From NCBI GenBank assembly GCA_963782055.1, contig CAWAIF010000003.1, forward strand, positions 4,352,001 through 4,416,000: 64,000 bases of DNA, written 5' to 3'. Numbering within the stretch: position 1 is the first letter of the stretch; every line of letters begins with the position of its first letter. Of this stretch, positions 1 through 64,000 are shown piece after piece. This DNA is from an uncultured delta proteobacterium (GTDB lineage Bacteria; Myxococcota_A; Polyangia; Polyangiales; Polyangiaceae). The position numbers and the translations under genes were made by a program. The notes under the pieces are model-generated. The model had not been told where the DNA came from, made no database searches, and saw only the letters and a list, made by a program, of their open reading frames with translations.

Positions 1-1034
1 TCGACGCCGGGCGCCTCCGGCGCGGGGGCCACGAGCTCCGCGCGGAGCCGGCGCAGCGGCAGGTCCAGCCGCGCGCGCCGGACGGCGTGGCGCAGCGCCG
101 CCCGCGACAGCAGGAGCTGCACCGCCAGGTAGTCGGCGAGGCGCGCGGGCGGAGCGTGCACCGGCACGCGGTCGGGGCGCGTCTCCATCTGGCGTACCAT
201 GCCCGCCCAGCCGCGGAGCCAGAGCGCCTCGGCGCGCAGGAAGGGCTCCCGCTCCGCCGGCGCGACGCCGAGATCGGCGAGGGAGGCCTCGAGCGAGGCG
301 AGGGCGTCCCGATCGCGGGCGAGGTCCTCGGCCACGAGGGCGACGAGGTCGGCGGCCCACGGACCGATCGCGCGCGCGCCGCCGCCCCCGTACAGCTGCA
401 AGAAGCAGCCGTGGAGGCCGCGCTCGCGCCCGGGCATCGGCCAGTGCGCGAAGCTCTGATCGAGGTACGCACCGACGAAGCGGATGAGCACCGGCCGGAC
501 CCACTCGTCCGGGTCGACGTTGCACGCGTCGACGAGCACGTCGCGATGGCGCGGCGACGGGCACGCGGGGGCGCGCGGGGCGAAGGCGGAGCGCGGGACG
601 GCCCGGACGCAGGCGCGGTGCAGCGCCTCGTGGCCCGCGAGCGCCGGCGTCTCGCCGACGAGCCAGGCGAGGGGCGCGCCGCGAGCCTCGCGGATCCCGT
701 GGACGAGCACGCGGCGCCAGAGATCCGCGCGGGGGACGACGCTGGCGACGACCTGCGCGCCCCGCGCCCCGAGCTCCGCCTCGAGCACCGCGTCGACGTC
801 GCGCTGGGCGATGCGGCCGCGCGCGAGGTCCGCGCGGTACGCGTCCTCCGCCAGAAACGGCTCGCAGCCGAGGCCCCGCGCGGCGTGCACGACGGCCTCC
901 TCGAAGGGCTCGTCCTCGAAGGCGTGGAGCGTGTTGTGGTGGACGAACACGCCGATCGGCCCCTGGGCGGGCAGGTAGTGCGCGACGCGCTCGACGGCGT
1001 CGGCGAGGTCCGCGTGAGACGGTCCAGGTGGCAT
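1..1034 (-). CDS. dabA: DUF2309 / DabA-like inorganic carbon transporter subunit (5' part; runs off window start)
   Basis: Not in the ORF track; manual minus-strand translation from ATG 1034 gives MPPGPSHADLADAVERVAHYLPAQGPIGVFVHHNTLHAFEDEPFEEAV, the characteristic DUF2309 N-terminal motif. Confidence 0.85.
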   Translation of the reverse strand, partial: MPPGPSHADLADAVERVAHYLPAQGPIGVFVHHNTLHAFEDEPFEEAVVHAARGLGCEPFLAEDAYRADLARGRIAQRDVDAVLEAELGARGAQVVASVVPRADLWRRVLVHGIREARGAPLAWLVGETPALAGHEALHRACVRAVPRSAFAPRAPACPSPRHRDVLVDACNVDPDEWVRPVLIRFVGAYLDQSFAHWPMPGRERGLHGCFLQLYGGGGARAIGPWAADLVALVAEDLARDRDALASLEASLADLGVAPAEREPFLRAEALWLRGWAGMVRQMETRPDRVPVHAPPARLADYLAVQLLLSRAALRHAVRRARLDLPLRRLRAELVAPAPEAPGV

Positions 1035-1136
1035 CGGGTGTGGCCGGGCGGGTTACTACACGATGTCGCCCCACCGCGCACGCTCCGATGCTCGCCGGAG
1101 CGCCGTGGCGCCGACGCCTTCGGCCGATTTCGCTTC

Positions 1137-2021
1137 TCAGCGGGGGTAGCAAGCCGGGTCGAGCAGCTCCGGGCGGTACTCGAAGTGCATGGTGTCGAAG
1201 TGGTACCAGCGGCCGCCCCAGATGAAGCCCTCCGCCTCGAAGGCGTCGACGATCGCCTGCGGGTAGCGGTTCTTCCATACCAGCGGCGCATCGTCGCGCG
1301 TCGTCTGGTTGCGCCAGTAGTCGGCCCGCCTGGTGTCCAGATCGATGGCGATGCCCCAGGCGTGCATGCTCAGCGTGTCGGTGCCGGCGATCTTGCGCCA
1401 GTTGAAGGTCCCGCCGGGCGACTGGAAGAAGCGGGCGAGGGAGGGATCGCGCTTCATCGCCGCCGCGACGCGCGCGGCCACGCGGCGCAGCGGCGCGGCG
1501 ACCTTGCGGTGAACGCGGAAGACCCTGCCGCCCACGCGGACCGACACCAGGGAGGCGGCCACCTCCTTCGCGCTCTTGCCGTACGTCGCGGACATGAGCG
1601 GGTCGATGCGGACGCGGCCGGGATCGAAGTCCACCTGCGTGATGGGGCGGATGGGGCCGTGCGGGTAGCGGAGCTCGTAGACGTCCTTCACGTCGGGCGA
1701 GACGAAGCGCTGGTAGGCGTCCTTCGCTTGCCCGTCGTCGTAGGGGATGGCAGGCCCGTCGGGCAGCACCAGCGACCAGCCGCCCGCGTCGTGGCGGGCG
1801 GTCGCGTCGTAGTAGCGGGTGAGGCACGCGAGGGGCGCGGGCACCGCCGGTGGCGTCGTCGCGATGACCGGCGGCGACGTGGGAACGACGGCCGGCGCGG
1901 GCGCCGCGGTCACGGCGGCGACGGCCACGGGGACGCGCGCCGGCCGGGGCGGCTGCGCGGGCTGCGTCGTGCAGGCGGCGAGGCTCAGCGCCGCCGCGAG
2001 GGGACGAGCTCGCCGGACCAT
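1137..2021 (-). CDS. M15 family metallopeptidase (D-Ala-D-Ala carboxypeptidase-like), lipoprotein
   Basis: SMHAWGIAIDL and WGGRWYHFDTMHFEYRPEL motifs; lipobox LAAC after MVRRARP start. Confidence 0.85.
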   Translation of the reverse strand: MVRRARPLAAALSLAACTTQPAQPPRPARVPVAVAAVTAAPAPAVVPTSPPVIATTPPAVPAPLACLTRYYDATARHDAGGWSLVLPDGPAIPYDDGQAKDAYQRFVSPDVKDVYELRYPHGPIRPITQVDFDPGRVRIDPLMSATYGKSAKEVAASLVSVRVGGRVFRVHRKVAAPLRRVAARVAAAMKRDPSLARFFQSPGGTFNWRKIAGTDTLSMHAWGIAIDLDTRRADYWRNQTTRDDAPLVWKNRYPQAIVDAFEAEGFIWGGRWYHFDTMHFEYRPELLDPACYPR

Positions 2022-2056
2022 ACCCGAGCTTACGCCCCGCGGGCCCCGAGTGCCCC

Positions 2057-2506
2057 TCAGCGGAAGCTCAGAAAGCGCCCCAGATCCTCGTTCAGCCCTT
2101 GCATGAACTCGGTGCCGTCGAAGCCGACCTTCATCTGACCCTTCGCCAGCAGGCCGAAGGCGAACTGGCCGAACGAGGTGGCCCCCAGGCCGAACTGCGC
2201 GACCACCGCGATGAGGCCGATGGAGAACTGCCCCACGGACACCAGGCCCACCGTGAGCTGGCCGCTCGCGAAGAAGAGACCGCCGCCGTATATCCCGAAC
2301 TCCACGATGCCGAAGCCGGCGCCCAGCGCCAGAACCCCGATGCCACCGAAGGCGAGCCACGACGGGTCCGGGGGCTTCTCGAAGCCGGAGCTCACCGCCC
2401 GCATCCCGAGCACGCGGACGTCCCCGGCGCCCATGCCCCACACCTCGAGTCCGAGGAGGATGGACACCGCGAGCATGATTCCGCATACGATCCCGAGCTG
2501 CTTCAT
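2057..2506 (-). CDS. Small Gly-rich membrane protein, unknown function
   Basis: Hydrophobic ORF with repeated GQFxxG-type motifs. Confidence 0.6.
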   Translation of the reverse strand: MKQLGIVCGIMLAVSILLGLEVWGMGAGDVRVLGMRAVSSGFEKPPDPSWLAFGGIGVLALGAGFGIVEFGIYGGGLFFASGQLTVGLVSVGQFSIGLIAVVAQFGLGATSFGQFAFGLLAKGQMKVGFDGTEFMQGLNEDLGRFLSFR

Positions 2507-2511
2507 CCGCC

Positions 2512-3441
2512 GTGAGAGTACCGATGGATCCCGGCCCGCACCACAAAGTCTTCCTGCTGCAGGCGGAGCTGCGCGGCAGCCGCGCCGTCGCCATGGAGCG
2601 CGTCGTGGCGCGCGCGCCAGGCGTGGGTACGTCGCTCGCGTGCGTCGCGCCGGGAGCGCGCGCGGTGGCGGTGCTCGGCGCGGCCCAGCGCTTCAAGGAG
2701 GGGCTGGGCAGGTTGCTCAAGCAGGCGGCGCGGCTGCTCTACGTCTCCCCTGCCCTGTTGATCCTCGCGCCCATCTCCAGGAGCGTCCACCCGTCCGCGC
2801 CGGCGTATCTGCTGGCCGCCTTCGTCATCGCGGTGGTGATCTTCTTCGCGCTCTTCGACCTGTTCCTGGTGGCGGCGATGATCGCGTGGGCGCGGCGCAA
2901 CCGCGGCACGCACGTCTCCATCAAGCGCCCGCAGCTCAGCGACTCCGCGGGGACGCCCACGACCGTGGCGCCCGGCATGATGCACCGGCTGGTCCGGTGC
3001 GTGGGGCGCGCCACGCTGCTCTCCACCGGGTCGGGGCCGATCCTGCGCGCCGCGGCGTGGAGCTCCGGGCCGCCCATGGAGCTCGTCGAGTGCTCCACCT
3101 TCGCCGTCGTTCTGGATGAGGGCACGCCGGTGGTGGTGCAGCACCTCCACACGCCAGAGGTGATCTTCCCGCCCGACCCGGCGGCGGCGCCGGAGCCGTC
3201 CAGCCTCGCGCTGGCCGGGCGCGACGACGTGCCGGAGGCCTCCGTGGTGATCCGCGAGGGGGACCGCGTCGAAGTGCAGGGCGTGGTGGGCGCGTTTTTG
3301 GAGAACACCGCGCACTTCGACGTCGACGGCGTCACCTCCGGCGTCCCGCGGCCGGGCGGCGACGACGACGACCCTTACCGCGGCGGGCCGGGCGTGCCGG
3401 GGCTGCTGCTGACCGACGCCGTGGTGATCCGCAAGGTGTGA
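2512..3441 (+). CDS. Hypothetical membrane protein
   Basis: Two hydrophobic segments; GC-rich third codon positions; start uncertain. Confidence 0.55.
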   Translation: MRVPMDPGPHHKVFLLQAELRGSRAVAMERVVARAPGVGTSLACVAPGARAVAVLGAAQRFKEGLGRLLKQAARLLYVSPALLILAPISRSVHPSAPAYLLAAFVIAVVIFFALFDLFLVAAMIAWARRNRGTHVSIKRPQLSDSAGTPTTVAPGMMHRLVRCVGRATLLSTGSGPILRAAAWSSGPPMELVECSTFAVVLDEGTPVVVQHLHTPEVIFPPDPAAAPEPSSLALAGRDDVPEASVVIREGDRVEVQGVVGAFLENTAHFDVDGVTSGVPRPGGDDDDPYRGGPGVPGLLLTDAVVIRKV

Positions 3442-3538
3442 CGCCACGGCGCCCGTCGCCCCACGAGGAGGTTACACTCGGATACCAGCCTCGTGGCCGT
3501 CCTCGGCTCGCGCGCTGGACACTGGCAGAGGCCCGCTC

Positions 3539-6500
3539 TTGAACACGCATCCTCTCTCCGATCGATTCCAGGTGGAGGCCCCTGCCGGGAGCGGGGGCAT
3601 GGGGAGCATCTACCGCGCGCGCGACGCGCAGACGGGCGAGCTCGTCGCGCTCAAGGTGCTGCACGAGCAGATGGCGATCCACGCCGAGCGCTTCGAGCGA
3701 GAGGCGCTCGCCCTGCGCTCGCTCGACCACCCGGGCATCGTCCGGTACGTCACGCACGGCGCGCTGCCCAGCGGCGCCACGTACGTGGCGATGGAGTGGG
3801 TGGAGGGCGAGACACTCTCGGCGCGGCTGCGGCGCGGCCCGCTCGCCGTCGCCGAGGTCGTGCGCCTGGGGCAACGGCTGGCCGACGCGCTGGGCCACGC
3901 GCACGCGCGCGGCATCGTGCACCGCGACGTGAAGCCCTCCAACGTGCTGCTGGAGGATGGCGACGTCGACCGCCCGCGCCTGGTCGACTTCGGCGTGGCG
4001 TGGGCTCCGTCGTGGCAGACGCTCACGCGCGCCGGCTTCCTGATCGGCACGCCCGGTTACCTCGCCCCGGAGCAGGCGCGCACCGGCGATCCCATCGACG
4101 GTCGCACCGACCTGTTCGCGCTGGGGTGCGTGCTCTACCACGCGCTGGTGCGCCGCCCCGCGTTCCGTGGCGAGAACCTCGCCGCGGTGCTGGCCAAGAC
4201 GCTCTTCGAGGAGCCACCGCCCCCCGCCGAGCTGGTGGCGGAGCTGCCGCGTGCCCTGGACGCGCTCGTCATGAGGCTTCTGGCGAAGGACCGCGACGCG
4301 AGGCCCGCCGACGCGGCGGAGGTCGCCGCGGAGCTGCGCCGCATCGAGGGCCGCCTCGACGCCAGACCCTCCAACATCCCGGCGCCGCCCTCGCTGACTC
4401 GTCGCGAGCGGCGCATCGCCAGCGTCATCGTCGTCGGCGCGCCGGCCGACGACTCACGCACGCTCACGCTCGACACCATCCCCGGGCAGACGCCGCTGCC
4501 CACGCTGGAGCCCATCCGGGCGGCCGCCGCGCCGTTCGGTGGACGCGTGGAGCGCCTCGCCGACGGGACGCTTGCGGTCACGCTGGAGGGGCGGATGGCG
4601 ACCGATCAGGCGGCGCAGGCGGCGCGCTGCGCGCTCGCGCTGCGGAGCGTGCTGCCCGAAGCGCCCATCGCGCTGGCGACCGGACACGCCCTCGCCGGCG
4701 CCCGGGCCCCGGTCGGCGAGGCGATCGACAGGGCGGTGCTCGCGCTCGGCGGCGCCCCCCACGTCATGCCGGCCGTCGCCGTGGACGACGTGACCGCCGG
4801 GTTGCTCGACGCGCGCTTCCAGGTCGAAGCGAGCGCCGGACCCATGGCCCTCCGCGCGGAGCGCGGCACCGACGGCGCGCGCCGGCTGCTCGGCCGCCCC
4901 AGCCCCTTCGTCGGGCGCGAGCGCGAGGTCGGCACGCTGCTCGGCCTCTGGGACGAGTGCGCGTCCGAGCCCGCCGCGCGCGTCGCCCTGGTCACGGGCT
5001 TGCCCGGGATGGGCAAGTCGCGCCTGCGCCACGAGCTGGTGGGCGCGATCCGCAGCCGCGACGCGGCCGCCCGCGTGTGGATGGCGCGCGGCGACCCGAT
5101 GACGCAGGGCTCGCCGCACGGTCTGGTGGCGCAGCTGGTCCGTGCCGAGGCCGGCGTCGCGGAGGGTGAGGGGCTGGAGGCCGCGCGGCGGAAGCTGCGC
5201 GCGCGCGTGCGGCGACACGTGGCGGACGCCGACGCCCCGCGCATCACCGAGTTTCTGGGAGAGCTCGCCGGCGTGCCCTTCCCCGACGAGGAGAGCGTGC
5301 GGCTGCGCGCCGCCCGCCGCGACAAGCAGCTCGTCGCCGACCAGGTGGGCCGCGCCTTCGAGGACCTCCTGCTCGCGGAGGCGGACGCCGGCCCGGTCGT
5401 GATCGTGCTGGAGGATCTGCACTGGGGAGACGCGCCCTCCATCCGGCTCGTCACCAGCGCGCTGCGCGAGTGCCGCGACAAGCCGCTATTCGTGCTGGCG
5501 CTCGCCCGGCCGGAGGTACAGCAGACCTTCCCTTCCCTCTTCGCCAGCCGCCCGCTCACCACCCTCGCCCTCGCCGAGCTGGGCCGCCGCGCCTCCGAGC
5601 GGCTGGTGCGCGCCTCGCTCGGCGCCAACACCAGCGAGACGCTCGTCTCCCGCCTCGTGGCGCAGGCCGACGGCAACGCCTTCTACCTGGAGGAGCTGAT
5701 CCGCGCCGCGGCCGACGGCAAGGGGGACGCCCCGCCCACCGTGCTGGCGATGGTGCAGGCGCGCCTGGAGCGGCTGGACGACGACGCGCGTGCGGCGCTG
5801 CGCGCGGCGAGCGTGTTCGGGGAGTCCTTCTGGCGTGGCGGGGTGGCGGCGCTGATCGGCCTGGGCGCGGAGGCGACGGACCACGCGCTGCGCGTGCTCG
5901 AGCAGGAGGAGCTGGTGGTGGGCCGCGCGCAGTCGCGCGTCGCCGGCGACACCGAGCTCGCCTTTCGCCACGCCTTCGTCCGCGACGCCGCCTACTCGAT
6001 GCTCACACCCGACGATCGAGAGCTCGGCCACCGGCTGGCCGCCGGGTGGCTCGAGGGCGTGGGCGAGCGCGACGCGCGCGTCCTCGCCGACCACTTCGAG
6101 CGAGGCGGCAACCGCGGCCGCGCCGCCGCGCTCTTCGCCGCGGCAGCCGAACGCTCGCTCGCCGCACACGATCACACCGGCGCCCTCGACTGCGCGGAGC
6201 GCGGCCTCTCGTGCGGCGCCGCGGGCGAGGCGCGCGGCGTGCTGCTGGCGAGCGCCGCGGAGGCCCACAACTGGCGGGGGGAGTACGCCCTCGGCATCGC
6301 CCGGGCGCGCGAGGCGATCTCCCTGCTGCCGGAGGCGAGCACCCGCTGGTACCGCGGCATGGCCGAGCTCGGCGTGAGCCTCAGCAGGTCCGGCGAGCGC
6401 GACGCGATCGCCGAGCTGTGCGACGAGCTGATGCGCCCGCCACCCGGCGCCGAGGTGGTCCTGGACGCCATCACGGCGGTCGCGCGCATCGCGCCCAACG

Positions 6501-7399
6501 CGCTGCGACTGGGCCTGGCCGGTCGCGTCAAGGCGATCGCGGCCTGGATCGATCGCCTCGCGCCGGAGGGCGTCCGCGACCCGCACGTCGCCGGCCACGT
6601 GCTGCACATGCAGGGCACGCGGGCCTTCTTCTCCGGCGACCCCGAGGGCGCGGCGGGCGCGGCCCTCGCCGCCGGAGAGCAGTTCTTGCTCGCCGGCGAT
6701 CTGCGCAGCGGCACCATCCAGCGCTTCAACGTCTCGGCGAGCTACCTGGAGATCGGGCTGGGGGACGAGGGGCGCCCCTTGCTGGAGGAAGCGATGCGCG
6801 ATGCGGCACGGCTGGACATGGGCCACACCGTGCGCCTGGCGCAGTTCAACGTGACGGTCATGCACACCCGCGGTGGGCGCCTCGCGGAGGCCCGCGCCGC
6901 CGGCCGGGCGCTGGCCGAGGAGTGCCGCAAGAGCGACGCGAAGCACTTCGGCGCGATGGCGCTCGGCTACCTCGGCTACGTCGAGCTGCTCGACGGTCAC
7001 CTCGACGAGGCGGAAGCCTGTGCGCGCGAGGCCCTCGTCGCGCTCGACGGGACGCCGCTGGTGGTGGCGCCCCTGGCGGTGCTCGCGCAGGCTTCCCTCG
7101 AACGGGGACGTGTGGACGAGGCGCGCGCGCATGCCTCCCGCGCGATGGAGGTCATCCGTGCGTCGCCCGACGCCATCGAGGAGGGCGAGATGTTGCCGAG
7201 GATGTTCGCGCGGGCGACGTGGATCGAGGCGCGCGAGCGCTCCGGGGATCACGCCGGCGCGACCGCCGCCGCCGGCGAGGCGGCCGAGCTACTGCGCGCG
7301 CGGGCAGGGCGCCTGAAAGAGCCGCGCCACCGGCGCGCGTTCGAGGCCATCCGTGAGCACGCCCGCGTCCTCGCGCTCGTGCGGCGGCTCTCACCCTGA
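3539..7399 (+). CDS. Ser/Thr protein kinase fused to AAA/STAND ATPase and TPR-like helical C-terminus
   Basis: GSGGMG, VALK, HRDVKPSN, DFG, GTPGYLAPE; Walker A GLPGMGKS; Walker B LEDLHWGD; GNAFYLEEL. Confidence 0.9.
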   Translation: MNTHPLSDRFQVEAPAGSGGMGSIYRARDAQTGELVALKVLHEQMAIHAERFEREALALRSLDHPGIVRYVTHGALPSGATYVAMEWVEGETLSARLRRGPLAVAEVVRLGQRLADALGHAHARGIVHRDVKPSNVLLEDGDVDRPRLVDFGVAWAPSWQTLTRAGFLIGTPGYLAPEQARTGDPIDGRTDLFALGCVLYHALVRRPAFRGENLAAVLAKTLFEEPPPPAELVAELPRALDALVMRLLAKDRDARPADAAEVAAELRRIEGRLDARPSNIPAPPSLTRRERRIASVIVVGAPADDSRTLTLDTIPGQTPLPTLEPIRAAAAPFGGRVERLADGTLAVTLEGRMATDQAAQAARCALALRSVLPEAPIALATGHALAGARAPVGEAIDRAVLALGGAPHVMPAVAVDDVTAGLLDARFQVEASAGPMALRAERGTDGARRLLGRPSPFVGREREVGTLLGLWDECASEPAARVALVTGLPGMGKSRLRHELVGAIRSRDAAARVWMARGDPMTQGSPHGLVAQLVRAEAGVAEGEGLEAARRKLRARVRRHVADADAPRITEFLGELAGVPFPDEESVRLRAARRDKQLVADQVGRAFEDLLLAEADAGPVVIVLEDLHWGDAPSIRLVTSALRECRDKPLFVLALARPEVQQTFPSLFASRPLTTLALAELGRRASERLVRASLGANTSETLVSRLVAQADGNAFYLEELIRAAADGKGDAPPTVLAMVQARLERLDDDARAALRAASVFGESFWRGGVAALIGLGAEATDHALRVLEQEELVVGRAQSRVAGDTELAFRHAFVRDAAYSMLTPDDRELGHRLAAGWLEGVGERDARVLADHFERGGNRGRAAALFAAAAERSLAAHDHTGALDCAERGLSCGAAGEARGVLLASAAEAHNWRGEYALGIARAREAISLLPEASTRWYRGMAELGVSLSRSGERDAIAELCDELMRPPPGAEVVLDAITAVARIAPNALRLGLAGRVKAIAAWIDRLAPEGVRDPHVAGHVLHMQGTRAFFSGDPEGAAGAALAAGEQFLLAGDLRSGTIQRFNVSASYLEIGLGDEGRPLLEEAMRDAARLDMGHTVRLAQFNVTVMHTRGGRLAEARAAGRALAEECRKSDAKHFGAMALGYLGYVELLDGHLDEAEACAREALVALDGTPLVVAPLAVLAQASLERGRVDEARAHASRAMEVIRASPDAIEEGEMLPRMFARATWIEARERSGDHAGATAAAGEAAELLRARAGRLKEPRHRRAFEAIREHARVLALVRRLSP

Positions 7400-7428
7400 C
7401 CGGGCCCGGGAGTTGTTACACTGATCGC

Positions 7429-9576
7429 GTGCGCGAGGTGTCCTGCAAGGCGACGCGGATGATCCTGGAGGCGCTCGACGAGGCGGGCGTCGCCACCGAT
7501 GGCCTGACCGACGGCCTGCCGATCTCGCCGGAAGAGCTGCGCGATCCGCGCGCGCGCGTCGACTGGGACGTCTTCGTGGACGTCCTGGCGCGCGTCGAGG
7601 AGCGCTGCGGCGAGGCGCTGCCGCCGGAGGAGATCGGCGCGCGCATCGTGAAGGTGCCCTCCTTCGACCTGTTGCGCCGCACCGGCCGGCTCGTCATCAG
7701 CCCGCCCCAGCTCTACGAAGTGGCGGCGCGGCTGCTGGCGCCTGCCCTCTTTCCGAACGTCGTGGTCAAGCTGGAGTGGCTTCGGTCGGGGCGGCTCGTC
7801 GTCTCCGCCGACCTCCTCCCCGGGTACCGCGAGTCGGTCACCTTCTTCCGCCTCTGCCACGGCAACGTCGCCGCGACGCCGCGGCTGCTCGACCTGCCGA
7901 GCTCCGTGATCGAGGAGCAGACCTTCAGCGGACGCCACGGGCGGCTGGTGCTGCTGCCGCCGGCCTCGCACACGCTGGCCGTCCGTCTCGCGCGCGGCGT
8001 GCGCGCGGTGGCCGCGCTGCCGGCGGCCTGGCGCGGGGTCGCGCGGCAGCAGCGCGAGCTGGAGGCGAGCCTGGCCGCGCTGCGCACGTCGCGTCACGAG
8101 CTGCAGCAGCTCGTGGAGCGGCTCCCCGACGGCGTGCTCATCCATCGCGGCGGCGTCGTGCTCTGGGCGAACGCCGTGCTCGTCGAGGTGCTCGGCGGCC
8201 GGTGCCTGCAGGACGTGGTGGGCCGCCACGTCATGGACTTCGTCCCCCCGGACGATCGCGCCCCGCTCGCCGAGGCGATGGGGCGCGCCGCGCCCAACGA
8301 GATCGCCGCGGGTCGACTGGAGTACCGCGTGCTGCGGCCGGACGGCACGGTGAGGCGCCTGCAGGCGGGGACGGCGCAGGTCGTCGACTACCAGGGCGAG
8401 ACGGCGCGCCTCGTCGTGCTGCGCGACGTGACCGAGCACCACAGGCTGCGCGAGCAGGCCGCCATCTCCGACAGGCTCGCCTCCATAGGCGCGCTGGCTG
8501 CGGGCGTCGCGCACGAGATCAACAACCCGCTCGCGTACGTGCGACTCAGCCTGGAGAACGCATCCCGGCAGGCCCGTGCGGCGGGCGCGCCGAGCCCCGA
8601 GCTCGAGGACTCGCTCGTCCTCGCGAGGGAGGGGACCGACCGTGTCATCGGCATCGTGCGCGATCTCAAGATGCTCTCGCGCGTGCAGGACGAGCCGAAC
8701 GAGGCGGTCGACGTGGCCGCCGTGCTCGAGTCGACCCTGGCGCTGGCCGAGCGCACCTTCGCCACCAGGGCCCGGGTGATGCGGAGCTACGGCCCCACGC
8801 CGCCGGTGCTCGCCACGCGCGGCAAGCTGGGGCAGGTGTTCCTCAATCTGCTCTCCAACGCCGCCGACGCCATCCCGGAGGGCGCGCCGGAGTCGGAGAC
8901 GATCCACGTCGTGACGCGGACCGACGAGCGGGGGCGCGCCGTGGTGGAGATCTCCGACACCGGGACCGGCATCCCGGCCGAGGTCGCGCACCGCGTGTTC
9001 GATGCCTTCTTCACGACCAAGCCGGTGGGCGTGGGCACCGGCCTGGGGCTGGCGATGTGCCATCGGATGGTGACCGAGCTGGGCGGCGAGATCGACTTCC
9101 AGTCATCGCACGCCGGCACCACCTTCCGCGTGGCGCTCTCCCCGGCCGAGGCGCGACCGGCGGCAGGCCGCCCGCCCGCAGAGCCCGCGTCCGCCGGCAA
9201 GCACCGCGGGCGCGTGCTGGTGGTGGACGACGAGCCTGCGCTTCTCGGGTCGCTGGTGCGCCTGGTGTCCGACGCGCACGACGTGGTGGGCGCGGCGAGC
9301 GGCCGCCAGGCACTCGACATCCTGAACGACGACAGCCGCTTCGACGTGGTGCTCGCCGACGTCATGATGTCCGAGCTGGACGGCATCCAGCTCTACGAGG
9401 CGGTCCGCGCGGGCCACCCCGGCCTGGAGCGGCGGTTCGTCTTCATGACGGGCGGCGCCTTCACCGAGAGCATGCAGCGCTTCCTCGCGACCGTGCCAAA
9501 CCGCTGTCTCGCCAAGCCGTTCCAGGGCGGCGAGCTGCTGGAGGCCCTGGACGCCGCGGTGGCGCAGCACGCGTGA
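7429..9576 (+). CDS. Hybrid sensor histidine kinase (N-terminal sensor, PAS, HisKA, HATPase, REC)
   Basis: AHEINNPL, QVFLNLLSNA, DTGTGI, FFTTKPVGVGTGLGL, VLVVDDE receiver. Confidence 0.92.
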   Translation: MREVSCKATRMILEALDEAGVATDGLTDGLPISPEELRDPRARVDWDVFVDVLARVEERCGEALPPEEIGARIVKVPSFDLLRRTGRLVISPPQLYEVAARLLAPALFPNVVVKLEWLRSGRLVVSADLLPGYRESVTFFRLCHGNVAATPRLLDLPSSVIEEQTFSGRHGRLVLLPPASHTLAVRLARGVRAVAALPAAWRGVARQQRELEASLAALRTSRHELQQLVERLPDGVLIHRGGVVLWANAVLVEVLGGRCLQDVVGRHVMDFVPPDDRAPLAEAMGRAAPNEIAAGRLEYRVLRPDGTVRRLQAGTAQVVDYQGETARLVVLRDVTEHHRLREQAAISDRLASIGALAAGVAHEINNPLAYVRLSLENASRQARAAGAPSPELEDSLVLAREGTDRVIGIVRDLKMLSRVQDEPNEAVDVAAVLESTLALAERTFATRARVMRSYGPTPPVLATRGKLGQVFLNLLSNAADAIPEGAPESETIHVVTRTDERGRAVVEISDTGTGIPAEVAHRVFDAFFTTKPVGVGTGLGLAMCHRMVTELGGEIDFQSSHAGTTFRVALSPAEARPAAGRPPAEPASAGKHRGRVLVVDDEPALLGSLVRLVSDAHDVVGAASGRQALDILNDDSRFDVVLADVMMSELDGIQLYEAVRAGHPGLERRFVFMTGGAFTESMQRFLATVPNRCLAKPFQGGELLEALDAAVAQHA

Positions 9577-9665
9577 CCGGACACCGCCGTCCCTGAGGCA
9601 GTCCTCGTGGCCCGCCTTCGCGGGAGGGCCGGCGGTCTGGTACGGCCCATGCGTGACTCCCCTGG

Positions 9666-10322
9666 ATGCCCAGCGCCGATGACATCCTCGCAGGACTCAC
9701 TCGCGCGGCGAACGACGGGCTCGCCGTCGCCGCGGCGTGGCACGTCGTCCTCGCCCTCGCCATCTTCGCCCTAGGCGCGAAGATTCGGCGCCCGACGGCT
9801 CGCTCCGCGGCCATCGCGACGGCGGCGCCGCTCGTGTCGGTGTCGGTGCTCGCCTGGCACGTGCACAACCCGTTCAACGCCGTCGTGTTCGCGGGCGCGA
9901 CGTTCGCGCTCGTCGCGCTCGGCTTGCGCGTCCCGACCCGCCCGCCGAGCTTCGGTCCTGGCTGGGCGGTCGCCCTCGGCACGGTGCTGCTGGTGCTCGG
10001 ATGGACCTACCCGCATTTTCTGCCGTCCCGACCCGCGTGGCTCTACGCCGTGGCCGCGCCGCTCGGCGTGGTGCCGTGCGCGACGCTTTGCGTGGTCCTC
10101 GGGGTCGCCCTGTGCATGGGCGCCTTCGGCTCGCGCGCGTGGGGACTGACGGCGGCCGGCGTGGGCCTCGTCTATGGCCTCTTCGGCGCGCTGTACCTGG
10201 GCGTGTGGCTCGACCTCGCCCTCGCCGGCGCGGCCGTGGCCCTCATCGTCCTGGAGGCTCGGCGTCATCCGCGACGGCACCGTGCTCACCCGAGCCACCT
10301 CGTCGAGGTGACGTCGAAGTAG
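9666..10322 (+). CDS. Multi-pass membrane protein
   Basis: About 7 hydrophobic segments; APLGVVPCATL motif. Confidence 0.7.
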   Translation: MPSADDILAGLTRAANDGLAVAAAWHVVLALAIFALGAKIRRPTARSAAIATAAPLVSVSVLAWHVHNPFNAVVFAGATFALVALGLRVPTRPPSFGPGWAVALGTVLLVLGWTYPHFLPSRPAWLYAVAAPLGVVPCATLCVVLGVALCMGAFGSRAWGLTAAGVGLVYGLFGALYLGVWLDLALAGAAVALIVLEARRHPRRHRAHPSHLVEVTSK

Positions 10323-10400
10323 GTCACCACTCCACCGCGAAGCCGGGCCCCGAGGACGGCGGCTCACGCGGCGGAGTCGGCCCCAAGACGACCGCCGGCG

Positions 10401-10898
10401 CTACATGGCGGACGGCGCGACGGGACACTCGCCGTAGGAGAGGCGTGTCGCCCACGCGCCGATGTCATGCTGGAGCAGAGACAGCTCCGCGGACCGCGCC
10501 GCCCGGAGGACGAGGCGCGCGCCACCGGGGATCTCGGTGACCGACGCGGAGGACAGCGGAAGCGTGACGCTGCCGAAGACCCACGCCTGACCCGGCACGC
10601 CTTCGCTCATCATCATGAGCCCGCTCGGCGCGCGGTTGTGCGCCACCGCCATCGCGTTGACGCGATCGCGCAGCTCGGTCACCTCGCCGGCGGTCGTGGT
10701 GAAGTCCAGCGCGGCCTCGCCCTTGGTATCGACGAGCGCGACGCTGGCGTCCGGCACGTCCATCGGACAGGCATATCCGGCCGCCGGCCGGACCTGTGCC
10801 GCGGTGGTGGTGGTCTCGGTGCTGCCCGTCTCGGCACACCCCGCGAGCGCGGCGCCGGCGGCGAGGACCGCCGCGGCGAGGATGGTTGAAGTTCTCAT
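10401..10898 (-). CDS. Hypothetical lipoprotein
   Basis: Signal peptide with lipobox LAGC; AAGGAG RBS upstream. Confidence 0.75.
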   Translation of the reverse strand: MRTSTILAAAVLAAGAALAGCAETGSTETTTTAAQVRPAAGYACPMDVPDASVALVDTKGEAALDFTTTAGEVTELRDRVNAMAVAHNRAPSGLMMMSEGVPGQAWVFGSVTLPLSSASVTEIPGGARLVLRAARSAELSLLQHDIGAWATRLSYGECPVAPSAM

Positions 10899-11237
10899 GA
10901 CGTTCTCCTTTCGATGGTGTCGGCGCGTATCTTTTGCGACGATCTCCGTTCACACCTCCGCCCTGGCGTGGCGCGAAGGGACTGACTCGTCCGTGAGCGC
11001 GGCGCGCCTCCAGCTTGGATGGTGCGGCGCCGTCCCGATCGACGGGCGCGACGCACTGGCACTTTGGGTACATGCACCTACAGCAAGGGCCGTGCCGCCG
11101 TGCCTCGAGCGGTCAATCGCCTGCGTGCGACGAGTCGCGGCCCACCGCCGCCTCGCGGCGCAGTCGAAATGCGCACGCGAACGCAGCGCGTGCCGGGTGG
11201 ACCTGCGGCACGGACCACGCCGCCCGAGCCACGCGCG

Positions 11238-11253
11238 CGGCACGTGACGTGCA
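11238..11253 (+). promoter_or_regulatory. Putative sigma54 (-24/-12) promoter
   Basis: CGGCACG-TGAC-GTGCA matches GG-N10-GC; 25 bp upstream of the heme-protein ATG with GGAGG between. Confidence 0.55.
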
Positions 11254-11277
11254 GCCTCTGCCGCCACGGAGGCACCC

Positions 11278-11739
11278 ATGAACCGGCACGTGAGCCTGCG
11301 GAAGGTCCTGAAGGTGGGCGGCATCGCCACCGGCGCGCTGCTGCTGGTGATCCAGCTCGTGCCGTACGGCCGGGCGCACCAGAACCCGCCTGTGGTGCGG
11401 GAGCCTGCGTGGGACACGCCCGCCACGCGCGCGCTCGCCGTGCGCGCCTGCTTCGACTGTCACAGCCACCAGACGCGGTGGCCGTGGTACTCACACGTGG
11501 CGCCCGCGTCGTGGATGGTGCAGCACGACGTCGACGAGGGGCGGAGCGTGCTCGACTTCTCCGACTGGACACGCCACTACGAGGAGGCGGGCGACGCCGC
11601 GGAGGAGGTGCGGGAGGGGGACATGCCGCCGGCGACCTACCTCCTCGCGCACCCTGAGGCGCGGCTGTCGCCGGAGGAGAAGGCGGCGCTCGAGCGAGGT
11701 CTGACCGCCACGCTGAGCGCCCCGCGCGCGGCGGAGTGA
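11278..11739 (+). CDS. Heme-binding domain (cytochrome c-type) protein
   Basis: RACFDCHS CxxCH; WPWYSHVAPASW; MPP distal Met; N-terminal anchor. Confidence 0.88.
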   Translation: MNRHVSLRKVLKVGGIATGALLLVIQLVPYGRAHQNPPVVREPAWDTPATRALAVRACFDCHSHQTRWPWYSHVAPASWMVQHDVDEGRSVLDFSDWTRHYEEAGDAAEEVREGDMPPATYLLAHPEARLSPEEKAALERGLTATLSAPRAAE

Positions 11740-11769
11740 ACGGCGCGCGCGGAGCCGGATGGGCGGCCG

Positions 11770-12390
11770 TCAGCGCCGGGTGCGCCGCGACCTCGTCTCG
11801 ACCGTCGCCTTGCGCGCGCGACCCGCGCCGGGCGCCGCGGGGAGCGCGGGGCCGGCAAGACGCCGGAGCTGCGCGCGCACGTCCTTCGGCCAGCGGCGGA
11901 CGAGGGCGTCGAAGCGCGCGCCGTCGCGGGCGAAGAGCGCGCGAGACGCCTCCTCGAAGCCGGGGCGGTTGCCGGCGAGCGCCGTCATCACGCGGCTGGT
12001 CGCGTCGATCGCCATGCGCGCGCGCTCCCCTTCCGGATCGCGCTTGCGCGCCTCGTCCACGAGGCGGCGGAGCGCCGCCGAGATGCCGCTCGGCTGCGAC
12101 TCCAGCCACTCCCAGTGGCGCGGCAGCAGGGTGACCTCCCGCGCGACGACGCCCAGCCTGGGCCGGCCGGGGCCGGCGGGCACCGGCGTGGTGGCGCGAG
12201 CGACGACCTCCTCAGGCGTGCCGCGCAGGTCGAAGTCCACCTGCCGGCCGGTGTCGTCCTCGAAGAGGAGGACGAGCTGGCCGGCGTCGCGATCGTGCCG
12301 CCGCTTGGCGGCGAGCAGGACCGTGGCCAGGCTGCCAGCGGCGACGCAGGCGTCCCCGGCGAAGGCGGCGTAGGTGCGCTCGGTGTTCAT
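11770..12390 (-). CDS. DUF2239 family protein
   Basis: LFEDDTGRQVDFDLRG, GPGRPRLGVVAREVTLLPRHWEWL, GFEEASRALFA. Confidence 0.85.
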   Translation of the reverse strand: MNTERTYAAFAGDACVAAGSLATVLLAAKRRHDRDAGQLVLLFEDDTGRQVDFDLRGTPEEVVARATTPVPAGPGRPRLGVVAREVTLLPRHWEWLESQPSGISAALRRLVDEARKRDPEGERARMAIDATSRVMTALAGNRPGFEEASRALFARDGARFDALVRRWPKDVRAQLRRLAGPALPAAPGAGRARKATVETRSRRTRR

Positions 12391-12399
12391 GCCCGGAGT

Positions 12400-12464
12400 T
12401 ATACCCGGGTCATTCAGAGGGTCAATATCTCCCGGGTAATATTTCGACAAATCACCCGGGTACT
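12400..12464. promoter_or_regulatory. Three (A)CCCGGGT palindromic boxes in AT-rich context upstream of the DUF2239 gene
   Basis: CCCGGG cores at 12404, 12431, 12455 (atacccgggtca, tctcccgggtaa, tcacccgggtac). Confidence 0.6.
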
Positions 12465-12561
12465 ATTTCCGGCCCCCGCCGCCGGCGCGCCAGCCCCTCC
12501 CTCGGCCGCGGGAGGTGTCAGGAACGTCGTACGCTCCCGTCGTCACTCCCGGAGGACCCCG

Positions 12562-13158
12562 GTGCTCGATCGTCCCCAGCTCGATGCTCTCGACCGCGAC
12601 GGATACGTCGTGCTGCCCGCGGTGCTCGAGGCGAGCGTCGTGGATCGCCTGCGCGCCGCCTTCGATGGCGCCACCAGGCAGGACGCGGGCACGCAGCACG
12701 TGGTCCTCTCCGACGCCACGCCGGAGGTGGGGCTCTGGCGCGCGCTCGCCGATCACCCCGCCGTCACCTCTGCGGCCGCGCACGTGCTGGGGCGACCCGC
12801 GCGCGTGCGTGATCTGCACGGCCGCAACCCCCTCCCCGGCTTCGGCCAGCAGGGCCTGCACACCGACGCGGTGCCCCGCGCCCCCGGCGCGCCCTTCGTG
12901 GTGGTGACGGCGATCTGGATGCTGGACGACTTCACGCCGGACAGCGGCGCCACGCGCGTCGTGCCCGGCTCGCACCGCGTCGCGCGCCCCCTGCCGAAGG
13001 CGCTCGCGCAGCCGCTGGCGCACCACCGCGACGAGATCGTGATCACCGGCCGCGCGGGGAGCGTGCTCTGCTTCAACGGCCACCTCTGGCACTCCGGCCG
13101 GCGTAACCAGAGCGCCGGCCCGCGGCGCGCCGGCCAGATGCTGCTCGTCCCCGCGTGA
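12562..13158 (+). CDS. Phytanoyl-CoA dioxygenase (PhyH) family 2OG-Fe(II) oxygenase
   Basis: DGYVVL, LHTD (HxD), GATRVVPGSH, HLWHSG; GGAGG RBS before GTG. Confidence 0.88.
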   Translation: MLDRPQLDALDRDGYVVLPAVLEASVVDRLRAAFDGATRQDAGTQHVVLSDATPEVGLWRALADHPAVTSAAAHVLGRPARVRDLHGRNPLPGFGQQGLHTDAVPRAPGAPFVVVTAIWMLDDFTPDSGATRVVPGSHRVARPLPKALAQPLAHHRDEIVITGRAGSVLCFNGHLWHSGRRNQSAGPRRAGQMLLVPA

Positions 13159-13217
13159 CGCCCCTCTTCTCGCGACGCGTGGGGGGCACTGCGCTCGACC
13201 TGTGCGTACAATCCGGC

Positions 13218-13799
13218 GTGCGGCCCCTTCCGCTCGTGATCACCCTGGCGGCCCTGCTCGCCTGCAACCCGCCACCCCCGGCGCCGAGCGCCGGGCCGGT
13301 CGCCTCCGTCGGGCCCGATCCGGCCACGCCGATGGCATCGACGGCATCCGGCCCCGCGCTCTCCTCGGCGCCGATCGCGTCCTCTCCGCCGGCGTCCTCC
13401 GCCGCGCCGGGCTCCGCCGCGTCGACCAGGAAGCCGACGACCACCTTCATCTACGAGCAGGACGGCGACACCCTCTCCTTCTTCCGCCCGCGCACGCTCC
13501 GGCTGGTCCGCCACGCCGACGGCGGCACCCGCGTCTGCCAGACCGAGCTGTCGCAGTCGCAGGACAACATGTGGACCGCCGACAATCTGGAGGCCGCGCT
13601 CCGCGATCCCGACGTCGTCTCCGCGCTCGCTGCCCACGCGAGCAACACGGCGCTGGACGCGGGCCGGCTGAGCGCGGGCCGCGGTTCGATCACCTGGCAG
13701 AGCCGCTGCACCGGGTGCACGCCGGAGAAGCCTGGCGTCGAGCGCCTGCACCAGATGCTCCGCGGCGTGATGATGAACCGCCGCCTGCTATGCCCCTGA
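13218..13799 (+). CDS. Hypothetical lipoprotein
   Basis: Lipobox LLAC, Pro/Ala/Ser linker, Cys-containing C-terminal domain; start uncertain. Confidence 0.65.
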   Translation: MRPLPLVITLAALLACNPPPPAPSAGPVASVGPDPATPMASTASGPALSSAPIASSPPASSAAPGSAASTRKPTTTFIYEQDGDTLSFFRPRTLRLVRHADGGTRVCQTELSQSQDNMWTADNLEAALRDPDVVSALAAHASNTALDAGRLSAGRGSITWQSRCTGCTPEKPGVERLHQMLRGVMMNRRLLCP

Positions 13800-13817
13800 C
13801 GCTCCCGCGCGACGCGG

Positions 13818-15074
13818 TCAGGACGGCCCGAGCCCCTTCGCCCGCGCCAGGAGCAGATCGCGCTCGCGCGTGTTCTTCGCCATCGCCGCCGCGCGCTGCA
13901 GCTCGACCCGCGCCTCGTCGCGGCGGCCCAGCTTCGTCAGGAGGTCCGCCCGCACCGCCGGCAGCAGGTGGTAGGCGCGCAGCGCCGGCTCGTCGGCGAG
14001 ACGATCGACCAGCTCCAGCCCGGCGGCCGGACCGAACGCCATGGCGACGGCGACGGCGCGGTTGAGCTCGACGACGGGCGAGCCGGTGATCTCGGCGAGC
14101 GCGTCGTACAGCGCCACGATACGCGCCCAGTCGGTCTGCTCCGGCGCGGCCGCGCGCGCGTGGCACGCGGCGATCGCCGCTTGCAGCGTGTACGGACCGA
14201 GCGGCGCCCCGAGCGACTCGGCGCGGGCGAGCGCCTCCAGCCCGCGGCGGACGAGCAGCTGATCCCAGCGCCCCCGGTCCTGCTCCAGCAGCAGCACCGG
14301 CTCCCCGCCCGGGCCGACGCGGGCGCGCGCGCGAGAGGCCTGGATCTCCATGAGCGCGACCAGACCGTGGACCTCGGCCTCGCCGGGGACGAGCGCGGCG
14401 AGCACCCGGCCGAGGCGCAGGGCGTCCTCGCAGAGGGCAGGCCGCATCCAGTCCTCGCCGCGCGTGGCGGCGTAGCCCTCGTTGAAGATCAGGTAGACCA
14501 CCTCCAGCACCGACGCGAGCCGCGCGGTGAGCTCGGCACCGCGTGGCACCTCGAAGGGAACGCGCGCCTCGGCGAGGGTGCGCTTGGCGCGCACGATCCG
14601 CTGCGCAATCGTCGGCTCCGGCACGAGGAAGGCGCGGGCGATCTCCTCTGTCGTCAGGCCGCCGACGAGCCGCAGGGTGAGCGCGACGCGCGCCTCGGGG
14701 GAGAGCACCGGGTGGCACGCGCCGAGCACAAGGCGCAGCACGTCGTCGCCCACGTCCTCGTCGAGGGCCTCGGCGAGATCGCGCTGCTCCGGCGCCGGCT
14801 CACGCTCCAGCTCGTCGTGCTTGCGGTCCTGCATCCGCCGGCGGCGCAGCTCGTCGAGCGCGCGGTTCTTCGCCGCAGTCATGAGCCACGCGCCGGGGTT
14901 GTCGGGGATCCCCGACTCCGGCCACCGCTCCAGCGCGGTGACCAGCGCCTCCTGCGCGAGCTCCTCGGCGAGCCCCACGTCGCGCACCATGCGCACGAGA
15001 GCGCCGAGGAGCCGCGCCGACTCGATGCGCCAGACGGCGTCGATCGTCCGGCGCGTGGCCTCCGACGTGCTCAC
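13818..15074 (-). CDS. ECF sigma factor with long C-terminal extension (DUF6596 type, YciI-associated)
   Basis: AEELAQEAL, PGAWLMTAAKNRALD, CHPVLSPEARVALTLR, YLIFNEGY, TDWARI. Confidence 0.9.
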   Translation of the reverse strand: MSTSEATRRTIDAVWRIESARLLGALVRMVRDVGLAEELAQEALVTALERWPESGIPDNPGAWLMTAAKNRALDELRRRRMQDRKHDELEREPAPEQRDLAEALDEDVGDDVLRLVLGACHPVLSPEARVALTLRLVGGLTTEEIARAFLVPEPTIAQRIVRAKRTLAEARVPFEVPRGAELTARLASVLEVVYLIFNEGYAATRGEDWMRPALCEDALRLGRVLAALVPGEAEVHGLVALMEIQASRARARVGPGGEPVLLLEQDRGRWDQLLVRRGLEALARAESLGAPLGPYTLQAAIAACHARAAAPEQTDWARIVALYDALAEITGSPVVELNRAVAVAMAFGPAAGLELVDRLADEPALRAYHLLPAVRADLLTKLGRRDEARVELQRAAAMAKNTRERDLLLARAKGLGPS

Positions 15075-15084
15075 CGCCTGCCGC

Positions 15085-15492
15085 CTACCGGTTCGGGGTG
15101 CTGGCGAGGCCCGACACCGCCTTCCTCACGTCGGCGGGGAAGTCAGCCATCTCCTGCACCTGCCGCACCTCGATGGTCTCCGTCTCCCTGCCCGGGCAGC
15201 GACGCGCCCACTCGATGGCCTCCTCGCGCGACTTGACCTGGATCATCCAGTAGCCGCCGATCACCTCCTTCGCCTCGGCGAAGGGCCCGTCCACCACCGT
15301 GGACTTGCCGCCGGAGAAGCTCACCCGCGCGCCGGACGAGGGTGGGTGCAGCCCGTCGAGGGCGAGCAGGACGCCCGCCTTCTGGAGCTCGGCGTTGTAC
15401 TTCATCATCTCGGCGACGTGCTCGGCGTCCGGCATGGTCCCCGGCGCAGCCGCCTCGTAGCCCTTCGGGATCATCAGCATCATGAATCGCAC
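15085..15492 (-). CDS. YciI/DGPF family protein
   Basis: VVDGPFAEAKEVIGGYW motif. Confidence 0.9.
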   Translation of the reverse strand: MRFMMLMIPKGYEAAAPGTMPDAEHVAEMMKYNAELQKAGVLLALDGLHPPSSGARVSFSGGKSTVVDGPFAEAKEVIGGYWMIQVKSREEAIEWARRCPGRETETIEVRQVQEMADFPADVRKAVSGLASTPNR

Positions 15493-15510
15493 GGTCAGCC
15501 TCCTTCCCGC

Positions 15511-15969
15511 TCAGCGGCTCGCGAGCCGCGCCCGCAACTTCTCCTCCCGCGCCCTGGCCGCCGGCGTGAGCTCCTTGCCGAACTCCTCCATCTCGAAGAC
15601 GGGCCGGATCTCGATCTCCGCCCCGCCCGCGGCCTGGCTCTCGGTCGACATGTCCGACGGCATGTAGTCGCCCATGCGCCTGATCCACCGCACGGCCTCG
15701 TCCACCGACTCCACCTTCCAAATCCAGTAGCCGGCGATGAGCTCCTTGGTCTCGGCGAAGGGCCCGTCGATGACCTTGACGCCGCTCGCGGACATCTGCA
15801 CCCGCTTGCCCTTCGCGCTGGGCGTCAGCCCGTCGGCCGCGAGCAGCACGCCCGCCTCGACGAGGGCCTCGTTGAACTTGCTCATGCCCGTCAGGATCTT
15901 CTCGCTCGGCATCTTGCCCGCCTCCGAGTCGGCGCTCGCCTTCATGATCACCATCACGCGCATCGTCAT
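15511..15969 (-). CDS. YciI/DGPF family protein
   Basis: VIDGPFAETKELIAGYW motif. Confidence 0.9.
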   Translation of the reverse strand: MTMRVMVIMKASADSEAGKMPSEKILTGMSKFNEALVEAGVLLAADGLTPSAKGKRVQMSASGVKVIDGPFAETKELIAGYWIWKVESVDEAVRWIRRMGDYMPSDMSTESQAAGGAEIEIRPVFEMEEFGKELTPAARAREEKLRARLASR

Positions 15970-16247
15970 CTTCCTTCCTCTGAGGCCGGAGGTGGTCCGG
16001 CCGGGGTGACACGTACTGCGGGCCCGGTGGGCCGCGCTTCGGCATTCATGCAGACGACGAACTGGCGCCGGGCCGATCGACAGACCCCACACGATTTTCT
16101 TGCGCCGACCTGGTAGCTCCCGCCCACGGCGTAGCACGAGCTGGTGGGGGTTCACGAGCCGGGTCGAAGACCGGCCGGCGGCGATCAGCGCTCGGAGCCC
16201 TCCACGCGACCACCGGCCCCCGGCGTCGAGAAACGGCGCGCCGCGTC

Positions 16248-16670
<423 letters not shown>

Positions 16671-16686
16671 CGCCGCCGCGCCGGCG

Positions 16687-17631
16687 TCAGCCGAGCCACA
16701 GACCCACCGCGAAGAGGACGGCGTACAGCATCAGCACCTGGCCCGCCTGCGGTGTCATGGGGATGAGCTGCTCGTGCGTCCTTGCGCGAGAGACGCGCCG
16801 GGCGACGACGAGCGCGTACGGGGCCGACGCGAGCGGCGCGAGGACAACCGCCCCGAAGCCGCCCGCCGCGAAGAGCCACAGCGGCACCGCGTAGGCGAGG
16901 CCGAGCAGCAGCGCGTACTCCACCCGGCTGGCCCGCGGGCCGATGAGGACCGCGAGCGTGCGCTCGTCCTTCTCCCGGTCGAACTCCAGATCGCGGATGT
17001 TGTCGATGACCAGGATGTTGGTGGTGAGCGCGGCGATGGGGAGGCTCGCCGCGAAGCCCTCCCAGGTCACCGCGCGCGGGGCGAGCGCCATCGTCATGCC
17101 CGGCGAGCCGAGCGTCGCCGCCGCCTCCACGTAATAGGTGGCCATCACCGAGACGAGGCCGAAGAAGACGAAGAAGAGCGGGTCACCCAGGCCGAGGCGA
17201 TCCCCGAGCGGAAACGGCCCGGACGAGTAGAGGAGGCTCGCGGCGATGCTGGCGAGCCCGACGATCAGCACCGCCAGCCCGCCGACGTGCACGAGGTAGA
17301 GCCCTGCGAGCAGGGCGACGGCGTAGCAGCCTGCGATGGCCAGACGGAGCTGGCCGAAGGTGACGACGCCCTCGCGCAGCGCGCGAACGAAGTCGGGGTG
17401 CTCCAGGTCGTCGCCGTGGCGTCGCAGGTTGTTGTAGTTGTCGGTGACCACCCCGCCGAGCTGCACCAGCCACCCGGCGAGAAACGCCAGCAGCGCGGGG
17501 ACGAGCGCGAAGACGCCGTCGTGGTGCGCGAGCGCCGACGCGACCAGCACCGGGGCGGCGGCCGTCGGCAGGGTGTGGCGCGGGTACAGGAGCATGCCGC
17601 CCCAGACCTGGCGGCGAGTGACGGTCGTCAT
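16687..17631 (-). CDS. menA: UbiA-family prenyltransferase, MenA-like
   Basis: NILVIDNIRDLEFDREKDERTLAVLIG; LYSSGPFPLG; multi-TM; ATG overlaps the upstream OYE stop. Confidence 0.7.
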   Translation of the reverse strand: MTTVTRRQVWGGMLLYPRHTLPTAAAPVLVASALAHHDGVFALVPALLAFLAGWLVQLGGVVTDNYNNLRRHGDDLEHPDFVRALREGVVTFGQLRLAIAGCYAVALLAGLYLVHVGGLAVLIVGLASIAASLLYSSGPFPLGDRLGLGDPLFFVFFGLVSVMATYYVEAAATLGSPGMTMALAPRAVTWEGFAASLPIAALTTNILVIDNIRDLEFDREKDERTLAVLIGPRASRVEYALLLGLAYAVPLWLFAAGGFGAVVLAPLASAPYALVVARRVSRARTHEQLIPMTPQAGQVLMLYAVLFAVGLWLG

Positions 17632-18695
17632 GGGCATGCCGGGTAATCGGTGTAGCCGTGGGCGCCCCCTCCGTAGAACGTCGACGGGTCGGGCGCGGCG
17701 AAGGCGACGCCCGCGGCGATGCGCTCCACCAGATCGGGGTTGGCGATGTACGGGCGGCCGAAGGAGACGAGGTCCGCCTCCCCGGCCTCGATCCTGGCGC
17801 CGCCGGTCGCCGCGTCGTACCCGCCGTTGGCGACCAGGGGGCCGTGGAACCTCTCGCGCAGCGCCGGCGAGATGCGCGCGCCCGGGCCGACCGGCTCCAC
17901 GACGTGAAGGTACGCGAGGCCGAAGGCGTCCAGGGCCGCCGCGGCGTGACCGAAGGTGGCGCCGGGATCGGAGTCGCTCATCCCGCCCAGCGTGCTCACC
18001 GGCGAGAGCTGCACCCCCACGCGCCCCGCGCTCGCCTCCGCGCACACCGCGGTGACCACCTCGACGAGGAAGCGTGCGCGCCCCTCCACCGACCCGCCGT
18101 GCTCGTCCTCGCGCCGGTTGGACCCGTCGCGAAGGAACTGGTCGATGAGGTAGCCCTGCGCAGCGTGCACCTCCACCCCGTCGAACCCGGCAGCGAGCGC
18201 GCGGCGCGCCCCGGCGGCGAAGGCGTCCACCAGCCCGGCGATCTCCGTGGCCTCCAGCGCGCGCGGCACGACGAAGGGCCGCGGTCCGCTCGCCGCCTTG
18301 ACGTCCCCCGCGATCGCGATGGCGGAGGGCGCGACCGGCAGCGCGCCGCCGAGCATCTCCGGATCGGAGAACCGCCCTGCGTGCCAGAGCTGCGCGAAGA
18401 CGCGCCCGCCCTTCGCGTGCACCGCGCCGGTGACCGCGCGCCACCCGGCGACCTGCGCCTCGTCGTACAGGCCCGGGGAGCCGGGGTAGCTCGCGCCGCT
18501 CGCCGCCACGAGGCAGGCCTCGCTGACGATGAGCCCCGCGCTGGCACGCTGCGCGTAGTAGGTGGCCGCCAGCGGGCCGGGGACGTTGCCCGGGCCGGAG
18601 CGCCGCCGCGTCATGGGCGCCATCACGACGCGGTTGGGCAGGTCCAGCGTCCCCAGCCGGACCGGTCGCAGCAGCGGGTGGCTCGTCGCCTTCAT
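17628..18695 (-). CDS. Old yellow enzyme alkene reductase (NemA-like)
   Basis: NRVVMAPMTR, YYAQRASAGLI, QLWHAGR, GFDGVEVHAAQGYLIDQFL, FGRPYIANPDLV. Confidence 0.92.
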   Translation of the reverse strand: MKATSHPLLRPVRLGTLDLPNRVVMAPMTRRRSGPGNVPGPLAATYYAQRASAGLIVSEACLVAASGASYPGSPGLYDEAQVAGWRAVTGAVHAKGGRVFAQLWHAGRFSDPEMLGGALPVAPSAIAIAGDVKAASGPRPFVVPRALEATEIAGLVDAFAAGARRALAAGFDGVEVHAAQGYLIDQFLRDGSNRREDEHGGSVEGRARFLVEVVTAVCAEASAGRVGVQLSPVSTLGGMSDSDPGATFGHAAAALDAFGLAYLHVVEPVGPGARISPALRERFHGPLVANGGYDAATGGARIEAGEADLVSFGRPYIANPDLVERIAAGVAFAAPDPSTFYGGGAHGYTDYPACP

Positions 18696-18767
18696 GGTCC
18701 GGTGGATGCTAACTTTTCGCGCCGGCGGGTGCGAGCGCCGCGCGCGCCTTTGCCGTAGGCTCGGCGG

Positions 18768-19718
18768 GTGTCCGACTCGCTGCCGCGCATCGTCTTCGTC
18801 GTCGGGAAGGGGGGCGTGGGCCGCAGCACCGTCTCGACCGGGCTCGGGTTGATGCTGGCGGAGCGCGGCGAGCGCGTGCTGGTCCTGGAGTGGACGGTGG
18901 CGGAGGTGATCGCCCCGTGGTTCGACGAGCCGCCCGCGGGCACCGCGCCGGTGGAGGTGGCGCCGCGCCTCTCCGTCGCCAACTACCGGCTGGAGGAGGC
19001 GCTGCGCGCGTACTTCGTCGACCACCTGCACCTCCGGCTCTTCTACCGCCACGTCGTCGACGGGGCAGCGATGCGCCGGCTCATCGAGGCGGCGCCCGGC
19101 GTCGCCGAGCTGCTCTTCCTCGGGCAGCTCTGGTGGCTCACCTCCCTGGCCGAGAAGGAGGCCGGGCTCGCCTTCGATCGCATCGTGGTGGACGCGCCCG
19201 CCACCGGGCACGGCGCGTCGCTGCTGGACATGCCGATGACCCTCGCGTCGATGGGCGCCACCGGCCTGCTCGGCCGCGAGGTGGAGCGGGTGACCACGAT
19301 GATGCGCGACGCGGCGTGGACGGGCGCGCTCGTCGTGTCGCTGCCGGAGGAGCTCGCCGTCGAGGAGACGCTGGAGCTCGTGCCCCGCGCGACCCGCGGC
19401 ATGGGGCGCCCACCGCTCGCCCTGCTGGTCAACCGCAGCGTGACGCGGGTGATGAGCGACGAGGAGCGGCCCTCGTGGCTCGGCGCCCTCCGCGAGCACC
19501 TCTCACCCCCCGCGCGCGACGCGATCACCACGCTGCATGCCGGCCTGCGCGGGCGCGTGGTGCGCGAGGCGGGCCTGCGGCGCGCGCTCGCGGACGCCAC
19601 CCGGTGGGGGACCTTCTCCCTCGAGGAGCAGCTCGCCGTGTCGGGCAAGACGCGCCCGCGCGAGGTCGTGGAGGCGGTCGCCGCGGAGCTCGCCGGTCAC
19701 CTCGGGGGACGCGCGTGA
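18768..19718 (+). CDS. ArsA/GET3-like ATPase, subunit 1
   Basis: GKGGVGRST P-loop, AAPGVAEL, VVDAPATGH, SLPEELAVEET. Confidence 0.85.
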   Translation: MSDSLPRIVFVVGKGGVGRSTVSTGLGLMLAERGERVLVLEWTVAEVIAPWFDEPPAGTAPVEVAPRLSVANYRLEEALRAYFVDHLHLRLFYRHVVDGAAMRRLIEAAPGVAELLFLGQLWWLTSLAEKEAGLAFDRIVVDAPATGHGASLLDMPMTLASMGATGLLGREVERVTTMMRDAAWTGALVVSLPEELAVEETLELVPRATRGMGRPPLALLVNRSVTRVMSDEERPSWLGALREHLSPPARDAITTLHAGLRGRVVREAGLRRALADATRWGTFSLEEQLAVSGKTRPREVVEAVAAELAGHLGGRA

Positions 19719-20770
19719 CCGCGCGCCTGCACGTCCTGCTCGGCGCCGGCGGCGTCGGCAAGACCACCCTCGCCGCGGGCTACGCCCTCGCCCTCGCGCG
19801 GCGTGGCGGGCGCGTCGGGCTGCTGGGCATCGACCCCTCCCGTCGCCTGCAGGGCGCGCTCGGCGTGGAGCTGCCCGACGTGGAGGTGCCTGTGCCGCAT
19901 GCCGGAGAGCTGCGCGCCGCCATCCTGCGGCCGGAGAAGGCGATGCGCCGGTGGGCCGCGGCGACGTGCACGGACGCCGACGCGCGCGACAGGCTCCTTC
20001 GCAACCCCTTCTTCCTCGCGCTGGCCGACCGCCTCGCCACCGCGACCGACCTGCTGGCGGCGGTGCGCGTCGCCGAGTGGGCGGAGGACGACCCCGCGCT
20101 CGACGATCTCGTCGTCGACACCGCGCCCGGGCTCAACGCGATCGAGTTCCTCAGGCGACCGCAGCGCCTCAGCGCTTTCCTCGAGGGGCATCTCGTCGCG
20201 TGGCTGCGCCGCCTCGCCGACGCCGACCGGGGCGGTCCGCTGGGCGCGGTGCTGCGCGGCGGCGCGCGGCGTGTGGTCGGCGGGCTGGCGCGTATCGGCG
20301 GTACGCGCATGCTCCTGGACCTCGCCGACTTCCTGTCTCTCGCGCGCGATCTCTTCACGCAGATGCTCGAGCGCGTGGAGGCGATGCAGCGCTGGCTCGA
20401 GGACCCGTCGACGGAGATCGTGCTCGTCACCTCGGTGAGCGACGACGCCGCGGTCGCCGCGCGGCAGATCGGCGAGGCCCTGACGGCGGTGAACCTGGCG
20501 CCGCGCGCCACCGTGATCAACCGCGCCATGCCGCCCGGGCTGGGGAAGGAGCTGGGGCGCATTCCACAGGCGGCGCTCGGTCCCGAGGCGGAGGCGCTCG
20601 TTCGCTACGTGAAGGCGTACGCGGCGATGCAGGAGCGCGTCGTGCGCGCGGTGACGCCGCTCTCGTCGAGGGTCGTCGTCATGCCCGCGAGCCCCGGCCT
20701 GGACGAGGCGGACCGCGCCGAGGCGCTGGCGGGGCTCGGGGCGCGTCTGCTCGACGCCCTCGTGCCGTGA
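19715..20770 (+). CDS. ArsA/GET3-like ATPase, subunit 2
   Basis: GAGGVGKTT, IDPSRRL, VVDTAP; GTG overlaps the previous TGA. Confidence 0.85.
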   Translation: MTARLHVLLGAGGVGKTTLAAGYALALARRGGRVGLLGIDPSRRLQGALGVELPDVEVPVPHAGELRAAILRPEKAMRRWAAATCTDADARDRLLRNPFFLALADRLATATDLLAAVRVAEWAEDDPALDDLVVDTAPGLNAIEFLRRPQRLSAFLEGHLVAWLRRLADADRGGPLGAVLRGGARRVVGGLARIGGTRMLLDLADFLSLARDLFTQMLERVEAMQRWLEDPSTEIVLVTSVSDDAAVAARQIGEALTAVNLAPRATVINRAMPPGLGKELGRIPQAALGPEAEALVRYVKAYAAMQERVVRAVTPLSSRVVVMPASPGLDEADRAEALAGLGARLLDALVP

Positions 20771-20814
20771 CCGCGCCCGGCGTGCAGGCCAGCGGGCGCC
20801 CGGCGGCGCGGCCC

Positions 20815-21291
20815 CTACCCGCCCGCGCGCGCCAGCAGCTCCTCCCGCGTCATGCGCGTCGGGTCGGCGGGCAGCGCGGCGCCCCCCAGCGCCACCCCGC
20901 TCGCGTAGCGCCACGCGCCACCCTCGCGGACGAAGGTGGATAGCTCGGCGAGCGACCGGTCCGCGCCCTTCTCGAAGATGCGCGCGTAGAAGAGCACCTC
21001 CCCCGTGCCGCCCTCCTCCGATGCATGCATGATACACAGACCGAGGAAGCGCTGCCGCACCCGCGCCTCCGCCAGGGCGCGGGCCAGCTCGGCCTCGGGC
21101 AGGACGCGGTCGGGGTGCTCCCGCGCGAGCGTCCGGACGAGGTACTCGCCGAGCCCGAGCGCGAACGCCGCGTAGCGCGATCGCATCAGCTCCTCCGGCG
21201 TCGCCGCCTCCCGCTCGGCCCGGTGCAGCGGCCCGCAGCACGCCGCGTAGCGGCGCCCGGAGTGGCAGGGGCAGTCACGCGGAGGGGACAC
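20815..21291 (-). CDS. YchJ family protein (SEC-C motif)
   Basis: CPCHSGRRYAACC; PEELMRSRYAAF; ELSTFVREGGAWRY. Confidence 0.88.
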   Translation of the reverse strand: MSPPRDCPCHSGRRYAACCGPLHRAEREAATPEELMRSRYAAFALGLGEYLVRTLAREHPDRVLPEAELARALAEARVRQRFLGLCIMHASEEGGTGEVLFYARIFEKGADRSLAELSTFVREGGAWRYASGVALGGAALPADPTRMTREELLARAGG

Positions 21292-21326
21292 GCCGCCAGC
21301 ATAGGTGATACGCCTCCGGTTCGACC

Positions 21327-21803
21327 ATGGCGCTCTCCAAGCCCGCCCTCAAGGACGAGCTCGCCGCCCTGCTGCGCGGTGATCTCGCCGCCGTCGAGCA
21401 AGCCCACCGCACGACGCGCGAAGGCGTCACGCACGAGGAGGCGCGCCCGGAGAACGACAAGGACACCCGCGCCCTGGAGCAATCGTACCTCGCGCGTGGC
21501 CAGGCGATGCGCGCGCTCGAGCTGCGCACCGCCGTCGCGGAGGTCCAGGCGATGCCGCTGCGCGCCACGCCCGAGGGTCCCGTCACCCTGGGCGCGCTGG
21601 TGACGGTGGAGGAGGAGGGCGCGGAGCAGACGCTCTTCATCGCGCCGCAGGGCGGCGGGAGTCGCCTCGCGGGGGGACGGGTGCAGGTGGTCACGCCCCG
21701 CTCCCCCCTCGGCCGCGCGCTGCTCGGACACCGCGCGGGCGACGACTGCACCGTCACGCTCGCCGGACGCGTGCGCGAGCTCGTCGTCGTGCGCGTGGAC
21801 TGA
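21327..21803 (+). CDS. GreA/GreB family protein
   Basis: ENDKDTRALEQSYLA; VTLGALV; VVTPRSPLGRALLG. Confidence 0.82.
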   Translation: MALSKPALKDELAALLRGDLAAVEQAHRTTREGVTHEEARPENDKDTRALEQSYLARGQAMRALELRTAVAEVQAMPLRATPEGPVTLGALVTVEEEGAEQTLFIAPQGGGSRLAGGRVQVVTPRSPLGRALLGHRAGDDCTVTLAGRVRELVVVRVD

Positions 21804-21834
21804 CTCAGCTCGCCTGAAGCGGCGGAGGGACGCC

Positions 21835-22266
21835 TCAGGTGGAATGACGCGGCCGGCGGCGCACGTGGGCCCCGTCGGAGGTCTCGCTGCGCAGCTTGCG
21901 GCCGCTATGCAGCGTCCCCACCGCGGAGACGAAGATGAGGATCTCGGTGGCGACCTTCACCGACGCGTGCGACGGCGTCATGTGGAACACCAGCTCGGAG
22001 AAGCGCACGGTGAACCACTCGTCGACATGGGCCGCCGGCGCCCCGGAGGAGTGCTGCCAGAGGAAGCGCGCGAGGGTGGTGAGCACGCACTCGTTCAGCA
22101 GCCACTGCGACAGCACGTTGACGATGATGAACCCGATCGCGAACACGCCGTAGACGCGGGTGACCCGCGGCCAGCGGTGCCAGAAGAGCAGCGGCATCCC
22201 GACCACCCAGAGCACCATCAGCAGGGCGTGCATGGCGTCAACGGCGGAGGCGAGGAGGGCGACCAC
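21835..22266 (-). CDS. Small membrane protein (DUF2784-like)
   Basis: H...ECVLT motif with TM helices; start uncertain. Confidence 0.55.
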   Translation of the reverse strand: MVALLASAVDAMHALLMVLWVVGMPLLFWHRWPRVTRVYGVFAIGFIIVNVLSQWLLNECVLTTLARFLWQHSSGAPAAHVDEWFTVRFSELVFHMTPSHASVKVATEILIFVSAVGTLHSGRKLRSETSDGAHVRRRPRHST

Positions 22267-22396
22267 GTCCGGTGTAGGTGCAAGATGGCGACCAGCCGTG
22301 GAGCACGCCCGGCAGCGCGTGGCGCGCCGCGGCACGCGGCTCCGGTCGCATTCCTTGCGCCTGGATGCACCCCTCGCGCGTGTGCGAAGGGCCGCC

Positions 22397-23194
22397 TCAG
22401 CCGTGCGCGAAGCGCTCGAAGCGCGTCATCAGATCGCGGCCGCCGCGCTGGAACAGATCGCCGTGGTGGCCCCCGCGCACCTCGACGAGCGTCGCGCCGG
22501 GGATCGCGCCGGCGACGCGCTGGCCCATCCAGAACGGGACGATGCCGTCGTCGTCGCCGTGGATGACGAGGGTGGGCACGTGGATGGAGCTCGCCTTGGA
22601 CAGCGTGGCGAACTGGTCGGGCACCAGCAGGCTCGCGGGGACGATGGGCGCGCGGTCGGTCACCAGGTCGGGGATGGAGGTGTACGGCGCCACGAGCACC
22701 AGCGCGGCGCACCGCCCGCGGCGCGCCATCTCGGCGGCGACGCCGGTCCCGAGGGAAGTGCCCCAGAGCACCACGCGGTCCGGCCCCACACCGCGGGCGG
22801 CGAGCCAGTCGAGCGCGGCGGCCGCGTCGAGGTAGACCCCCTGCTCGTCCGGCGACGCCTCCCCGCGCGACATGCCGTAGCCGCGGTACTCCACCAGCAG
22901 CACCCCCATCCCGTTTGCGTGCAGCGCGCGCGCGGGCGCGAGATCGCCCGTCATGCTGTCGGAGTTGTTGTGAAAGTGCACCACGACGCGCGCGCCCGGC
23001 GGTCCGGGCAGCTCCAGCGCATGCACCGGGACACCGTCGCGCGCGATGAGCGTGCGGAGGATCGCATCCTTCGGCACCGCGCTCGCGCGCGCGCGGTCGG
23101 CGCGGAAGAGCAGCCTGCGCGAGACGTCGCGCGTGCACGCCACGAGCCCCAGCACGACGAGCAAGAGGGACAGGGTGATGCGAGCGCGACGCAC
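22397..23194 (-). CDS. Alpha/beta hydrolase
   Basis: EYRGYG, GTSLG nucleophile, HGDDDGIVP, GGHH. Confidence 0.88.
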   Translation of the reverse strand: MRRARITLSLLLVVLGLVACTRDVSRRLLFRADRARASAVPKDAILRTLIARDGVPVHALELPGPPGARVVVHFHNNSDSMTGDLAPARALHANGMGVLLVEYRGYGMSRGEASPDEQGVYLDAAAALDWLAARGVGPDRVVLWGTSLGTGVAAEMARRGRCAALVLVAPYTSIPDLVTDRAPIVPASLLVPDQFATLSKASSIHVPTLVIHGDDDGIVPFWMGQRVAGAIPGATLVEVRGGHHGDLFQRGGRDLMTRFERFAHG

Positions 23195-23326
23195 TCATCA
23201 TTTCTAGATCGGCGCGCACGCCTCGGCCACGCCGAATCGCGTCGGGGGGGAAGGCTCACCCCCTCCGGGCGCACCGGGCGCGGACCCGGCGCTTGATTCG
23301 CGGCGACATCGGCGCACACTGCCGCG

Positions 23327-23761
23327 ATGCGTCTCGTACGGGCCGCGCTCGCCCTCGTGCTCCTCGCCTGCGGCGGCGCGAGCGCGCCCGCCCCGCGCAC
23401 GACGACCGCGCCGCGCCCCGATCGCTGGTCGCGGCTGAGCTGGGACGATCGCCACGACCTGATGACCTTCCTGGTGCTCCCCAACATGGCGCCGCTCTTC
23501 CAGCGCGAGCAGCGCCACCCCTTCCCCGACATGACCTGTCGCACCTGCCACGGCCAGGACGCCGAGGCGGTGCACTACGCGATGCCGCACGGGCTGCCCG
23601 CGCTCGATCCCGCGCACATGCCCGACCGCCGCTCGTCCGACCCGAAGGTCGCGCGCATGGCGGCCTTCATGGCGGACGAGGTCACGCCGCGCATGGCGGC
23701 CATGCTGGGCAAGCCGGACCTGGGCTGCTTCGACTGCCACACCAAGGGAGGCGCGCGATGA
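23327..23761 (+). CDS. Diheme c-type cytochrome lipoprotein
   Basis: Lipobox LLAC; CRTCH and CFDCH. Confidence 0.75.
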   Translation: MRLVRAALALVLLACGGASAPAPRTTTAPRPDRWSRLSWDDRHDLMTFLVLPNMAPLFQREQRHPFPDMTCRTCHGQDAEAVHYAMPHGLPALDPAHMPDRRSSDPKVARMAAFMADEVTPRMAAMLGKPDLGCFDCHTKGGAR

Positions 23762-24642
23762 GTGGGCCTGTCGGGCGGCGTGCCGTCCTCGCCGGCGCGG
23801 TGGGCGCCGCCATCGCCGCCGCCTCCCGCCCTGCGCGCGCCGAGGGTGACGGCCTGCCGCCGGTGATCTTCGTCAGCCACGGCGCCCCCATGCTGCTCGG
23901 GGACCCCTCGCGCATCGAGGCGCTGCGCGCGTGGGGCAAGCGCCTGAGCCGGCCGCGCGGCATCCTCGCGATGACGCCGCACTACGGGAGGCGCCGGCTG
24001 GAGCTCGGCACCGTCGGCCGCGGCCACGCCATGCTCGATCTGCCAGGGTGGATCCGCCGGCAGCTCCCGCGCGGCCTCACCTACGCCACACCCCCCAACG
24101 ACGCGCTCGCCGCCCGTGTCGACGCGGTGCTCGGCGGCGTGCGGCGCGCCGGCCGCAGACCCGGCTTCGATCACACGACGTGGATGCCCCTCACCGGCCT
24201 CTTCCCCGCGGCCGACATCCCGGTGCTGGAGCTCTCCTATCCCTTCACGCCCGAGGCGGATCAGCTCGCCCTCGGCCGGCGCCTCGCGCCGCTGCGGGAG
24301 GAGGGCATCCTCCTTTTCGCGAGCGGCGGGATGACGCACAACCTGGCGTCGTTCCCCTTCGGCGGTGAGGGCAAGCCGGTCGCCGTCCCGCCGTGGGCGC
24401 GCGCCTTCGACGCGTGGGCCGCCACCGCCATCGAGCGGCTGGACGCGGAGGCCCTCGTCGACTGGCGCCGGCGGGCTCCGCAGAGCGATCTCGCCCACCC
24501 CGACGAGGGCGGCCACTTCCGCGTCATGCTGGTGGCCATGGGTTTTGCCCTCGGCGGGGCGCGACCACCGCGCCACGTCACCTTTCCGGTCACCGGCTTC
24601 GAGGCGACCCTGTCCAACCGCTGCGTCCAGCTCTCCGGCTGA
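23758..24642 (+). CDS. DODA/YgiD-type extradiol dioxygenase with twin-arginine signal
   Basis: FVSHGAP, FDHTTWMPL, ASGGMTHNL, AHP..GHF; N-terminal GRRAVLAG...ARA. Confidence 0.8.
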   Translation: MSGPVGRRAVLAGAVGAAIAAASRPARAEGDGLPPVIFVSHGAPMLLGDPSRIEALRAWGKRLSRPRGILAMTPHYGRRRLELGTVGRGHAMLDLPGWIRRQLPRGLTYATPPNDALAARVDAVLGGVRRAGRRPGFDHTTWMPLTGLFPAADIPVLELSYPFTPEADQLALGRRLAPLREEGILLFASGGMTHNLASFPFGGEGKPVAVPPWARAFDAWAATAIERLDAEALVDWRRRAPQSDLAHPDEGGHFRVMLVAMGFALGGARPPRHVTFPVTGFEATLSNRCVQLSG

Positions 24643-24724
24643 GCTGGCCGGGGATGCAGGGCTTGTGCGCCGGGCCCCGGGGGGCGCTAAGCTGGGCGGC
24701 GTTGGCTCGCGAAGCGGAGGGCGC

Positions 24725-25930
24725 ATGAGCACGCACGTCGGGGTGGGCACCAGCGTGAACCGTAAGCCTGCGCTGGCGGGGCGCGAGGCGACCCGCGCCG
24801 CGCTCCAGCCGCTCGCCGGGGAGCATCCGGCGCTGGTGCTCGCCTTCGCGACCACCGGCTACGATCAGCAGGCGCTCCTCGAGGCCATCGCCGCCGAGCT
24901 GCCGCCGGGCACCACCCTCAGCGGATGTAGCGCGGCCGGCGTCATCACACGCGCGCGCTCCGACGAGGGCTCGCACGTGGTGGGGGTCATGGCCATCGCA
25001 GCCGATGGCGTGCGGGCGCGCACGCTCGTCGCCGGGAACGCGTGCACCGACCCGCTCGCGTGCGGTCGCGATCTCGCACGGCAGATCCGCGCGTCGTCCA
25101 CCGGAAGCGACAGGGCGGTGCTGCTCTTCTCCGAGGGCCTGCGGGCCAACGTCTCCGGTGTCGTGCGCGGCTTCCACGAAGTCCTCGACGCGCTCCCGGT
25201 CGTCGGCGGGTGCGCGGGCGACGCCCTCACCTTCCAGCAGACCTACCAGTACGACGGCGCGCGCGCCGTCAGCGGGTCCGCGGCCGCGGTCGTGCTCTCC
25301 GGCGACCTGGAGGTGGAGATCGGCGTCAGCCACGGCTGCGAGCCCTTCGCGCTGGAGGAGCCGATCACCCGCGCCGAGGGCGGGTGGGTGCACGAGATCG
25401 GCGGGCGCCCCGCGTGGGACTTCTTCAAGGAGTACCTGGGCAACCTGGACACGCTCGACGCGCTCGCCATCTCCTACCTGTGCCTCGCCGAGCGCCTGGA
25501 CGAGACGTCCGGAGCCTACGGGGACTTTCTCATCCGGGTGCCGCTGGAGCTCGACAAGGAGACCGGCTCCCTCTTCTTCCCCGGCGGTCTGGAGCCGGGC
25601 ACGCGCGTGCACGTGGCCCGCCGGCGGGCCGAGCGCATCGTCGAGAACGCCAGGACGCTCTCCGCCGACATGGTCGCGCACCACGGCCGCCCGGACCTCA
25701 TGCTGCAGTTCGACTGCGCCGGCCGCGGGCGTCTCATGTTCGGGGAGGGTACGAGCGAGCGGCTCATCACGCCGGTGCAGCAGGTGGTCGGCGCCGACGT
25801 GCCGTGGCTGGGGCTGCACACCTTCGGGGAGATCGCCCCTGTCGCCGGCAAGACCCACTTCCACAACTTCACCGTCGCCTTCTGTGGCATGTACCTCGGG
25901 CGCGGCGAGGGGGGCGTCGGTGGGGGATGA
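24725..25930 (+). CDS. FIST domain protein (NosP-like)
   Basis: LSGCSAAG, PVVGGCAGD, VSHGC, FDCAGRG, GLHTFGEI, HFHNFT. Confidence 0.88.
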   Translation: MSTHVGVGTSVNRKPALAGREATRAALQPLAGEHPALVLAFATTGYDQQALLEAIAAELPPGTTLSGCSAAGVITRARSDEGSHVVGVMAIAADGVRARTLVAGNACTDPLACGRDLARQIRASSTGSDRAVLLFSEGLRANVSGVVRGFHEVLDALPVVGGCAGDALTFQQTYQYDGARAVSGSAAAVVLSGDLEVEIGVSHGCEPFALEEPITRAEGGWVHEIGGRPAWDFFKEYLGNLDTLDALAISYLCLAERLDETSGAYGDFLIRVPLELDKETGSLFFPGGLEPGTRVHVARRRAERIVENARTLSADMVAHHGRPDLMLQFDCAGRGRLMFGEGTSERLITPVQQVVGADVPWLGLHTFGEIAPVAGKTHFHNFTVAFCGMYLGRGEGGVGGG

Positions 25931-27278
25931 CGCGCTGAAGCGACGGCTGGACGCCCTCAACGATCAGCTCAAGGAGCTGGTCCGGACGGAGCGCGACCTG
26001 TACGTCTCGCAGCGGGCGCTCGACGAGCAGCTCCGGCGGCTGCGCATGCTGGGCGCCTACTCGGTGGCGGCCAGCGGCGCGTCGCCGTCGGAGACCGTCA
26101 CCCTCGCGCTGGAGCTGCTCATGGGCATCTTCGCGGTGGAGCAGGGCGCGGGCTGGCTCGCCGCGGATGGCGGCGTGCGGCTCGTCGCCGTCCGCGCCCA
26201 GCCGGGGTGCGAGGCGGACAGCGCGCGGCACGTCGGCATGCGCGCCGCCGTCTCCCTCGCCGATCTGGATTTCCGCCCGCAGGTGACGGACAACACCCCC
26301 GCCAGGGGGACGACAGCGTGCCTGATCGATCTCACGGCTCGCGCCTTCGAGGAGGCGGGCGCCGCGCCGCCTCTCGCCTCGCTGGTGCTGCCGCTCGCCG
26401 CTCACGGCGAGGGGATCGCCGGCGCGCTCGTCTTCCAGCGCTTCACCGACCTCTTCATCTTCCACGAGCGGCTCCCCACGACCGCCGACGCCGACTTCCT
26501 CGATCTGGTGGCGCGGCAGGTCTCGGTGGCCATCGCCAACGCGCGCCTGGTCGAGGACCTTCGCCGCAGCTACCACGACCTGGCGCAGGCGCAGCGCGGG
26601 CTGGTGGAGAAGGAGCGCCTCGCCGCGGTGGGCGAGCTCGCCGCGCAGATGGCCCACGAGGTGCGCAACCCCCTCGGCGCCGTCTTCAACTCGCTGGCCC
26701 GGCTGCGCACCGTGCTCCGACCGGAGGGCGAGGCGGACCTCCTGCTCGGCATCATGGAAGAGGAGTCGCGCCGCCTCAACCGCATCGTCGACAACCTGCT
26801 CGCCTTCGCGCGGCCGCGGGCGCCGAGCCTGGCGCCTGTGCGGATCGACGCGGTGGTGCGCGGCGCCCTCGCGCACGCCACTCGCTCGGAGAGCTTACAA
26901 GCGCTGCAGGTGTCGGTCGAGAGCGAGGACATCGGCCCGACGGTGATGGACGCGCACATGATGGAGCAGGCCATCCTCAACCTGCTGCTCAACGCCGCCG
27001 AGGCGATGCGCGGCGGGGGGCTGCTGCGCGTGCGCTCGCTGCGCGAGTCGGTCGCGGGCGCCGACTTCGTGCGGATCGACGTCGCCGACACCGGCGCGGG
27101 CATCTCGGAGGAGGACCGCGCGCGGCTCTACCAGCCCTTCTTCACGACCAAGGCGACCGGCACCGGACTGGGCCTGGCCATCGTCAAGCGGGTGGTCGAT
27201 GCCCACGGAGGCGAGACCTTCTTCGACTCCACGCCGGGGGGCAGCACCTTCTCCATCCGCCTCCCCTTCCAGCCCTAA
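25920..27278 (+). CDS. GAF-like + HisKA + HATPase sensor histidine kinase
   Basis: AHEVRNPL, NLLLNA, DTGAGI, FFTTKATGTGLGL; overlaps the FIST stop. Confidence 0.9.
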   Translation: MGDDALKRRLDALNDQLKELVRTERDLYVSQRALDEQLRRLRMLGAYSVAASGASPSETVTLALELLMGIFAVEQGAGWLAADGGVRLVAVRAQPGCEADSARHVGMRAAVSLADLDFRPQVTDNTPARGTTACLIDLTARAFEEAGAAPPLASLVLPLAAHGEGIAGALVFQRFTDLFIFHERLPTTADADFLDLVARQVSVAIANARLVEDLRRSYHDLAQAQRGLVEKERLAAVGELAAQMAHEVRNPLGAVFNSLARLRTVLRPEGEADLLLGIMEEESRRLNRIVDNLLAFARPRAPSLAPVRIDAVVRGALAHATRSESLQALQVSVESEDIGPTVMDAHMMEQAILNLLLNAAEAMRGGGLLRVRSLRESVAGADFVRIDVADTGAGISEEDRARLYQPFFTTKATGTGLGLAIVKRVVDAHGGETFFDSTPGGSTFSIRLPFQP

Positions 27279-27401
27279 TCTCGCGCTCGCGGGCCGCCAG
27301 CGGTCGCCGCTGACCCGACCGAGCGTTCGAGGCCCCAGCCCCGGAGAAAATGGGCCTGGGGCCCCCGATCCCCCTTGAAACGGCAGCGCCGCGGAGCAAT
27401 A

Positions 27402-27419
27402 TTATCATACGAATGATAA
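27402..27419. promoter_or_regulatory. Palindromic operator overlapping the efflux-operon start codon
   Basis: TTATCAT-ACGA-ATGATAA; TTGAAA -35-like at 27375-27380. Confidence 0.7.
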
Positions 27420-28381
27420 ATAACTCCCGACTGGCCCTGTCCGTGCTCGCCGGCGCCCTCGCCCTGGGGCCCGGGTGCGCCCGGCACACCAAGGTGCCCC
27501 CCGGCTACCAGGGCATCGTGGAGTACGACGAGCGCGTCGTCTCCTTCGAGGTCCCCGGCCGCATCGCGAAGGTGGAGGTCCACCGCGGGGACGTGGTCAA
27601 GGCGGGCAATCCCCTCGCGCAGCTCGACGACACGCTCGAGCGCCGCATCCGCGACGCCCGAGACGCCGAGGCCGACGGCGCCCGCGCCGACGTCGCCCTC
27701 CTCGAGGCGGGCTCGCGCCGCGAGGACATCGGCTCGGCCGCGGCCAACCTGCGCTCCGCGCTCGCCGCCGAGTCGCTCGCCAAGAAGACCTACGAGCGCT
27801 CCCTTAGCCTGTTCAACGACCACGCCATCCCGGAGGCGGAGCTGGATCGCGGCAAGGCGGAGCTGGACCGCGCGAAGGGCGCGCGGCAGGCGCTGGAGGA
27901 CCAGCTCTCCGCCCTGCGTCATGGCGCGCGCCCCGAGCAGATCGCCGCCGCCAAGGCGCGCCTCGCCGCGGCGGAGGCAGGCGTCGCGCTGGAGGACGAG
28001 CGCCTCGCCCGGTACACGCTCGCCGCGCACGAGGGCGGGGCGGTGCTGGACGTCCACGTGGAGCCGGGCGAGCTGGCCGGCGTCGGCACTCCCGCGGCAA
28101 CCCTGGCGGACGTGAACCACCCCTACGCCGACGTGTTCGTCCCCCAGGGCGAGATGGACGGCGTGAAGATCGGCGACGCCGCCACGGTGCACGTCGACGC
28201 GACCAGCGCGCCATTCCACGGCACGGTGGAGTACGTCGCGCACCGCACCGCCTTCACCCCGCGCTTCCTGTTCAGCGAGCAGGAGCGTCCCAACCTGGTC
28301 ATCCGCGTGCGCGTCCGCATCGAGGACCCCACCCAGCGCCTCCACGCGGGCGTCCCCGCCTTCGCCACCATCGCCCGATGA
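27413..28381 (+). CDS. HlyD-family membrane fusion protein (YbhG-like)
   Basis: GRIAKVEVHRGDVVKAG, coiled-coil, AFTPRF. Confidence 0.88.
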   Translation: MINNSRLALSVLAGALALGPGCARHTKVPPGYQGIVEYDERVVSFEVPGRIAKVEVHRGDVVKAGNPLAQLDDTLERRIRDARDAEADGARADVALLEAGSRREDIGSAAANLRSALAAESLAKKTYERSLSLFNDHAIPEAELDRGKAELDRAKGARQALEDQLSALRHGARPEQIAAAKARLAAAEAGVALEDERLARYTLAAHEGGAVLDVHVEPGELAGVGTPAATLADVNHPYADVFVPQGEMDGVKIGDAATVHVDATSAPFHGTVEYVAHRTAFTPRFLFSEQERPNLVIRVRVRIEDPTQRLHAGVPAFATIAR

Positions 28382-29349
28382 GCCAGCCCGCCGTCGCCGA
28401 GCAGGCCGACACGGGCGAGGAGCCCATCATCCACACCGAGCACCTCTCGAAGAGCTTCGGGGACCTGGTGGCGGTGCGTGACGTGTCGCTGCGCGTGCGG
28501 CGCGGGGAGATCTTCGGCGTGCTGGGCCCAAACGGAGCGGGCAAGTCCACCACCATCCGCATGCTGTGCGGCATCCTCGACCCGAGCGGCGGGCACGGCA
28601 CCGTCGTCGGCTTCGACATCGCCCGCGACGCCGAGCGCATCAAGGAGCGCATCGGCTACATGACCCAGCGCTTCAGCCTCTACGAGGACCTCACGGTGCT
28701 GGAGAACCTGCGCTTCTACGCCGGCATCTACGGCGTCCCGCGCAAGGGGCGCCGCGCCCGGGTCGAGGAGGTGCTCGCCATCAGCGGCCTCGCGCCGCGC
28801 AGGGACCAGCTCTCCGGCACCCTCTCCGGCGGGTGGAAGCAGCGCGTCGCGCTGGCCTCCGCCACCATCCACCGCCCTCCCCTCCTCTTTCTGGACGAGC
28901 CCACCGCCGGCGTCGACCCGGTGAGCCGCCGCGATTTCTGGGAGCAGATCCACCAGCTCGCCGCGCAGGGCACCACGGTGCTCCTCACCACGCACTACAT
29001 GGACGAGGCGGAGCGCTGCCACCGCCTCGCCTTCATCTTCCGCGGCCAGCTCCTGGACGTGGGCACGCCCGACGAGATCGTCGCCCGCCGCAACCTCGCC
29101 GTCGCCGAGCTCGACGTCGACCGCGCGACGGAGGCCGCCACGCTGCTGCGCGCCGACCCGCGCGTGGAGGAGGTGGCGCACTACGGCCACGTGCTGCGCC
29201 TCGCCGCGCGCGACGGCAGGGACCCGATCGCGCTCGCCCGCGAGGTGCTCGGCGAGCACGGCGTCGCGGTGGAGAGCGGCCGCCGCGTGCGCACGACGGT
29301 CGAGGACGCCTTCGTGGCGATGGTCCGCGCCGACGGGAGGGACGCGTGA
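28378..29349 (+). CDS. ABC transporter ATP-binding protein
   Basis: GPNGAGKST, LSGGWKQR, LFLDEPTAGVDP, TTHYMDEAE. Confidence 0.95.
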   Translation: MSQPAVAEQADTGEEPIIHTEHLSKSFGDLVAVRDVSLRVRRGEIFGVLGPNGAGKSTTIRMLCGILDPSGGHGTVVGFDIARDAERIKERIGYMTQRFSLYEDLTVLENLRFYAGIYGVPRKGRRARVEEVLAISGLAPRRDQLSGTLSGGWKQRVALASATIHRPPLLFLDEPTAGVDPVSRRDFWEQIHQLAAQGTTVLLTTHYMDEAERCHRLAFIFRGQLLDVGTPDEIVARRNLAVAELDVDRATEAATLLRADPRVEEVAHYGHVLRLAARDGRDPIALAREVLGEHGVAVESGRRVRTTVEDAFVAMVRADGRDA

Positions 29350-30473
29350 GCCCGCGTGTCTTCATCATCGCGTGGAAGGAGCTGCTGCAGCTCCGGCGCG
29401 ATCGCATGACCCTCGCGATGATGACGGCGCTGCCCGTCGTGCAGCTGTTGCTCTTCGGCTACGCGATCAACACCGACGTCCGCCACATCCCGACGATCTT
29501 CTTCGACCAGGACCGGAGCGCCGAGTCGCGCGATCTGGAGCAGAGCCTGCTCGCCACCGGCTTCTACGACGAGGTGGGCGCCGTCGAGGGCTACCCCGAG
29601 GTGGAGCGCGCCCTCCGCGCCGGCGACGCGCGCGTGGCGCTCGTGATCCCTCCCCACTACGCCTCCGACCTCACCCGCGGGCGCACCGCGGAGGTCCAGC
29701 TCGTCGTCGACGGCTCCGACCCGCAGATCGTCGCGAGCGCCACCAACACCGCCGCCTCGCTCGTCGCCGCGCGCTCGAGCGAGCTGATGGTCTCGCGCCT
29801 CGCCGCCTCCGGCGTCAAGACCGCCGGGCAGCCCATCTCGCTCGAACCCAACACCTGGTACAACCCCGACCTGCGCACGGCGGTCTTCATCGTGCCCGGC
29901 ATCGTCGGCGTCATCCTGACGATGACCATGGTGATGCTCACCGCCATGGCCATCGCGCGGGAGCGCGAGCGCGGGACGCTCGAGCAGCTCATCGTCTCGC
30001 CCGTGCGCAAGATGGAGCTCGTGGTGGGCAAGATCCTGCCGTACGTCGCCATCGGGTACGTGCAGATGACGCTCATCCTGCTCACCGGGCGGGTCGTCTT
30101 CAACGTGCCGGTGGTCGGCTCGCTGCCGCTGCTCTACGCGCTGGCCTTCCTCTTCATCGCCGCCAACCTCGCCATCGGCCTCTTCTTCTCCACGCTGGCC
30201 AAGACGCAGCAGCAGGCGATGCAGATGTCCTTCTTCTTCCTCTTGCCCAACATCCTGCTCAGCGGGTTCATGTTCCCCTTCGAGGCCATGCCCAAGCCGG
30301 CGCAGTGGCTCTCGCAGGTCCTCCCGCTCACCCACTTCTTGCGCATCGTCCGCGGCATCGTCCTGAAGGGCAGCCACTTCGACGATCTCAGCAAGGAGCT
30401 GCTCTGGCTCAGCGCCATCCTCGTGGGCATCGTGGTGCTCACCTCCAGGCGCTTCACCAAGAAGATCGTCTGA
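29346..30473 (+). CDS. ABC-2 type permease (YbhR/S-like)
   Basis: KELLQLRRDR, RERERGTLEQL, LLSGFMFP. Confidence 0.92.
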   Translation: MSPRVFIIAWKELLQLRRDRMTLAMMTALPVVQLLLFGYAINTDVRHIPTIFFDQDRSAESRDLEQSLLATGFYDEVGAVEGYPEVERALRAGDARVALVIPPHYASDLTRGRTAEVQLVVDGSDPQIVASATNTAASLVAARSSELMVSRLAASGVKTAGQPISLEPNTWYNPDLRTAVFIVPGIVGVILTMTMVMLTAMAIARERERGTLEQLIVSPVRKMELVVGKILPYVAIGYVQMTLILLTGRVVFNVPVVGSLPLLYALAFLFIAANLAIGLFFSTLAKTQQQAMQMSFFFLLPNILLSGFMFPFEAMPKPAQWLSQVLPLTHFLRIVRGIVLKGSHFDDLSKELLWLSAILVGIVVLTSRRFTKKIV

Positions 30474-31168
30474 TGGCACGCCCCCGCACCGACATCGAGC
30501 CCCGCATCCTGCACGCCGCCCGCGCGGCGTTCCTCCAGAGCGGCGTGGACGGCGCCTCGCTGCGGACCATCGCGCGGGGCGCGGGCACCAGCGTCGGGAT
30601 GATCTACTACTACTTCCGCACCAAGGAGGACCTGTTCGTCGGCGTCGTCGAGGAGGTGTACGGCAAGCTGCTCGGCGAGATGGCGGCCATCCTCCGGGCG
30701 GAGGGCGCCGTCCGCGACAAGCTGCAGAAGGTCTTCGTGCGCGTCGGCGCCGCGAGCGAGGAGGAGATCGCGGTGGTGCGCCTCATCGCGCGCGAGGCGC
30801 TCTCCTCCACCACCCGCTTCGAGCGGCTCTTCGAGCGCTTCCAGCGCGGCCACGTGGCGCTGCTGCTGGGCGCGCTGGCCGAGGGCGTGGCCGCGGGAGA
30901 GGTGGACGAGGCCATCCCCCTTCCCCTCGCCATGTTCGGCGCGCTCGCGATGGGCGCGCTCCCGCAGTTCGCCAAGCGCGTCGCGGGCGACAGGCTCCCC
31001 TTCAGCGTGCTGCCCGGCGGCGAGGCGCTGGCGGCGGCGTCGACCGACGTGCTCTTCCACGGCGTCGCTCCCCGCGCGGACCGCCGCGCGAAGGCCGAGC
31101 CCGCGGGCGCGGCTACGCCACGTGCGCCTCGGCGGCGTCCTCCAGTCCCTGGCGGATCGCGGTCGTGA
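30473..31168 (+). CDS. TetR/AcrR family regulator
   Basis: SLRTIARGAGTSVGMIYYYFRTKEDL HTH. Confidence 0.9.
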   Translation: MARPRTDIEPRILHAARAAFLQSGVDGASLRTIARGAGTSVGMIYYYFRTKEDLFVGVVEEVYGKLLGEMAAILRAEGAVRDKLQKVFVRVGAASEEEIAVVRLIAREALSSTTRFERLFERFQRGHVALLLGALAEGVAAGEVDEAIPLPLAMFGALAMGALPQFAKRVAGDRLPFSVLPGGEALAAASTDVLFHGVAPRADRRAKAEPAGAATPRAPRRRPPVPGGSRS

Positions 31169-31622
31169 CCCACACGTAGGTCACGGCCCACCCGTGCGCG
31201 GTGTCCACCGTCCAGTTCGGCCCCTCGAGCTCGCGCAGCGCGGCGAGCAGCGCCCGGCCGATCGCGTCGAACGACTCCGCGCTCGTGCCGCGCGCGAAGC
31301 CTCGCTGCGCCATGTGCTCGAGGAGCGGGAACAGGTGCTGCGGCGAGCACAGGTTGGCCATCACGAACCCCACGAAGGACAGCGCGATCTGCCGCTGGTC
31401 GGCGTCGTCCCGCGGGAAGCGGGAGCGCAGCGCGGGCGCCGCGTCGAAGACGTACTCGTAGAAGGCGATCGCCCCCGCGCGCAGGCGGTCCTCGAGTCGC
31501 GCGTACGACGCCAGGACGAGCGAGACGGCGTCCTCGGGGAGTGGATGTGTGCGGAGGCGCACCTCCGAGGTGGCCGGAGCAGGGACGGCGGACTGCATGA
31601 CCTCGAGCGTTGCAGCGACCAT
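31113..31622 (-). CDS. Single-domain globin-fold protein
   Basis: FYEYVFDAAPALRSRF, FDAIGRALLAAL, WT...GW...Y pattern of Vgb/flavohemoglobin-type globins. Confidence 0.75.
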   Translation of the reverse strand: MVAATLEVMQSAVPAPATSEVRLRTHPLPEDAVSLVLASYARLEDRLRAGAIAFYEYVFDAAPALRSRFPRDDADQRQIALSFVGFVMANLCSPQHLFPLLEHMAQRGFARGTSAESFDAIGRALLAALRELEGPNWTVDTAHGWAVTYVWVTTAIRQGLEDAAEAHVA

Positions 31623-31735
31623 GCCGCCCTGCCGCGACGCTCAACCGCGCGAGATCGCGCCGGCGAGGCCCGCGGCATGCGCGCATGCCCGCCGCCGCCC
31701 GCAGCGCGTGCGGGCGGACGCGCAACAAGGCATCC

Positions 31736-32419
31736 TCACTGCGGTGTCCACGTGGGATGCGCGAGGAAGAGGCCGTCGACGAAGCCCAGCCTGTAGAACA
31801 GGAACAAGCCGAAGCCGAGGCTGAGCACGCCGGTGAGCGTGGCCATCGTCCGCGGCAGGGTGCGCAGGCGCCGTGCGGCGAGGGCGAGCGGCGCGAACAT
31901 CGCCACCGTCAGGCCCATCATCCCCACCACGGTGCCCAGGCCGAACACCGCCAGAAAGAGGAACGCCGCGCGCGAGTCGCGCACCGTGGTGAGGACCAGC
32001 AGCGCGACAGCCGCCGACCCCGCGAGCCCGTGCACCAGGCCGACCGCGAGCGAGCGAAGGCCGCGGCTCAGACCGCCCGCGCGCTCCGCGGCGTCCCGCG
32101 CGGCGTGCGCGGCCGCGTCCAGCCGGCGGGTCGCGCCGGTGAGGTTGAGCGCCCCGAGCAGCACGAGCATCACCGCGACGGCCATCTCCAGCCCGAGCCC
32201 GAGCCGTGGCGGGATGACCAGGCCGAGCACCACGATCGCCCCGCCCACGCCGAGGATGGTCACGGTGTGCCCCACGCCCCAGAGGCCGCCCAGCAGCGCG
32301 GCGGACCGCACGCTGCGCTCGCGCGTCGCGAGCGTGGAGACGGCCACGACGTGGTCGGCGTCGGTCGCGTGGCGGACGCCGAGGAAGAGCCCCAGAAGGA
32401 GCACGGACCATGCGGTCAT
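31736..32419 (-). CDS. HoxN/HupN/NixA (UreH-like) nickel/cobalt transporter
   Basis: GVRHATDADHVVAV, WGVGH, GLVHGLAGSAA. Confidence 0.88.
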   Translation of the reverse strand: MTAWSVLLLGLFLGVRHATDADHVVAVSTLATRERSVRSAALLGGLWGVGHTVTILGVGGAIVVLGLVIPPRLGLGLEMAVAVMLVLLGALNLTGATRRLDAAAHAARDAAERAGGLSRGLRSLAVGLVHGLAGSAAVALLVLTTVRDSRAAFLFLAVFGLGTVVGMMGLTVAMFAPLALAARRLRTLPRTMATLTGVLSLGFGLFLFYRLGFVDGLFLAHPTWTPQ

Positions 32420-32488
32420 CGACGCCGGGTGTAGCAGCTCGCGCGCCCCGTAGCACGTCCTTTCGGGATCGTGCTACGCGACGAGGCC

Positions 32489-34279
32489 TCACCCGTTGGC
32501 CGCCCGCGGGGGGGCCGCGTAGAGCGTCGCCAGCCGATCGGCGTGCCGCGCGAGCACCTCCCGCCGCTTCAGCTTGAGCGTGGGCGTGAGCAGGCCGTTG
32601 TCGACGCTGAAGTCCTCGGTGACCAGGATGAAGTCACGCGGGCGCTCGTAGTGCCGGAAGCCGGCGGCGTGCGCCTCCAGCTCCTCCGCCACGAGCTTCC
32701 GCACGTTCGGGTCGCTGGCGAGGTCCGGGCCCAGGGTGATGCCTGTTGCCTCGGCCCAGTGGCGCACCGCCTCCGGGTCGACGACCACGACCGCCACGTT
32801 GAAGGGCCGCCCCTCGCCGTGGACGAAGACGTTCGCCATGTAGGGGGAGAGCTTCAGCTCCTCCTCCAGCGGCGAGGGCATGACGTACTTGCCGTTCTGC
32901 AGCTTGTACTGCTCCTTGATCCGACCGGTGACGAAGAGGTACCCGTCGTCGTCCACGTGGCCCAGATCGCCCGTACGCAGCCCGCCGTCGTCGGTGAAGG
33001 CGCGGGCGTTTTCCTCCGCGCGGCGGTGGTAGCCGAGCATCACGTTCGGGCCGTAGACGACGATCTCCCCCTCCCCCGGCTCGGTCCCCGCGCTGGTGTC
33101 GATGTCCACCAGCACGCCGGGCAGCACGCGACCCACGCTGCCGAGCTTGCGGTGTCCGGGGAAATTGACGGCGACGATGGGGCTCGTCTCGGTCAGGCCG
33201 TAGCCCTCGTAGACGGTGATCCCCAGGGCGTCGATGAACTCGGCCACCTCGCGACCGAGGGTGGCGCTCGCGCTGATGGCGTACTTGAGGCGCCCGCCGA
33301 ACTTCTCCCGGATCTTGCTGAAGACCGCCCTCTGGTCCAGCGCGAGGTCGATCCGCTCCACCGGCCCGAGCGACTCGCCGTGGGCGCGCTTGATCGCCCC
33401 GCGGATCCCCGTCCGGATGACCCGCTGCACGATGCCCGGGCGGTCGGAGATCTGCTGGTTCACCGAGTCGTAGATGCGGTTGAAGATGCGCGGCACCGCG
33501 AACAAGATCGTGGGCTTCACCTCGGCGAGGTTGGCGATGAGGTTCTTCAGGTCGTCGTTGATGGCGACCGAGCACCCCATGCTGATCATGCCGTGGACCT
33601 CGGCCGTCTGGCCGTAGGAGTGCGCCCACGGCAAGAAGGAGAGCGCCCGGTCCTCCGGATCGAAGGTGAAGACCGCGTGCACCGCGCTGATGTTGGACGC
33701 GATGTTGCCGTGACTGAGGAGCACGCCCTTCGGGAGCCCGGTGGTGCCGGACGTGTAGATGAACCCGGCGACGTCGCGCGGGTCGGGTGAGCGCGCAGGC
33801 ACGGGCGAGCGCGCACCGGCGGCGAGCAGCGCGGCGTACGAGGTGGGGTCGTCCGGCGGGCGCTCCAGCCCCACCACGTGCTGCAGCTCGGGCAGGTCGG
33901 GGAGCAGCGCGACGAGCTGGCGGTAGACCTCCTCGTCGGCGGCGATCACCACCTTGGCGCCGCAGTCGTGGAGAATGAAGCGCCACTCGCTCGGTCGCTG
34001 CGCCCGGTACATCGGCACGAAGGCAGCCTCCAGCCCGTACGTCGCGTAGGCCGCCACCGCCCACTCCACGCGGTTGTCCGAGACGATGGCGACGCGGTCC
34101 GCCCTCCCGACGCCGAGGCTCGCCAGCCCCCCGCGGAAGCGGTCGATCAGCGACAGCAGCTCGGCGTAGGTCGTCCAGCTCCACGCGCCTCCGCGCTTGG
34201 TGCCATAGAGATCGCGACCGCCGTAGCGCGCGCAGCTCTTCTGATAGAGGTCGACCAGGTTTCGAAACTGCTCCGCCAT
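32489..34279 (-). CDS. Long-chain fatty acid-CoA ligase
   Basis: YTSGTTGLPKG, EGYGLTETSP, RTGDLG, TPTLKLKR. Confidence 0.93.
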   Translation of the reverse strand: MAEQFRNLVDLYQKSCARYGGRDLYGTKRGGAWSWTTYAELLSLIDRFRGGLASLGVGRADRVAIVSDNRVEWAVAAYATYGLEAAFVPMYRAQRPSEWRFILHDCGAKVVIAADEEVYRQLVALLPDLPELQHVVGLERPPDDPTSYAALLAAGARSPVPARSPDPRDVAGFIYTSGTTGLPKGVLLSHGNIASNISAVHAVFTFDPEDRALSFLPWAHSYGQTAEVHGMISMGCSVAINDDLKNLIANLAEVKPTILFAVPRIFNRIYDSVNQQISDRPGIVQRVIRTGIRGAIKRAHGESLGPVERIDLALDQRAVFSKIREKFGGRLKYAISASATLGREVAEFIDALGITVYEGYGLTETSPIVAVNFPGHRKLGSVGRVLPGVLVDIDTSAGTEPGEGEIVVYGPNVMLGYHRRAEENARAFTDDGGLRTGDLGHVDDDGYLFVTGRIKEQYKLQNGKYVMPSPLEEELKLSPYMANVFVHGEGRPFNVAVVVVDPEAVRHWAEATGITLGPDLASDPNVRKLVAEELEAHAAGFRHYERPRDFILVTEDFSVDNGLLTPTLKLKRREVLARHADRLATLYAAPPRAANG

Positions 34280-34495
34280 CGCGCGCCTCCGGCTGTCGTT
34301 CGCAGGTAGACAAGCATCCGCCGTGCCCCGGCCCTCCGGCGGCGCGGTTCGGCCCCCCGCGCACCACCCGACCGACGCAAGCCGTGCGACCGCGCGAAGG
34401 TGGTGCAGGGCCGCACCGCCCGCCGGGAGCCCCCTCTGGAGCCCAGCATCGTGCCCATCGCCGCCCGGCCCGAAGTGCGGCTACACTGCAGCAGC

Positions 34496-35218
34496 ATGAA
34501 AGAATCCACGGTCTCCATCCCGACGCACGACGGCCCGATGGATCTCTTCGTCGCGCTCCCCGACGACGCGCACGCCCGCCCGGCGATGCTCGTCATGCAG
34601 GAGGCGTTCGGGGTAAACCCCCACATCAAGGACGTGTGCGCGCGCCTCGCGGGCGAGGGCTACGTCGCCATCGCGCCCGACCTCTTCCACCGCGCGGGCA
34701 AGGGTCTGGTCTTCGACTACGGCGACCTGGCGAAGGTCATGCCGGCGGTCTCCACCGTGACCAACGCCACCCTGGAGGCCGACGTGCTCGCGGCCCTCGC
34801 GCACGCCCGCAAGATGCCCGAGATCGCCCCGACGCGGGTGGGCGTCGTCGGCTTCTGCATGGGCGGCTTCACCGCATTCCTGGCCGCGTGCCGCACCGAC
34901 GTGCGCACGGCGGTGTGCTTCTACGGCGCCGGCCTCGTGCGGGCGCGGCCGAACATCGCGCTCTCGCCGCTCCTGCCGGAGACGCGCCACATCCGCGCCC
35001 CCATCCTGATGTTCTTCGGCGACGCCGACGCGAGCATTCCCCTCACCGACGTCGACGCGATCCGCGCCGAGCTCAAGGGGCAGGAGAAGGTCCACGAGAT
35101 CGTCGTGTACCCGAACGCCGGCCACGGCTTCTTCTGCGACAAGCGCGCCGCCTACCACGAGGAGTCGGCGCGCGACGCGTGGACGCGCACCCAGGCGTGG
35201 CTCAGGGCCCGGCTCTGA
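34496..35218 (+). CDS. Dienelactone hydrolase family protein
   Basis: QEAFGVN, GFCMGG, YPNAGHGF. Confidence 0.92.
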   Translation: MKESTVSIPTHDGPMDLFVALPDDAHARPAMLVMQEAFGVNPHIKDVCARLAGEGYVAIAPDLFHRAGKGLVFDYGDLAKVMPAVSTVTNATLEADVLAALAHARKMPEIAPTRVGVVGFCMGGFTAFLAACRTDVRTAVCFYGAGLVRARPNIALSPLLPETRHIRAPILMFFGDADASIPLTDVDAIRAELKGQEKVHEIVVYPNAGHGFFCDKRAAYHEESARDAWTRTQAWLRARL

Positions 35219-35225
35219 TCGACGA

Positions 35226-35411
35226 TCAGGCCTTCAGCGTGCGCAGGCCGACGAGCCTGTAGAGCGGGCAGAACCCGACGATCCCGGTGACCAGCGGCAC
35301 CAGGCCGATCAGCCCGAGGTACGTCCTGGGTCCGACGAACACGAGCGCCAGCAGGCCGAGGCCGAGGACCACGCGCACGACGCGGTCGAGCATTCCTTCG
35401 TTCTTGAACAT
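35226..35411 (-). CDS. DUF2892 (YgaP-like) small membrane protein
   Basis: NEGMLDRVVR...GFCPLY; GGAGG RBS. Confidence 0.88.
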   Translation of the reverse strand: MFKNEGMLDRVVRVVLGLGLLALVFVGPRTYLGLIGLVPLVTGIVGFCPLYRLVGLRTLKA

Positions 35412-35491
35412 GGCATCACCCTCCAGGCGGCGCGGCGACGCGCGTCGCGATCGCAGGTGAGAGCCGTCCGCCGGGCGGAGGGGTTCGGACC

Positions 35492-36292
35492 TCAGGAGCC
35501 GACGTTGCTCGGCCGCGCCGCCCACACCTTCAGCGCGGCCTTCACGCGGGCCTGCACCACCGGGCTCACCGACTCGCTCGACGCGCGGCGGCACATGGCC
35601 AGCGCGCGCTTGAGCGCCTCGCACCGGATGTCGCACGCCGGGCAGCTCGCCAGGTGATCCTCCATGCTCGCGCAGTCGGCCGCGCTGAGGTCACCCTCCA
35701 GCTTGCGCGAGAGCAGGGCCATCACGTCGGGGCAGGCGGGCGTCAGCGGCGGCGCGTCCTGGTCCAGGATGGGGGCGAGCGCGCGGCGCAGCGACTCGCG
35801 CGCGCGGTGCAGCCGGCTCTTGAGCGCATCCACCGAGATGCCCAGCGCCTCCGCCGCCTCCGGCGCGGTGAGGCCCTCGACGTCGCGCAGCACGATGACC
35901 TCGCGGTGCTCGTCGGACAGGCCGTCCAGCGCGCGCGCGAGCTCCAGCTCCAGCTCCCGCCGGGCGGCGCCCTCCTCCGGCGAGGGCGCCTCGTCCTGGG
36001 GCTCGGGCGCCTCGTCGTCGTGGGCCATGGGCTGGTTCTTCAGCCCGCGGCGCCGGCGCGCGCAGGCGCTGCGCGTCAGGGCGAACACCCAGCTGGAGAG
36101 CGAGGAGCGTCCCTCGAAATCCCCGAGGTGCTGCGCGATGGCGAGCAGCGTGTCCTGCAGCACGTCCTCGGCGTCGGGTGCGCTCTTGCACATACGCATC
36201 CCGAACCGGTAGACGGACGGCGCCACGCTCTGCAACAGCTCCTGCAAAGCCTCGGCGTCGCCCTGGCGGGCGCGATCGATCAGCGGGTCCAT
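35492..36292 (-). CDS. ECF sigma factor fused to C-terminal zinc anti-sigma-like (HxxxCxxC) domain
   Basis: DAEDVLQD, FEGRSSLSSW, VLRDVEGL, KSRLHRAR; HLASCPAC. Confidence 0.88.
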   Translation of the reverse strand: MDPLIDRARQGDAEALQELLQSVAPSVYRFGMRMCKSAPDAEDVLQDTLLAIAQHLGDFEGRSSLSSWVFALTRSACARRRRGLKNQPMAHDDEAPEPQDEAPSPEEGAARRELELELARALDGLSDEHREVIVLRDVEGLTAPEAAEALGISVDALKSRLHRARESLRRALAPILDQDAPPLTPACPDVMALLSRKLEGDLSAADCASMEDHLASCPACDIRCEALKRALAMCRRASSESVSPVVQARVKAALKVWAARPSNVGS

Positions 36293-36381
36293 GAGCGTTT
36301 CTTGCACTTGCTTGCAGAAAGAAGCAACCGTGCGCACCCTTCTCGTGGCCGCCCGGCTCTTCCTCGATTACAGAGATAGCC

Positions 36382-36786
36382 ATGAATCCGACCCCCGCCA
36401 ACGCCCGCCGCGCCAACTGGAAGGAGCTCGGCCTGAGCTTCGACGCGGCGCTGGAGAAGCTGCCCGAGGCCCTGAAGAAGGAGGGCTTCGGCGTCATCAC
36501 GCAGGTCGACATGAAGGCGACGCTCAAGGAGAAGCTGGGCGTCGACTTCAGGCGTTACCGCATCATCGGCGCGTGCAACCCCAAGTTCGCGCACGAGGCG
36601 GTGACGGCCGATCCGCAGGTGGGCATCCTGCTCCCGTGCAACGTGGTGCTCTACGAGCGAGACGACGGCAAGACCATGCTCGGCATCATCGATCCCGTCG
36701 AGCAGCTCGGCGGCGACGGCGGGGACATGGCGAACGTGGCGCGCGCTGTGCGCGACAGGCTCGCCAACGTCCTCGCCGCCATGTGA
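36382..36786 (+). CDS. DUF302 domain protein
   Basis: EGFGVITQVD, GACNP, LLPCNVV. Confidence 0.9.
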   Translation: MNPTPANARRANWKELGLSFDAALEKLPEALKKEGFGVITQVDMKATLKEKLGVDFRRYRIIGACNPKFAHEAVTADPQVGILLPCNVVLYERDDGKTMLGIIDPVEQLGGDGGDMANVARAVRDRLANVLAAM

Positions 36787-36805
36787 GGAGCGCGGAGCGC
36801 GGGCG

Positions 36806-37327
36806 TCAGCCCTTGATGGCTTCCACCTCCAGCTCGATGTCGATGCGGTCGCCGACGAGCACGCCGCCGGTCTCCAGCGCCTGATTCCACGTCAGACCGA
36901 AGTCCTTGCGGTCGACCTGCGCCTTGGCGGAGAAGCCGGCGCGCTCGTTGCCCCAGGGGTCCTTCCCGGTGCCCGTCCGCTCGCCGTGCAGCACGACCTC
37001 GCGCGTCGCGCCGTGCATCGTCAGCTCGCCGGTCACCTTGAACGCGTCCGCCGTGCCCTCCACCTTCTTGCTGCGGAAGGTGAGCTTCGGAAACTTCTCG
37101 ACGTCGAAGAAGTCCGCGGAGCGCAGGTGGCCGTCGCGCTTCTCGTCGCGCGTCTCGATGCTCGCCGCCTCGATGTCGACCGAGACGGTGGACTTCTCGA
37201 AGGGCTCCTCCAGCACCAGCGCGCCGGAGAACTTGGTGAACGTCCCGCGCACCTTCGCGAAGACCATGTGCCGGACGGTGAAGTGAACCCCCGAGTGTGA
37301 CGTGTCGATCTTCCAGGTCGTTGCCAT
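36806..37327 (-). CDS. YceI family protein
   Basis: WKIDTSHS, RDGHLRSADFFDVEKFP, DPWG, RKDFGL. Confidence 0.93.
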   Translation of the reverse strand: MATTWKIDTSHSGVHFTVRHMVFAKVRGTFTKFSGALVLEEPFEKSTVSVDIEAASIETRDEKRDGHLRSADFFDVEKFPKLTFRSKKVEGTADAFKVTGELTMHGATREVVLHGERTGTGKDPWGNERAGFSAKAQVDRKDFGLTWNQALETGGVLVGDRIDIELEVEAIKG

Positions 37328-37399
37328 GTTTTCGTTTGCCTCCGGGCGACAACCTAGCCACGAGCTCCATCTTTGAAATCGGCAAACGGTGGATGGTGT

Positions 37400-37418
37400 C
37401 CATCGATCCGATCGATGG
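37400..37418. promoter_or_regulatory. Perfect inverted repeat containing a LysR-type T-N11-A box
   Basis: CCATCGATC-C-GATCGATGG upstream of yceI. Confidence 0.5.
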
Positions 37419-37591
37419 CGTGCGGGCCCGCCGTTCGCGCCGGCCCCGCGGTGCTACGCCCCGTGCGGGACACGACGCCGCACGCGCACACGTCGCGCCC
37501 GGATGCGCACTTATCGCAGGGCCGCGAGGGGCCCACGCCGCAACTCGCGGCACTTTCCCCTGCGGTACGCATGTTGCGATGGCCCCTGCGC

Positions 37592-37993
37592 ATGACGCGC
37601 ATTCTGGTGGTGGACCGGGAGCGCTCGACCCTCAGAGCCTTCCAGGCGCTGCTCGGCCAGGACGGCCACGAGGCCGAGACGTGCCATCACCACGGTGACG
37701 CTCTGGAGCGCCTCGGACGCGGGAGCAGCTACGCCGCGGTGATCGTGGACGCCGGCCACTACCCGTACGACGGCGTCCAGCTGGTCCGCGCGGCGCGCCG
37801 CGCCCCCGGGGCCCCCTGTGTCTTTCTGATGTGCGCCAGCGAGCCCAGCGCGCGGATGCGGCTCGCGGCGCCCTGCCTGGTCCTGCAGAAGCCGGTGGAC
37901 TATTCGCTCGTCCACGCGGCCATCACCTCCTGCCGCTCGTGCGGGCATTGCCGCCGCCACGGCGCCTGTCACGCCAGCGGCCATCACGAGTGA
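37592..37993 (+). CDS. Atypical stand-alone receiver domain with Cys/His tail
   Basis: RILVVD, VIVD, DGVQL, LQKP; C-terminal CRSCGHCRRHGACH. Confidence 0.65.
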   Translation: MTRILVVDRERSTLRAFQALLGQDGHEAETCHHHGDALERLGRGSSYAAVIVDAGHYPYDGVQLVRAARRAPGAPCVFLMCASEPSARMRLAAPCLVLQKPVDYSLVHAAITSCRSCGHCRRHGACHASGHHE

Positions 37994-38071
37994 GCCCGCC
38001 CGCGCCGGGCGCCGCGCGGATCCGGGCGGCGCTCCCCCGATTCGTACGGTCGGGCCTTGACGGCCGCATGC

Positions 38072-38089
38072 GGAATGAATATTCATTCC
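38072..38089. promoter_or_regulatory. TetR operator 1
   Basis: Perfect palindrome GGAATGAATATTCATTCC just upstream of the tetR ATG; TTGACG at 38057. Confidence 0.85.
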
Positions 38090-38093
38090 TCCC

Positions 38094-38666
38094 ATGACGG
38101 TGGAGGACAAGCGGGAGGCCATCCTCTCGGCGGCCCTGGAGCTCTTCGCGGAGCGGGGCTTCCACGGCACCGCGGTGCCCGCCATCGCCGAGCAGGCCGG
38201 CGTGGGCGCGGGGACGATCTACCGCCACTTCGAGAGCAAGGAGGCCATCGTCAACGCCCTGTATCAGCGCCACAAGGCGGCGATGGTCGCGTCCATCCTG
38301 GACGACTTCCCCTTCGCGGCGCCCACGCGCGAGCAGCTCCACCACTTCGTCACGGGGGTGCTCGCCTTCGCGCGCAAGCACCCCACCGCCTTCAAGTTCC
38401 TCGAGCTCCACCACCATGCCCCCTACCTGGACGCCAAGAGCCGGGACGCGGAGATGCAGGTGATGACCCTCGCCAACCGGTTCTTCGAGCAGAACGAGCG
38501 CGGCCGCGTCATCCGGCGCGCGCCGCCGGGGGTGCTGGGCGCCCTGGTGTGGGGCGCGGTCGTGGGCCTCGTCCGCGCCGCGTGGGAGGGCCGCGCCAAT
38601 CTGTCGGCCAAGAGCGAGAAGGCCTTCGAAGAAGCCCTCTGGGACGCCATCCGGCGCCCCGATTGA
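38094..38666 (+). CDS. TetR/AcrR family regulator
   Basis: IAEQAGVGAGTIYRHFESKE HTH. Confidence 0.92.
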   Translation: MTVEDKREAILSAALELFAERGFHGTAVPAIAEQAGVGAGTIYRHFESKEAIVNALYQRHKAAMVASILDDFPFAAPTREQLHHFVTGVLAFARKHPTAFKFLELHHHAPYLDAKSRDAEMQVMTLANRFFEQNERGRVIRRAPPGVLGALVWGAVVGLVRAAWEGRANLSAKSEKAFEEALWDAIRRPD

Positions 38667-38686
38667 AGCGACCCTGTGTCCAAAAT

Positions 38687-38704
38687 GGAATGAACGTTCA
38701 TTCC
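38687..38704. promoter_or_regulatory. TetR operator 2
   Basis: Perfect palindrome GGAATGAACGTTCATTCC upstream of the SDR gene. Confidence 0.85.
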
Positions 38705-38731
38705 TCTTATCCCCAAGGAGACCTGCCTGCC

Positions 38732-39619
38732 ATGAAGAAGCTGACCATCCTCGTCACCGGCGCGACCGCCGGCATCGGCCGTCACACCGCCCTCGCCCTC
38801 GCCCGGCGCGGCCACCGCGTCTTCGCGACGGGCCGCCGGCAGCACGCGCTCGATGCCCTGGCGAAGGAAGCGGCGGGGCTGGAGCTGGAGACGCTGACGC
38901 TCGACGTGACGAAGGCCGAGTCCATCGCCGCCGGGAAGGCCGCCATCGACGCGGCGACGGGCGGGTACGGCGTGGACGCGGTCGTGAACAACGCGGGCTA
39001 CGGGCTGCTCGGCCCGCTGGAGGAGCTGGACGACGCCGCGCTGCACGCGCAGTTCGAGACCAACGTCTTCGGGCTGATGGCGGTGACGCGCGCCTTCGTC
39101 CCGGCGATGCGCGCGCGCGGGTTCGGCCGCGTGGTCAACGTGAGCAGCATCGGCGGGCGCGTCGTCTTCCCGATGATGGGCGCGTACAACGCCACCAAGT
39201 TCGCGGTGGAGGCGCTGAGCGACGCGCTTCGCCTCGAGCTCGGGCCGTTCGGCGTCGGCGTGTCGCTCATCGAGCCCGGGATGATCCAGACCGAGTTCAC
39301 CGACGTCGCGCTGGGCGGGCTGGAGGTGCCGGAGGGCTCGCCGTACGCGCCCGTCGTCGCCGACTCCGAGCGGATGCGCAAGGCCTTCGAGGCGACGGGC
39401 GTGGGCCCGGAGCACGTGGCGCGCGCCATCCGCAAGGCGCTGGAGTCGCGGCGGCCGGCGGCGCGCTACGTGGCGCCGTGGCGGAGCTACCTCGGCATCT
39501 ACGCCTTCCGGCTGCTGCCGACGTCGTGGATGGACGCCATCCTGCGCGCCGCCACCGGCCTCACGCGACGCAAGCTCGCGCGGGGCGGGGCGGCCCGCGC
39601 CCTCCCCGCGGGCGCCTGA
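38732..39619 (+). CDS. Short-chain dehydrogenase/reductase
   Basis: TGATAGIG, NNAG, YNATK; AAGGAG RBS. Confidence 0.93.
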   Translation: MKKLTILVTGATAGIGRHTALALARRGHRVFATGRRQHALDALAKEAAGLELETLTLDVTKAESIAAGKAAIDAATGGYGVDAVVNNAGYGLLGPLEELDDAALHAQFETNVFGLMAVTRAFVPAMRARGFGRVVNVSSIGGRVVFPMMGAYNATKFAVEALSDALRLELGPFGVGVSLIEPGMIQTEFTDVALGGLEVPEGSPYAPVVADSERMRKAFEATGVGPEHVARAIRKALESRRPAARYVAPWRSYLGIYAFRLLPTSWMDAILRAATGLTRRKLARGGAARALPAGA

Positions 39620-39669
39620 CCCTGCCGACGAGCTTTGCTCTGCTGTGACGCGAGGCTATCCTCGCGGCC

Positions 39670-41862
39670 GTGTTCAACCACTGGTTCCCCGATTACTTCC
39701 CGATCCGGGACCCGGTGCTCATCTTCGCGATCGTCCTGATCCTCTTTCTGGGGTCGCCCATCGCGATGGCGCGCTTCCGCCTGCCCGGGATGATCGGCCT
39801 GCTGCTCGCGGGCGCCATCCTGGGCCCGCACGCGCTGGGCATCCTGGCGCGCGACGCCTCCTTCGTGCTGCTCGGCGCGGTGGGGCTCATCTACATCATG
39901 TTCACCGCGGCGCTGGAGGTGGACCTCTCCGCCTTCCGCAAGCACGGGGTGCAGAGCGTCATCTTCGGCATCCTCACGTACATGCTGCCGCAGGGCCTGG
40001 GCACGCTCATGGCCCACTACCTGCTCGGCTTCAAGTGGCCGCCGGCGATCCTGCTCGCCAGCATGTTCGCGTCGCACACGCTGCTCGGCTACCCCATCGT
40101 GAGCCGCCTCGGGCTTTCGTCGAACAAGGCGGTGACGGCGACGGTCGGCGGCACCATGATCACCGACACCGCCGCGCTGCTCACCCTGGCGGTGATCGCC
40201 GGCATGTCCACCGGCGAGGTGAACGAGGCGTTCTGGTGGCGGCTGGGCGTCTCCCTCACCCTCTTCGTCGCCGCCATCCTCATCGGCCTGCCCATGCTCG
40301 GGCGCCGCTTCTTCCGGCGCTTCGCCGAGGACGGGCCGGGCCAGTTTGTCTTCGTGCTCACCTCGGTGTTCCTGTGCGCGGCGCTCTCGCACGTGGCGGG
40401 CCTGGAGCCCATCGTCGGGGCGTTCCTCGCCGGGCTCGCCCTCAACCGCCTCATCCCGCACCAGAGCCCGCTGATGAACCGCCTCACCTTCACCGGCGAG
40501 GCCATCTTCATCCCCTTCTTCCTGCTCTCCGTCGGCATGCTGCTCGACGCGCGCGTGCTCTTCGGCGGGCTGGAGACGTGGGCGGTCGCCATCGGCATGA
40601 CGGTGACGGCGGTGGTGGCGAAGTACCTGGCCGCGAGCACGGCGCGCGTGCTCTTCCGCTTCCGCAAGGAGGAGGGCCGCGTGATGTTCGGCCTGAGCGT
40701 GGTGCAGGCCGCGGCGACGCTCGCGTCGGTCATGGTGGGCAACCGCATCGGGCTCTTCGACGACGCGGTGGTCAACGGCACCATCATCATGATCCTCATC
40801 ACCTGCATCCTGGGGCCGGCGATCGTGTCCAAGTACGCGCCGGCGATGGCGGAGGCGGAGGCCCGGGAGAAGAAGGACCCCGCGGCGGCGCGCGGCGTGC
40901 TGGTGCCGCTCATGGCCGCCGACCAGGCCGAGGCGGCGATGGAGCTCGCCCTGCTGCTGCGAGGCGACGACAAGAAGGAGCCGCTCTACCCGGCCTTCGT
41001 CGCGGCGGAGGGCGGCGACGTGGCCGGGGCGATGGCCGCCGCCGACAAGATCCTCGCGCCGGCGGTGGCGCAGGCGAGCGCGGCGGATTGCCCGGTGGTG
41101 CCGGTCAAGCGGGTGCACAACGACCCGGGCCGCACGCTCGTGCGCACGCGCAAGGAGCTGGGGGTCAAGCACGTGGTCGTGCCGTGGGACGCCGCGCCGA
41201 GCAAGGGCGCGCCGGTCCCGGGGAGCTCCACCGCGCCGCCGCCCTCGGTCGCGCCGGCGGGTGGGGGGCAAGGCGAGCGGGTGCGCATGGGCCACGTCGT
41301 CGACGAGCTCACCGCCGACGCCGGGGTGAACCTCTTTCTCGGCCGGCTGCCCCACCCGCTCGGGACGTGCAGCCGGGTGGTGCTGCTGGTGCCCCCGCAC
41401 GCGGTCTCCGGCGAGGGCTTCCGGGGCGGGGCGGAGACGCTGGCGCACCTGTGCAAGGCCCTCGGCGCGTCGCTGGTGGTGATCGGCCCCGACCAGGACG
41501 CCGCGCTGCTCAAGGAGGCGCTCGGCCACGGCGGCGACCTTCGCCTGGAGCTGGTGCCGTACGCGAGCTCCCGCGCGTGGCTGCCGCTGATGACCGACCA
41601 CGTCCGGCCCGCCGACCTCGTCGTGCTTTACGGCGTGCGCGAGCAGGAGCCCGCCTTCTCGGCGGAGTACCGCGACTTCGCGCTGCGCGTCTTCTTCCGC
41701 TACCCGGACAACAATCTCATCGTCTTCTACCCGGTGGCGCCCTCGGCGGCGGCGGCGGCGGCGCTCGCCCCGGCGGCCGTGCCCGAGCCGGCGCCCGTCA
41801 CGCAGCCCATGCCGCAGCGGACGGTGGTGATGCGCCCGACCGGACCGAAGCAGGGCTCCTGA
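39670..41862 (+). CDS. Cation:proton antiporter (CPA2) with USP-like C-terminus
   Basis: About 12 TM; GAFLAG; IPFFLLSVG; soluble C-terminal domain. Confidence 0.85.
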   Translation: MFNHWFPDYFPIRDPVLIFAIVLILFLGSPIAMARFRLPGMIGLLLAGAILGPHALGILARDASFVLLGAVGLIYIMFTAALEVDLSAFRKHGVQSVIFGILTYMLPQGLGTLMAHYLLGFKWPPAILLASMFASHTLLGYPIVSRLGLSSNKAVTATVGGTMITDTAALLTLAVIAGMSTGEVNEAFWWRLGVSLTLFVAAILIGLPMLGRRFFRRFAEDGPGQFVFVLTSVFLCAALSHVAGLEPIVGAFLAGLALNRLIPHQSPLMNRLTFTGEAIFIPFFLLSVGMLLDARVLFGGLETWAVAIGMTVTAVVAKYLAASTARVLFRFRKEEGRVMFGLSVVQAAATLASVMVGNRIGLFDDAVVNGTIIMILITCILGPAIVSKYAPAMAEAEAREKKDPAAARGVLVPLMAADQAEAAMELALLLRGDDKKEPLYPAFVAAEGGDVAGAMAAADKILAPAVAQASAADCPVVPVKRVHNDPGRTLVRTRKELGVKHVVVPWDAAPSKGAPVPGSSTAPPPSVAPAGGGQGERVRMGHVVDELTADAGVNLFLGRLPHPLGTCSRVVLLVPPHAVSGEGFRGGAETLAHLCKALGASLVVIGPDQDAALLKEALGHGGDLRLELVPYASSRAWLPLMTDHVRPADLVVLYGVREQEPAFSAEYRDFALRVFFRYPDNNLIVFYPVAPSAAAAAALAPAAVPEPAPVTQPMPQRTVVMRPTGPKQGS

Positions 41863-41865
41863 CGC

Positions 41866-42261
41866 TCAGCCCTTCCCCAGCAACACCGCGGCCGTGAGCA
41901 CGACGACGACGGCGAGCGCGACGCCGACGAACTTCCAGTCGCGCTCGCGCGACCAGATGCCGACCAGCGCGACGACGCGGACCATGGGCGTGAGGCCGAG
42001 CACGGCGACGCCCAGCGCGGTGAGCAGGAGGCCGGTGTCGTGCTGCGAGAAGATGGCGAAGAGGGGCACGGCCGGCGCCTGCGCCTGGCCGGAGATCAGG
42101 TGGAGCAGGACGCCCGCGGCCATCAGCACGCTGGCGACGAGAAGCCCGCCGCGCAGGATCATCTGCACGATGCGGTGCTCGCCCCTGGACGACGACTCGG
42201 CCGCGGCCTCCTGCGGCGTCTCCGCTTCCTCCGGTGTCTCGCTCCCGGTCATCGCATCCAC
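41866..42261 (-). CDS. DUF1634 membrane protein
   Basis: LGLTPMVRV, ERDWKF; coupled to the TauE gene. Confidence 0.75.
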   Translation of the reverse strand: MDAMTGSETPEEAETPQEAAAESSSRGEHRIVQMILRGGLLVASVLMAAGVLLHLISGQAQAPAVPLFAIFSQHDTGLLLTALGVAVLGLTPMVRVVALVGIWSRERDWKFVGVALAVVVVLTAAVLLGKG

Positions 42262-43091
42262 CCGCTGCCCTTGAGGAGCATCTGCAGCGCCACGCCGACG
42301 AGCACCACGGCGAGCACGTAGCGCAGTGCCTTGGGGTGCACGCGCTGGGCGAGGCGGGTGCCCGCGAGCGAACCGACGATGACGCCCAGCACCACCGGCG
42401 CGGCGATGGTCGGGTGCACGTAGCCGCGGGCGAAGTACACGACCAGGCTCGCCACCGCCGTCACGCCGATCATGAAGTTGCTGGTGGCCGCGGCGACGCG
42501 GATGGGCACGCGCATGCCCAGGTTCATCGCGGGGACCTTGAGGAACCCGCCGCCCACGCCGAGCATGCCGGAGACCGCGCCGGCCAGGAGCGCGATGGAG
42601 CTCCCGATGGCGAGGCGCTCGGCGCGGTAGTGCACGAGCTGCCCCTCCCGCTGGTCGAAGTAGGCGCCGGCCAGGGCGCCGCGCTCCTCGTAGCCGTGGG
42701 CGGTGGTGGCGCCGCCGCCCGCCGCCTTCTTCTTCGCCGAGTCGCGCCCGGCGATCATGAGCACCGACGTGACGATGAGCATCAGGCCGAAGGCCACCTG
42801 GAGCGCCGAGACCGGGATGAGCACCGCGACCAGGCCGCCGGTGATGCCGCCCAGGGTGGTGGTGACCTCCAGCGCCATCCCCAGGCGCATGTTGGTGAGG
42901 CCCGAGCCTACGTAGACACCGCCGGCGGCGGTGGAGGTGGCGATGACCGAGACGAGCGACGTCGCCACCGCGATGCGCACGTCGATGCCGAACGCCAGCG
43001 AGAGCACCGGCACCAGGATGACGCCGCCGCCGATGCCGACGAGCGCACCGAGCACGCCCGCGAACACGCCCACGAGGGCGAGGAGCAGCAT
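42249..43091 (-). CDS. Sulfite exporter TauE/SafE family protein
   Basis: GIGGGVILVP, GVGGGFLKVP, AATSNFMIGVT. Confidence 0.9.
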   Translation of the reverse strand: MLLLALVGVFAGVLGALVGIGGGVILVPVLSLAFGIDVRIAVATSLVSVIATSTAAGGVYVGSGLTNMRLGMALEVTTTLGGITGGLVAVLIPVSALQVAFGLMLIVTSVLMIAGRDSAKKKAAGGGATTAHGYEERGALAGAYFDQREGQLVHYRAERLAIGSSIALLAGAVSGMLGVGGGFLKVPAMNLGMRVPIRVAAATSNFMIGVTAVASLVVYFARGYVHPTIAAPVVLGVIVGSLAGTRLAQRVHPKALRYVLAVVLVGVALQMLLKGSGWMR

Positions 43092-43278
43092 GGTGGTGAG
43101 CGACAGCGTCAGGGGACCCGCCTCCGGCTCATGAGTGCCTCCTTCCTATCAGCTTCGCGGCCGTGGTGCGACGATTCCTCCCGCCGCCGAGCCGGGACGC
43201 GGCCGCTCCGCAGGACGGGCAAAGCATGCGTGGGTGAGATGCATCTCGTCGCCGGAGCGGTTCGCTTCCGCCCGACCG

Positions 43279-44913
43279 CTACAGGCACTCCGGCTTGGGG
43301 ATCCGCATACCCTGCGCGTCGAGGACGTACGGCGGATTGCAGTGGCCGGTCGGCTTCACGGCGTGATGCGTGGTGGTCTTGACCACCGGCTTGGGCGCGG
43401 TCGCGGTCGCGGTGACCGGCGGCGTGACGGTCGCCTTCGCGGTGGCCGGCGGAGGCGACGTCTCCGCGGCGGTGACCGGCGGCGCTGCGACGGCCGGGGC
43501 GGTGCCCGTGAGCGGCGGCGCCGCGGCGGTGTGCGCCGGCAGCTCCACCGCACGGGTCGTGGGGGTCGGCGGCGGGGGCGCCGTGGCCACCGGGGCGGAC
43601 GTCGCGGGCACCACCGGCGGCGACGACGCCACGCTGCGGTGCCTGGCCAGCACGACGTAGCCCGCCGTGCCGGCCACCAGCATGAACGCGCCCACCAGGA
43701 CGGCGCCGATCCAGATGGGGACGGGGGTCCGCAGGCCCGGCGGCGACGCCACGCTGAAGTCGGTCACCTGCGAGGTGGGGGCGGGCAGCGGTCCGGAGGA
43801 CGGCGGCGGCGGCGCGGGAGGGAGGGAGTACGCGCGCGCCGTCGTGGGCGCCTCCGATGCGTCCTCTGCTTCCTCCGCCACCTCCATGGCCTGGGAGGCA
43901 CGGGCCACCAGAGCCGCGGAGATGGCGGGCGTCTTGCTCTCCATCTCCGCCACGCTCGCCTCCCGCTTCAGGAAGGACTTCCCCGCGAGCTGGCGCACCA
44001 GCTCCGCCACCTGACCGGGCGTGGCGTACGCCACGCGCTGCGCGTGCTCCGCCATCTCCCACGCCGTGGCGAAGCGCTGGTCGGGATCCTTCGCCAGGCC
44101 GCGCATCACCAGCGCGTCCACCTCCGGCGGGAGACCGGGCACGTGGACGCTCGGCGGGTCCACCTTCGCCTGGACGATCCGCTGCAGCGTGCGCACCTCG
44201 TTGCCGGCGTCGAAGAGGCGGCGGCCGACGAGCATCTCCCACAGCACGACCGACGCGGCGTACACGTCGCTCCGCCCGTCGATGGTATCGACGCTGATCT
44301 GCTCCGGCGACATGTAGGCGATCTTGCCCTTGAGCGTGCCGTCCTGCGTCGTCTGGAGCCGGCCGACCGCCTTCGCCACGCCGAAGTCCACGACGCGCGC
44401 GACGCCGTCGATACCCACCAGCACGTTCTGCGGCGACACGTCGCGGTGGACGATGTGCAGCGGCCGCCCGTGGTCGTCCTTCGCCTCGTGCGCGGAGTGC
44501 AGTCCGTACAGGACGTTGGCGATGATGCTCATCGCGTGCGGCACCGGGATGCCCCCGCCCGTCGCCGCCCGCGAGGCGCGCATGAGGCGCGAGAGCGACT
44601 CGCCGTGCACGTAGTCCATCACCACGAAGAGCTCACCCTTGAGCACCACCACGTCGAGGGTGGACACCACGTTGGGGTGGCGGATGCGCGCCGCCACGCG
44701 CGCCTCGTCCAGGAACATCGCGACGAACTCGGGGTCCCTCGCGAAGTGGGGGTGCAGCCGCTTGATGGCCACCGTCCGCGCGAAGCCGACGGGCCCCATC
44801 AGGCGTCCCAGGTGCACCGTCGCCATGCCGCCGGAGGCGATGGCGTCGCAGAGCATGTAGCGCCCGACAATCCGCCCGTCCTGGATGCCGTCGGGGTCCA
44901 TCGTCGGGCTCAT
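43279..44913 (-). CDS. Membrane Ser/Thr protein kinase
   Basis: ASGGMA, VAIKR, HRDVSPQN, DFG, KGKIAYMSPEQ; TM and Pro/Thr-rich tail. Confidence 0.92.
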   Translation of the reverse strand: MSPTMDPDGIQDGRIVGRYMLCDAIASGGMATVHLGRLMGPVGFARTVAIKRLHPHFARDPEFVAMFLDEARVAARIRHPNVVSTLDVVVLKGELFVVMDYVHGESLSRLMRASRAATGGGIPVPHAMSIIANVLYGLHSAHEAKDDHGRPLHIVHRDVSPQNVLVGIDGVARVVDFGVAKAVGRLQTTQDGTLKGKIAYMSPEQISVDTIDGRSDVYAASVVLWEMLVGRRLFDAGNEVRTLQRIVQAKVDPPSVHVPGLPPEVDALVMRGLAKDPDQRFATAWEMAEHAQRVAYATPGQVAELVRQLAGKSFLKREASVAEMESKTPAISAALVARASQAMEVAEEAEDASEAPTTARAYSLPPAPPPPSSGPLPAPTSQVTDFSVASPPGLRTPVPIWIGAVLVGAFMLVAGTAGYVVLARHRSVASSPPVVPATSAPVATAPPPPTPTTRAVELPAHTAAAPPLTGTAPAVAAPPVTAAETSPPPATAKATVTPPVTATATAPKPVVKTTTHHAVKPTGHCNPPYVLDAQGMRIPKPECL

Positions 44914-45123
44914 CGCCGCCCTGGCCCGTCCGGCCTCACCACGCGCTCACGCCGGTGACCATCGAGTGCAGGCCCACGCTGCCGCAGCAGGCACCGACCG
45001 ACCCGGCCAGCGCGATGACCTTCCTTACCCGCACCTTGCAAGGGTCGCACGGAGGGGGGCGCCGCACAAGCCGACCCCGTCGCGCCGGGCGTGCGTTTGG
45101 GATAGTCTCGGAGCACGCTCGCG

Positions 45124-48100
45124 ATGGTCCCCGCCCCGCTCACCGACGCGCTCCGGACGCTCGCCACTGCCGCGGCGACACCCGAGCAGGAAGCGGAGCT
45201 GCGCCGCCGCTGGGGGCCGGGCGCGAGGACCGGCGAGCCTCTCGCCGCGCTCCCGGACGACGTGCGCGCCGCCGCCAATCTCGCGGGCGCGGAGCTCCCG
45301 GCGCTGACGCGGACCGACGACACGCTGGCGGCGCTCGCCGCGCTGGTGAGCGGGCCGGAGGGCGCGGCCCTCCTCGCGTGGTGTGGGTCGAGCACCTGGC
45401 GCCGCGACGTGACGATGGCGCCGCTCCTGAAGGCCGCCGCCAAACAGGAGGCCCTCGCCGCGGGCGGGGTCGCCGCGGCGCGCGCCCGGGTGGTGCTGGG
45501 GCCGCTGGCCGACGCGCTCGCGTGCGCCCCGCTGCTGGGCGACGGCGCCGCCCTGGCCGCCCCGGAGAACGCGGAGGCCCGCGCGCGCCTGGAGATCCTG
45601 GTGTGGGAGGCGGGCTCGAGCGCCCTGGAGGTGCCCGACCTGGGGCCGTGGCTCTGGGGATCGCGGTCGACCTTCGAGGTGATGATCCACCAGCCGGCGC
45701 GCGGCAGCCTGCGCGGCCGGGTGCTCGCCGCGCGGTGCCTCGAGGTGAGCGTCGGCGCGATGCCGGCGACGACCGACCCGGAGCTCATCGGCCTGACGCT
45801 CCAGGTGCTGCAGCCGCTGCTGCTGCACCCCGAGCCGCTCGTCTGGGTGCACGCCGCGCGCGCGCTCGGTCGGCTCACCGGCGCCTTCGAGCAGATGGAG
45901 GGCACCCTGCTCGACTGGGTGCTCGGCGAGTCCACGCTGCTCCGCCAGCGGGCGATGACCGCCTTCGCGTCGCTGCCGGCGCGACGCCTCAAGCTGCTCG
46001 CGCCGCACCTGCTCGCCGTCATCCGCTCGCAAGAAGAGGAGCCGTGGGTGCTGGCGGCGGTCGCCGCGGCCACGCCCTACCTCTTCTTCGAGCGGCGGGA
46101 CATCTGGGATCGCCTCGCCGCGCGCATCCTCGACGGCGACGGCGGCGCGATCACCGCGCGCGCGCTGGCCAAGGGGCTCGCCTCGCTCTGGCGGCGCGGC
46201 CTGCAGCAGCCGGACGTGGAGAGCCCGCTCCGCGCCCTTCGCGAGATGGCGCGCCGCGCCCCCGACAACTCGCTCGACGAGCTGCGCCGCTGGATCGAGG
46301 TGACGGCGGTGACCGACGCCATCGACGGCGCCGAGCGCGATCCGCTCGACCTGGAGCTCGGCCTGGAGAACCTGGTGCGCGTGGCCGCGCAGTACGACGA
46401 CGAGGAGGCGGACGCCCGCTCGGCGCGCTTCGCCGGGTCGCTCGCCTCCGCGTTCCAGGAAGCGCGGCGGATGGCCGTCGGCACCGGCAGGCTGCGGCAG
46501 CGCGCCGCCGCCATCAACGCGCTGGAGGGGTGCGCGCGCGCCTTCGCCCTGCGCCTGTGGGCCCCGCTGCTGGCGACCCGCCCGGTGGGCACGCCAATCG
46601 AGGAGCCGGACCTGGCGGACACGTGGAAGATGCTCGCCAGCGCGCCGGCGGAGCTGCTCGATCTGGTCAAGGAGCGGCGGCAGCTCGCGGCGGGCGACAT
46701 GGAGCTCGACCTCCCGCTGGAGGTGCTGGCCATCCGCCTCGGCGGCTACGCCCTCGACGCGTGCGGGGAGGACGACGCCCTCGGGCCCGGCCGCGGCCCG
46801 ACGGCGCACGAGACCTGCCTCTGGCTGCGCAAGGTGGAGGGCCTGGCCGACGGCTCGCGCGAGCCGCCGCCGCCCCTCAAGAGCGCGCTCTCCAGCCTCT
46901 TCTGGCGCCTTGTCGACACCACGCAGGGCACCGCGCTCGGGGAGGTGGACGACGTGCGCTGGCTCGGCCCCTTCGCCGCCTGGTGGGCGCTGGTGATCGA
47001 CCGTCCGGCGATGCTCCTGCAGCTCGCCACCGCGCTGCCCATGCTCCTTCCGGAGGCGCTCTCCCTCTGCTGCGAGCGCGCGGAGGCGCTGCGCACCGCG
47101 GTCTCCTCGAGCGAGGGCGAGGGCAAGTGGGGGCCGGCCGCGACCGAGGCGCTCGTGTCGCTCCACGCCGGCGACTGCGAGCTCGCGCACTCTCTCGCCG
47201 CCCTCTCGCGCGCGCTCCAGGCGTTCGGCGCGGCGGGCGGCAACCGCCCCAACCTGGACGGCCTCTGTCTGGACCTGGTGCTCGCCGCCAACCGCCTCCA
47301 CGGCGCGCTCGCCAACCCGGTCAAGGCGCTGCATCCCACGCCGGACAACGGCGACGACGACTCCCTCGCCCGCGCCGAGACGGAGAACGCGCCGCGCGTG
47401 GCGGCCCTCGTCGCGCGATCCATCCGCGCGCGCGACACCACGATGCTGGACGTCTGGTTCGCCTCGCTCGGCCCGGTCACCTCCGCTCTGCTGGAGGCCG
47501 CCGTCTCCGGCGCGATCCGCCGCACGCCGCCCCCCCCGCCGGCGCCCAAGAAGGCCGAGCCCAAGGTCATCGAGGGCTACGAGCTGGTGAAGCCCATCGG
47601 CGAGGGCGGCATCGGCTCGGTGTGGCTGGTGCGCAAGCCCGGCGCCGACCGCCTCTTCGTCCTGAAGATCCCCAAGGCGGAGGCGCTGACCACCGCCACG
47701 CCGACCGAGCGCGACGGCATCCTCGCCTCCTTCATCGAGGAGGCCAAGGCGCTGGCCGGCCTCTATCACCCCAACGTCGCCAACATCATCGACCGCGGCG
47801 TCTCCAGCGGCGTGCCCTTCCTGGTGCTCGAGTACCTGATCGGCGCCGACCTCAAGCAGTACTCCGACGCGCGCCGCATGACCCTCTTCGAGCTGCGCCA
47901 GGTGGTGCAGGAGGCATGCGCCGGCCTCTCCGCGCTGCACGGCGCCGGCCTGGTGCACCGCGACATCAAGCCGGCCAACATCTGGCTGCGCCTCCCGCTC
48001 CGCGGCGGGGAGAGGTTCGACCCGGCGAAGCACCGCGATCCGGCGCGCGCGCAGCCCCTCGCCGCGGTGGTCATCGACTTCGGCATGGTGCGCGCCATCC

Positions 48101-48441
48101 GCGTGCCGCAGGAGAGCAGCGGGCGCTTCGTCGCGGGCACCGCCGGGTACATCGCGCCGGAGCAGGTGCTCGACCCGGTGGAGCTGGACGGGCGCGCCAA
48201 CCTCTACTCTCTCGCCGGCACCATCTACAACGTGACCACCGGACGCGCCTTCTTCGATGAGATCGAGAGCCCGCGCGATCGCATCATCGCCCACATGCGC
48301 CGCGATCCCTTCGAGGACATGGGCCGGCTACGCGTCTTCCCCCAGGCCGTGGCCAGGATGCTGCGTGCGGCGACGGTGAAGAACCCGCTCGACCGCCCCA
48401 CACCGATGGAGTTCGGCCGGGAGTTCGCCGCCGCGATCTGA
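45124..48441 (+). CDS. Large helical N-terminal region + C-terminal Ser/Thr kinase
   Basis: GEGGIG, VLKIPK, HRDIKPAN, DFG, GTAGYIAPE in the last ~300 aa. Confidence 0.85.
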   Translation: MVPAPLTDALRTLATAAATPEQEAELRRRWGPGARTGEPLAALPDDVRAAANLAGAELPALTRTDDTLAALAALVSGPEGAALLAWCGSSTWRRDVTMAPLLKAAAKQEALAAGGVAAARARVVLGPLADALACAPLLGDGAALAAPENAEARARLEILVWEAGSSALEVPDLGPWLWGSRSTFEVMIHQPARGSLRGRVLAARCLEVSVGAMPATTDPELIGLTLQVLQPLLLHPEPLVWVHAARALGRLTGAFEQMEGTLLDWVLGESTLLRQRAMTAFASLPARRLKLLAPHLLAVIRSQEEEPWVLAAVAAATPYLFFERRDIWDRLAARILDGDGGAITARALAKGLASLWRRGLQQPDVESPLRALREMARRAPDNSLDELRRWIEVTAVTDAIDGAERDPLDLELGLENLVRVAAQYDDEEADARSARFAGSLASAFQEARRMAVGTGRLRQRAAAINALEGCARAFALRLWAPLLATRPVGTPIEEPDLADTWKMLASAPAELLDLVKERRQLAAGDMELDLPLEVLAIRLGGYALDACGEDDALGPGRGPTAHETCLWLRKVEGLADGSREPPPPLKSALSSLFWRLVDTTQGTALGEVDDVRWLGPFAAWWALVIDRPAMLLQLATALPMLLPEALSLCCERAEALRTAVSSSEGEGKWGPAATEALVSLHAGDCELAHSLAALSRALQAFGAAGGNRPNLDGLCLDLVLAANRLHGALANPVKALHPTPDNGDDDSLARAETENAPRVAALVARSIRARDTTMLDVWFASLGPVTSALLEAAVSGAIRRTPPPPPAPKKAEPKVIEGYELVKPIGEGGIGSVWLVRKPGADRLFVLKIPKAEALTTATPTERDGILASFIEEAKALAGLYHPNVANIIDRGVSSGVPFLVLEYLIGADLKQYSDARRMTLFELRQVVQEACAGLSALHGAGLVHRDIKPANIWLRLPLRGGERFDPAKHRDPARAQPLAAVVIDFGMVRAIRVPQESSGRFVAGTAGYIAPEQVLDPVELDGRANLYSLAGTIYNVTTGRAFFDEIESPRDRIIAHMRRDPFEDMGRLRVFPQAVARMLRAATVKNPLDRPTPMEFGREFAAAI

Positions 48442-48490
48442 AGCGGCATCGCCTCGTCGCCGGCGCGCTCGTCGGGATCCTCCCGCCCGG

Positions 48491-48512
48491 GGTGTGCCAC
48501 GCATGGCACACC
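48491..48512. promoter_or_regulatory. Perfect inverted repeat (operator or hairpin)
   Basis: GGTGTGCCA-CGCA-TGGCACACC between the kinase and beta-propeller genes. Confidence 0.4.
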
Positions 48513-48573
48513 GGCCTTCGCGGAAATTCCGGCGTTTCTCCCTGGTACGCCTCCTGCTCTGTCACCGGGCGAG

Positions 48574-50718
48574 GTGATGACCATGTTCACGCGTTTCGCC
48601 TGGGTGATGGGGCTGGGGGTAGCAGCGGCGGTGGCGAGCGGCTGCAGCGGCGGCGGGGGCGATCTCGGCGCGATGCAGTCGGCGGTGCTCACGCGCGCCT
48701 CCAGCTGCCAGGACCTGCAGGCGGCGCTGCGCGCCGACGCCCGGGCGAAGGTCAACGCGTACTTCGACGGCCAGGAGTACTGGCTGCAGCACCGGAGCAG
48801 CGGCGGCCTCTTCGGTGGAGGCGTGGACGTGGCCAACGCCGGGGCGGCGCCCCCCAAGTCGAGCGACACCGCGACCGACTACTCGCAGACCAACACGCAG
48901 GTGGCGGGCGTCGACGAGGCGGACATCGTCAAGAACGACGGCAAGTACATCTACGACCTGCACGGCAGCTCCTTCAAGGTCATCCAGGCCTTCCCGGCCG
49001 ACCAGCTCCAGTCGACGAGCAGCGTCGGCATCGAGGGCTACCCGAGCGAGATGTTCGTCGACTCCGGGCGCGCGGTGATCTTCTCCAGCGTCCCGGCGAG
49101 CCCGGTGTTCGCGGCGGCGGGCGTCCCGCGCAAGACGCCCTACGGCTACTGGGGCGCGGGCTGGTGGGGCGGCGCGTGGGGGGCGCCCGCCTGCCTGGGC
49201 TGGAGCTGCGGCACGTACATCTCCGACCCGGTGACCAAGGTGACGGTCCTGTCGCTCGCCGACGTCGCCAACCCCCAGGTCGTGCGCGAGATGTACTTCG
49301 AGGGCAGCTACCTCTCCTCCCGCCGCATCGGCTCGCACGTGCGCGCGGTGCTCACCGGCGACGCACACTTCCCGGAGCTCCAGTACTACCCGCAGGACTA
49401 CACCGGGGACTGGAGCGACACGAGCGCCCTGGTGAACGCCTACGAGAAGCTGCGCGCCAAGGACCTGGCCACCATCGACGCGATGACCGCCGCCGACTGG
49501 CTGCCCTTCGCCTTCGAGAAGACGGGCGGGAAGACCACCGGACGGCAGATGGCCTGCCAGGACTACTACACCACCACCGCCGGCTCGACGGAGTACGGCC
49601 TCACGCAGGTGGTCAGCTTCAATCTGGACCAGCCGGCGCAGGCGCCCGGCGACATCGGCATCGAGGGCTCGGCCGACACGCTCTACTCCAGCGCCGACAC
49701 CATGGTGCTCGCCTCCCGCGGGTGGCGCAGCAACTGGTGGTGGGACTACGACCAGCTCCCGGTCGGCTTCTCCTTCACGTACACGCACCTGCACGCCTTC
49801 GACATCGCGAGCGACCCCGAGCACCCGACATACCTGGGCTCCGGCACCCTGCCCGGCATGATCAAGGACCAGTTCTCCCTCGACGAGAAGGGCGGCGTGA
49901 TCCGCGTCGCCACGACCGAGGCGCGCGCCGAGCACGTGGCGACGCACGGCGGGCACATGGGCTTCGTCAGCATCGCCCACGTCTTCACCATGGGCGCGAA
50001 GGACGGGCGGCTGGTGCAGCTCGGCAGCGCGGGAGACATCGCCGACAACGAGCAGATCATGTCGACGCGCTTCGTGGGCGACCACGCGTACGTGGTGACC
50101 TATCGCTCCGTCGACCCGCTCTTCGTCGTGGACACGAGCAACGCGGCGGACCCGAAGCTCGTCGGCTCGCTGAGCATCCCCGGCTTCTCCGAGTACATGC
50201 AGCCCATCGACGACACGCACCTCCTCACCATCGGCAAGGACGGCGGCAGCAGCGGCGCGTGGAGCGGCAACCTGGCCCTGCAGCTGTTCGACGTGTCCAA
50301 CCCCACCGCGCCGGCGCTGGTCTCCAAGTACAGCTTCGCCGGGCAGTGGGGCTACTCCGAGGCGGAGTACCAGCACAAGGCGTTCACCTGGTACCCGCAG
50401 CGCGGCCTGCTGAGCTTCCCCTACTGGACCTACGACCCGAGCTACACGACGATGCACTCCACCGCCGAGCTCTTCAAGGTGGACCTCAAGGGCGGCATCT
50501 CCCACGTCGGCTCGGTGGACCACACGCCGCTCTTCGGCAGCGCCACCAAGGGCTACTGCGGCGGCTACATGACCCCCATGGTTCGCCGCAGCGTCTTCAT
50601 GGACGACGACATGTACTCCGTCTCCTACGGCGGCGTCGTCGCGACCAACACGCTGGACATGTCGCAGGTGAAGACGCTCTCGCTGGGCGCCCCGGTGCTG
50701 GACGGCTACTGCTACTGA
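48574..50718 (+). CDS. Secreted beta-propeller domain lipoprotein
   Basis: YSQTNTQVAGVDEADIVKNDG, DQFSLDE, VDPLFVVD, IPGFSEYM; lipobox ASGC. Confidence 0.85.
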   Translation: MMTMFTRFAWVMGLGVAAAVASGCSGGGGDLGAMQSAVLTRASSCQDLQAALRADARAKVNAYFDGQEYWLQHRSSGGLFGGGVDVANAGAAPPKSSDTATDYSQTNTQVAGVDEADIVKNDGKYIYDLHGSSFKVIQAFPADQLQSTSSVGIEGYPSEMFVDSGRAVIFSSVPASPVFAAAGVPRKTPYGYWGAGWWGGAWGAPACLGWSCGTYISDPVTKVTVLSLADVANPQVVREMYFEGSYLSSRRIGSHVRAVLTGDAHFPELQYYPQDYTGDWSDTSALVNAYEKLRAKDLATIDAMTAADWLPFAFEKTGGKTTGRQMACQDYYTTTAGSTEYGLTQVVSFNLDQPAQAPGDIGIEGSADTLYSSADTMVLASRGWRSNWWWDYDQLPVGFSFTYTHLHAFDIASDPEHPTYLGSGTLPGMIKDQFSLDEKGGVIRVATTEARAEHVATHGGHMGFVSIAHVFTMGAKDGRLVQLGSAGDIADNEQIMSTRFVGDHAYVVTYRSVDPLFVVDTSNAADPKLVGSLSIPGFSEYMQPIDDTHLLTIGKDGGSSGAWSGNLALQLFDVSNPTAPALVSKYSFAGQWGYSEAEYQHKAFTWYPQRGLLSFPYWTYDPSYTTMHSTAELFKVDLKGGISHVGSVDHTPLFGSATKGYCGGYMTPMVRRSVFMDDDMYSVSYGGVVATNTLDMSQVKTLSLGAPVLDGYCY

Positions 50719-50755
50719 GCGACGCCGGCGGGACGGGCGGGAGGCCCTCCCCTTC

Positions 50756-51523
50756 TCAGGGCGACTTGGTCGCGGGGTGCTGCGGCTTGCACTTCTGCAC
50801 CGCGGGGACCTTGTCGAGCGACACCAGGTTGGCGGTGATCTCCTCCGGCGTGTATTTGCCGCGGATGGCCTTCCACACGCACTCGCACGTCGGCTTGTGG
50901 TCCGGCTTGTCCTGCACGCAGAGGCCCATGAAGTCCGCCTTCGCGATGGCCTCGGGGAGCTTGCCCTTGCAGGCGTGCACCATCGACTTCTTCGCGTCGT
51001 CGAAGCGGGGGCCCTTGAAGTCGCCGACGAAGTCGACCAACTGCAGCTTCTTGCGGAGGTTGGTCCACGCGCAATCGCAGTAGGGGGCCTTCGCCGTCTG
51101 ATCGCCCGCGCAGCCCTTGAGGAAGTTGTCCTTGATCACCGGCTCCGGGAGCTTGCTCCCGCAGGCCTGCACCGTGCGCGTCTTGAGCAGCTCCAGCTTC
51201 TCCGGCGGCGGCCGCTGGCTGAGGTCGGTGTCCTTGAAGATGTCGGCGAACTGCTCGAAGCCGCAGGCGCAGTACTCCTGAGCGTGCGTCTGCTTGACGC
51301 AGCCGGCCATGAAGGGCACGCGCTGCGACTCCATCGTCGGCTTGGGGGGCGGCGTCTCGCTGCTGGCCGAGCTGGTGCCGGACGCCGAGGGCGCGGGCGG
51401 CAACGGCGTGGCTGCGGTCTCGGAGGCGGCGGGGGTGGCGGGCGCGGGGGTGGGGCTGCCTCCGCAGGCGGCGGCGACGGCGGCCAGCGTGACGACCAGG
51501 ACCGGAAGGGTGGTGGGGCGCAT
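50756..51523 (-). CDS. Cys-rich repeat lipoprotein
   Basis: Lipobox AAAC; three F..xC...C.C repeats. Confidence 0.75.
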   Translation of the reverse strand: MRPTTLPVLVVTLAAVAAACGGSPTPAPATPAASETAATPLPPAPSASGTSSASSETPPPKPTMESQRVPFMAGCVKQTHAQEYCACGFEQFADIFKDTDLSQRPPPEKLELLKTRTVQACGSKLPEPVIKDNFLKGCAGDQTAKAPYCDCAWTNLRKKLQLVDFVGDFKGPRFDDAKKSMVHACKGKLPEAIAKADFMGLCVQDKPDHKPTCECVWKAIRGKYTPEEITANLVSLDKVPAVQKCKPQHPATKSP

Positions 51524-51552
51524 GCGCCCGCGTACACCGGAGCGGGGCGCGC

Positions 51553-52263
51553 GTGAAGGGGAGATCGCCGGGCTGGAAGAGCTGCGCTAGGATGGCGGGC
51601 GTGGGGCACCGGCAGCGCGGGCATGGAGGAGCGGTCGTGGCAGGGGGGCAGCCCCCGAGGGCCCGGCACGCCCGGCCACGGACCCTGCTCGCCGGCGCGG
51701 TGCTCCTCGCCGCGTCCCTCGTCGCGACGACGGGCGCGGGCGCACCCGCCACCGTCCACGTGCCCCTCGTGTGCTCGCGCGGGAGCAACGGCGGCAGCTA
51801 CGACGCGGTGGTGACCGTCCCCTTCTCCGCGCCGACGGGCAGCACCTACACGGTGCGGATCGAGGCGCTCCCCTCCCCCAAGATCTCCCACACCGGCCTG
51901 CACTACATCTACGACTGGCAGGCGGACTGGCTGCTCCCCCAGGGCGCCGAGTACGTCGAGGGCTCCGCCCACGTGGTGCCCAACACCGGATCGCAGAACG
52001 TCCGCGACACCGCCCGCGTCTGGCACGACACCCGCGGCGTGCACCTCATCCTGCCCGGGCACGTGCAGAACGGCGGCAGCTACACCCCGCCGGTCGTGGA
52101 GTTCAAGCTCAAGGCGCTCGCCACCGCGGGCAAGGTCCTGGAGGTGAAGCTCGACCGGACGCAGGTGAAGGCCAACGTCTTCTTGCTCGGCGATCTCACC
52201 ACCACGTGCGATCCCGCCCCGCGCCCGCGCACCATCGGGATGACCGGCGTGGTGGCGCCCTGA
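51553..52263 (+). CDS. Secreted hypothetical protein
   Basis: Hydrophobic signal, beta-rich body, two Cys; start uncertain. Confidence 0.6.
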   Translation: MKGRSPGWKSCARMAGVGHRQRGHGGAVVAGGQPPRARHARPRTLLAGAVLLAASLVATTGAGAPATVHVPLVCSRGSNGGSYDAVVTVPFSAPTGSTYTVRIEALPSPKISHTGLHYIYDWQADWLLPQGAEYVEGSAHVVPNTGSQNVRDTARVWHDTRGVHLILPGHVQNGGSYTPPVVEFKLKALATAGKVLEVKLDRTQVKANVFLLGDLTTTCDPAPRPRTIGMTGVVAP

Positions 52264-52267
52264 TCAG

Positions 52268-52924
52268 TCACCCTCCGGGCGCGGGCACGCGGGGGGCGCG
52301 CCGCACGACGAGGGCGACGAGACCGCTCAGGACAGCCGCGAAGAAGCACCAGACGGAGAGGAAGCCCGCGCGGTACAGGAGCCCCGTCGCCGCGAAGGCG
52401 ATCGCCACCGACGCCGCGAGCCACGAGGTCCCGCGCACCGAGGAGACCAGCAGCGGCGCGGCGACCAGCGCCAGGTAGACGAAGGGCGCGAGGTGCTTCG
52501 CCGGGACGTCGATCTGGACCCAGTAGTAGAGGTTGCCGTAGGCGATGCACGCATTGGAGGCGCGCAGGGTGGCGCACGCCATGAGGTACGCGCCGAGCGC
52601 GGCGCCAGCGGCCGCCAGCGCGAGGAGCGCGGTCCGGCGCGCCCGGACGCGCTCCACCAGCGCGAGCGCCGAGGGGACGTAGAGCGGCCACACGAAGAGC
52701 GCGAAGAAGAGGAAGGCGCGCGCCAGGGGCGTGCTCTCCACGTGGAAGGGCGCCGCATCGAGCGCGAGCCACACCGCGCCTTCGCACGCCTGCTGCCCGG
52801 CGAAGACCAGGGGGACCGCCGCGAGCCCCAGGTGCCGGCGGGTCGGCGCGCCACGGACCGACAGGGCGCCGATCGCGCCGAGCGCGGCCGCCGCGCCGAA
52901 GCTCGCCCGGGCGGAGAAGCACAC
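52268..52924 (-). CDS. Membrane protein (DUF6629-like)
   Basis: (M)CFSARASF, QQACEG, SVWCFFAA. Confidence 0.75.
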   Translation of the reverse strand: MCFSARASFGAAAALGAIGALSVRGAPTRRHLGLAAVPLVFAGQQACEGAVWLALDAAPFHVESTPLARAFLFFALFVWPLYVPSALALVERVRARRTALLALAAAGAALGAYLMACATLRASNACIAYGNLYYWVQIDVPAKHLAPFVYLALVAAPLLVSSVRGTSWLAASVAIAFAATGLLYRAGFLSVWCFFAAVLSGLVALVVRRAPRVPAPGG

Positions 52925-53036
52925 GGGCGGGAGGCTAGCAGATGCCCGCGCGCGGCGACGCCGGCCGGATCGGCGCCCCCATGCCCCGACATCACGCGCT
53001 TCCAGCGGCAACGCAGAAGGTGATAAGCTGGAGGCC

Positions 53037-53450
53037 GTGAACGTTGGAAAGGGGGAGCGACGCTGGGAGGCCGATGGGGCCGCGGTCGTGCTCGAGCAGC
53101 CGGCGCGGGGCGTGCTGGTGTTTCGCATGTCCGGCCGGATGATGCCCGGCCTGGTCGAGCACTTCCGCGGCGCGGTGGCGCCGTTCGTCGCGGCGAACGA
53201 GCGGGTGGACCTCTTCTTCGACACCTTGAAGATGTCCGGCTATCACCCGCAGTTCCGCGATCGGATGACGGAATGGCACAGGGATATCAAGCCCCACACC
53301 CGCTCGGCGCATGTCTACGTGAGCTCGAAGCTCATCGGGATGGCGATCGCGATCGCGAACATGGTGACGGGCGGCATCCTGAAGAGTCACACCGACCGTA
53401 ACGCGTTCGAGCGCGCGATCTCCGCCGCCGTGCGCCAGACCGCGGCGTAG
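53037..53450 (+). CDS. STAS/SEC14-like small hypothetical protein
   Basis: GGAGG RBS before GTG; LFFD...SGY...R...W, HVYVSSKLIGMAI pattern. Confidence 0.55.
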   Translation: MNVGKGERRWEADGAAVVLEQPARGVLVFRMSGRMMPGLVEHFRGAVAPFVAANERVDLFFDTLKMSGYHPQFRDRMTEWHRDIKPHTRSAHVYVSSKLIGMAIAIANMVTGGILKSHTDRNAFERAISAAVRQTAA

Positions 53451-53459
53451 GCGGGACGC

Positions 53460-53963
53460 ATGCGGGGGTTCCTTTTCCGTCGCGGCTTCGTGCTGCCGGT
53501 GGTGGTGGTCGGCGTGATCCCAGCCGCGATCCTGATCGTCCTCCACGGCGGGCTCGCCCTGTCGCCGGCGGCGCTCTCCGTCGGCGCGGTCGTCTTCGGG
53601 ATCGGCTTCGCGCTGCTGCTGTCGACCACGCGTCTGTTCAGCAAGAACGGCGGCAGCCTCGCCCCGTGGAATCCGCCGAAGCGCATGGTGGCGAGCGGCC
53701 CGTATCGCTACCTGCGCAATCCGATGATCCTCGGCATCTTCGTGATGCTGGTCGGCCTCGCCGTCGGCTTCGAGTCGCGAGCGATCGCGATCTGGTTTGC
53801 GATCTTCTTCGCCGCCAAGCAGATCTACATCCGCTTCGACGAGGAGCCGGCGCTGCGGAAGCGCTTCGGAGAGGACTACGCCGCCTACTGCGCGGAGGTA
53901 CCCCGGTGGATCCCGCGGCTTTCGCCGGCGAAGGAGCGTCGATCCCGCTCGTCCCAGGCCTGA
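53460..53963 (+). CDS. Isoprenylcysteine carboxylmethyltransferase / PEMT family protein
   Basis: GPYRYLRNPM, EEPALRKRFGEDYAAYCAEVPRW. Confidence 0.88.
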   Translation: MRGFLFRRGFVLPVVVVGVIPAAILIVLHGGLALSPAALSVGAVVFGIGFALLLSTTRLFSKNGGSLAPWNPPKRMVASGPYRYLRNPMILGIFVMLVGLAVGFESRAIAIWFAIFFAAKQIYIRFDEEPALRKRFGEDYAAYCAEVPRWIPRLSPAKERRSRSSQA

Positions 53964-54135
53964 GCAACGAAGCCCTCGGAGCAGATCGACGAGCGCATCG
54001 CAGGCATCACCGACTGGCGCGGCGAGATACTCGCCGCGATCCGGCGGATCTTGCTGGAAGCCGACCCGGCGGTCATGGAGGACTGGAAGTGGATGGGGAC
54101 CCCCGTCTGGGACTGCGACGGGATGGTCTCTCTCA
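53964..54135 (+). pseudogene. DUF1801 (YdhG-like) N-terminal remnant
   Basis: PSEQIDERIAGITDWRGEILAAIRRILLEADPAVMEDWKWMGTPVW; no start codon; similarity stops after about 57 codons. Confidence 0.65.
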
Positions 54136-54244
54136 CCCGACGGGCAAGGCAGCTCCCGGCCCCGCCCGGAAGGTCGCCCGCCGCGCGGCCTCGACTCTCC
54201 CGCTCTCTCCCGACCGGAGGCGCGCGCGCGAGGGCGGGCGCGAA

Positions 54245-56269
54245 TCACCGGGCCGCGACCTGCCGCCGGATCTCCGCCAGCGTCCAGCGCGCGGTCTCCT
54301 CCGCCCCCTTCCCGTCCGGGTGCAGGCCATCCGGGCGAATCGGCTCGCCGTCGCTGAAGATGACGCAATCGGGCGTCGGGCACACGTGCCTGGCCACGTC
54401 CACCGTCGGGAAGTGGTGCGCCGCCGCGACGCTCGCGAGCAGCCCGTTGAAGCAGTCGACGTGCTGCACCGTGTCGCGCGCGCGCCACCGGCCGAGCGGA
54501 TAGGGCACCAGCGTGATCACCACCTGCCCGGCGTCCTTGCCCATGGCCGCGATGAGCTCCTCCAGCCGCGCGCGGTAAGCCTGCTGCCAGCCGGCGTCGC
54601 ACGACCACTCGTACTTGCCGTCCTGGTCGATCTTGGCGAGGTACGCGCCGCCCAGCACGATGAGCGTCACGTCCGGCTTCACCTCCCTCACGTCCGACGC
54701 CCAGTGCGCCGCGCACCCGCCGGCGTCGTTCTGCTTCCCCGCGGTGTGCCCGGCGTGGAAGATCTGGCTCCGCAGGATGCTGCAGTTGCCCACCCCGCGC
54801 TCGGCGACGAAGGCGTGCGCGCTCTCTTGCCGGTAGCGCAGCGCCACCCCCAGCTTGCCCGCCACCGAGTCGCCCAGCGTGAGGATGCGCAGCGTCCCTG
54901 GCGGCAGCGCGCTCGCCGGCGGCAGCGTGTGGCTGTCGACGGAGTACGGCGTGGGCCACAGCGTGTCGAGGATCGCCTTCATCGGCGGCCGCGGCGCGAC
55001 CTGCTTCGGCGTCGCCCTCGGGAAGGTGGCCCAGACCACCACCAGCGCCGCCCCCGCGAACGCCGACGGCACGACGAACCGTGCCCGCGCGAAGGTGAGG
55101 CCGTGGACGCGGATCGGCCGCTCCAGGTACCGGTAGGAGGTGACCGCGATGCCGAAGGTGACCGCCAGCCGCACCATCTCCAGCCACGGCTCGCGCAGGT
55201 GCGTGCGCTCCAGCGTCAGCACGCAGTCCACCGGCCAGTGCCAGAGGTAGACGCCGTAGCTGATGGTGCCCACGTACGCGAGCGGCCGGAAGGAGAGGCC
55301 GCGCGCGACGAAGCTCGCCGGGCCGCACACCGCGCAGGCGATGAGCGCCAGACACGCCAGCTCGGTGAGCCAGAAGCCGCCGTGGTAGAGGAAGGGCGAC
55401 TGACCGTCGAGCGCGAGCCACGCAGAGGTCGTGCCGGCGAGCGCGACGAAGCCGAGGACGTCGAGCACGCGCACCTTCGCGCCGAGCCTCGCGCCGAGAT
55501 CCCTCGACGGCGGGAAGGTGAGCGCGAGCACCGCGCCGGCCAGGATGGCGGCGGCGCGGGTGTCGGTGCGGAAGTACGCGCGCGAGGTGGCGTCGGGATC
55601 GTAGGCGTGGAGCATCGCCACGACCGACAGCCCCAGCAGCACCAGCGTCACCCCCAGCATCACGCGCCGGCCGCGGCGCAGCACCACCAGCACCAGCGTG
55701 AAGAGCAGCGGCCAGACGACGTAGAACTGCTCCTCGATCGCCAGGCTCCAGGTGTGCTCCAGCGGCGAGGGCGCGGCGAAGAGCTGCCAGTAGCTCTTCT
55801 GGGAGAAGACGGCGCGCCAGTTGGCGACGTACCCGAGCGTCGCCAGCGCGTCGCCGCGCAGGGAGGCGAGCTCGTCCGGCTTGGCGAACACTACCGCGTA
55901 GAGCGCCACCGCGGGCATCAGCGAGAGCAGCGCGGGGAAGAGGCGTCGCGCGCGGCGCACCCAGAAGTGGGCGAGGTCCACGCGACCGGTGTCGCGCACC
56001 TCGGCGAGCAGGATGCTGGTGATGAGATAACCGGAGAGGACGAAGAAGAGGTCGACGCCCAGGTAGCCGCCGGGCAGCAGGCCGTTGGCGTGGAAGAAGA
56101 CGACGCCCAGCACCGCAAGCCCGCGCAGGCCATCCAGGCCGGGCAGGTGTGGGATGCCGCGCTTCACCCGGGGGGTGGGCGCGGTCGGCTGTGCGGTCAC
56201 GTCGTCGGCCACGGCGAGGCCGGGCACCATAGCCGGAGCCGGCCCCAGTTTCGAGTCGGGAGCGATCAC
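54245..56269 (-). CDS. Acyltransferase-3 + SGNH fusion (OatA-like O-acetyltransferase)
   Basis: LDGLRGLAV, GVDLFFVLSGYLIT, HTWSLAIEEQFY, GDS, DGLH. Confidence 0.92.
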   Translation of the reverse strand: MIAPDSKLGPAPAMVPGLAVADDVTAQPTAPTPRVKRGIPHLPGLDGLRGLAVLGVVFFHANGLLPGGYLGVDLFFVLSGYLITSILLAEVRDTGRVDLAHFWVRRARRLFPALLSLMPAVALYAVVFAKPDELASLRGDALATLGYVANWRAVFSQKSYWQLFAAPSPLEHTWSLAIEEQFYVVWPLLFTLVLVVLRRGRRVMLGVTLVLLGLSVVAMLHAYDPDATSRAYFRTDTRAAAILAGAVLALTFPPSRDLGARLGAKVRVLDVLGFVALAGTTSAWLALDGQSPFLYHGGFWLTELACLALIACAVCGPASFVARGLSFRPLAYVGTISYGVYLWHWPVDCVLTLERTHLREPWLEMVRLAVTFGIAVTSYRYLERPIRVHGLTFARARFVVPSAFAGAALVVVWATFPRATPKQVAPRPPMKAILDTLWPTPYSVDSHTLPPASALPPGTLRILTLGDSVAGKLGVALRYRQESAHAFVAERGVGNCSILRSQIFHAGHTAGKQNDAGGCAAHWASDVREVKPDVTLIVLGGAYLAKIDQDGKYEWSCDAGWQQAYRARLEELIAAMGKDAGQVVITLVPYPLGRWRARDTVQHVDCFNGLLASVAAAHHFPTVDVARHVCPTPDCVIFSDGEPIRPDGLHPDGKGAEETARWTLAEIRRQVAAR

Positions 56270-56317
56270 CCCGGCGGAGGCGGGCGCGCCCAGGTTGAGC
56301 TATAGAGGCGTGGCCTC

Positions 56318-57577
56318 ATGTCGATCGCCAGCATCCGCCTTCTCGCCTTGCTTCCGCTTCTTCTCTGCCTCGGCTGTGGCGAGAGCACGCCCGCCGGCCC
56401 GGACGACGCCGGCGCCGACGAGGACGCCGACGCGGGCATCCCCTGCGAGGGCAGCGGCATCAGCAAGGGCCCCTGGGTGCTCGCCATGGATGAGACGCAC
56501 GTCACGGTGCGCTGGGAGGCGTGCCGCGCCGGCACCTCCGGCGACATCACCTACGTGCCCGAGGCGGGCGGCGCCGCCGCCACGGCCACCGCCACCGAGA
56601 CGCCGACGGTGGTGACGACGACGTTCAGCGCCCCGCTCAACCCCAACGCCACGCCGGACTACGCGGGCACCTGGTACATGCACGACGCCGCGCTCTCCGG
56701 CCTGGCGCCGGCCACCTGCTACACCTACGCCCTCGCCGCCGACGCGACCCGCACCGGGCGCTTCTGCACCTCGCGCAAGCCGGGCGATCCCATCCGCTTC
56801 CTCGCCATCGGCGACACCAACCCCGCGCTGGGCGACTCCACGACGAACGTGCTCAGCCACGTGCTGCCGAAGAACCCCGACTTCACCCTGCATCTGGGCG
56901 ACATCGAGTACTACGACTCCACGCTGGAGACCTGGGCGCTCTGGGCCGGGAAGATGCAGCCGCTGCTGTCGCAGGGCGCCTTCCTCCCCGCCGTCGGCAA
57001 CCACGAGCTGGAGAAGCCGACGGAGTATGCAGAGTACACCCTTCGCTTCTTCCACGGCGCGGGCTTCGACGGCAACGACGAGCACTACCACTTCGAATCG
57101 GGGGGCGTGCACTTCTTCGTGCTGGATACGCAGGAGCCCACCGACGGCAGCTCGGCGCAGGCGGCGTGGTTCGCCGAGCAGATCGTCGAGGCGGAGCAGC
57201 AGCCGGGCTACCGCTTCTCCATCGTCTACTTCCACAAGCCCTTCGTGACGTGTGGAGACACCGGCGACGACCCGGCGGCGCGCCAGTACTTCGAGCCGCT
57301 CTTCCTCCAGCACAAGGTGCCGCTCGTCCTCCAGGCGCACATGCACGGCTACGAGCGCTTCGAGATCGGCGCGCTCACGTACGTGACGAGCGGCGGGGGC
57401 GGCGGCGCCATCGGCGACGTGAACCAGAACGTCTCGCGCAGCTACTGCAGCGACCGCGTGGTGTCCGGCGGCTTCTTCAACGGCACCGTCATCGACGTGG
57501 ACGCCACCACGCTCACCGGCACGGTCATCGACGACCAGGGCGTGGTGAGGGACACTTTCCAGAAGACGGTGCCCTGA
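56318..57577 (+). CDS. Purple acid phosphatase-like metallophosphoesterase, lipoprotein
   Basis: GD, GDIEY, GNHE, FHKP, AHMHGYER; lipobox CLGC. Confidence 0.88.
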   Translation: MSIASIRLLALLPLLLCLGCGESTPAGPDDAGADEDADAGIPCEGSGISKGPWVLAMDETHVTVRWEACRAGTSGDITYVPEAGGAAATATATETPTVVTTTFSAPLNPNATPDYAGTWYMHDAALSGLAPATCYTYALAADATRTGRFCTSRKPGDPIRFLAIGDTNPALGDSTTNVLSHVLPKNPDFTLHLGDIEYYDSTLETWALWAGKMQPLLSQGAFLPAVGNHELEKPTEYAEYTLRFFHGAGFDGNDEHYHFESGGVHFFVLDTQEPTDGSSAQAAWFAEQIVEAEQQPGYRFSIVYFHKPFVTCGDTGDDPAARQYFEPLFLQHKVPLVLQAHMHGYERFEIGALTYVTSGGGGGAIGDVNQNVSRSYCSDRVVSGGFFNGTVIDVDATTLTGTVIDDQGVVRDTFQKTVP

Positions 57578-57704
57578 GCCGGTTCGTGCGCGCGCATTTC
57601 TGAAGCGGACGGCGCTGAGCGCGGGGTGTCCGGGGTGTCCGGATGACTGTCCGCGGCCACCCCCCAGGCAGCGCATATCCCGAAGATCGCACCCGTTTCC
57701 TGCT

Positions 57705-57720
57705 GGCATGGGACGCGCAC
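57705..57720 (+). promoter_or_regulatory. Possible sigma54 promoter of the transposase
   Basis: TGGCATG-GGAC-GCGCA, GG-N10-GC, just upstream of the GTG start. Confidence 0.35.
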
Positions 57721-57730
57721 TGGCCAGGGC

Positions 57731-59452
57731 GTGTCGTCCCTCGCCGCGCCGTACGCGCCTCGGCAGCCCACCGAGACGCCGCTCTACCGCCTCGTCCGCG
57801 CCGGCCTGCAGACCTTCCTCCGCTGGGCGCGCGAGAGCTACAGCAAGCCCGTCCCCCGCTACGTCCAGCAGGATCTCCGCGGCTACCTGAAGTGCGGCGT
57901 CTTTCGCCACGGCTTCCTGCGCGCGCATTGCGACGCCTGCGGCCACGATCTGCTCGTCGCGTTCTCCTGCAAGGGCCGCGGCGTCTGCCCGAGCTGCGCG
58001 GGACGCCGCATGGCGAACACCGCCGCCCACCTGGTCGACCGCGTCCTCCCGGACGTCCCCCTCCGCCAGTACGTCCTGTCCCTTCCGTACGAGCTCCGCC
58101 GCCTCGCCGCCTTCGACCCCGTGGTGCTCCGCGCGCTCGCGCGCATCTTCGCGGACGCCATCTTCGCCAGCCACCGCCGCCGCGCCCGCGCAGCGGGGTT
58201 CGATCAGGTCGCCAGCGGCGCGGTCACCTGCGTCCAGCGCTTCGGGGGGAGCCTCAACCTCAACGTCCACTTCCACACCATCGTCATGGACGGCGTCTTC
58301 CTGCGCGAGCCGGACGGCTCCCTCGGCTTCGTGCCCTTGCCGATGCCCACCCGCGCCGAGCTGCAGCAGCTCGTCACCGCCGTCAGCCGTCGCGCCATCG
58401 CGTGGCTCCGCCGCCACGGTCACCTCTCCGAGGATCCGGTGGACCTCGACGTCGAGCCGAGCGCCCTCGACGCCTGCGTGGCTCTCGCGATGCAGCGCCC
58501 GAAGGTGCTGAAGCTCGCGATCGACCCCGGCGGCGACGACGACGACGACGCAGCCGCCCCCGCCATGGCTCACCGCGCGGTGGAGGACACCGGCTTCAAC
58601 CTCCACGCCGGCGTCCGCGTCCGGGACAATCTCGCCCGCGAGCGCCTCTGCCGCTACGCCCTGCGCCCCGCGCTCGCCCTCTCGCGCCTACGCCTCCTGC
58701 GCGACGGCCGCGTCGCCTACCGCGTCAAGCAGCCGCGCGCGGGCAAGGCGAAGCACATGATCCTCACTCCGGTGGAGCTCCTCGCCCGCGTCGCCGCGCT
58801 CGTCCCGCCGCCGCGCTACCCACTTGTCCGCTACCACGGTGTCCTCGCCCCCCGATCGTCGTGGCGGAAGCTCGTGGTCCCCAGGCCGCGTGAGCCGTCC
58901 GCCCCGTCCTGCGGGCCTCCGCGTCCTTCGCGCCCCCTCGTCCCCGCGAAACCCGGGCAGCCCATCGAGAGGCGGGCGCATCGCGACACCACACATGCGG
59001 CAGAGAGGCCCGACCCCGTGCGCCGCGATCCCGCGGGGGCGGCCAGCACCACGAGCGCGCCGCCCGCGGGCCAGCTCGCCCTCCCCCTCCCGGTCCCGCC
59101 ACCCGCGCCCGAGACCGCCGCACCCGCGGCCGCCGCAGACCTCCACGTGCGCCGTCTCGCACCCAACGTCGTCGCCGTGGGCCACTGGGAGCGCCTTCGC
59201 CGCGGCCTTCTCTACGCAGCGACATCCCGCATCGACTGGCCGCGCCTGCTCCGCCGCACCTTCGAGATCGACGTGCTCCAGTGCCCGACCTGCGGGGGCC
59301 GCCTCCGTCCCCTCGCCGTCATCACCGACGACGCCGCCGTGGTCCGCATCCTCCGCGCTCTCGACCTCCCCGCCGAAGCCCCCGCACCTGCCCGCGCCCG
59401 CGATCCGACCGACCTCCTCGACCTCGCCGCAGACGACCCCCCCGCCGCCTGA
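57731..59452 (+). CDS. IS91/ISCR-family rolling-circle (HUH) transposase
   Basis: N-terminal Zn domain CDAC...SCKGRGVCPSC; QRFGGSLNLNVHFH (HUH); RERLCRYALRP; RYHGVLAP; C-terminal IDVLQCPTCGG. Confidence 0.93.
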   Translation: MSSLAAPYAPRQPTETPLYRLVRAGLQTFLRWARESYSKPVPRYVQQDLRGYLKCGVFRHGFLRAHCDACGHDLLVAFSCKGRGVCPSCAGRRMANTAAHLVDRVLPDVPLRQYVLSLPYELRRLAAFDPVVLRALARIFADAIFASHRRRARAAGFDQVASGAVTCVQRFGGSLNLNVHFHTIVMDGVFLREPDGSLGFVPLPMPTRAELQQLVTAVSRRAIAWLRRHGHLSEDPVDLDVEPSALDACVALAMQRPKVLKLAIDPGGDDDDDAAAPAMAHRAVEDTGFNLHAGVRVRDNLARERLCRYALRPALALSRLRLLRDGRVAYRVKQPRAGKAKHMILTPVELLARVAALVPPPRYPLVRYHGVLAPRSSWRKLVVPRPREPSAPSCGPPRPSRPLVPAKPGQPIERRAHRDTTHAAERPDPVRRDPAGAASTTSAPPAGQLALPLPVPPPAPETAAPAAAADLHVRRLAPNVVAVGHWERLRRGLLYAATSRIDWPRLLRRTFEIDVLQCPTCGGRLRPLAVITDDAAVVRILRALDLPAEAPAPARARDPTDLLDLAADDPPAA

Positions 59453-59486
59453 CCACGCGGCAGCGCGCCCGTCCGACTAGCGCGTG

Positions 59487-59588
59487 CTCACCCTGGTCCG
59501 TCCTTCCAGTGACACCGGACGGCCCCACTTCGCATAAGATGGATTCCGTAAACTTTCGCGCCCGACCGCGCTAGGATTTCCTATGCGC
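59487..59588 (+). repeat. ~102-bp oriIS-containing unit, copy 1
   Basis: CTCACCCTGGTCCGTCC...GCGCTAGGATTTCCTATGCGC, 34 bp after the transposase stop. Confidence 0.95.
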
Positions 59589-59901
59589 TACGTTCCGGCC
59601 AGGGCTCATCGAAGGTGAAACCCTCTAGCATGCTGAGTCGGCCAGAACGGATGAAGAGCACGAATCCGACACCGCGGACTAGGCCGCCGACCTCTGCGTA
59701 AACATCGCTGATCTGGAAGTCTCCATCTGCGAGTGGTGCGCCTGCATCCACAGCGAAGTCGCAAAAAAAGCCGACGCCAGTTCGCCTCCGCCCGACAACG
59801 CGAGCCGCATCGGCCTGTAGTCGAAGGGTAGCTAGTGTCGGATCATCGCCGGCGAGTTGCTTGTCGAGCACGGCGCGTTCCAATGTGCTTAAGTTATCCA
59901 T
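59581..59901 (-). CDS. Cargo hypothetical protein (106 aa)
   Basis: AGGAGGT RBS, ATG 59901; TGVGFF...GFVLFI..G.L.MLEGFTFDEPWP; TAG stop supplied by repeat copy 1. Confidence 0.75.
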   Translation of the reverse strand: MDNLSTLERAVLDKQLAGDDPTLATLRLQADAARVVGRRRTGVGFFCDFAVDAGAPLADGDFQISDVYAEVGGLVRGVGFVLFIRSGRLSMLEGFTFDEPWPERSA

Positions 59902-59927
59902 GTCAGGTCCGTACCTCCTAGCTAGGG

Positions 59928-60028
59928 AGCGCATAGGAAATCCTAGCGCGGTCGGGCGCGAAAGTTTACGAAATCCATCTTATGCGAAGTGGGGCCGTCC
60001 GGTGTCACTGGAAGGACGGACCAGGGTG
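59928..60028 (-). repeat. ~102-bp unit, copy 2 (inverted)
   Basis: Reverse complement of copy 1 with one internal mismatch (TACGAAATCC vs TACGGAATCC). Confidence 0.95.
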
Positions 60029-60183
60029 GATTACGCGCAACTTTATTCGGCATTGTATGACAGACTACGAGACGAAGCTCGCTGAGATCCATGGTCGCGT
60101 CGGGACGAATGATGCATATGTGGACTATATTCGCCCGAAGGTGGAGCGCGCGATCGACGAGAAGTACCCTGACCTGGTCGTAG

Positions 60184-60363
60184 CTGAGGTGGACGAGTCA
60201 TGATCCGCGGCGGGCTACGGCCGAACGCCTCAAGCAGCGGCCGTCCCGTCCGGTTCGCTTCTCGGTGCTCATCGGCGGCGAGCTGGTGCGGCTGCGGGCC
60301 GAGTGCGGGCCGGGCGACGAGTCGGAGCCGGTCATTACCATAATGTTGCCGGACGAGGATTGA
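60184..60363 (+). pseudogene. C-terminal fragment of a DUF6573-like mobile-element protein
   Basis: VRFSVLIGGELVRLRAECGPGDESEPVITIMLPDED*; in-frame stop at 60181 and no convincing start. Confidence 0.55.
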
Positions 60364-60485
60364 AACGGAAGGAAAGGTCAAATCATGAAAGTAATAGAAT
60401 TCAACGCGGAAAAGATAGCCATGTTAGCGGTGGCCAACTTATTCGAGCAGGTGGAGTCGCTGCTCGAAAAGGTTGAAACGAGGAA

Positions 60486-60588
60486 CTCACGTAGGTCCGG
60501 GTTTTCCAGTCGGAGCGAACGAACCTTTTCGTATGACGTGTGTTTCGTAAACTTTTCCCGCCCGATCGCGCTAGGATTTCCTATGTGC
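60486..60588 (+). repeat. ~103-bp unit, copy 3 (diverged)
   Basis: CTCAC..GGTCCG..TTCCAGT...CGTAAACTTT..CGCCCGATCGCGCTAGGATTTCCTATGTGC; 3' half near-identical to copy 1. Confidence 0.85.
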
Positions 60589-60886
60589 CTCGCCTGGCGA
60601 GAACATGAAGCTCTCGTCGGCGTTCTGCATGACGTGCCCGTCGTCGGCGTCGAGCTCGCGGACCATGTCGCGACGAAGACGAGCGAGACCGCGCTGCACG
60701 TCGCTGAAGACGCACGGGAGGCCTGGTATGCTCTGGAAGAAGGGTCCGACGATGGACGGAGACCGTCGAGGGTGGTCCATGACCTACGAACGTGTCGCCT
60801 GGTGCTTTCTTCGTCGCTCGGTCAGCGCCGAGGCCATCGGCGGGAGGCTCGCTCCTTCGCCTCCCGAACCGCGACGATCCGCTCGA

Positions 60887-60988
60887 CTCACCCTGGTCCG
60901 TCCTTCCAGTGACACCGGACGGCCCCACTTCGCATAAGATGGATTCCGTAAACTTTCGCGCCCGACCGCGCTAGGATTTCCTATGCGC
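60887..60988 (+). repeat. ~102-bp unit, copy 4 (identical to copy 1)
   Basis: Base-by-base identical to 59487-59588, offset exactly 1400 bp; abuts truncated kdpD. Confidence 0.95.
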
Positions 60989-61356
60989 CGCGAGCCGGGC
61001 GCGTTGGTGTGCGCGAGCTCGTCGACGAGGATGAGGGACGGCTTTCGTTCGAGCGCCTTGTCGAGGTCGAACTCCTCGACGGCGACGCCTCGGTGCTGCT
61101 CCTTGCGCCTCGGGAGCAGCTCGAGGCCGATGACGAGCCCCGCGGTGTCGTAGCGGCCGTGCGTCTCGACGATGCCGATGACTACGTCGCGGCCCCCGTC
61201 CTTCTCGAGGCGCGCCGCCTCGAGCATCGCGTACGTCTTGCCGACGCCGGGCGCCGCGCCGAAGAAGATGGTCAGCTTGCCGCGATGCTCGCGCTTCTCC
61301 TCCTCGGTGACCTGCCGGAGGAGCTCGTCGGGGTCGCGGCGCGCGCCGAGGGCCAT
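60988..61356 (-). pseudogene. kdpD: KdpD sensor kinase, N-terminal 123 codons only
   Basis: GKLTIFFGAAPGVGKTYAML, VETHGR, LVDELAHTNAPGSR, then repeat copy 4. Confidence 0.9.
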
Positions 61357-61375
61357 TGACCGAAGATACCTCGGG

Positions 61376-63529
61376 TCAGACGAGATGGAGCGCGACGAGG
61401 ATGACGTCGATCAGCTTGATGCCCACGAACGGAACGACGACGCCGCCGAGGCCGTAAATCAGGAGGTTGCGGCGGAGCAGGGCCGCCGCGCCGAGCGCTC
61501 GGTACCGAACGCCCCGGAGGGCGAGCGGGATGAGAGCGATGATGACGAGGGCGTTGAAGATCACCGCGGAGAGGATCGCGCTCTTGGCGGTCTCGAGGTG
61601 CATGATGTTGAGCGCGCCGAGCGCCGGGTACGTGCCGAGGAAGACCGCCGGGATGATCGCGAAGTACTTGGCGACGTCGTTGGAGAGGCTGAAGGTCGTC
61701 AGCGCGCCCCTCGTGATGAGCAGCTGCTTGCCGATCTCGACGATCTCGATGAGCTTCGTGGGGTTCGAGTCGAGGTCGACCATGTTGCCGGCCTCCTTCG
61801 CGGCCTGCGTGCCGGAGTTCATCGCGACGGCCACGTCGGCCTGGGCGAGCGCCGGCGCGTCGTTCGTGCCGTCGCCGGTCATGGCGACGAGGCGCCCACC
61901 GGCCTGGTTCTCGCGGATGAGCTTGAGCTTGGTCTCGGGCGTGGCCTGCGCCAGGAAGTCGTCGACGCCGGCCTCGGCGGCGATCGCCGCCGCGGTCATC
62001 GGGTTGTCGCCGGTGATCATGATCGTCTTGATGCCCATGCGGCGGAGCTCGGAGAAGCGCTCCTTGATGCCACCTTTGACGATGTCCTTGAGCTCGATGA
62101 CGCCGAGCACCCTCTCGCGCTCGGCGACCACCAGCGGCGTCGCGCCGCGCTTGGCGATCGTGTCGACGGCGCGCTGCACGTCGCCCGGGAACGTGCCGCC
62201 CTTGGCGCGAACGTAGGCCTCGATCGCATCGGCGGCGCCTTTTCGGATCTCGCGATCCTTGGTGTCGACGCCGCTCATCCGGGTCTGCGCGCTGAAGGGA
62301 ACGAAGGTCGCGTCGAGGTCGGCCATCGCGCGCTCGCGCACGCCGAATTTCTCCTTCGCGAGGATGGTGATGCTCCGGCCCTCCGGGGTCTCGTCCGCGA
62401 TGGACGCGAGCTGGGCCGCCTCGGCGAGCGCCTCGGGCTTCACGCCCGGCGCGGGCACGAAGGACGACGCCTGGCGGTTGCCGAGCGTGATCGTCCCGGT
62501 CTTGTCGAGCAGGAGCACGTCGACGTCGCCCGCCGCCTCGACGGCCCGCCCCGAGGTGGCGATGACGTTGGCCTGGACCATGCGGTCCATTCCCGCGATG
62601 CCGATCGCGGAGAGCAGCGCGCCGATGGTCGTGGGGATGAGGCATACGAGCAGCGCGACGAGCGCGGTGATGCTGATCGGCTCCCCCTTTCCGGCCGCGT
62701 GCACGCTGAAGATGGAGAACGGCAGGAGCGTGACGCAGACGAAGAGGAAGATGATCGTGAGCGCGGCGAGGAGGATGTCGAGGGCGATCTCGTTGGGAGT
62801 CTTCTGGCGCTTGGCGCCCTCGACCATCGCGATCATGCGATCGAGGAAGGCCTCTCCGGGGTTGGCGCTCACGCGCACGATGATCCAGTCGGACAGGACG
62901 CGCGTCCCGCCGGTGACCGCGCTGCGATCGCCGCCGCTCTCGCGGATGACCGGCGCGCTCTCACCGGTGATCGCGCTCTCGTCGACCGAGGCGACGCCAA
63001 GGACGATCTCTCCGTCGACCGGGATGAAATCGCCGGTCTCGACGAGGACGACGTCGCCCTTGCGGAGCGCCGTCGACGCGACGCGCGTCACGGCGGCGTC
63101 GCGCTCCGGCCGCGCGAGCTGCTTGGCCTGGATGTCGCGGCGAGACTTGCGGAGCGCGTCGGCCTGCGCCTTGCCGCGCCCCTCGGCCATCGCCTCGGCG
63201 AAGTTGGCGAAGAGCACGGTGAACCAGAGCCAGGCGGAGATGGCGCCGATGAAACCGGGCGACGCCTCGCCGTGCCCCCCGAGCGCGTGGAAGAAGAGCA
63301 GCGTCGTCAGCAGGCTGCCGACCTCCACAACGAACATCACCGGGTTCTTGATCTGATGGCGCGGGTCGAGCTTCGCGAAGCTGGCGCCGATCGCGCCCTT
63401 GACGATCGCGGCCTCGAAGAGCGGGCGCGCGACGGCGCCTTTGTCGCCTTCGCCGGCGGCGCGATCGCGCGCGGGCGCCGCCGACGGCGCGCCGGGGGCG
63501 ACAGGTGCGGTGGGGTTCTCGTGTTTCAT
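61376..63529 (-). CDS. kdpB: Potassium-transporting P-type ATPase subunit B
   Basis: [45 protein letters not shown]. Confidence 0.97.
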
Positions 63530-64000
63530 CGGAGTGCGTCCAGAGCGAGGTTCAGTTCCAGCACGTTGACGATCCGGTCGGGGGTGAGCGGACCGCCGGG
63601 AGAGACAGTCTGTGCGTCGATGAGCGACTCGACGCGTGCGACCGGCAAGCCGCGGGCGTGGGCGACTCGCTCGGCCTGGTAGCGCGCGGCCTCGGCGCTG
63701 ATGTGGGGATCGAGGCCGCTGCCGGACGCGGCGACGAGATCGGCCGGGATGGGCTCGTCGGCGGTGGCCGCGTACGTCCCGACGAGCTTGGTCGCGCGGT
63801 CGGTGAGGTCCGAGCTCGTCGGCGACTTGTTGCTGCCGCCGGCGGCCGAGGCGTTGTAGTCGACCGCAGAGGGCCGCGGCCAGAAGTACTTCGGGCTCTC
63901 GAACTTCTGAGCGATGAGCCGGCTGCCCACGACCGCACCGTTCGGCCCGCGCAGGAGCGAGCCCTCGGCGCCGTCGTGGTCGACGACCTGGGCGAACGCG
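63526..64000 (-). CDS. kdpC: Potassium-transporting ATPase subunit C (5' end off window)
   Basis: [39 protein letters not shown]. Confidence 0.93.

Follow-up and report, generated by a model that had tools for sequence, protein, structure and literature searches.

Introduction

The movement of resistance and virulence genes is attributed to IS91 and ISCR elements. The debate on how these elements pick up DNA still draws on a few proteobacterial examples.

In the ends of IS91 elements, as described in the available portion of PMC13181058, terIS is one G+C-rich subterminal palindrome upstream of tnpA, and oriIS consists of one or two palindromes downstream of it. The same portion reports that the family makes no target duplication, that one-ended transposition and single-stranded circles are known, that a terIS-oriIS mini-IS91 transposes, and that insertion occurs from a single-stranded circle in which ori is joined to ter (PMC13181058). 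For IS801, right-end fragments of 229, 360 and 679 nt arising via early termination account for 26% of insertions; as far as the available text of PMC3189936 goes, these fragments come in three sizes, keep the ori end, start with a tetranucleotide like that at the left end of the IS and no hairpin, and are few and scattered. A "sandwich" of two oriIS around a captured gene was found with ISCR28 (cited in PMC12772301, available portion). In integrons, the array is headed by the tyrosine recombinase IntI with attI and a cassette promoter, and the attC sites bound genes that are mostly single, lack promoters and share an orientation. IS26, about 0.8 kb long, belongs to the DDE elements and has its own transposase in every copy. 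Helitrons are eukaryotic, and their Rep protein is fused to a helicase.

Herein, a locus with an IS91-family transposase gene followed by repeated units of about 100 bp is analyzed. It lies in a stretch of 64,000 nucleotides (the window) on contig C3 of a genome assembled into 3 contigs; C2 is another contig. The locus is, somewhat probably in our judgement, the head of a polar array built by a rolling-circle insertion sequence of the IS91 family (ISY) through its mini-derivatives.

Results

The transposase gene and ISY

The first-pass annotation had named an intact HUH transposase ORF of the IS91 family, and this was confirmed. The ORF is open, and its product matches Pfam Y2_Tnp (PF04986, E 5.4e-28) and Zn_Tnp_IS91 (PF14319, E 1.8e-16), both above the curated cut-offs. 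Across 20 aligned relatives, no variation was seen at H180 and H182 (in VHFH), and next to none at Y363 and Y368. We take these to be the HUH motif and the two catalytic tyrosines, respectively. The protein of about 570 aa also carries a long proline- and alanine-rich insert.

Three copies of ISY, with the same two borders, are present in the genome. The copy in the window (C3:4409624-4411592) and the copy at C3:5267127-5265159 are 97.6% identical over 1,972 columns, and their homology ends exactly at the two borders listed in Table 1. The third copy, C3:2742741-2741136, is broken. At the left end, the first 19 bases are common to copies A and B, and a related end is found in copy C. This end is probably the terminator; its stem is visible and folds no better than shuffles (z -0.67). 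The right flanks of the three copies are TACG, TACG and TCCG. Beyond unit 1 the three copies have nothing in common, and the arrays were therefore not seen moving with ISY.

Table 1 Features of the locus, in positions of the window.
Feature	Position	Strand	Description
ISY	57624-59592	+	Whole IS, 1,969 bp: left end, tnpA, right-end unit; borders from homology between copies
ISY left end	57624-57670	+	G+C-rich imperfect palindrome, terIS-like by position
tnpA	57731-59452	+	Intact ORF, 573 aa, IS91-family HUH (Y2) transposase
Unit 1	59487-59588	+	ISY right-end module; element proper 59489-59588; R half ends CCTATGCGC
Spacer 1	59589-59928	-	Truncated copy of an ORF that follows an RHS-repeat toxin gene, immunity-like by position
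Unit 2	59929-60028	-	Inverted, 99% identical to unit 1
Spacer 2	60029-60485		457 bp, GC about 0.52-0.65
Unit 3	60486-60588	+	Variant mini-element: diverged L half, R half ending CCTATGTGC
Spacer 3	60589-60886		Copy of a locus 2.4 Mb away
Unit 4	60887-60988	+	100% identical to unit 1
kdpD 5' fragment	60989-61356	-	Cut exactly at the R end of unit 4

The unit is composed of two termini

Four units of about 102 bp had been annotated behind tnpA. All four were recovered, and only the start of unit 2 moved by one base. Repeats of 100 bp that are 99-100% identical cannot be put down to chance. The unit had been called an oriIS. It is indeed the right-end module of ISY, forming its last 100 bp; however, it is more than an oriIS. 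A 2.6-kb element, ISX, has the L half of the unit (positions 3-52) at one end and the R half (42-102) at the other. At least 5 full-length ISX copies with unique flanks are present, several of them inside arrays. Since L and R end these copies, they are termini of moving things, and since the unit unites both termini, it looks like a complete non-autonomous mini-element and not a bare oriIS. On sequence grounds, the unit appears to be a whole mini-element with one terminator-like half and one ori-like half. The R half, oriIS-like by position, would serve as the origin, and the L half, which behaves as a left terminus, would serve as the terminator. ISX encodes a Phage_integrase protein (E 6.5e-40) and a second Y2_Tnp transposase. 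Its genes run from R to L, opposite to the canonical ter-tnpA-ori order, so the assignment could be reversed for the ISX transposase.

The L half contains one hairpin with a 6-bp stem. The R half contains two small palindromes at the outer right end of ISY, and the terminal stem is 8 bp. With one palindrome at the far left and these two at the far right, the layout of ISY would fit the IS91 type; its palindromes fold no better than shuffles, and neither does the unit (z about -1.4). The right end is kept in all 21 full unit copies. The left border of the unit is constant, CACCCTGG..., and is unlike the left end of ISY, GGGTGTCC...; the similarity of the L half to that end is not significant, with 931 of 2000 shuffles scoring equally well.

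Unit 3 shares only its final 46 bases with unit 1, at 89%. Its bases 60486-60534 are 96% identical to C3:6197351-6197399, and 60528-60588 are 93% identical to C3:6199914-6199974. These two segments are the two ends of a variant 2.6-kb ISX copy.

The unit is a MITE in the wide sense, being 100 bp long, non-coding and made of the ends of an autonomous element in the same genome. The classical MITE, which has terminal inverted repeats and a target duplication, was considered and rejected in favor of a mini-IS91, given the unlike ends and the lack of target duplication.

Spacers and flanks

The spacers had been described as mutually unrelated pieces of about 340, 460 and 300 bp captured from elsewhere, the first two AT-richer than the host DNA. 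Their lengths are 340, 457 and 298 bp, and no relation among them was found. The GC content in 200-bp windows is 0.52-0.66 over 59500-60899, against 0.70-0.81 in tnpA and 0.65-0.71 in the kdp genes to the right, and the difference is clearest in the first two spacers. Spacers 1 and 3 duplicate DNA found elsewhere in the genome, and their borders coincide exactly with unit ends, which supports that part of the first-pass annotation.

Spacer 1 is 100% identical over 340 bp to C2:3479-3818, and both of its borders coincide exactly with unit R ends, those of units 1 and 2. The source ORF (C2:3405-3791, minus strand) comes after the gene for a 1,380-aa RHS/YD-repeat protein. No Pfam family was found for the ORF in spacer 1, and the 3' end of the source ORF is missing from it. 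Spacer 3 is 98.3% identical to C3:6832600-6832888; it is bordered on one side by unit 3 (R end) and on the other by unit 4 (L end). A blastn search of the genome with spacer 2 found only spacer 2 itself, and its ORFs have no Pfam family. No recognizable genes were found in spacers 2 and 3. No unit lies beside the source loci of spacers 1 and 3, or beside further "source" copies of unit flanks. This counts against the reading preferred below, as classical one-ended capture would need a neighboring unit.

At the far side of unit 4, the kdpD fragment covers only positions 1-101 of 210 of the Pfam KdpD domain. The sole other KdpD-domain match in the genome is a separate intact gene at C3:2350048. 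Metagenome contigs of relatives continue into the expected KdpD sequence at 60989.

Three polar arrays in one genome

The four units had been described as an array of four. They are really the head of a 76-kb array with 27 unit matches. A group II intron, other insertion sequences and what appears to be a native kdp operon lie in it as well. In the whole genome, 41 unit matches were found in the first search and 67 by a more sensitive blastn. Of the latter, three arrays hold 49. These arrays cover 2.4% of the genome, and an even spread would put about 1.6 matches there; the other 18 matches lie outside. An ISY copy stands at the start of every array, one for each of the three. The locus in the window is thus not a one-off, as the other two ISY copies also head arrays. 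The orientation of ISY is shared by 44 of the 49 matches, and five, including unit 2, are inverted. Upstream of the ISY copies, no unit match was found for 0.7-1.7 Mb. Identity to unit 1 declines with distance from ISY (Spearman -0.61, n=27; -0.79, n=17), a gradient in which age and sub-family differences are mixed.

The DNA on the two sides of a unit is non-contiguous in every case. At C3:4433280-4433479, two units lie head to tail with zero bases between them. A target duplication of at least 3 bp was found in 0 of 26 elements. No conserved target tetranucleotide was seen beside R, only a pyrimidine at +1 (24/26) and at -1 (26/26). Among 27 elements searched for an empty site, none had a genomic paralogue with the left and right flanks joined. 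The relatives are distant for an empty-site comparison, with kdpB at about 80% identity and no synteny.

Polarity in other genomes

Relatives of TnpA are numerous, with 2,259 proteins at E <= 1e-20 among 8,000 candidates scored. Most of the genome loci recovered bear Myxococcota or Polyangiales in their titles. Of 80 loci with TnpA relatives, 54 were usable, and the sequence following tnpA at each locus was taken as its own tail. In the 54 loci, 25 extra tail copies were found in 205 kb downstream (21 in the same orientation), against 2 in 309 kb upstream. By locus, 14 of 30 carry a downstream copy, each of the 30 having at least 1.5 kb of downstream DNA, and 2 of 38 carry an upstream copy. 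The 14 loci come from 13 assemblies, and loci of the same genome are not independent. The first-pass annotation had asked whether homologous loci hold a single unit, which would make the array a one-off pile-up, and the further copies at 14 loci answer against this. In one other genome a 16.6-kb array was found, with 8 of 8 copies in one orientation. The unit sequence varies between genomes in step with the ISY-type tail.

Discussion

Comparison with described systems

ISY resembles IS91, IS801 and IS1294 in its Y2 HUH transposase with a zinc-binding N-terminal domain, in the lack of target duplication, and probably in two unlike ends with the ori-like one downstream of tnpA. It differs from the family in a second terminus-like hairpin only about 100 bp from the right end, in the length and the insert of its transposase, and in dozens of 100-bp solo copies in polar arrays downstream of tnpA. 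The studied members use CTTG, GTTC or GTCC targets beside oriIS, whereas no clear tetranucleotide is seen here. The units share with the IS801 fragments (Bardaji et al. 2011, PMC3189936, available text) the form of solo right-end pieces and, in the reading proposed here, an origin by early termination and a transposase acting in trans. In contrast to those fragments, the units have one fixed 100-bp form with a hairpin at the left border, are present in 21 full copies, and are tied to the transposase in arrays.

ISCR elements likewise have an IS91-like transposase, and extra in-line oriIS copies bracket captured DNA. In the accounts available, ISCR capture proceeds by read-through past a missing terIS on the upstream side, whereas the units here are downstream. 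Here there are also many units with both halves, extending over tens of kb in non-clinical Myxococcota-type genomes. Integrons are similar in having a platform gene at one end, co-oriented repeated sites with variable DNA between them, and the copies closest to the reference beside the platform. No IntI, attI or attC is present here; the array heads are HUH transposase genes, no promoter-like site was found, and the sites are IS ends. Unlike the single genes between attC sites, the spacer DNA consists of insertion sequences, fragments and stretches with several genes on both strands. IS26, with its translocatable units and pseudo-compound transposons, also yields direct copies and DNA segments inserted beside a resident copy; in the present arrays, a non-coding element of 100 bp is repeated, and the nuclease is of the HUH type. 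Helitrons belong to a rolling-circle family too, and their ends multiply with gene fragments accumulating between them; their ends and targets differ, and no helicase domain was found here by Pfam.

The first-pass annotation had not recognized the architecture as a described one. Related cases are in print, namely the IS801 fragments, mini-IS91 and the ISCR28 sandwich, and the parts are known already; within the portions of these sources available, one-sided arrays appear to be undescribed.

Proposed mechanism and alternatives

In the preferred reading, transposition would begin at R and usually stop about 100 nt later at L, so that a 100-nt mini-element, the unit, would be released. Units and longer pieces ending in a unit would re-insert preferentially at the junction cut by the transposase, between the resident R end and its flank. 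Re-insertion at resident R junctions would stack copies downstream of tnpA and in its orientation, with the newest nearest the transposase. Directly repeated units would offer alternative start and stop sites, by which the intervening DNA could move. They may also act as break and recombination points, so that each unit would end up joining unrelated pieces. In the window, the outcome would be ISY with the Rhs-linked ORF fragment behind it, then an inverted unit and the foreign piece of 457 bp. A variant unit, the 298-bp copy from a distant locus and the fourth unit, which truncates kdpD, would follow. In favor of this reading are the transposase family, the borders common to the three ISY copies, the identity of the unit with the ISY tail, L and R as ISX termini, the lack of target duplications, the clustering, polarity and identity gradient of the arrays, the head-to-tail pair, the downstream excess in other genomes, and the IS801 and mini-IS91 precedents. 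Against it stand the unit-free source loci, the lack of empty sites and of a conserved target tetranucleotide, the dissimilarity of the L half and the ISY left end, folds no better than shuffles, the R-to-L gene order of ISX, the five inverted matches, and the lack of arrays moving with ISY.

A stronger version of this is doubtful. It holds that ISY docks ter/ori-bounded circles at its own oriIS and stacks them downstream, newest first, as a recombinase-free counterpart of the integron, conserved in Myxococcota-type genomes, that collects and re-mobilizes genes, here with Rhs-linked toxin-tip and immunity-like modules. Likewise, a true capture platform, in which the ori junction is the dock for such circles and selection keeps the collected genes (e.g. 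polymorphic-toxin immunity and toxin-tip modules) as in an HUH-based integron, is unlikely. The polarity, the common orientation and the highest identity beside the transposase fit it, as does spacer 1, which copies an ORF that follows an RHS toxin gene. In the C3:2.74 Mb array, the first spacer holds, between two units, the gene for an RHS-repeat protein ending in Colicin-DNase/WHH nuclease domains and a 187-aa ORF. In another genome (L102), a three-gene oxidoreductase cluster lies between two direct units. A start codon follows the R end of a unit after 2 nt at C3:4420849 and after 27 nt at unit 2, with the ribosome-binding site kept. However, the ORF of spacer 1 is truncated, and spacers 2 and 3 are without recognizable genes. 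The arrays are rich in other insertion sequences and truncated genes, and 0 sigma-70-like promoters were found in the units. No cassette bordered by unit ends on both sides was seen to recur in a second array in another order, and the DNA carried in other genomes is of the usual accessory kind, with no theme in common. The integron-like system for accumulating or shuffling DNA that was first suggested is not supported as a selected capture function.

Rather improbable is an origin with no directional mechanism, in which mini-elements insert at random in an IS-rich plasticity zone, recombination between repeats and end-joining scramble the flanks, and polarity is a by-product. IS4/IS5-like, IS256-like and IS66 elements and a group II intron are indeed found in the arrays, the units join non-contiguous DNA, and mosaic break points also lie away from units, as in C3:4433480-4435278, which contains pieces of C3:6.95-6.96 Mb. 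The IS801 authors judged most genomic IS801 fragments to be products of reorganization, in the available text of PMC3189936. Nevertheless, random insertion fails to give the downstream excess in the 54 loci (25 against 2), the position of all three ISY copies at array starts, the single orientation of 44 of 49 matches, and the identity gradient in two arrays.

It is very improbable that the tyrosine recombinase of ISX built the arrays by recombining units as att-like sites. Its Phage_integrase gene does lie beside a Y2 transposase gene in an element bounded by the unit halves, with several copies within arrays. Against this, the arrays begin at ISY and not at ISX, and the unit sequence changes between genomes along with the ISY-type tail. 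No tyrosine recombinase or integrase was found among the 55 ORFs scanned downstream of the transposase at 8 loci of relatives with downstream tail copies, in keeping with the first-pass annotation, which had proposed that none is used.

An assembly chimera joined through the repeat, which the nearly identical 100-bp repeats could suggest, is hardly credible, because the 3-contig genome resolves many 1.4-2.6-kb repeats at >99% identity and the same architecture recurs at two more places here and in 13 other assemblies. Contigs of the soil metagenome run X1 match 60337-60503 and 60517-60718 with zero mismatches, the latter spanning the junction of unit 3 and spacer 3; as X1 may be the sample of origin, this is weak support for the assembly.

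Significance

The locus represents a large environmental branch of the IS91 family in which the right end appears to have become a self-contained 100-bp element that multiplies only on one side of tnpA. If insertion at the ori junction is false, the locus is still a clear natural example of mini-derivatives of an insertion sequence making a chromosome region a patchwork. If it is true, rolling-circle transposons would have a second route of DNA capture, on the downstream side and with exact borders, and a means of building long arrays, which a simple assay with one gene and a 100-bp substrate could address.

Features of the insertion sequence, its units and its arrays. Bare coordinates are window positions (window, C3:4352001-4416000); C2 and C3 are contigs of the source genome.
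Feature	Position	Strand	Details
tnpA, predicted IS91-family HUH transposase, 573 aa	57731-59452	+	open ORF; Pfam Y2_Tnp E 5.4e-28, Zn_Tnp_IS91 E 1.8e-16
Unit 1	59487-59588	+	reference copy
Spacer 1	59589-59928		100% identical to C2:3479-3818; borders exactly at R ends of units 1 and 2
Unit 2	59929-60028	-	99% identical to unit 1
Unit 3	60486-60588	+	diverged variant
Spacer 3			98.3% identical to C3:6832600-6832888; borders at R end of unit 3 and L end of unit 4
Unit 4	60887-60988	+	100% identical to unit 1
Transposase copy A	window copy	+	tblastn
Transposase copy B	C3:5265302-5267020	-	tblastn; 98.6% identical, full length
Transposase copy C	C3:2741281-2742743	-	tblastn; broken
Array A	C3:4411487-4487123	22 plus	27 unit matches
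Array B	C3:5265264 down to 5176837	all minus	17 unit matches
Array C	C3:2741241 down to 2725754	all minus	5 unit matches

The insertion sequence and its unit

The product of tnpA, judged from its sequence, is an IS91-family HUH transposase. The Pfam matches to both the Y2_Tnp and the Zn_Tnp_IS91 families bear out the first-pass annotation on this point. Three copies of the gene were found in the source genome, which comprises 7.58 Mb in 3 contigs. Sequence comparison confined the likeness of copies A and B to window positions 57624-59592. This indicates that the insertion sequence, designated ISY, is 1,969 bp long. A G+C-rich imperfect palindrome lies at its left end, and unit 1 forms its right-end module. 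By its transposase ISY belongs to the IS91 family, and the arrangement of its ends fits this family. Among the defining IS91 features, a specific target tetranucleotide is the one that was looked for and not found. Copies A and B have the first 19 bases in common, but the following stretch of about 90 bp, up to the start codon, is strongly different in the two (57643-57730 against C3:5267108-5267021), and the remainder of ISY is nearly identical.

The layout of a transposase followed by four units was confirmed by the ORF and by repeat comparison. The spacers measure 340, 457 and 298 bp, with a GC content of 0.52-0.66 against 0.70-0.81 for the transposase gene. A promoter scan of 59400-61100 gave no sites, and Rfam gave only two chance-level matches (E 0.59 and 0.74).

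When the unit was compared with the source genome by blastn, 67 matches were obtained. The 21 full-length matches all begin with CACCCTGG and finish with CCTATGCGC or a near variant. Many others are halves, covering positions 3-52 (the left half, L) or 42-102 (the outer right half, R), and lie a few kb apart. These paired halves mark either end of a 2.6-kb element designated ISX (C3:5977204-5979818 is one example). At least five copies of ISX are full length and have unique flanks, and several others are damaged. ISX encodes a Phage_integrase-family protein and a second Y2_Tnp/Zn_Tnp_IS91 transposase of 386 aa, both on the strand opposite to the unit orientation. As the ends of ISX, L and R are the termini of an element that moves in one piece. 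The 100-bp unit thus appears, at the sequence level, to be L joined to R with nothing between them, a complete non-autonomous mini-element. The earlier label of oriIS for the unit proved too narrow, because both termini of ISX are contained in it and not a bare origin.

R is oriIS-like by position, since it lies at the far right end, downstream of tnpA, as PMC13181058 describes for IS91. L probably behaves as the left terminus; its similarity to the left end of ISY was not significant in a shuffle comparison. Folding gave a 6-bp hairpin in L and two small palindromes in R, the outer one an 8-bp stem at the extreme end. The folding energy of the unit as DNA was not better than that of shuffled sequence (z -1.4 to +1.5). 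None of 26 elements showed a target duplication of at least 3 bp, and the only common feature of their flanks was a pyrimidine, at -1 in 26/26 and at +1 in 24/26.

About 50 nt inside the R end of ISX lies a motif of about 26 nt with a perfect 6-bp G+C palindrome (…GCCGCTGCGCGGCAGCG…), and a similar motif, inverted, lies about 135 nt inside the L end. Among 29 loci examined in other genomes that encode relatives of the ISX transposase (L132-L160), 17 also have a motif of the GCCGCTGCGCGGCAGCG type upstream of the integrase gene. The motif may represent a terminal repeat or terIS belonging to the family itself.

Polar arrays in the source genome

The four units described initially are all present, and they form only the head of array A. 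Three stretches, together 2.4% of the genome, hold 49 of the 67 unit matches. Each stretch starts at one of the three ISY copies, and 44 of the 49 matches are oriented like the ISY copy that heads them. Upstream of each ISY copy, no unit match was found for 0.7 to 1.7 Mb. The identity to unit 1 drops with the distance from ISY (Spearman -0.61, n=27; -0.79, n=17), a gradient that confounds age with sub-family differences. At C3:4433280-4433479, two units stand head to tail with 0 bases between them.

Several of 27 elements have a flank whose homology to a unit-free place begins or ends exactly at the element end. A left and a right flank lying contiguously elsewhere in the source genome, as an empty site among paralogues, was found for none of the 27. 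This indicates that every unit is a junction between unrelated DNA; mosaic break points exist away from the units too.

Besides units, the arrays contain IS4/IS5-like, IS256-like and IS66 elements, a group II intron, a kdp operon and many ORFs without a family. The duplication of a unit, a 4-kb segment and ISX as one compound transposon in two arrays was considered and dropped, since the segment and ISX lie 3.1 kb apart in the second array and only the unit and the segment are common to both.

Within array A, a 1,520-bp insertion sequence splits one unit at about position 50 (C3:4450560-4452183). Unit positions 42-50 are found on both sides, which looks like an ordinary insertion with a duplication of about 9 bp, and the same insertion sequence occurs at C3:6166611 and 6201801. 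An ISX copy at C3:4441377-4447062 is interrupted by a 3,058-bp IS66-family element. The group II intron reverse transcriptase/maturase (RVT_1, GIIM) lies at C3:4455610-4458000 in array A, with a further copy fragment at C3:2280786. In array B, a gene of about 3 kb and no known family stands in three tandem copies (C3:5244700-5253600). Fragments of its family abut unit ends in array A at C3:4420849, 4437719 and 4439438, and at the first of these the start codon of a 639-aa member follows the unit's R end at a distance of 2 nt. The first two units of array C enclose ORFs of 547 aa and 187 aa (C3:2738910-2741119; L128:13910-16119); the former contains an RHS repeat and ends in Colicin-DNase/WHH nuclease domains. 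The two look like an orphan toxin tip and its immunity gene.

Origin of the DNA between the units

The view that the units separate captured DNA gained support from spacers 1 and 3, which have copies elsewhere in the source genome, and none from spacer 2, which has no second copy anywhere in it. The source of spacer 1 comprises most of a 129-aa ORF, which matched no Pfam family and is immunity-like by its position directly 3' of a 1,380-aa RHS/YD-repeat protein. The window copy keeps the ribosome-binding site and the start and lacks the 3' end. In the source region (C2:3405-7954; L129), the RHS/YD-repeat gene is teneurin-like. An IS66 element lies just past this region (C2:128-2881), and close to the source of spacer 1 is a diverged ISY-like transposase fragment (C2:2935-3123; 54% identity to residues 50-112).

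Unit 4 is followed on its right side by a kdpD fragment on the minus strand, which covers positions 1-101 of the 210 of the KdpD sensor domain and is cut exactly at the end of the unit. The remainder of this gene is absent from the whole source genome, where the sole other KdpD-domain match is a separate intact gene (C3:2350048). A second kdp operon (KdpA, KdpB) and a BBP2-type porin gene occupy the DNA between unit 4 and the next unit (61376-64000; C3:4416091-4419353). At the DNA level it shares no more than 64-81% identity with the operon at C3:2.345-2.352 Mb, the one with the intact kdpD.

Recurrence in other genomes

The transposase is one member of a large environmental family, with 2,259 relatives at E <= 1e-20 among 8,000 candidate proteins scored. 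Species-representative genomes were scanned with an alignment of 20 members, and 80 loci were kept, most of them in records naming Myxococcota, Polyangiales or "delta proteobacterium" MAGs. By one rule for all 80, 16 loci were dropped because the match fell short of residue 530 and 10 because fewer than 260 bp followed the stop codon. For each of the remaining 54, the 220 bp after its own tnpA stop codon served as the query.

Downstream of tnpA, 25 extra tail copies (21 in the same orientation, 4 opposite) were found in 205 kb, at 14 of the 30 loci with at least 1.5 kb on that side; these 14 loci come from 13 assemblies and are not fully independent. Upstream, 309 kb yielded 2 extra copies, at 2 of 38 such loci. 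The repeated piece is 86-123 bp long. Its left border is constant in any one genome, and its end is formed in several of the genomes by a motif like CTACTCGC. No second transposase gene stood beside the tail copies, with one partial exception. In one genome, a 16.6-kb array downstream of the gene contains 8 copies, 8 of 8 in the gene's orientation; another has four downstream copies in the gene's orientation. The recurrence of downstream copies speaks against a one-off pile-up of insertion scars, with a single unit at homologous loci. Ordinary accessory genes lie between the units; one pair of direct units, for instance, encloses genes for an aldo/keto reductase and a short-chain dehydrogenase together with a 6-phosphogluconate-dehydrogenase-like gene. 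As anticipated from the window, no tyrosine recombinase was found in arrays elsewhere (no integrase among 55 ORFs of 8 loci).

Among 120 genomes of the host family, the unit gave only partial matches of 29-45 nt, in 5 genomes. Two exact unit patterns had no match in metagenome contigs. A search for sequencing runs found none from the source itself; two metagenome runs have small shares and, aligned at 85% likeness, yield short contigs only, two of which, from run X2, carry a unit-like stretch with different flanks. Gene order was conserved too little to locate the uninterrupted site: conserved genes of the same-genus genomes show about 70-83% identity, and the genes of the left flank are scattered there.

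Proposed mechanism of array building

According to PMC13181058, IS91-family transposition starts at oriIS, proceeds through the element and stops at terIS; termination fails in 1-14% of events, taking adjacent DNA along. The same paper reports transposition of a mini-IS in which 89 bp of terIS are combined with 82 bp of oriIS, and that the inserting form is a single-stranded circle with an ori-ter junction. For IS801, PMC3189936 reports early termination, with right-end pieces of 229, 360 and 679 nt in 26% of insertions. On this known IS91/IS801 behaviour, the unit is read as an early-termination product: a start at R and an early termination at L 100 nt later would yield it. The preferred target would presumably be the junction of a resident R end with its flank, which the transposase would bind and cut to initiate. 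The incoming ter-ori strand, joined there, would come to lie directly downstream in the same orientation. If the enzyme favours the ori beside its own gene, older copies would be pushed outward. Insertion at the resident R junction would explain why copies lie on one side and in a common orientation, and also the head-to-tail pair and the gradient in identity.

Classical one-ended capture leaves spacers 1 and 3 unexplained, as no unit lies alongside either source locus. These spacers possibly came from unit-carrying donors since lost, or from larger duplications trimmed by deletions between units, or repair possibly joined foreign DNA to nicks made by the enzyme. Under insertion at the R junction, direct units would offer alternative start and stop points and deletion sites, which would reduce inserted DNA to fragments.

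It was also weighed whether the polarity stems from the direction of replication. The dnaA gene lies on contig C2, and on C3 the cumulative GC skew has its peak near 3.6 Mb; by this reading, the arrays at 4.41 and 2.74 Mb run origin-ward and the array at 5.27 Mb terminus-ward. In the complete genome of L064 (dnaA at 2.83 Mb), the downstream copy lies on the terminus side. With two origin-ward cases against two terminus-ward (array B and L064), replication direction gains no support. Stepping-stone spread away from ISY would give the opposite identity gradient.

Relation to known systems

The nearest known counterparts of the unit are the IS801 miniature fragments and the experimental mini-IS91, and DNA bracketed by ori copies recalls the ISCR28 "sandwich" mentioned in PMC12772301. 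The integron-like character first proposed applies to the outcome: the whole array resembles an integron in this respect and has none of its defining parts, and a selected capture function is only a possibility. The same holds for the IS26 array, which is alike in outcome and whose defining parts are all absent. A literature search that covered a minority of the subscription journals found no account of ter-ori mini-elements forming polar arrays behind a transposase of the IS91 family. The anatomy of the arrays and their recurrence are solid, and we infer how the arrays are built. The polar array is a trait of this transposase branch.
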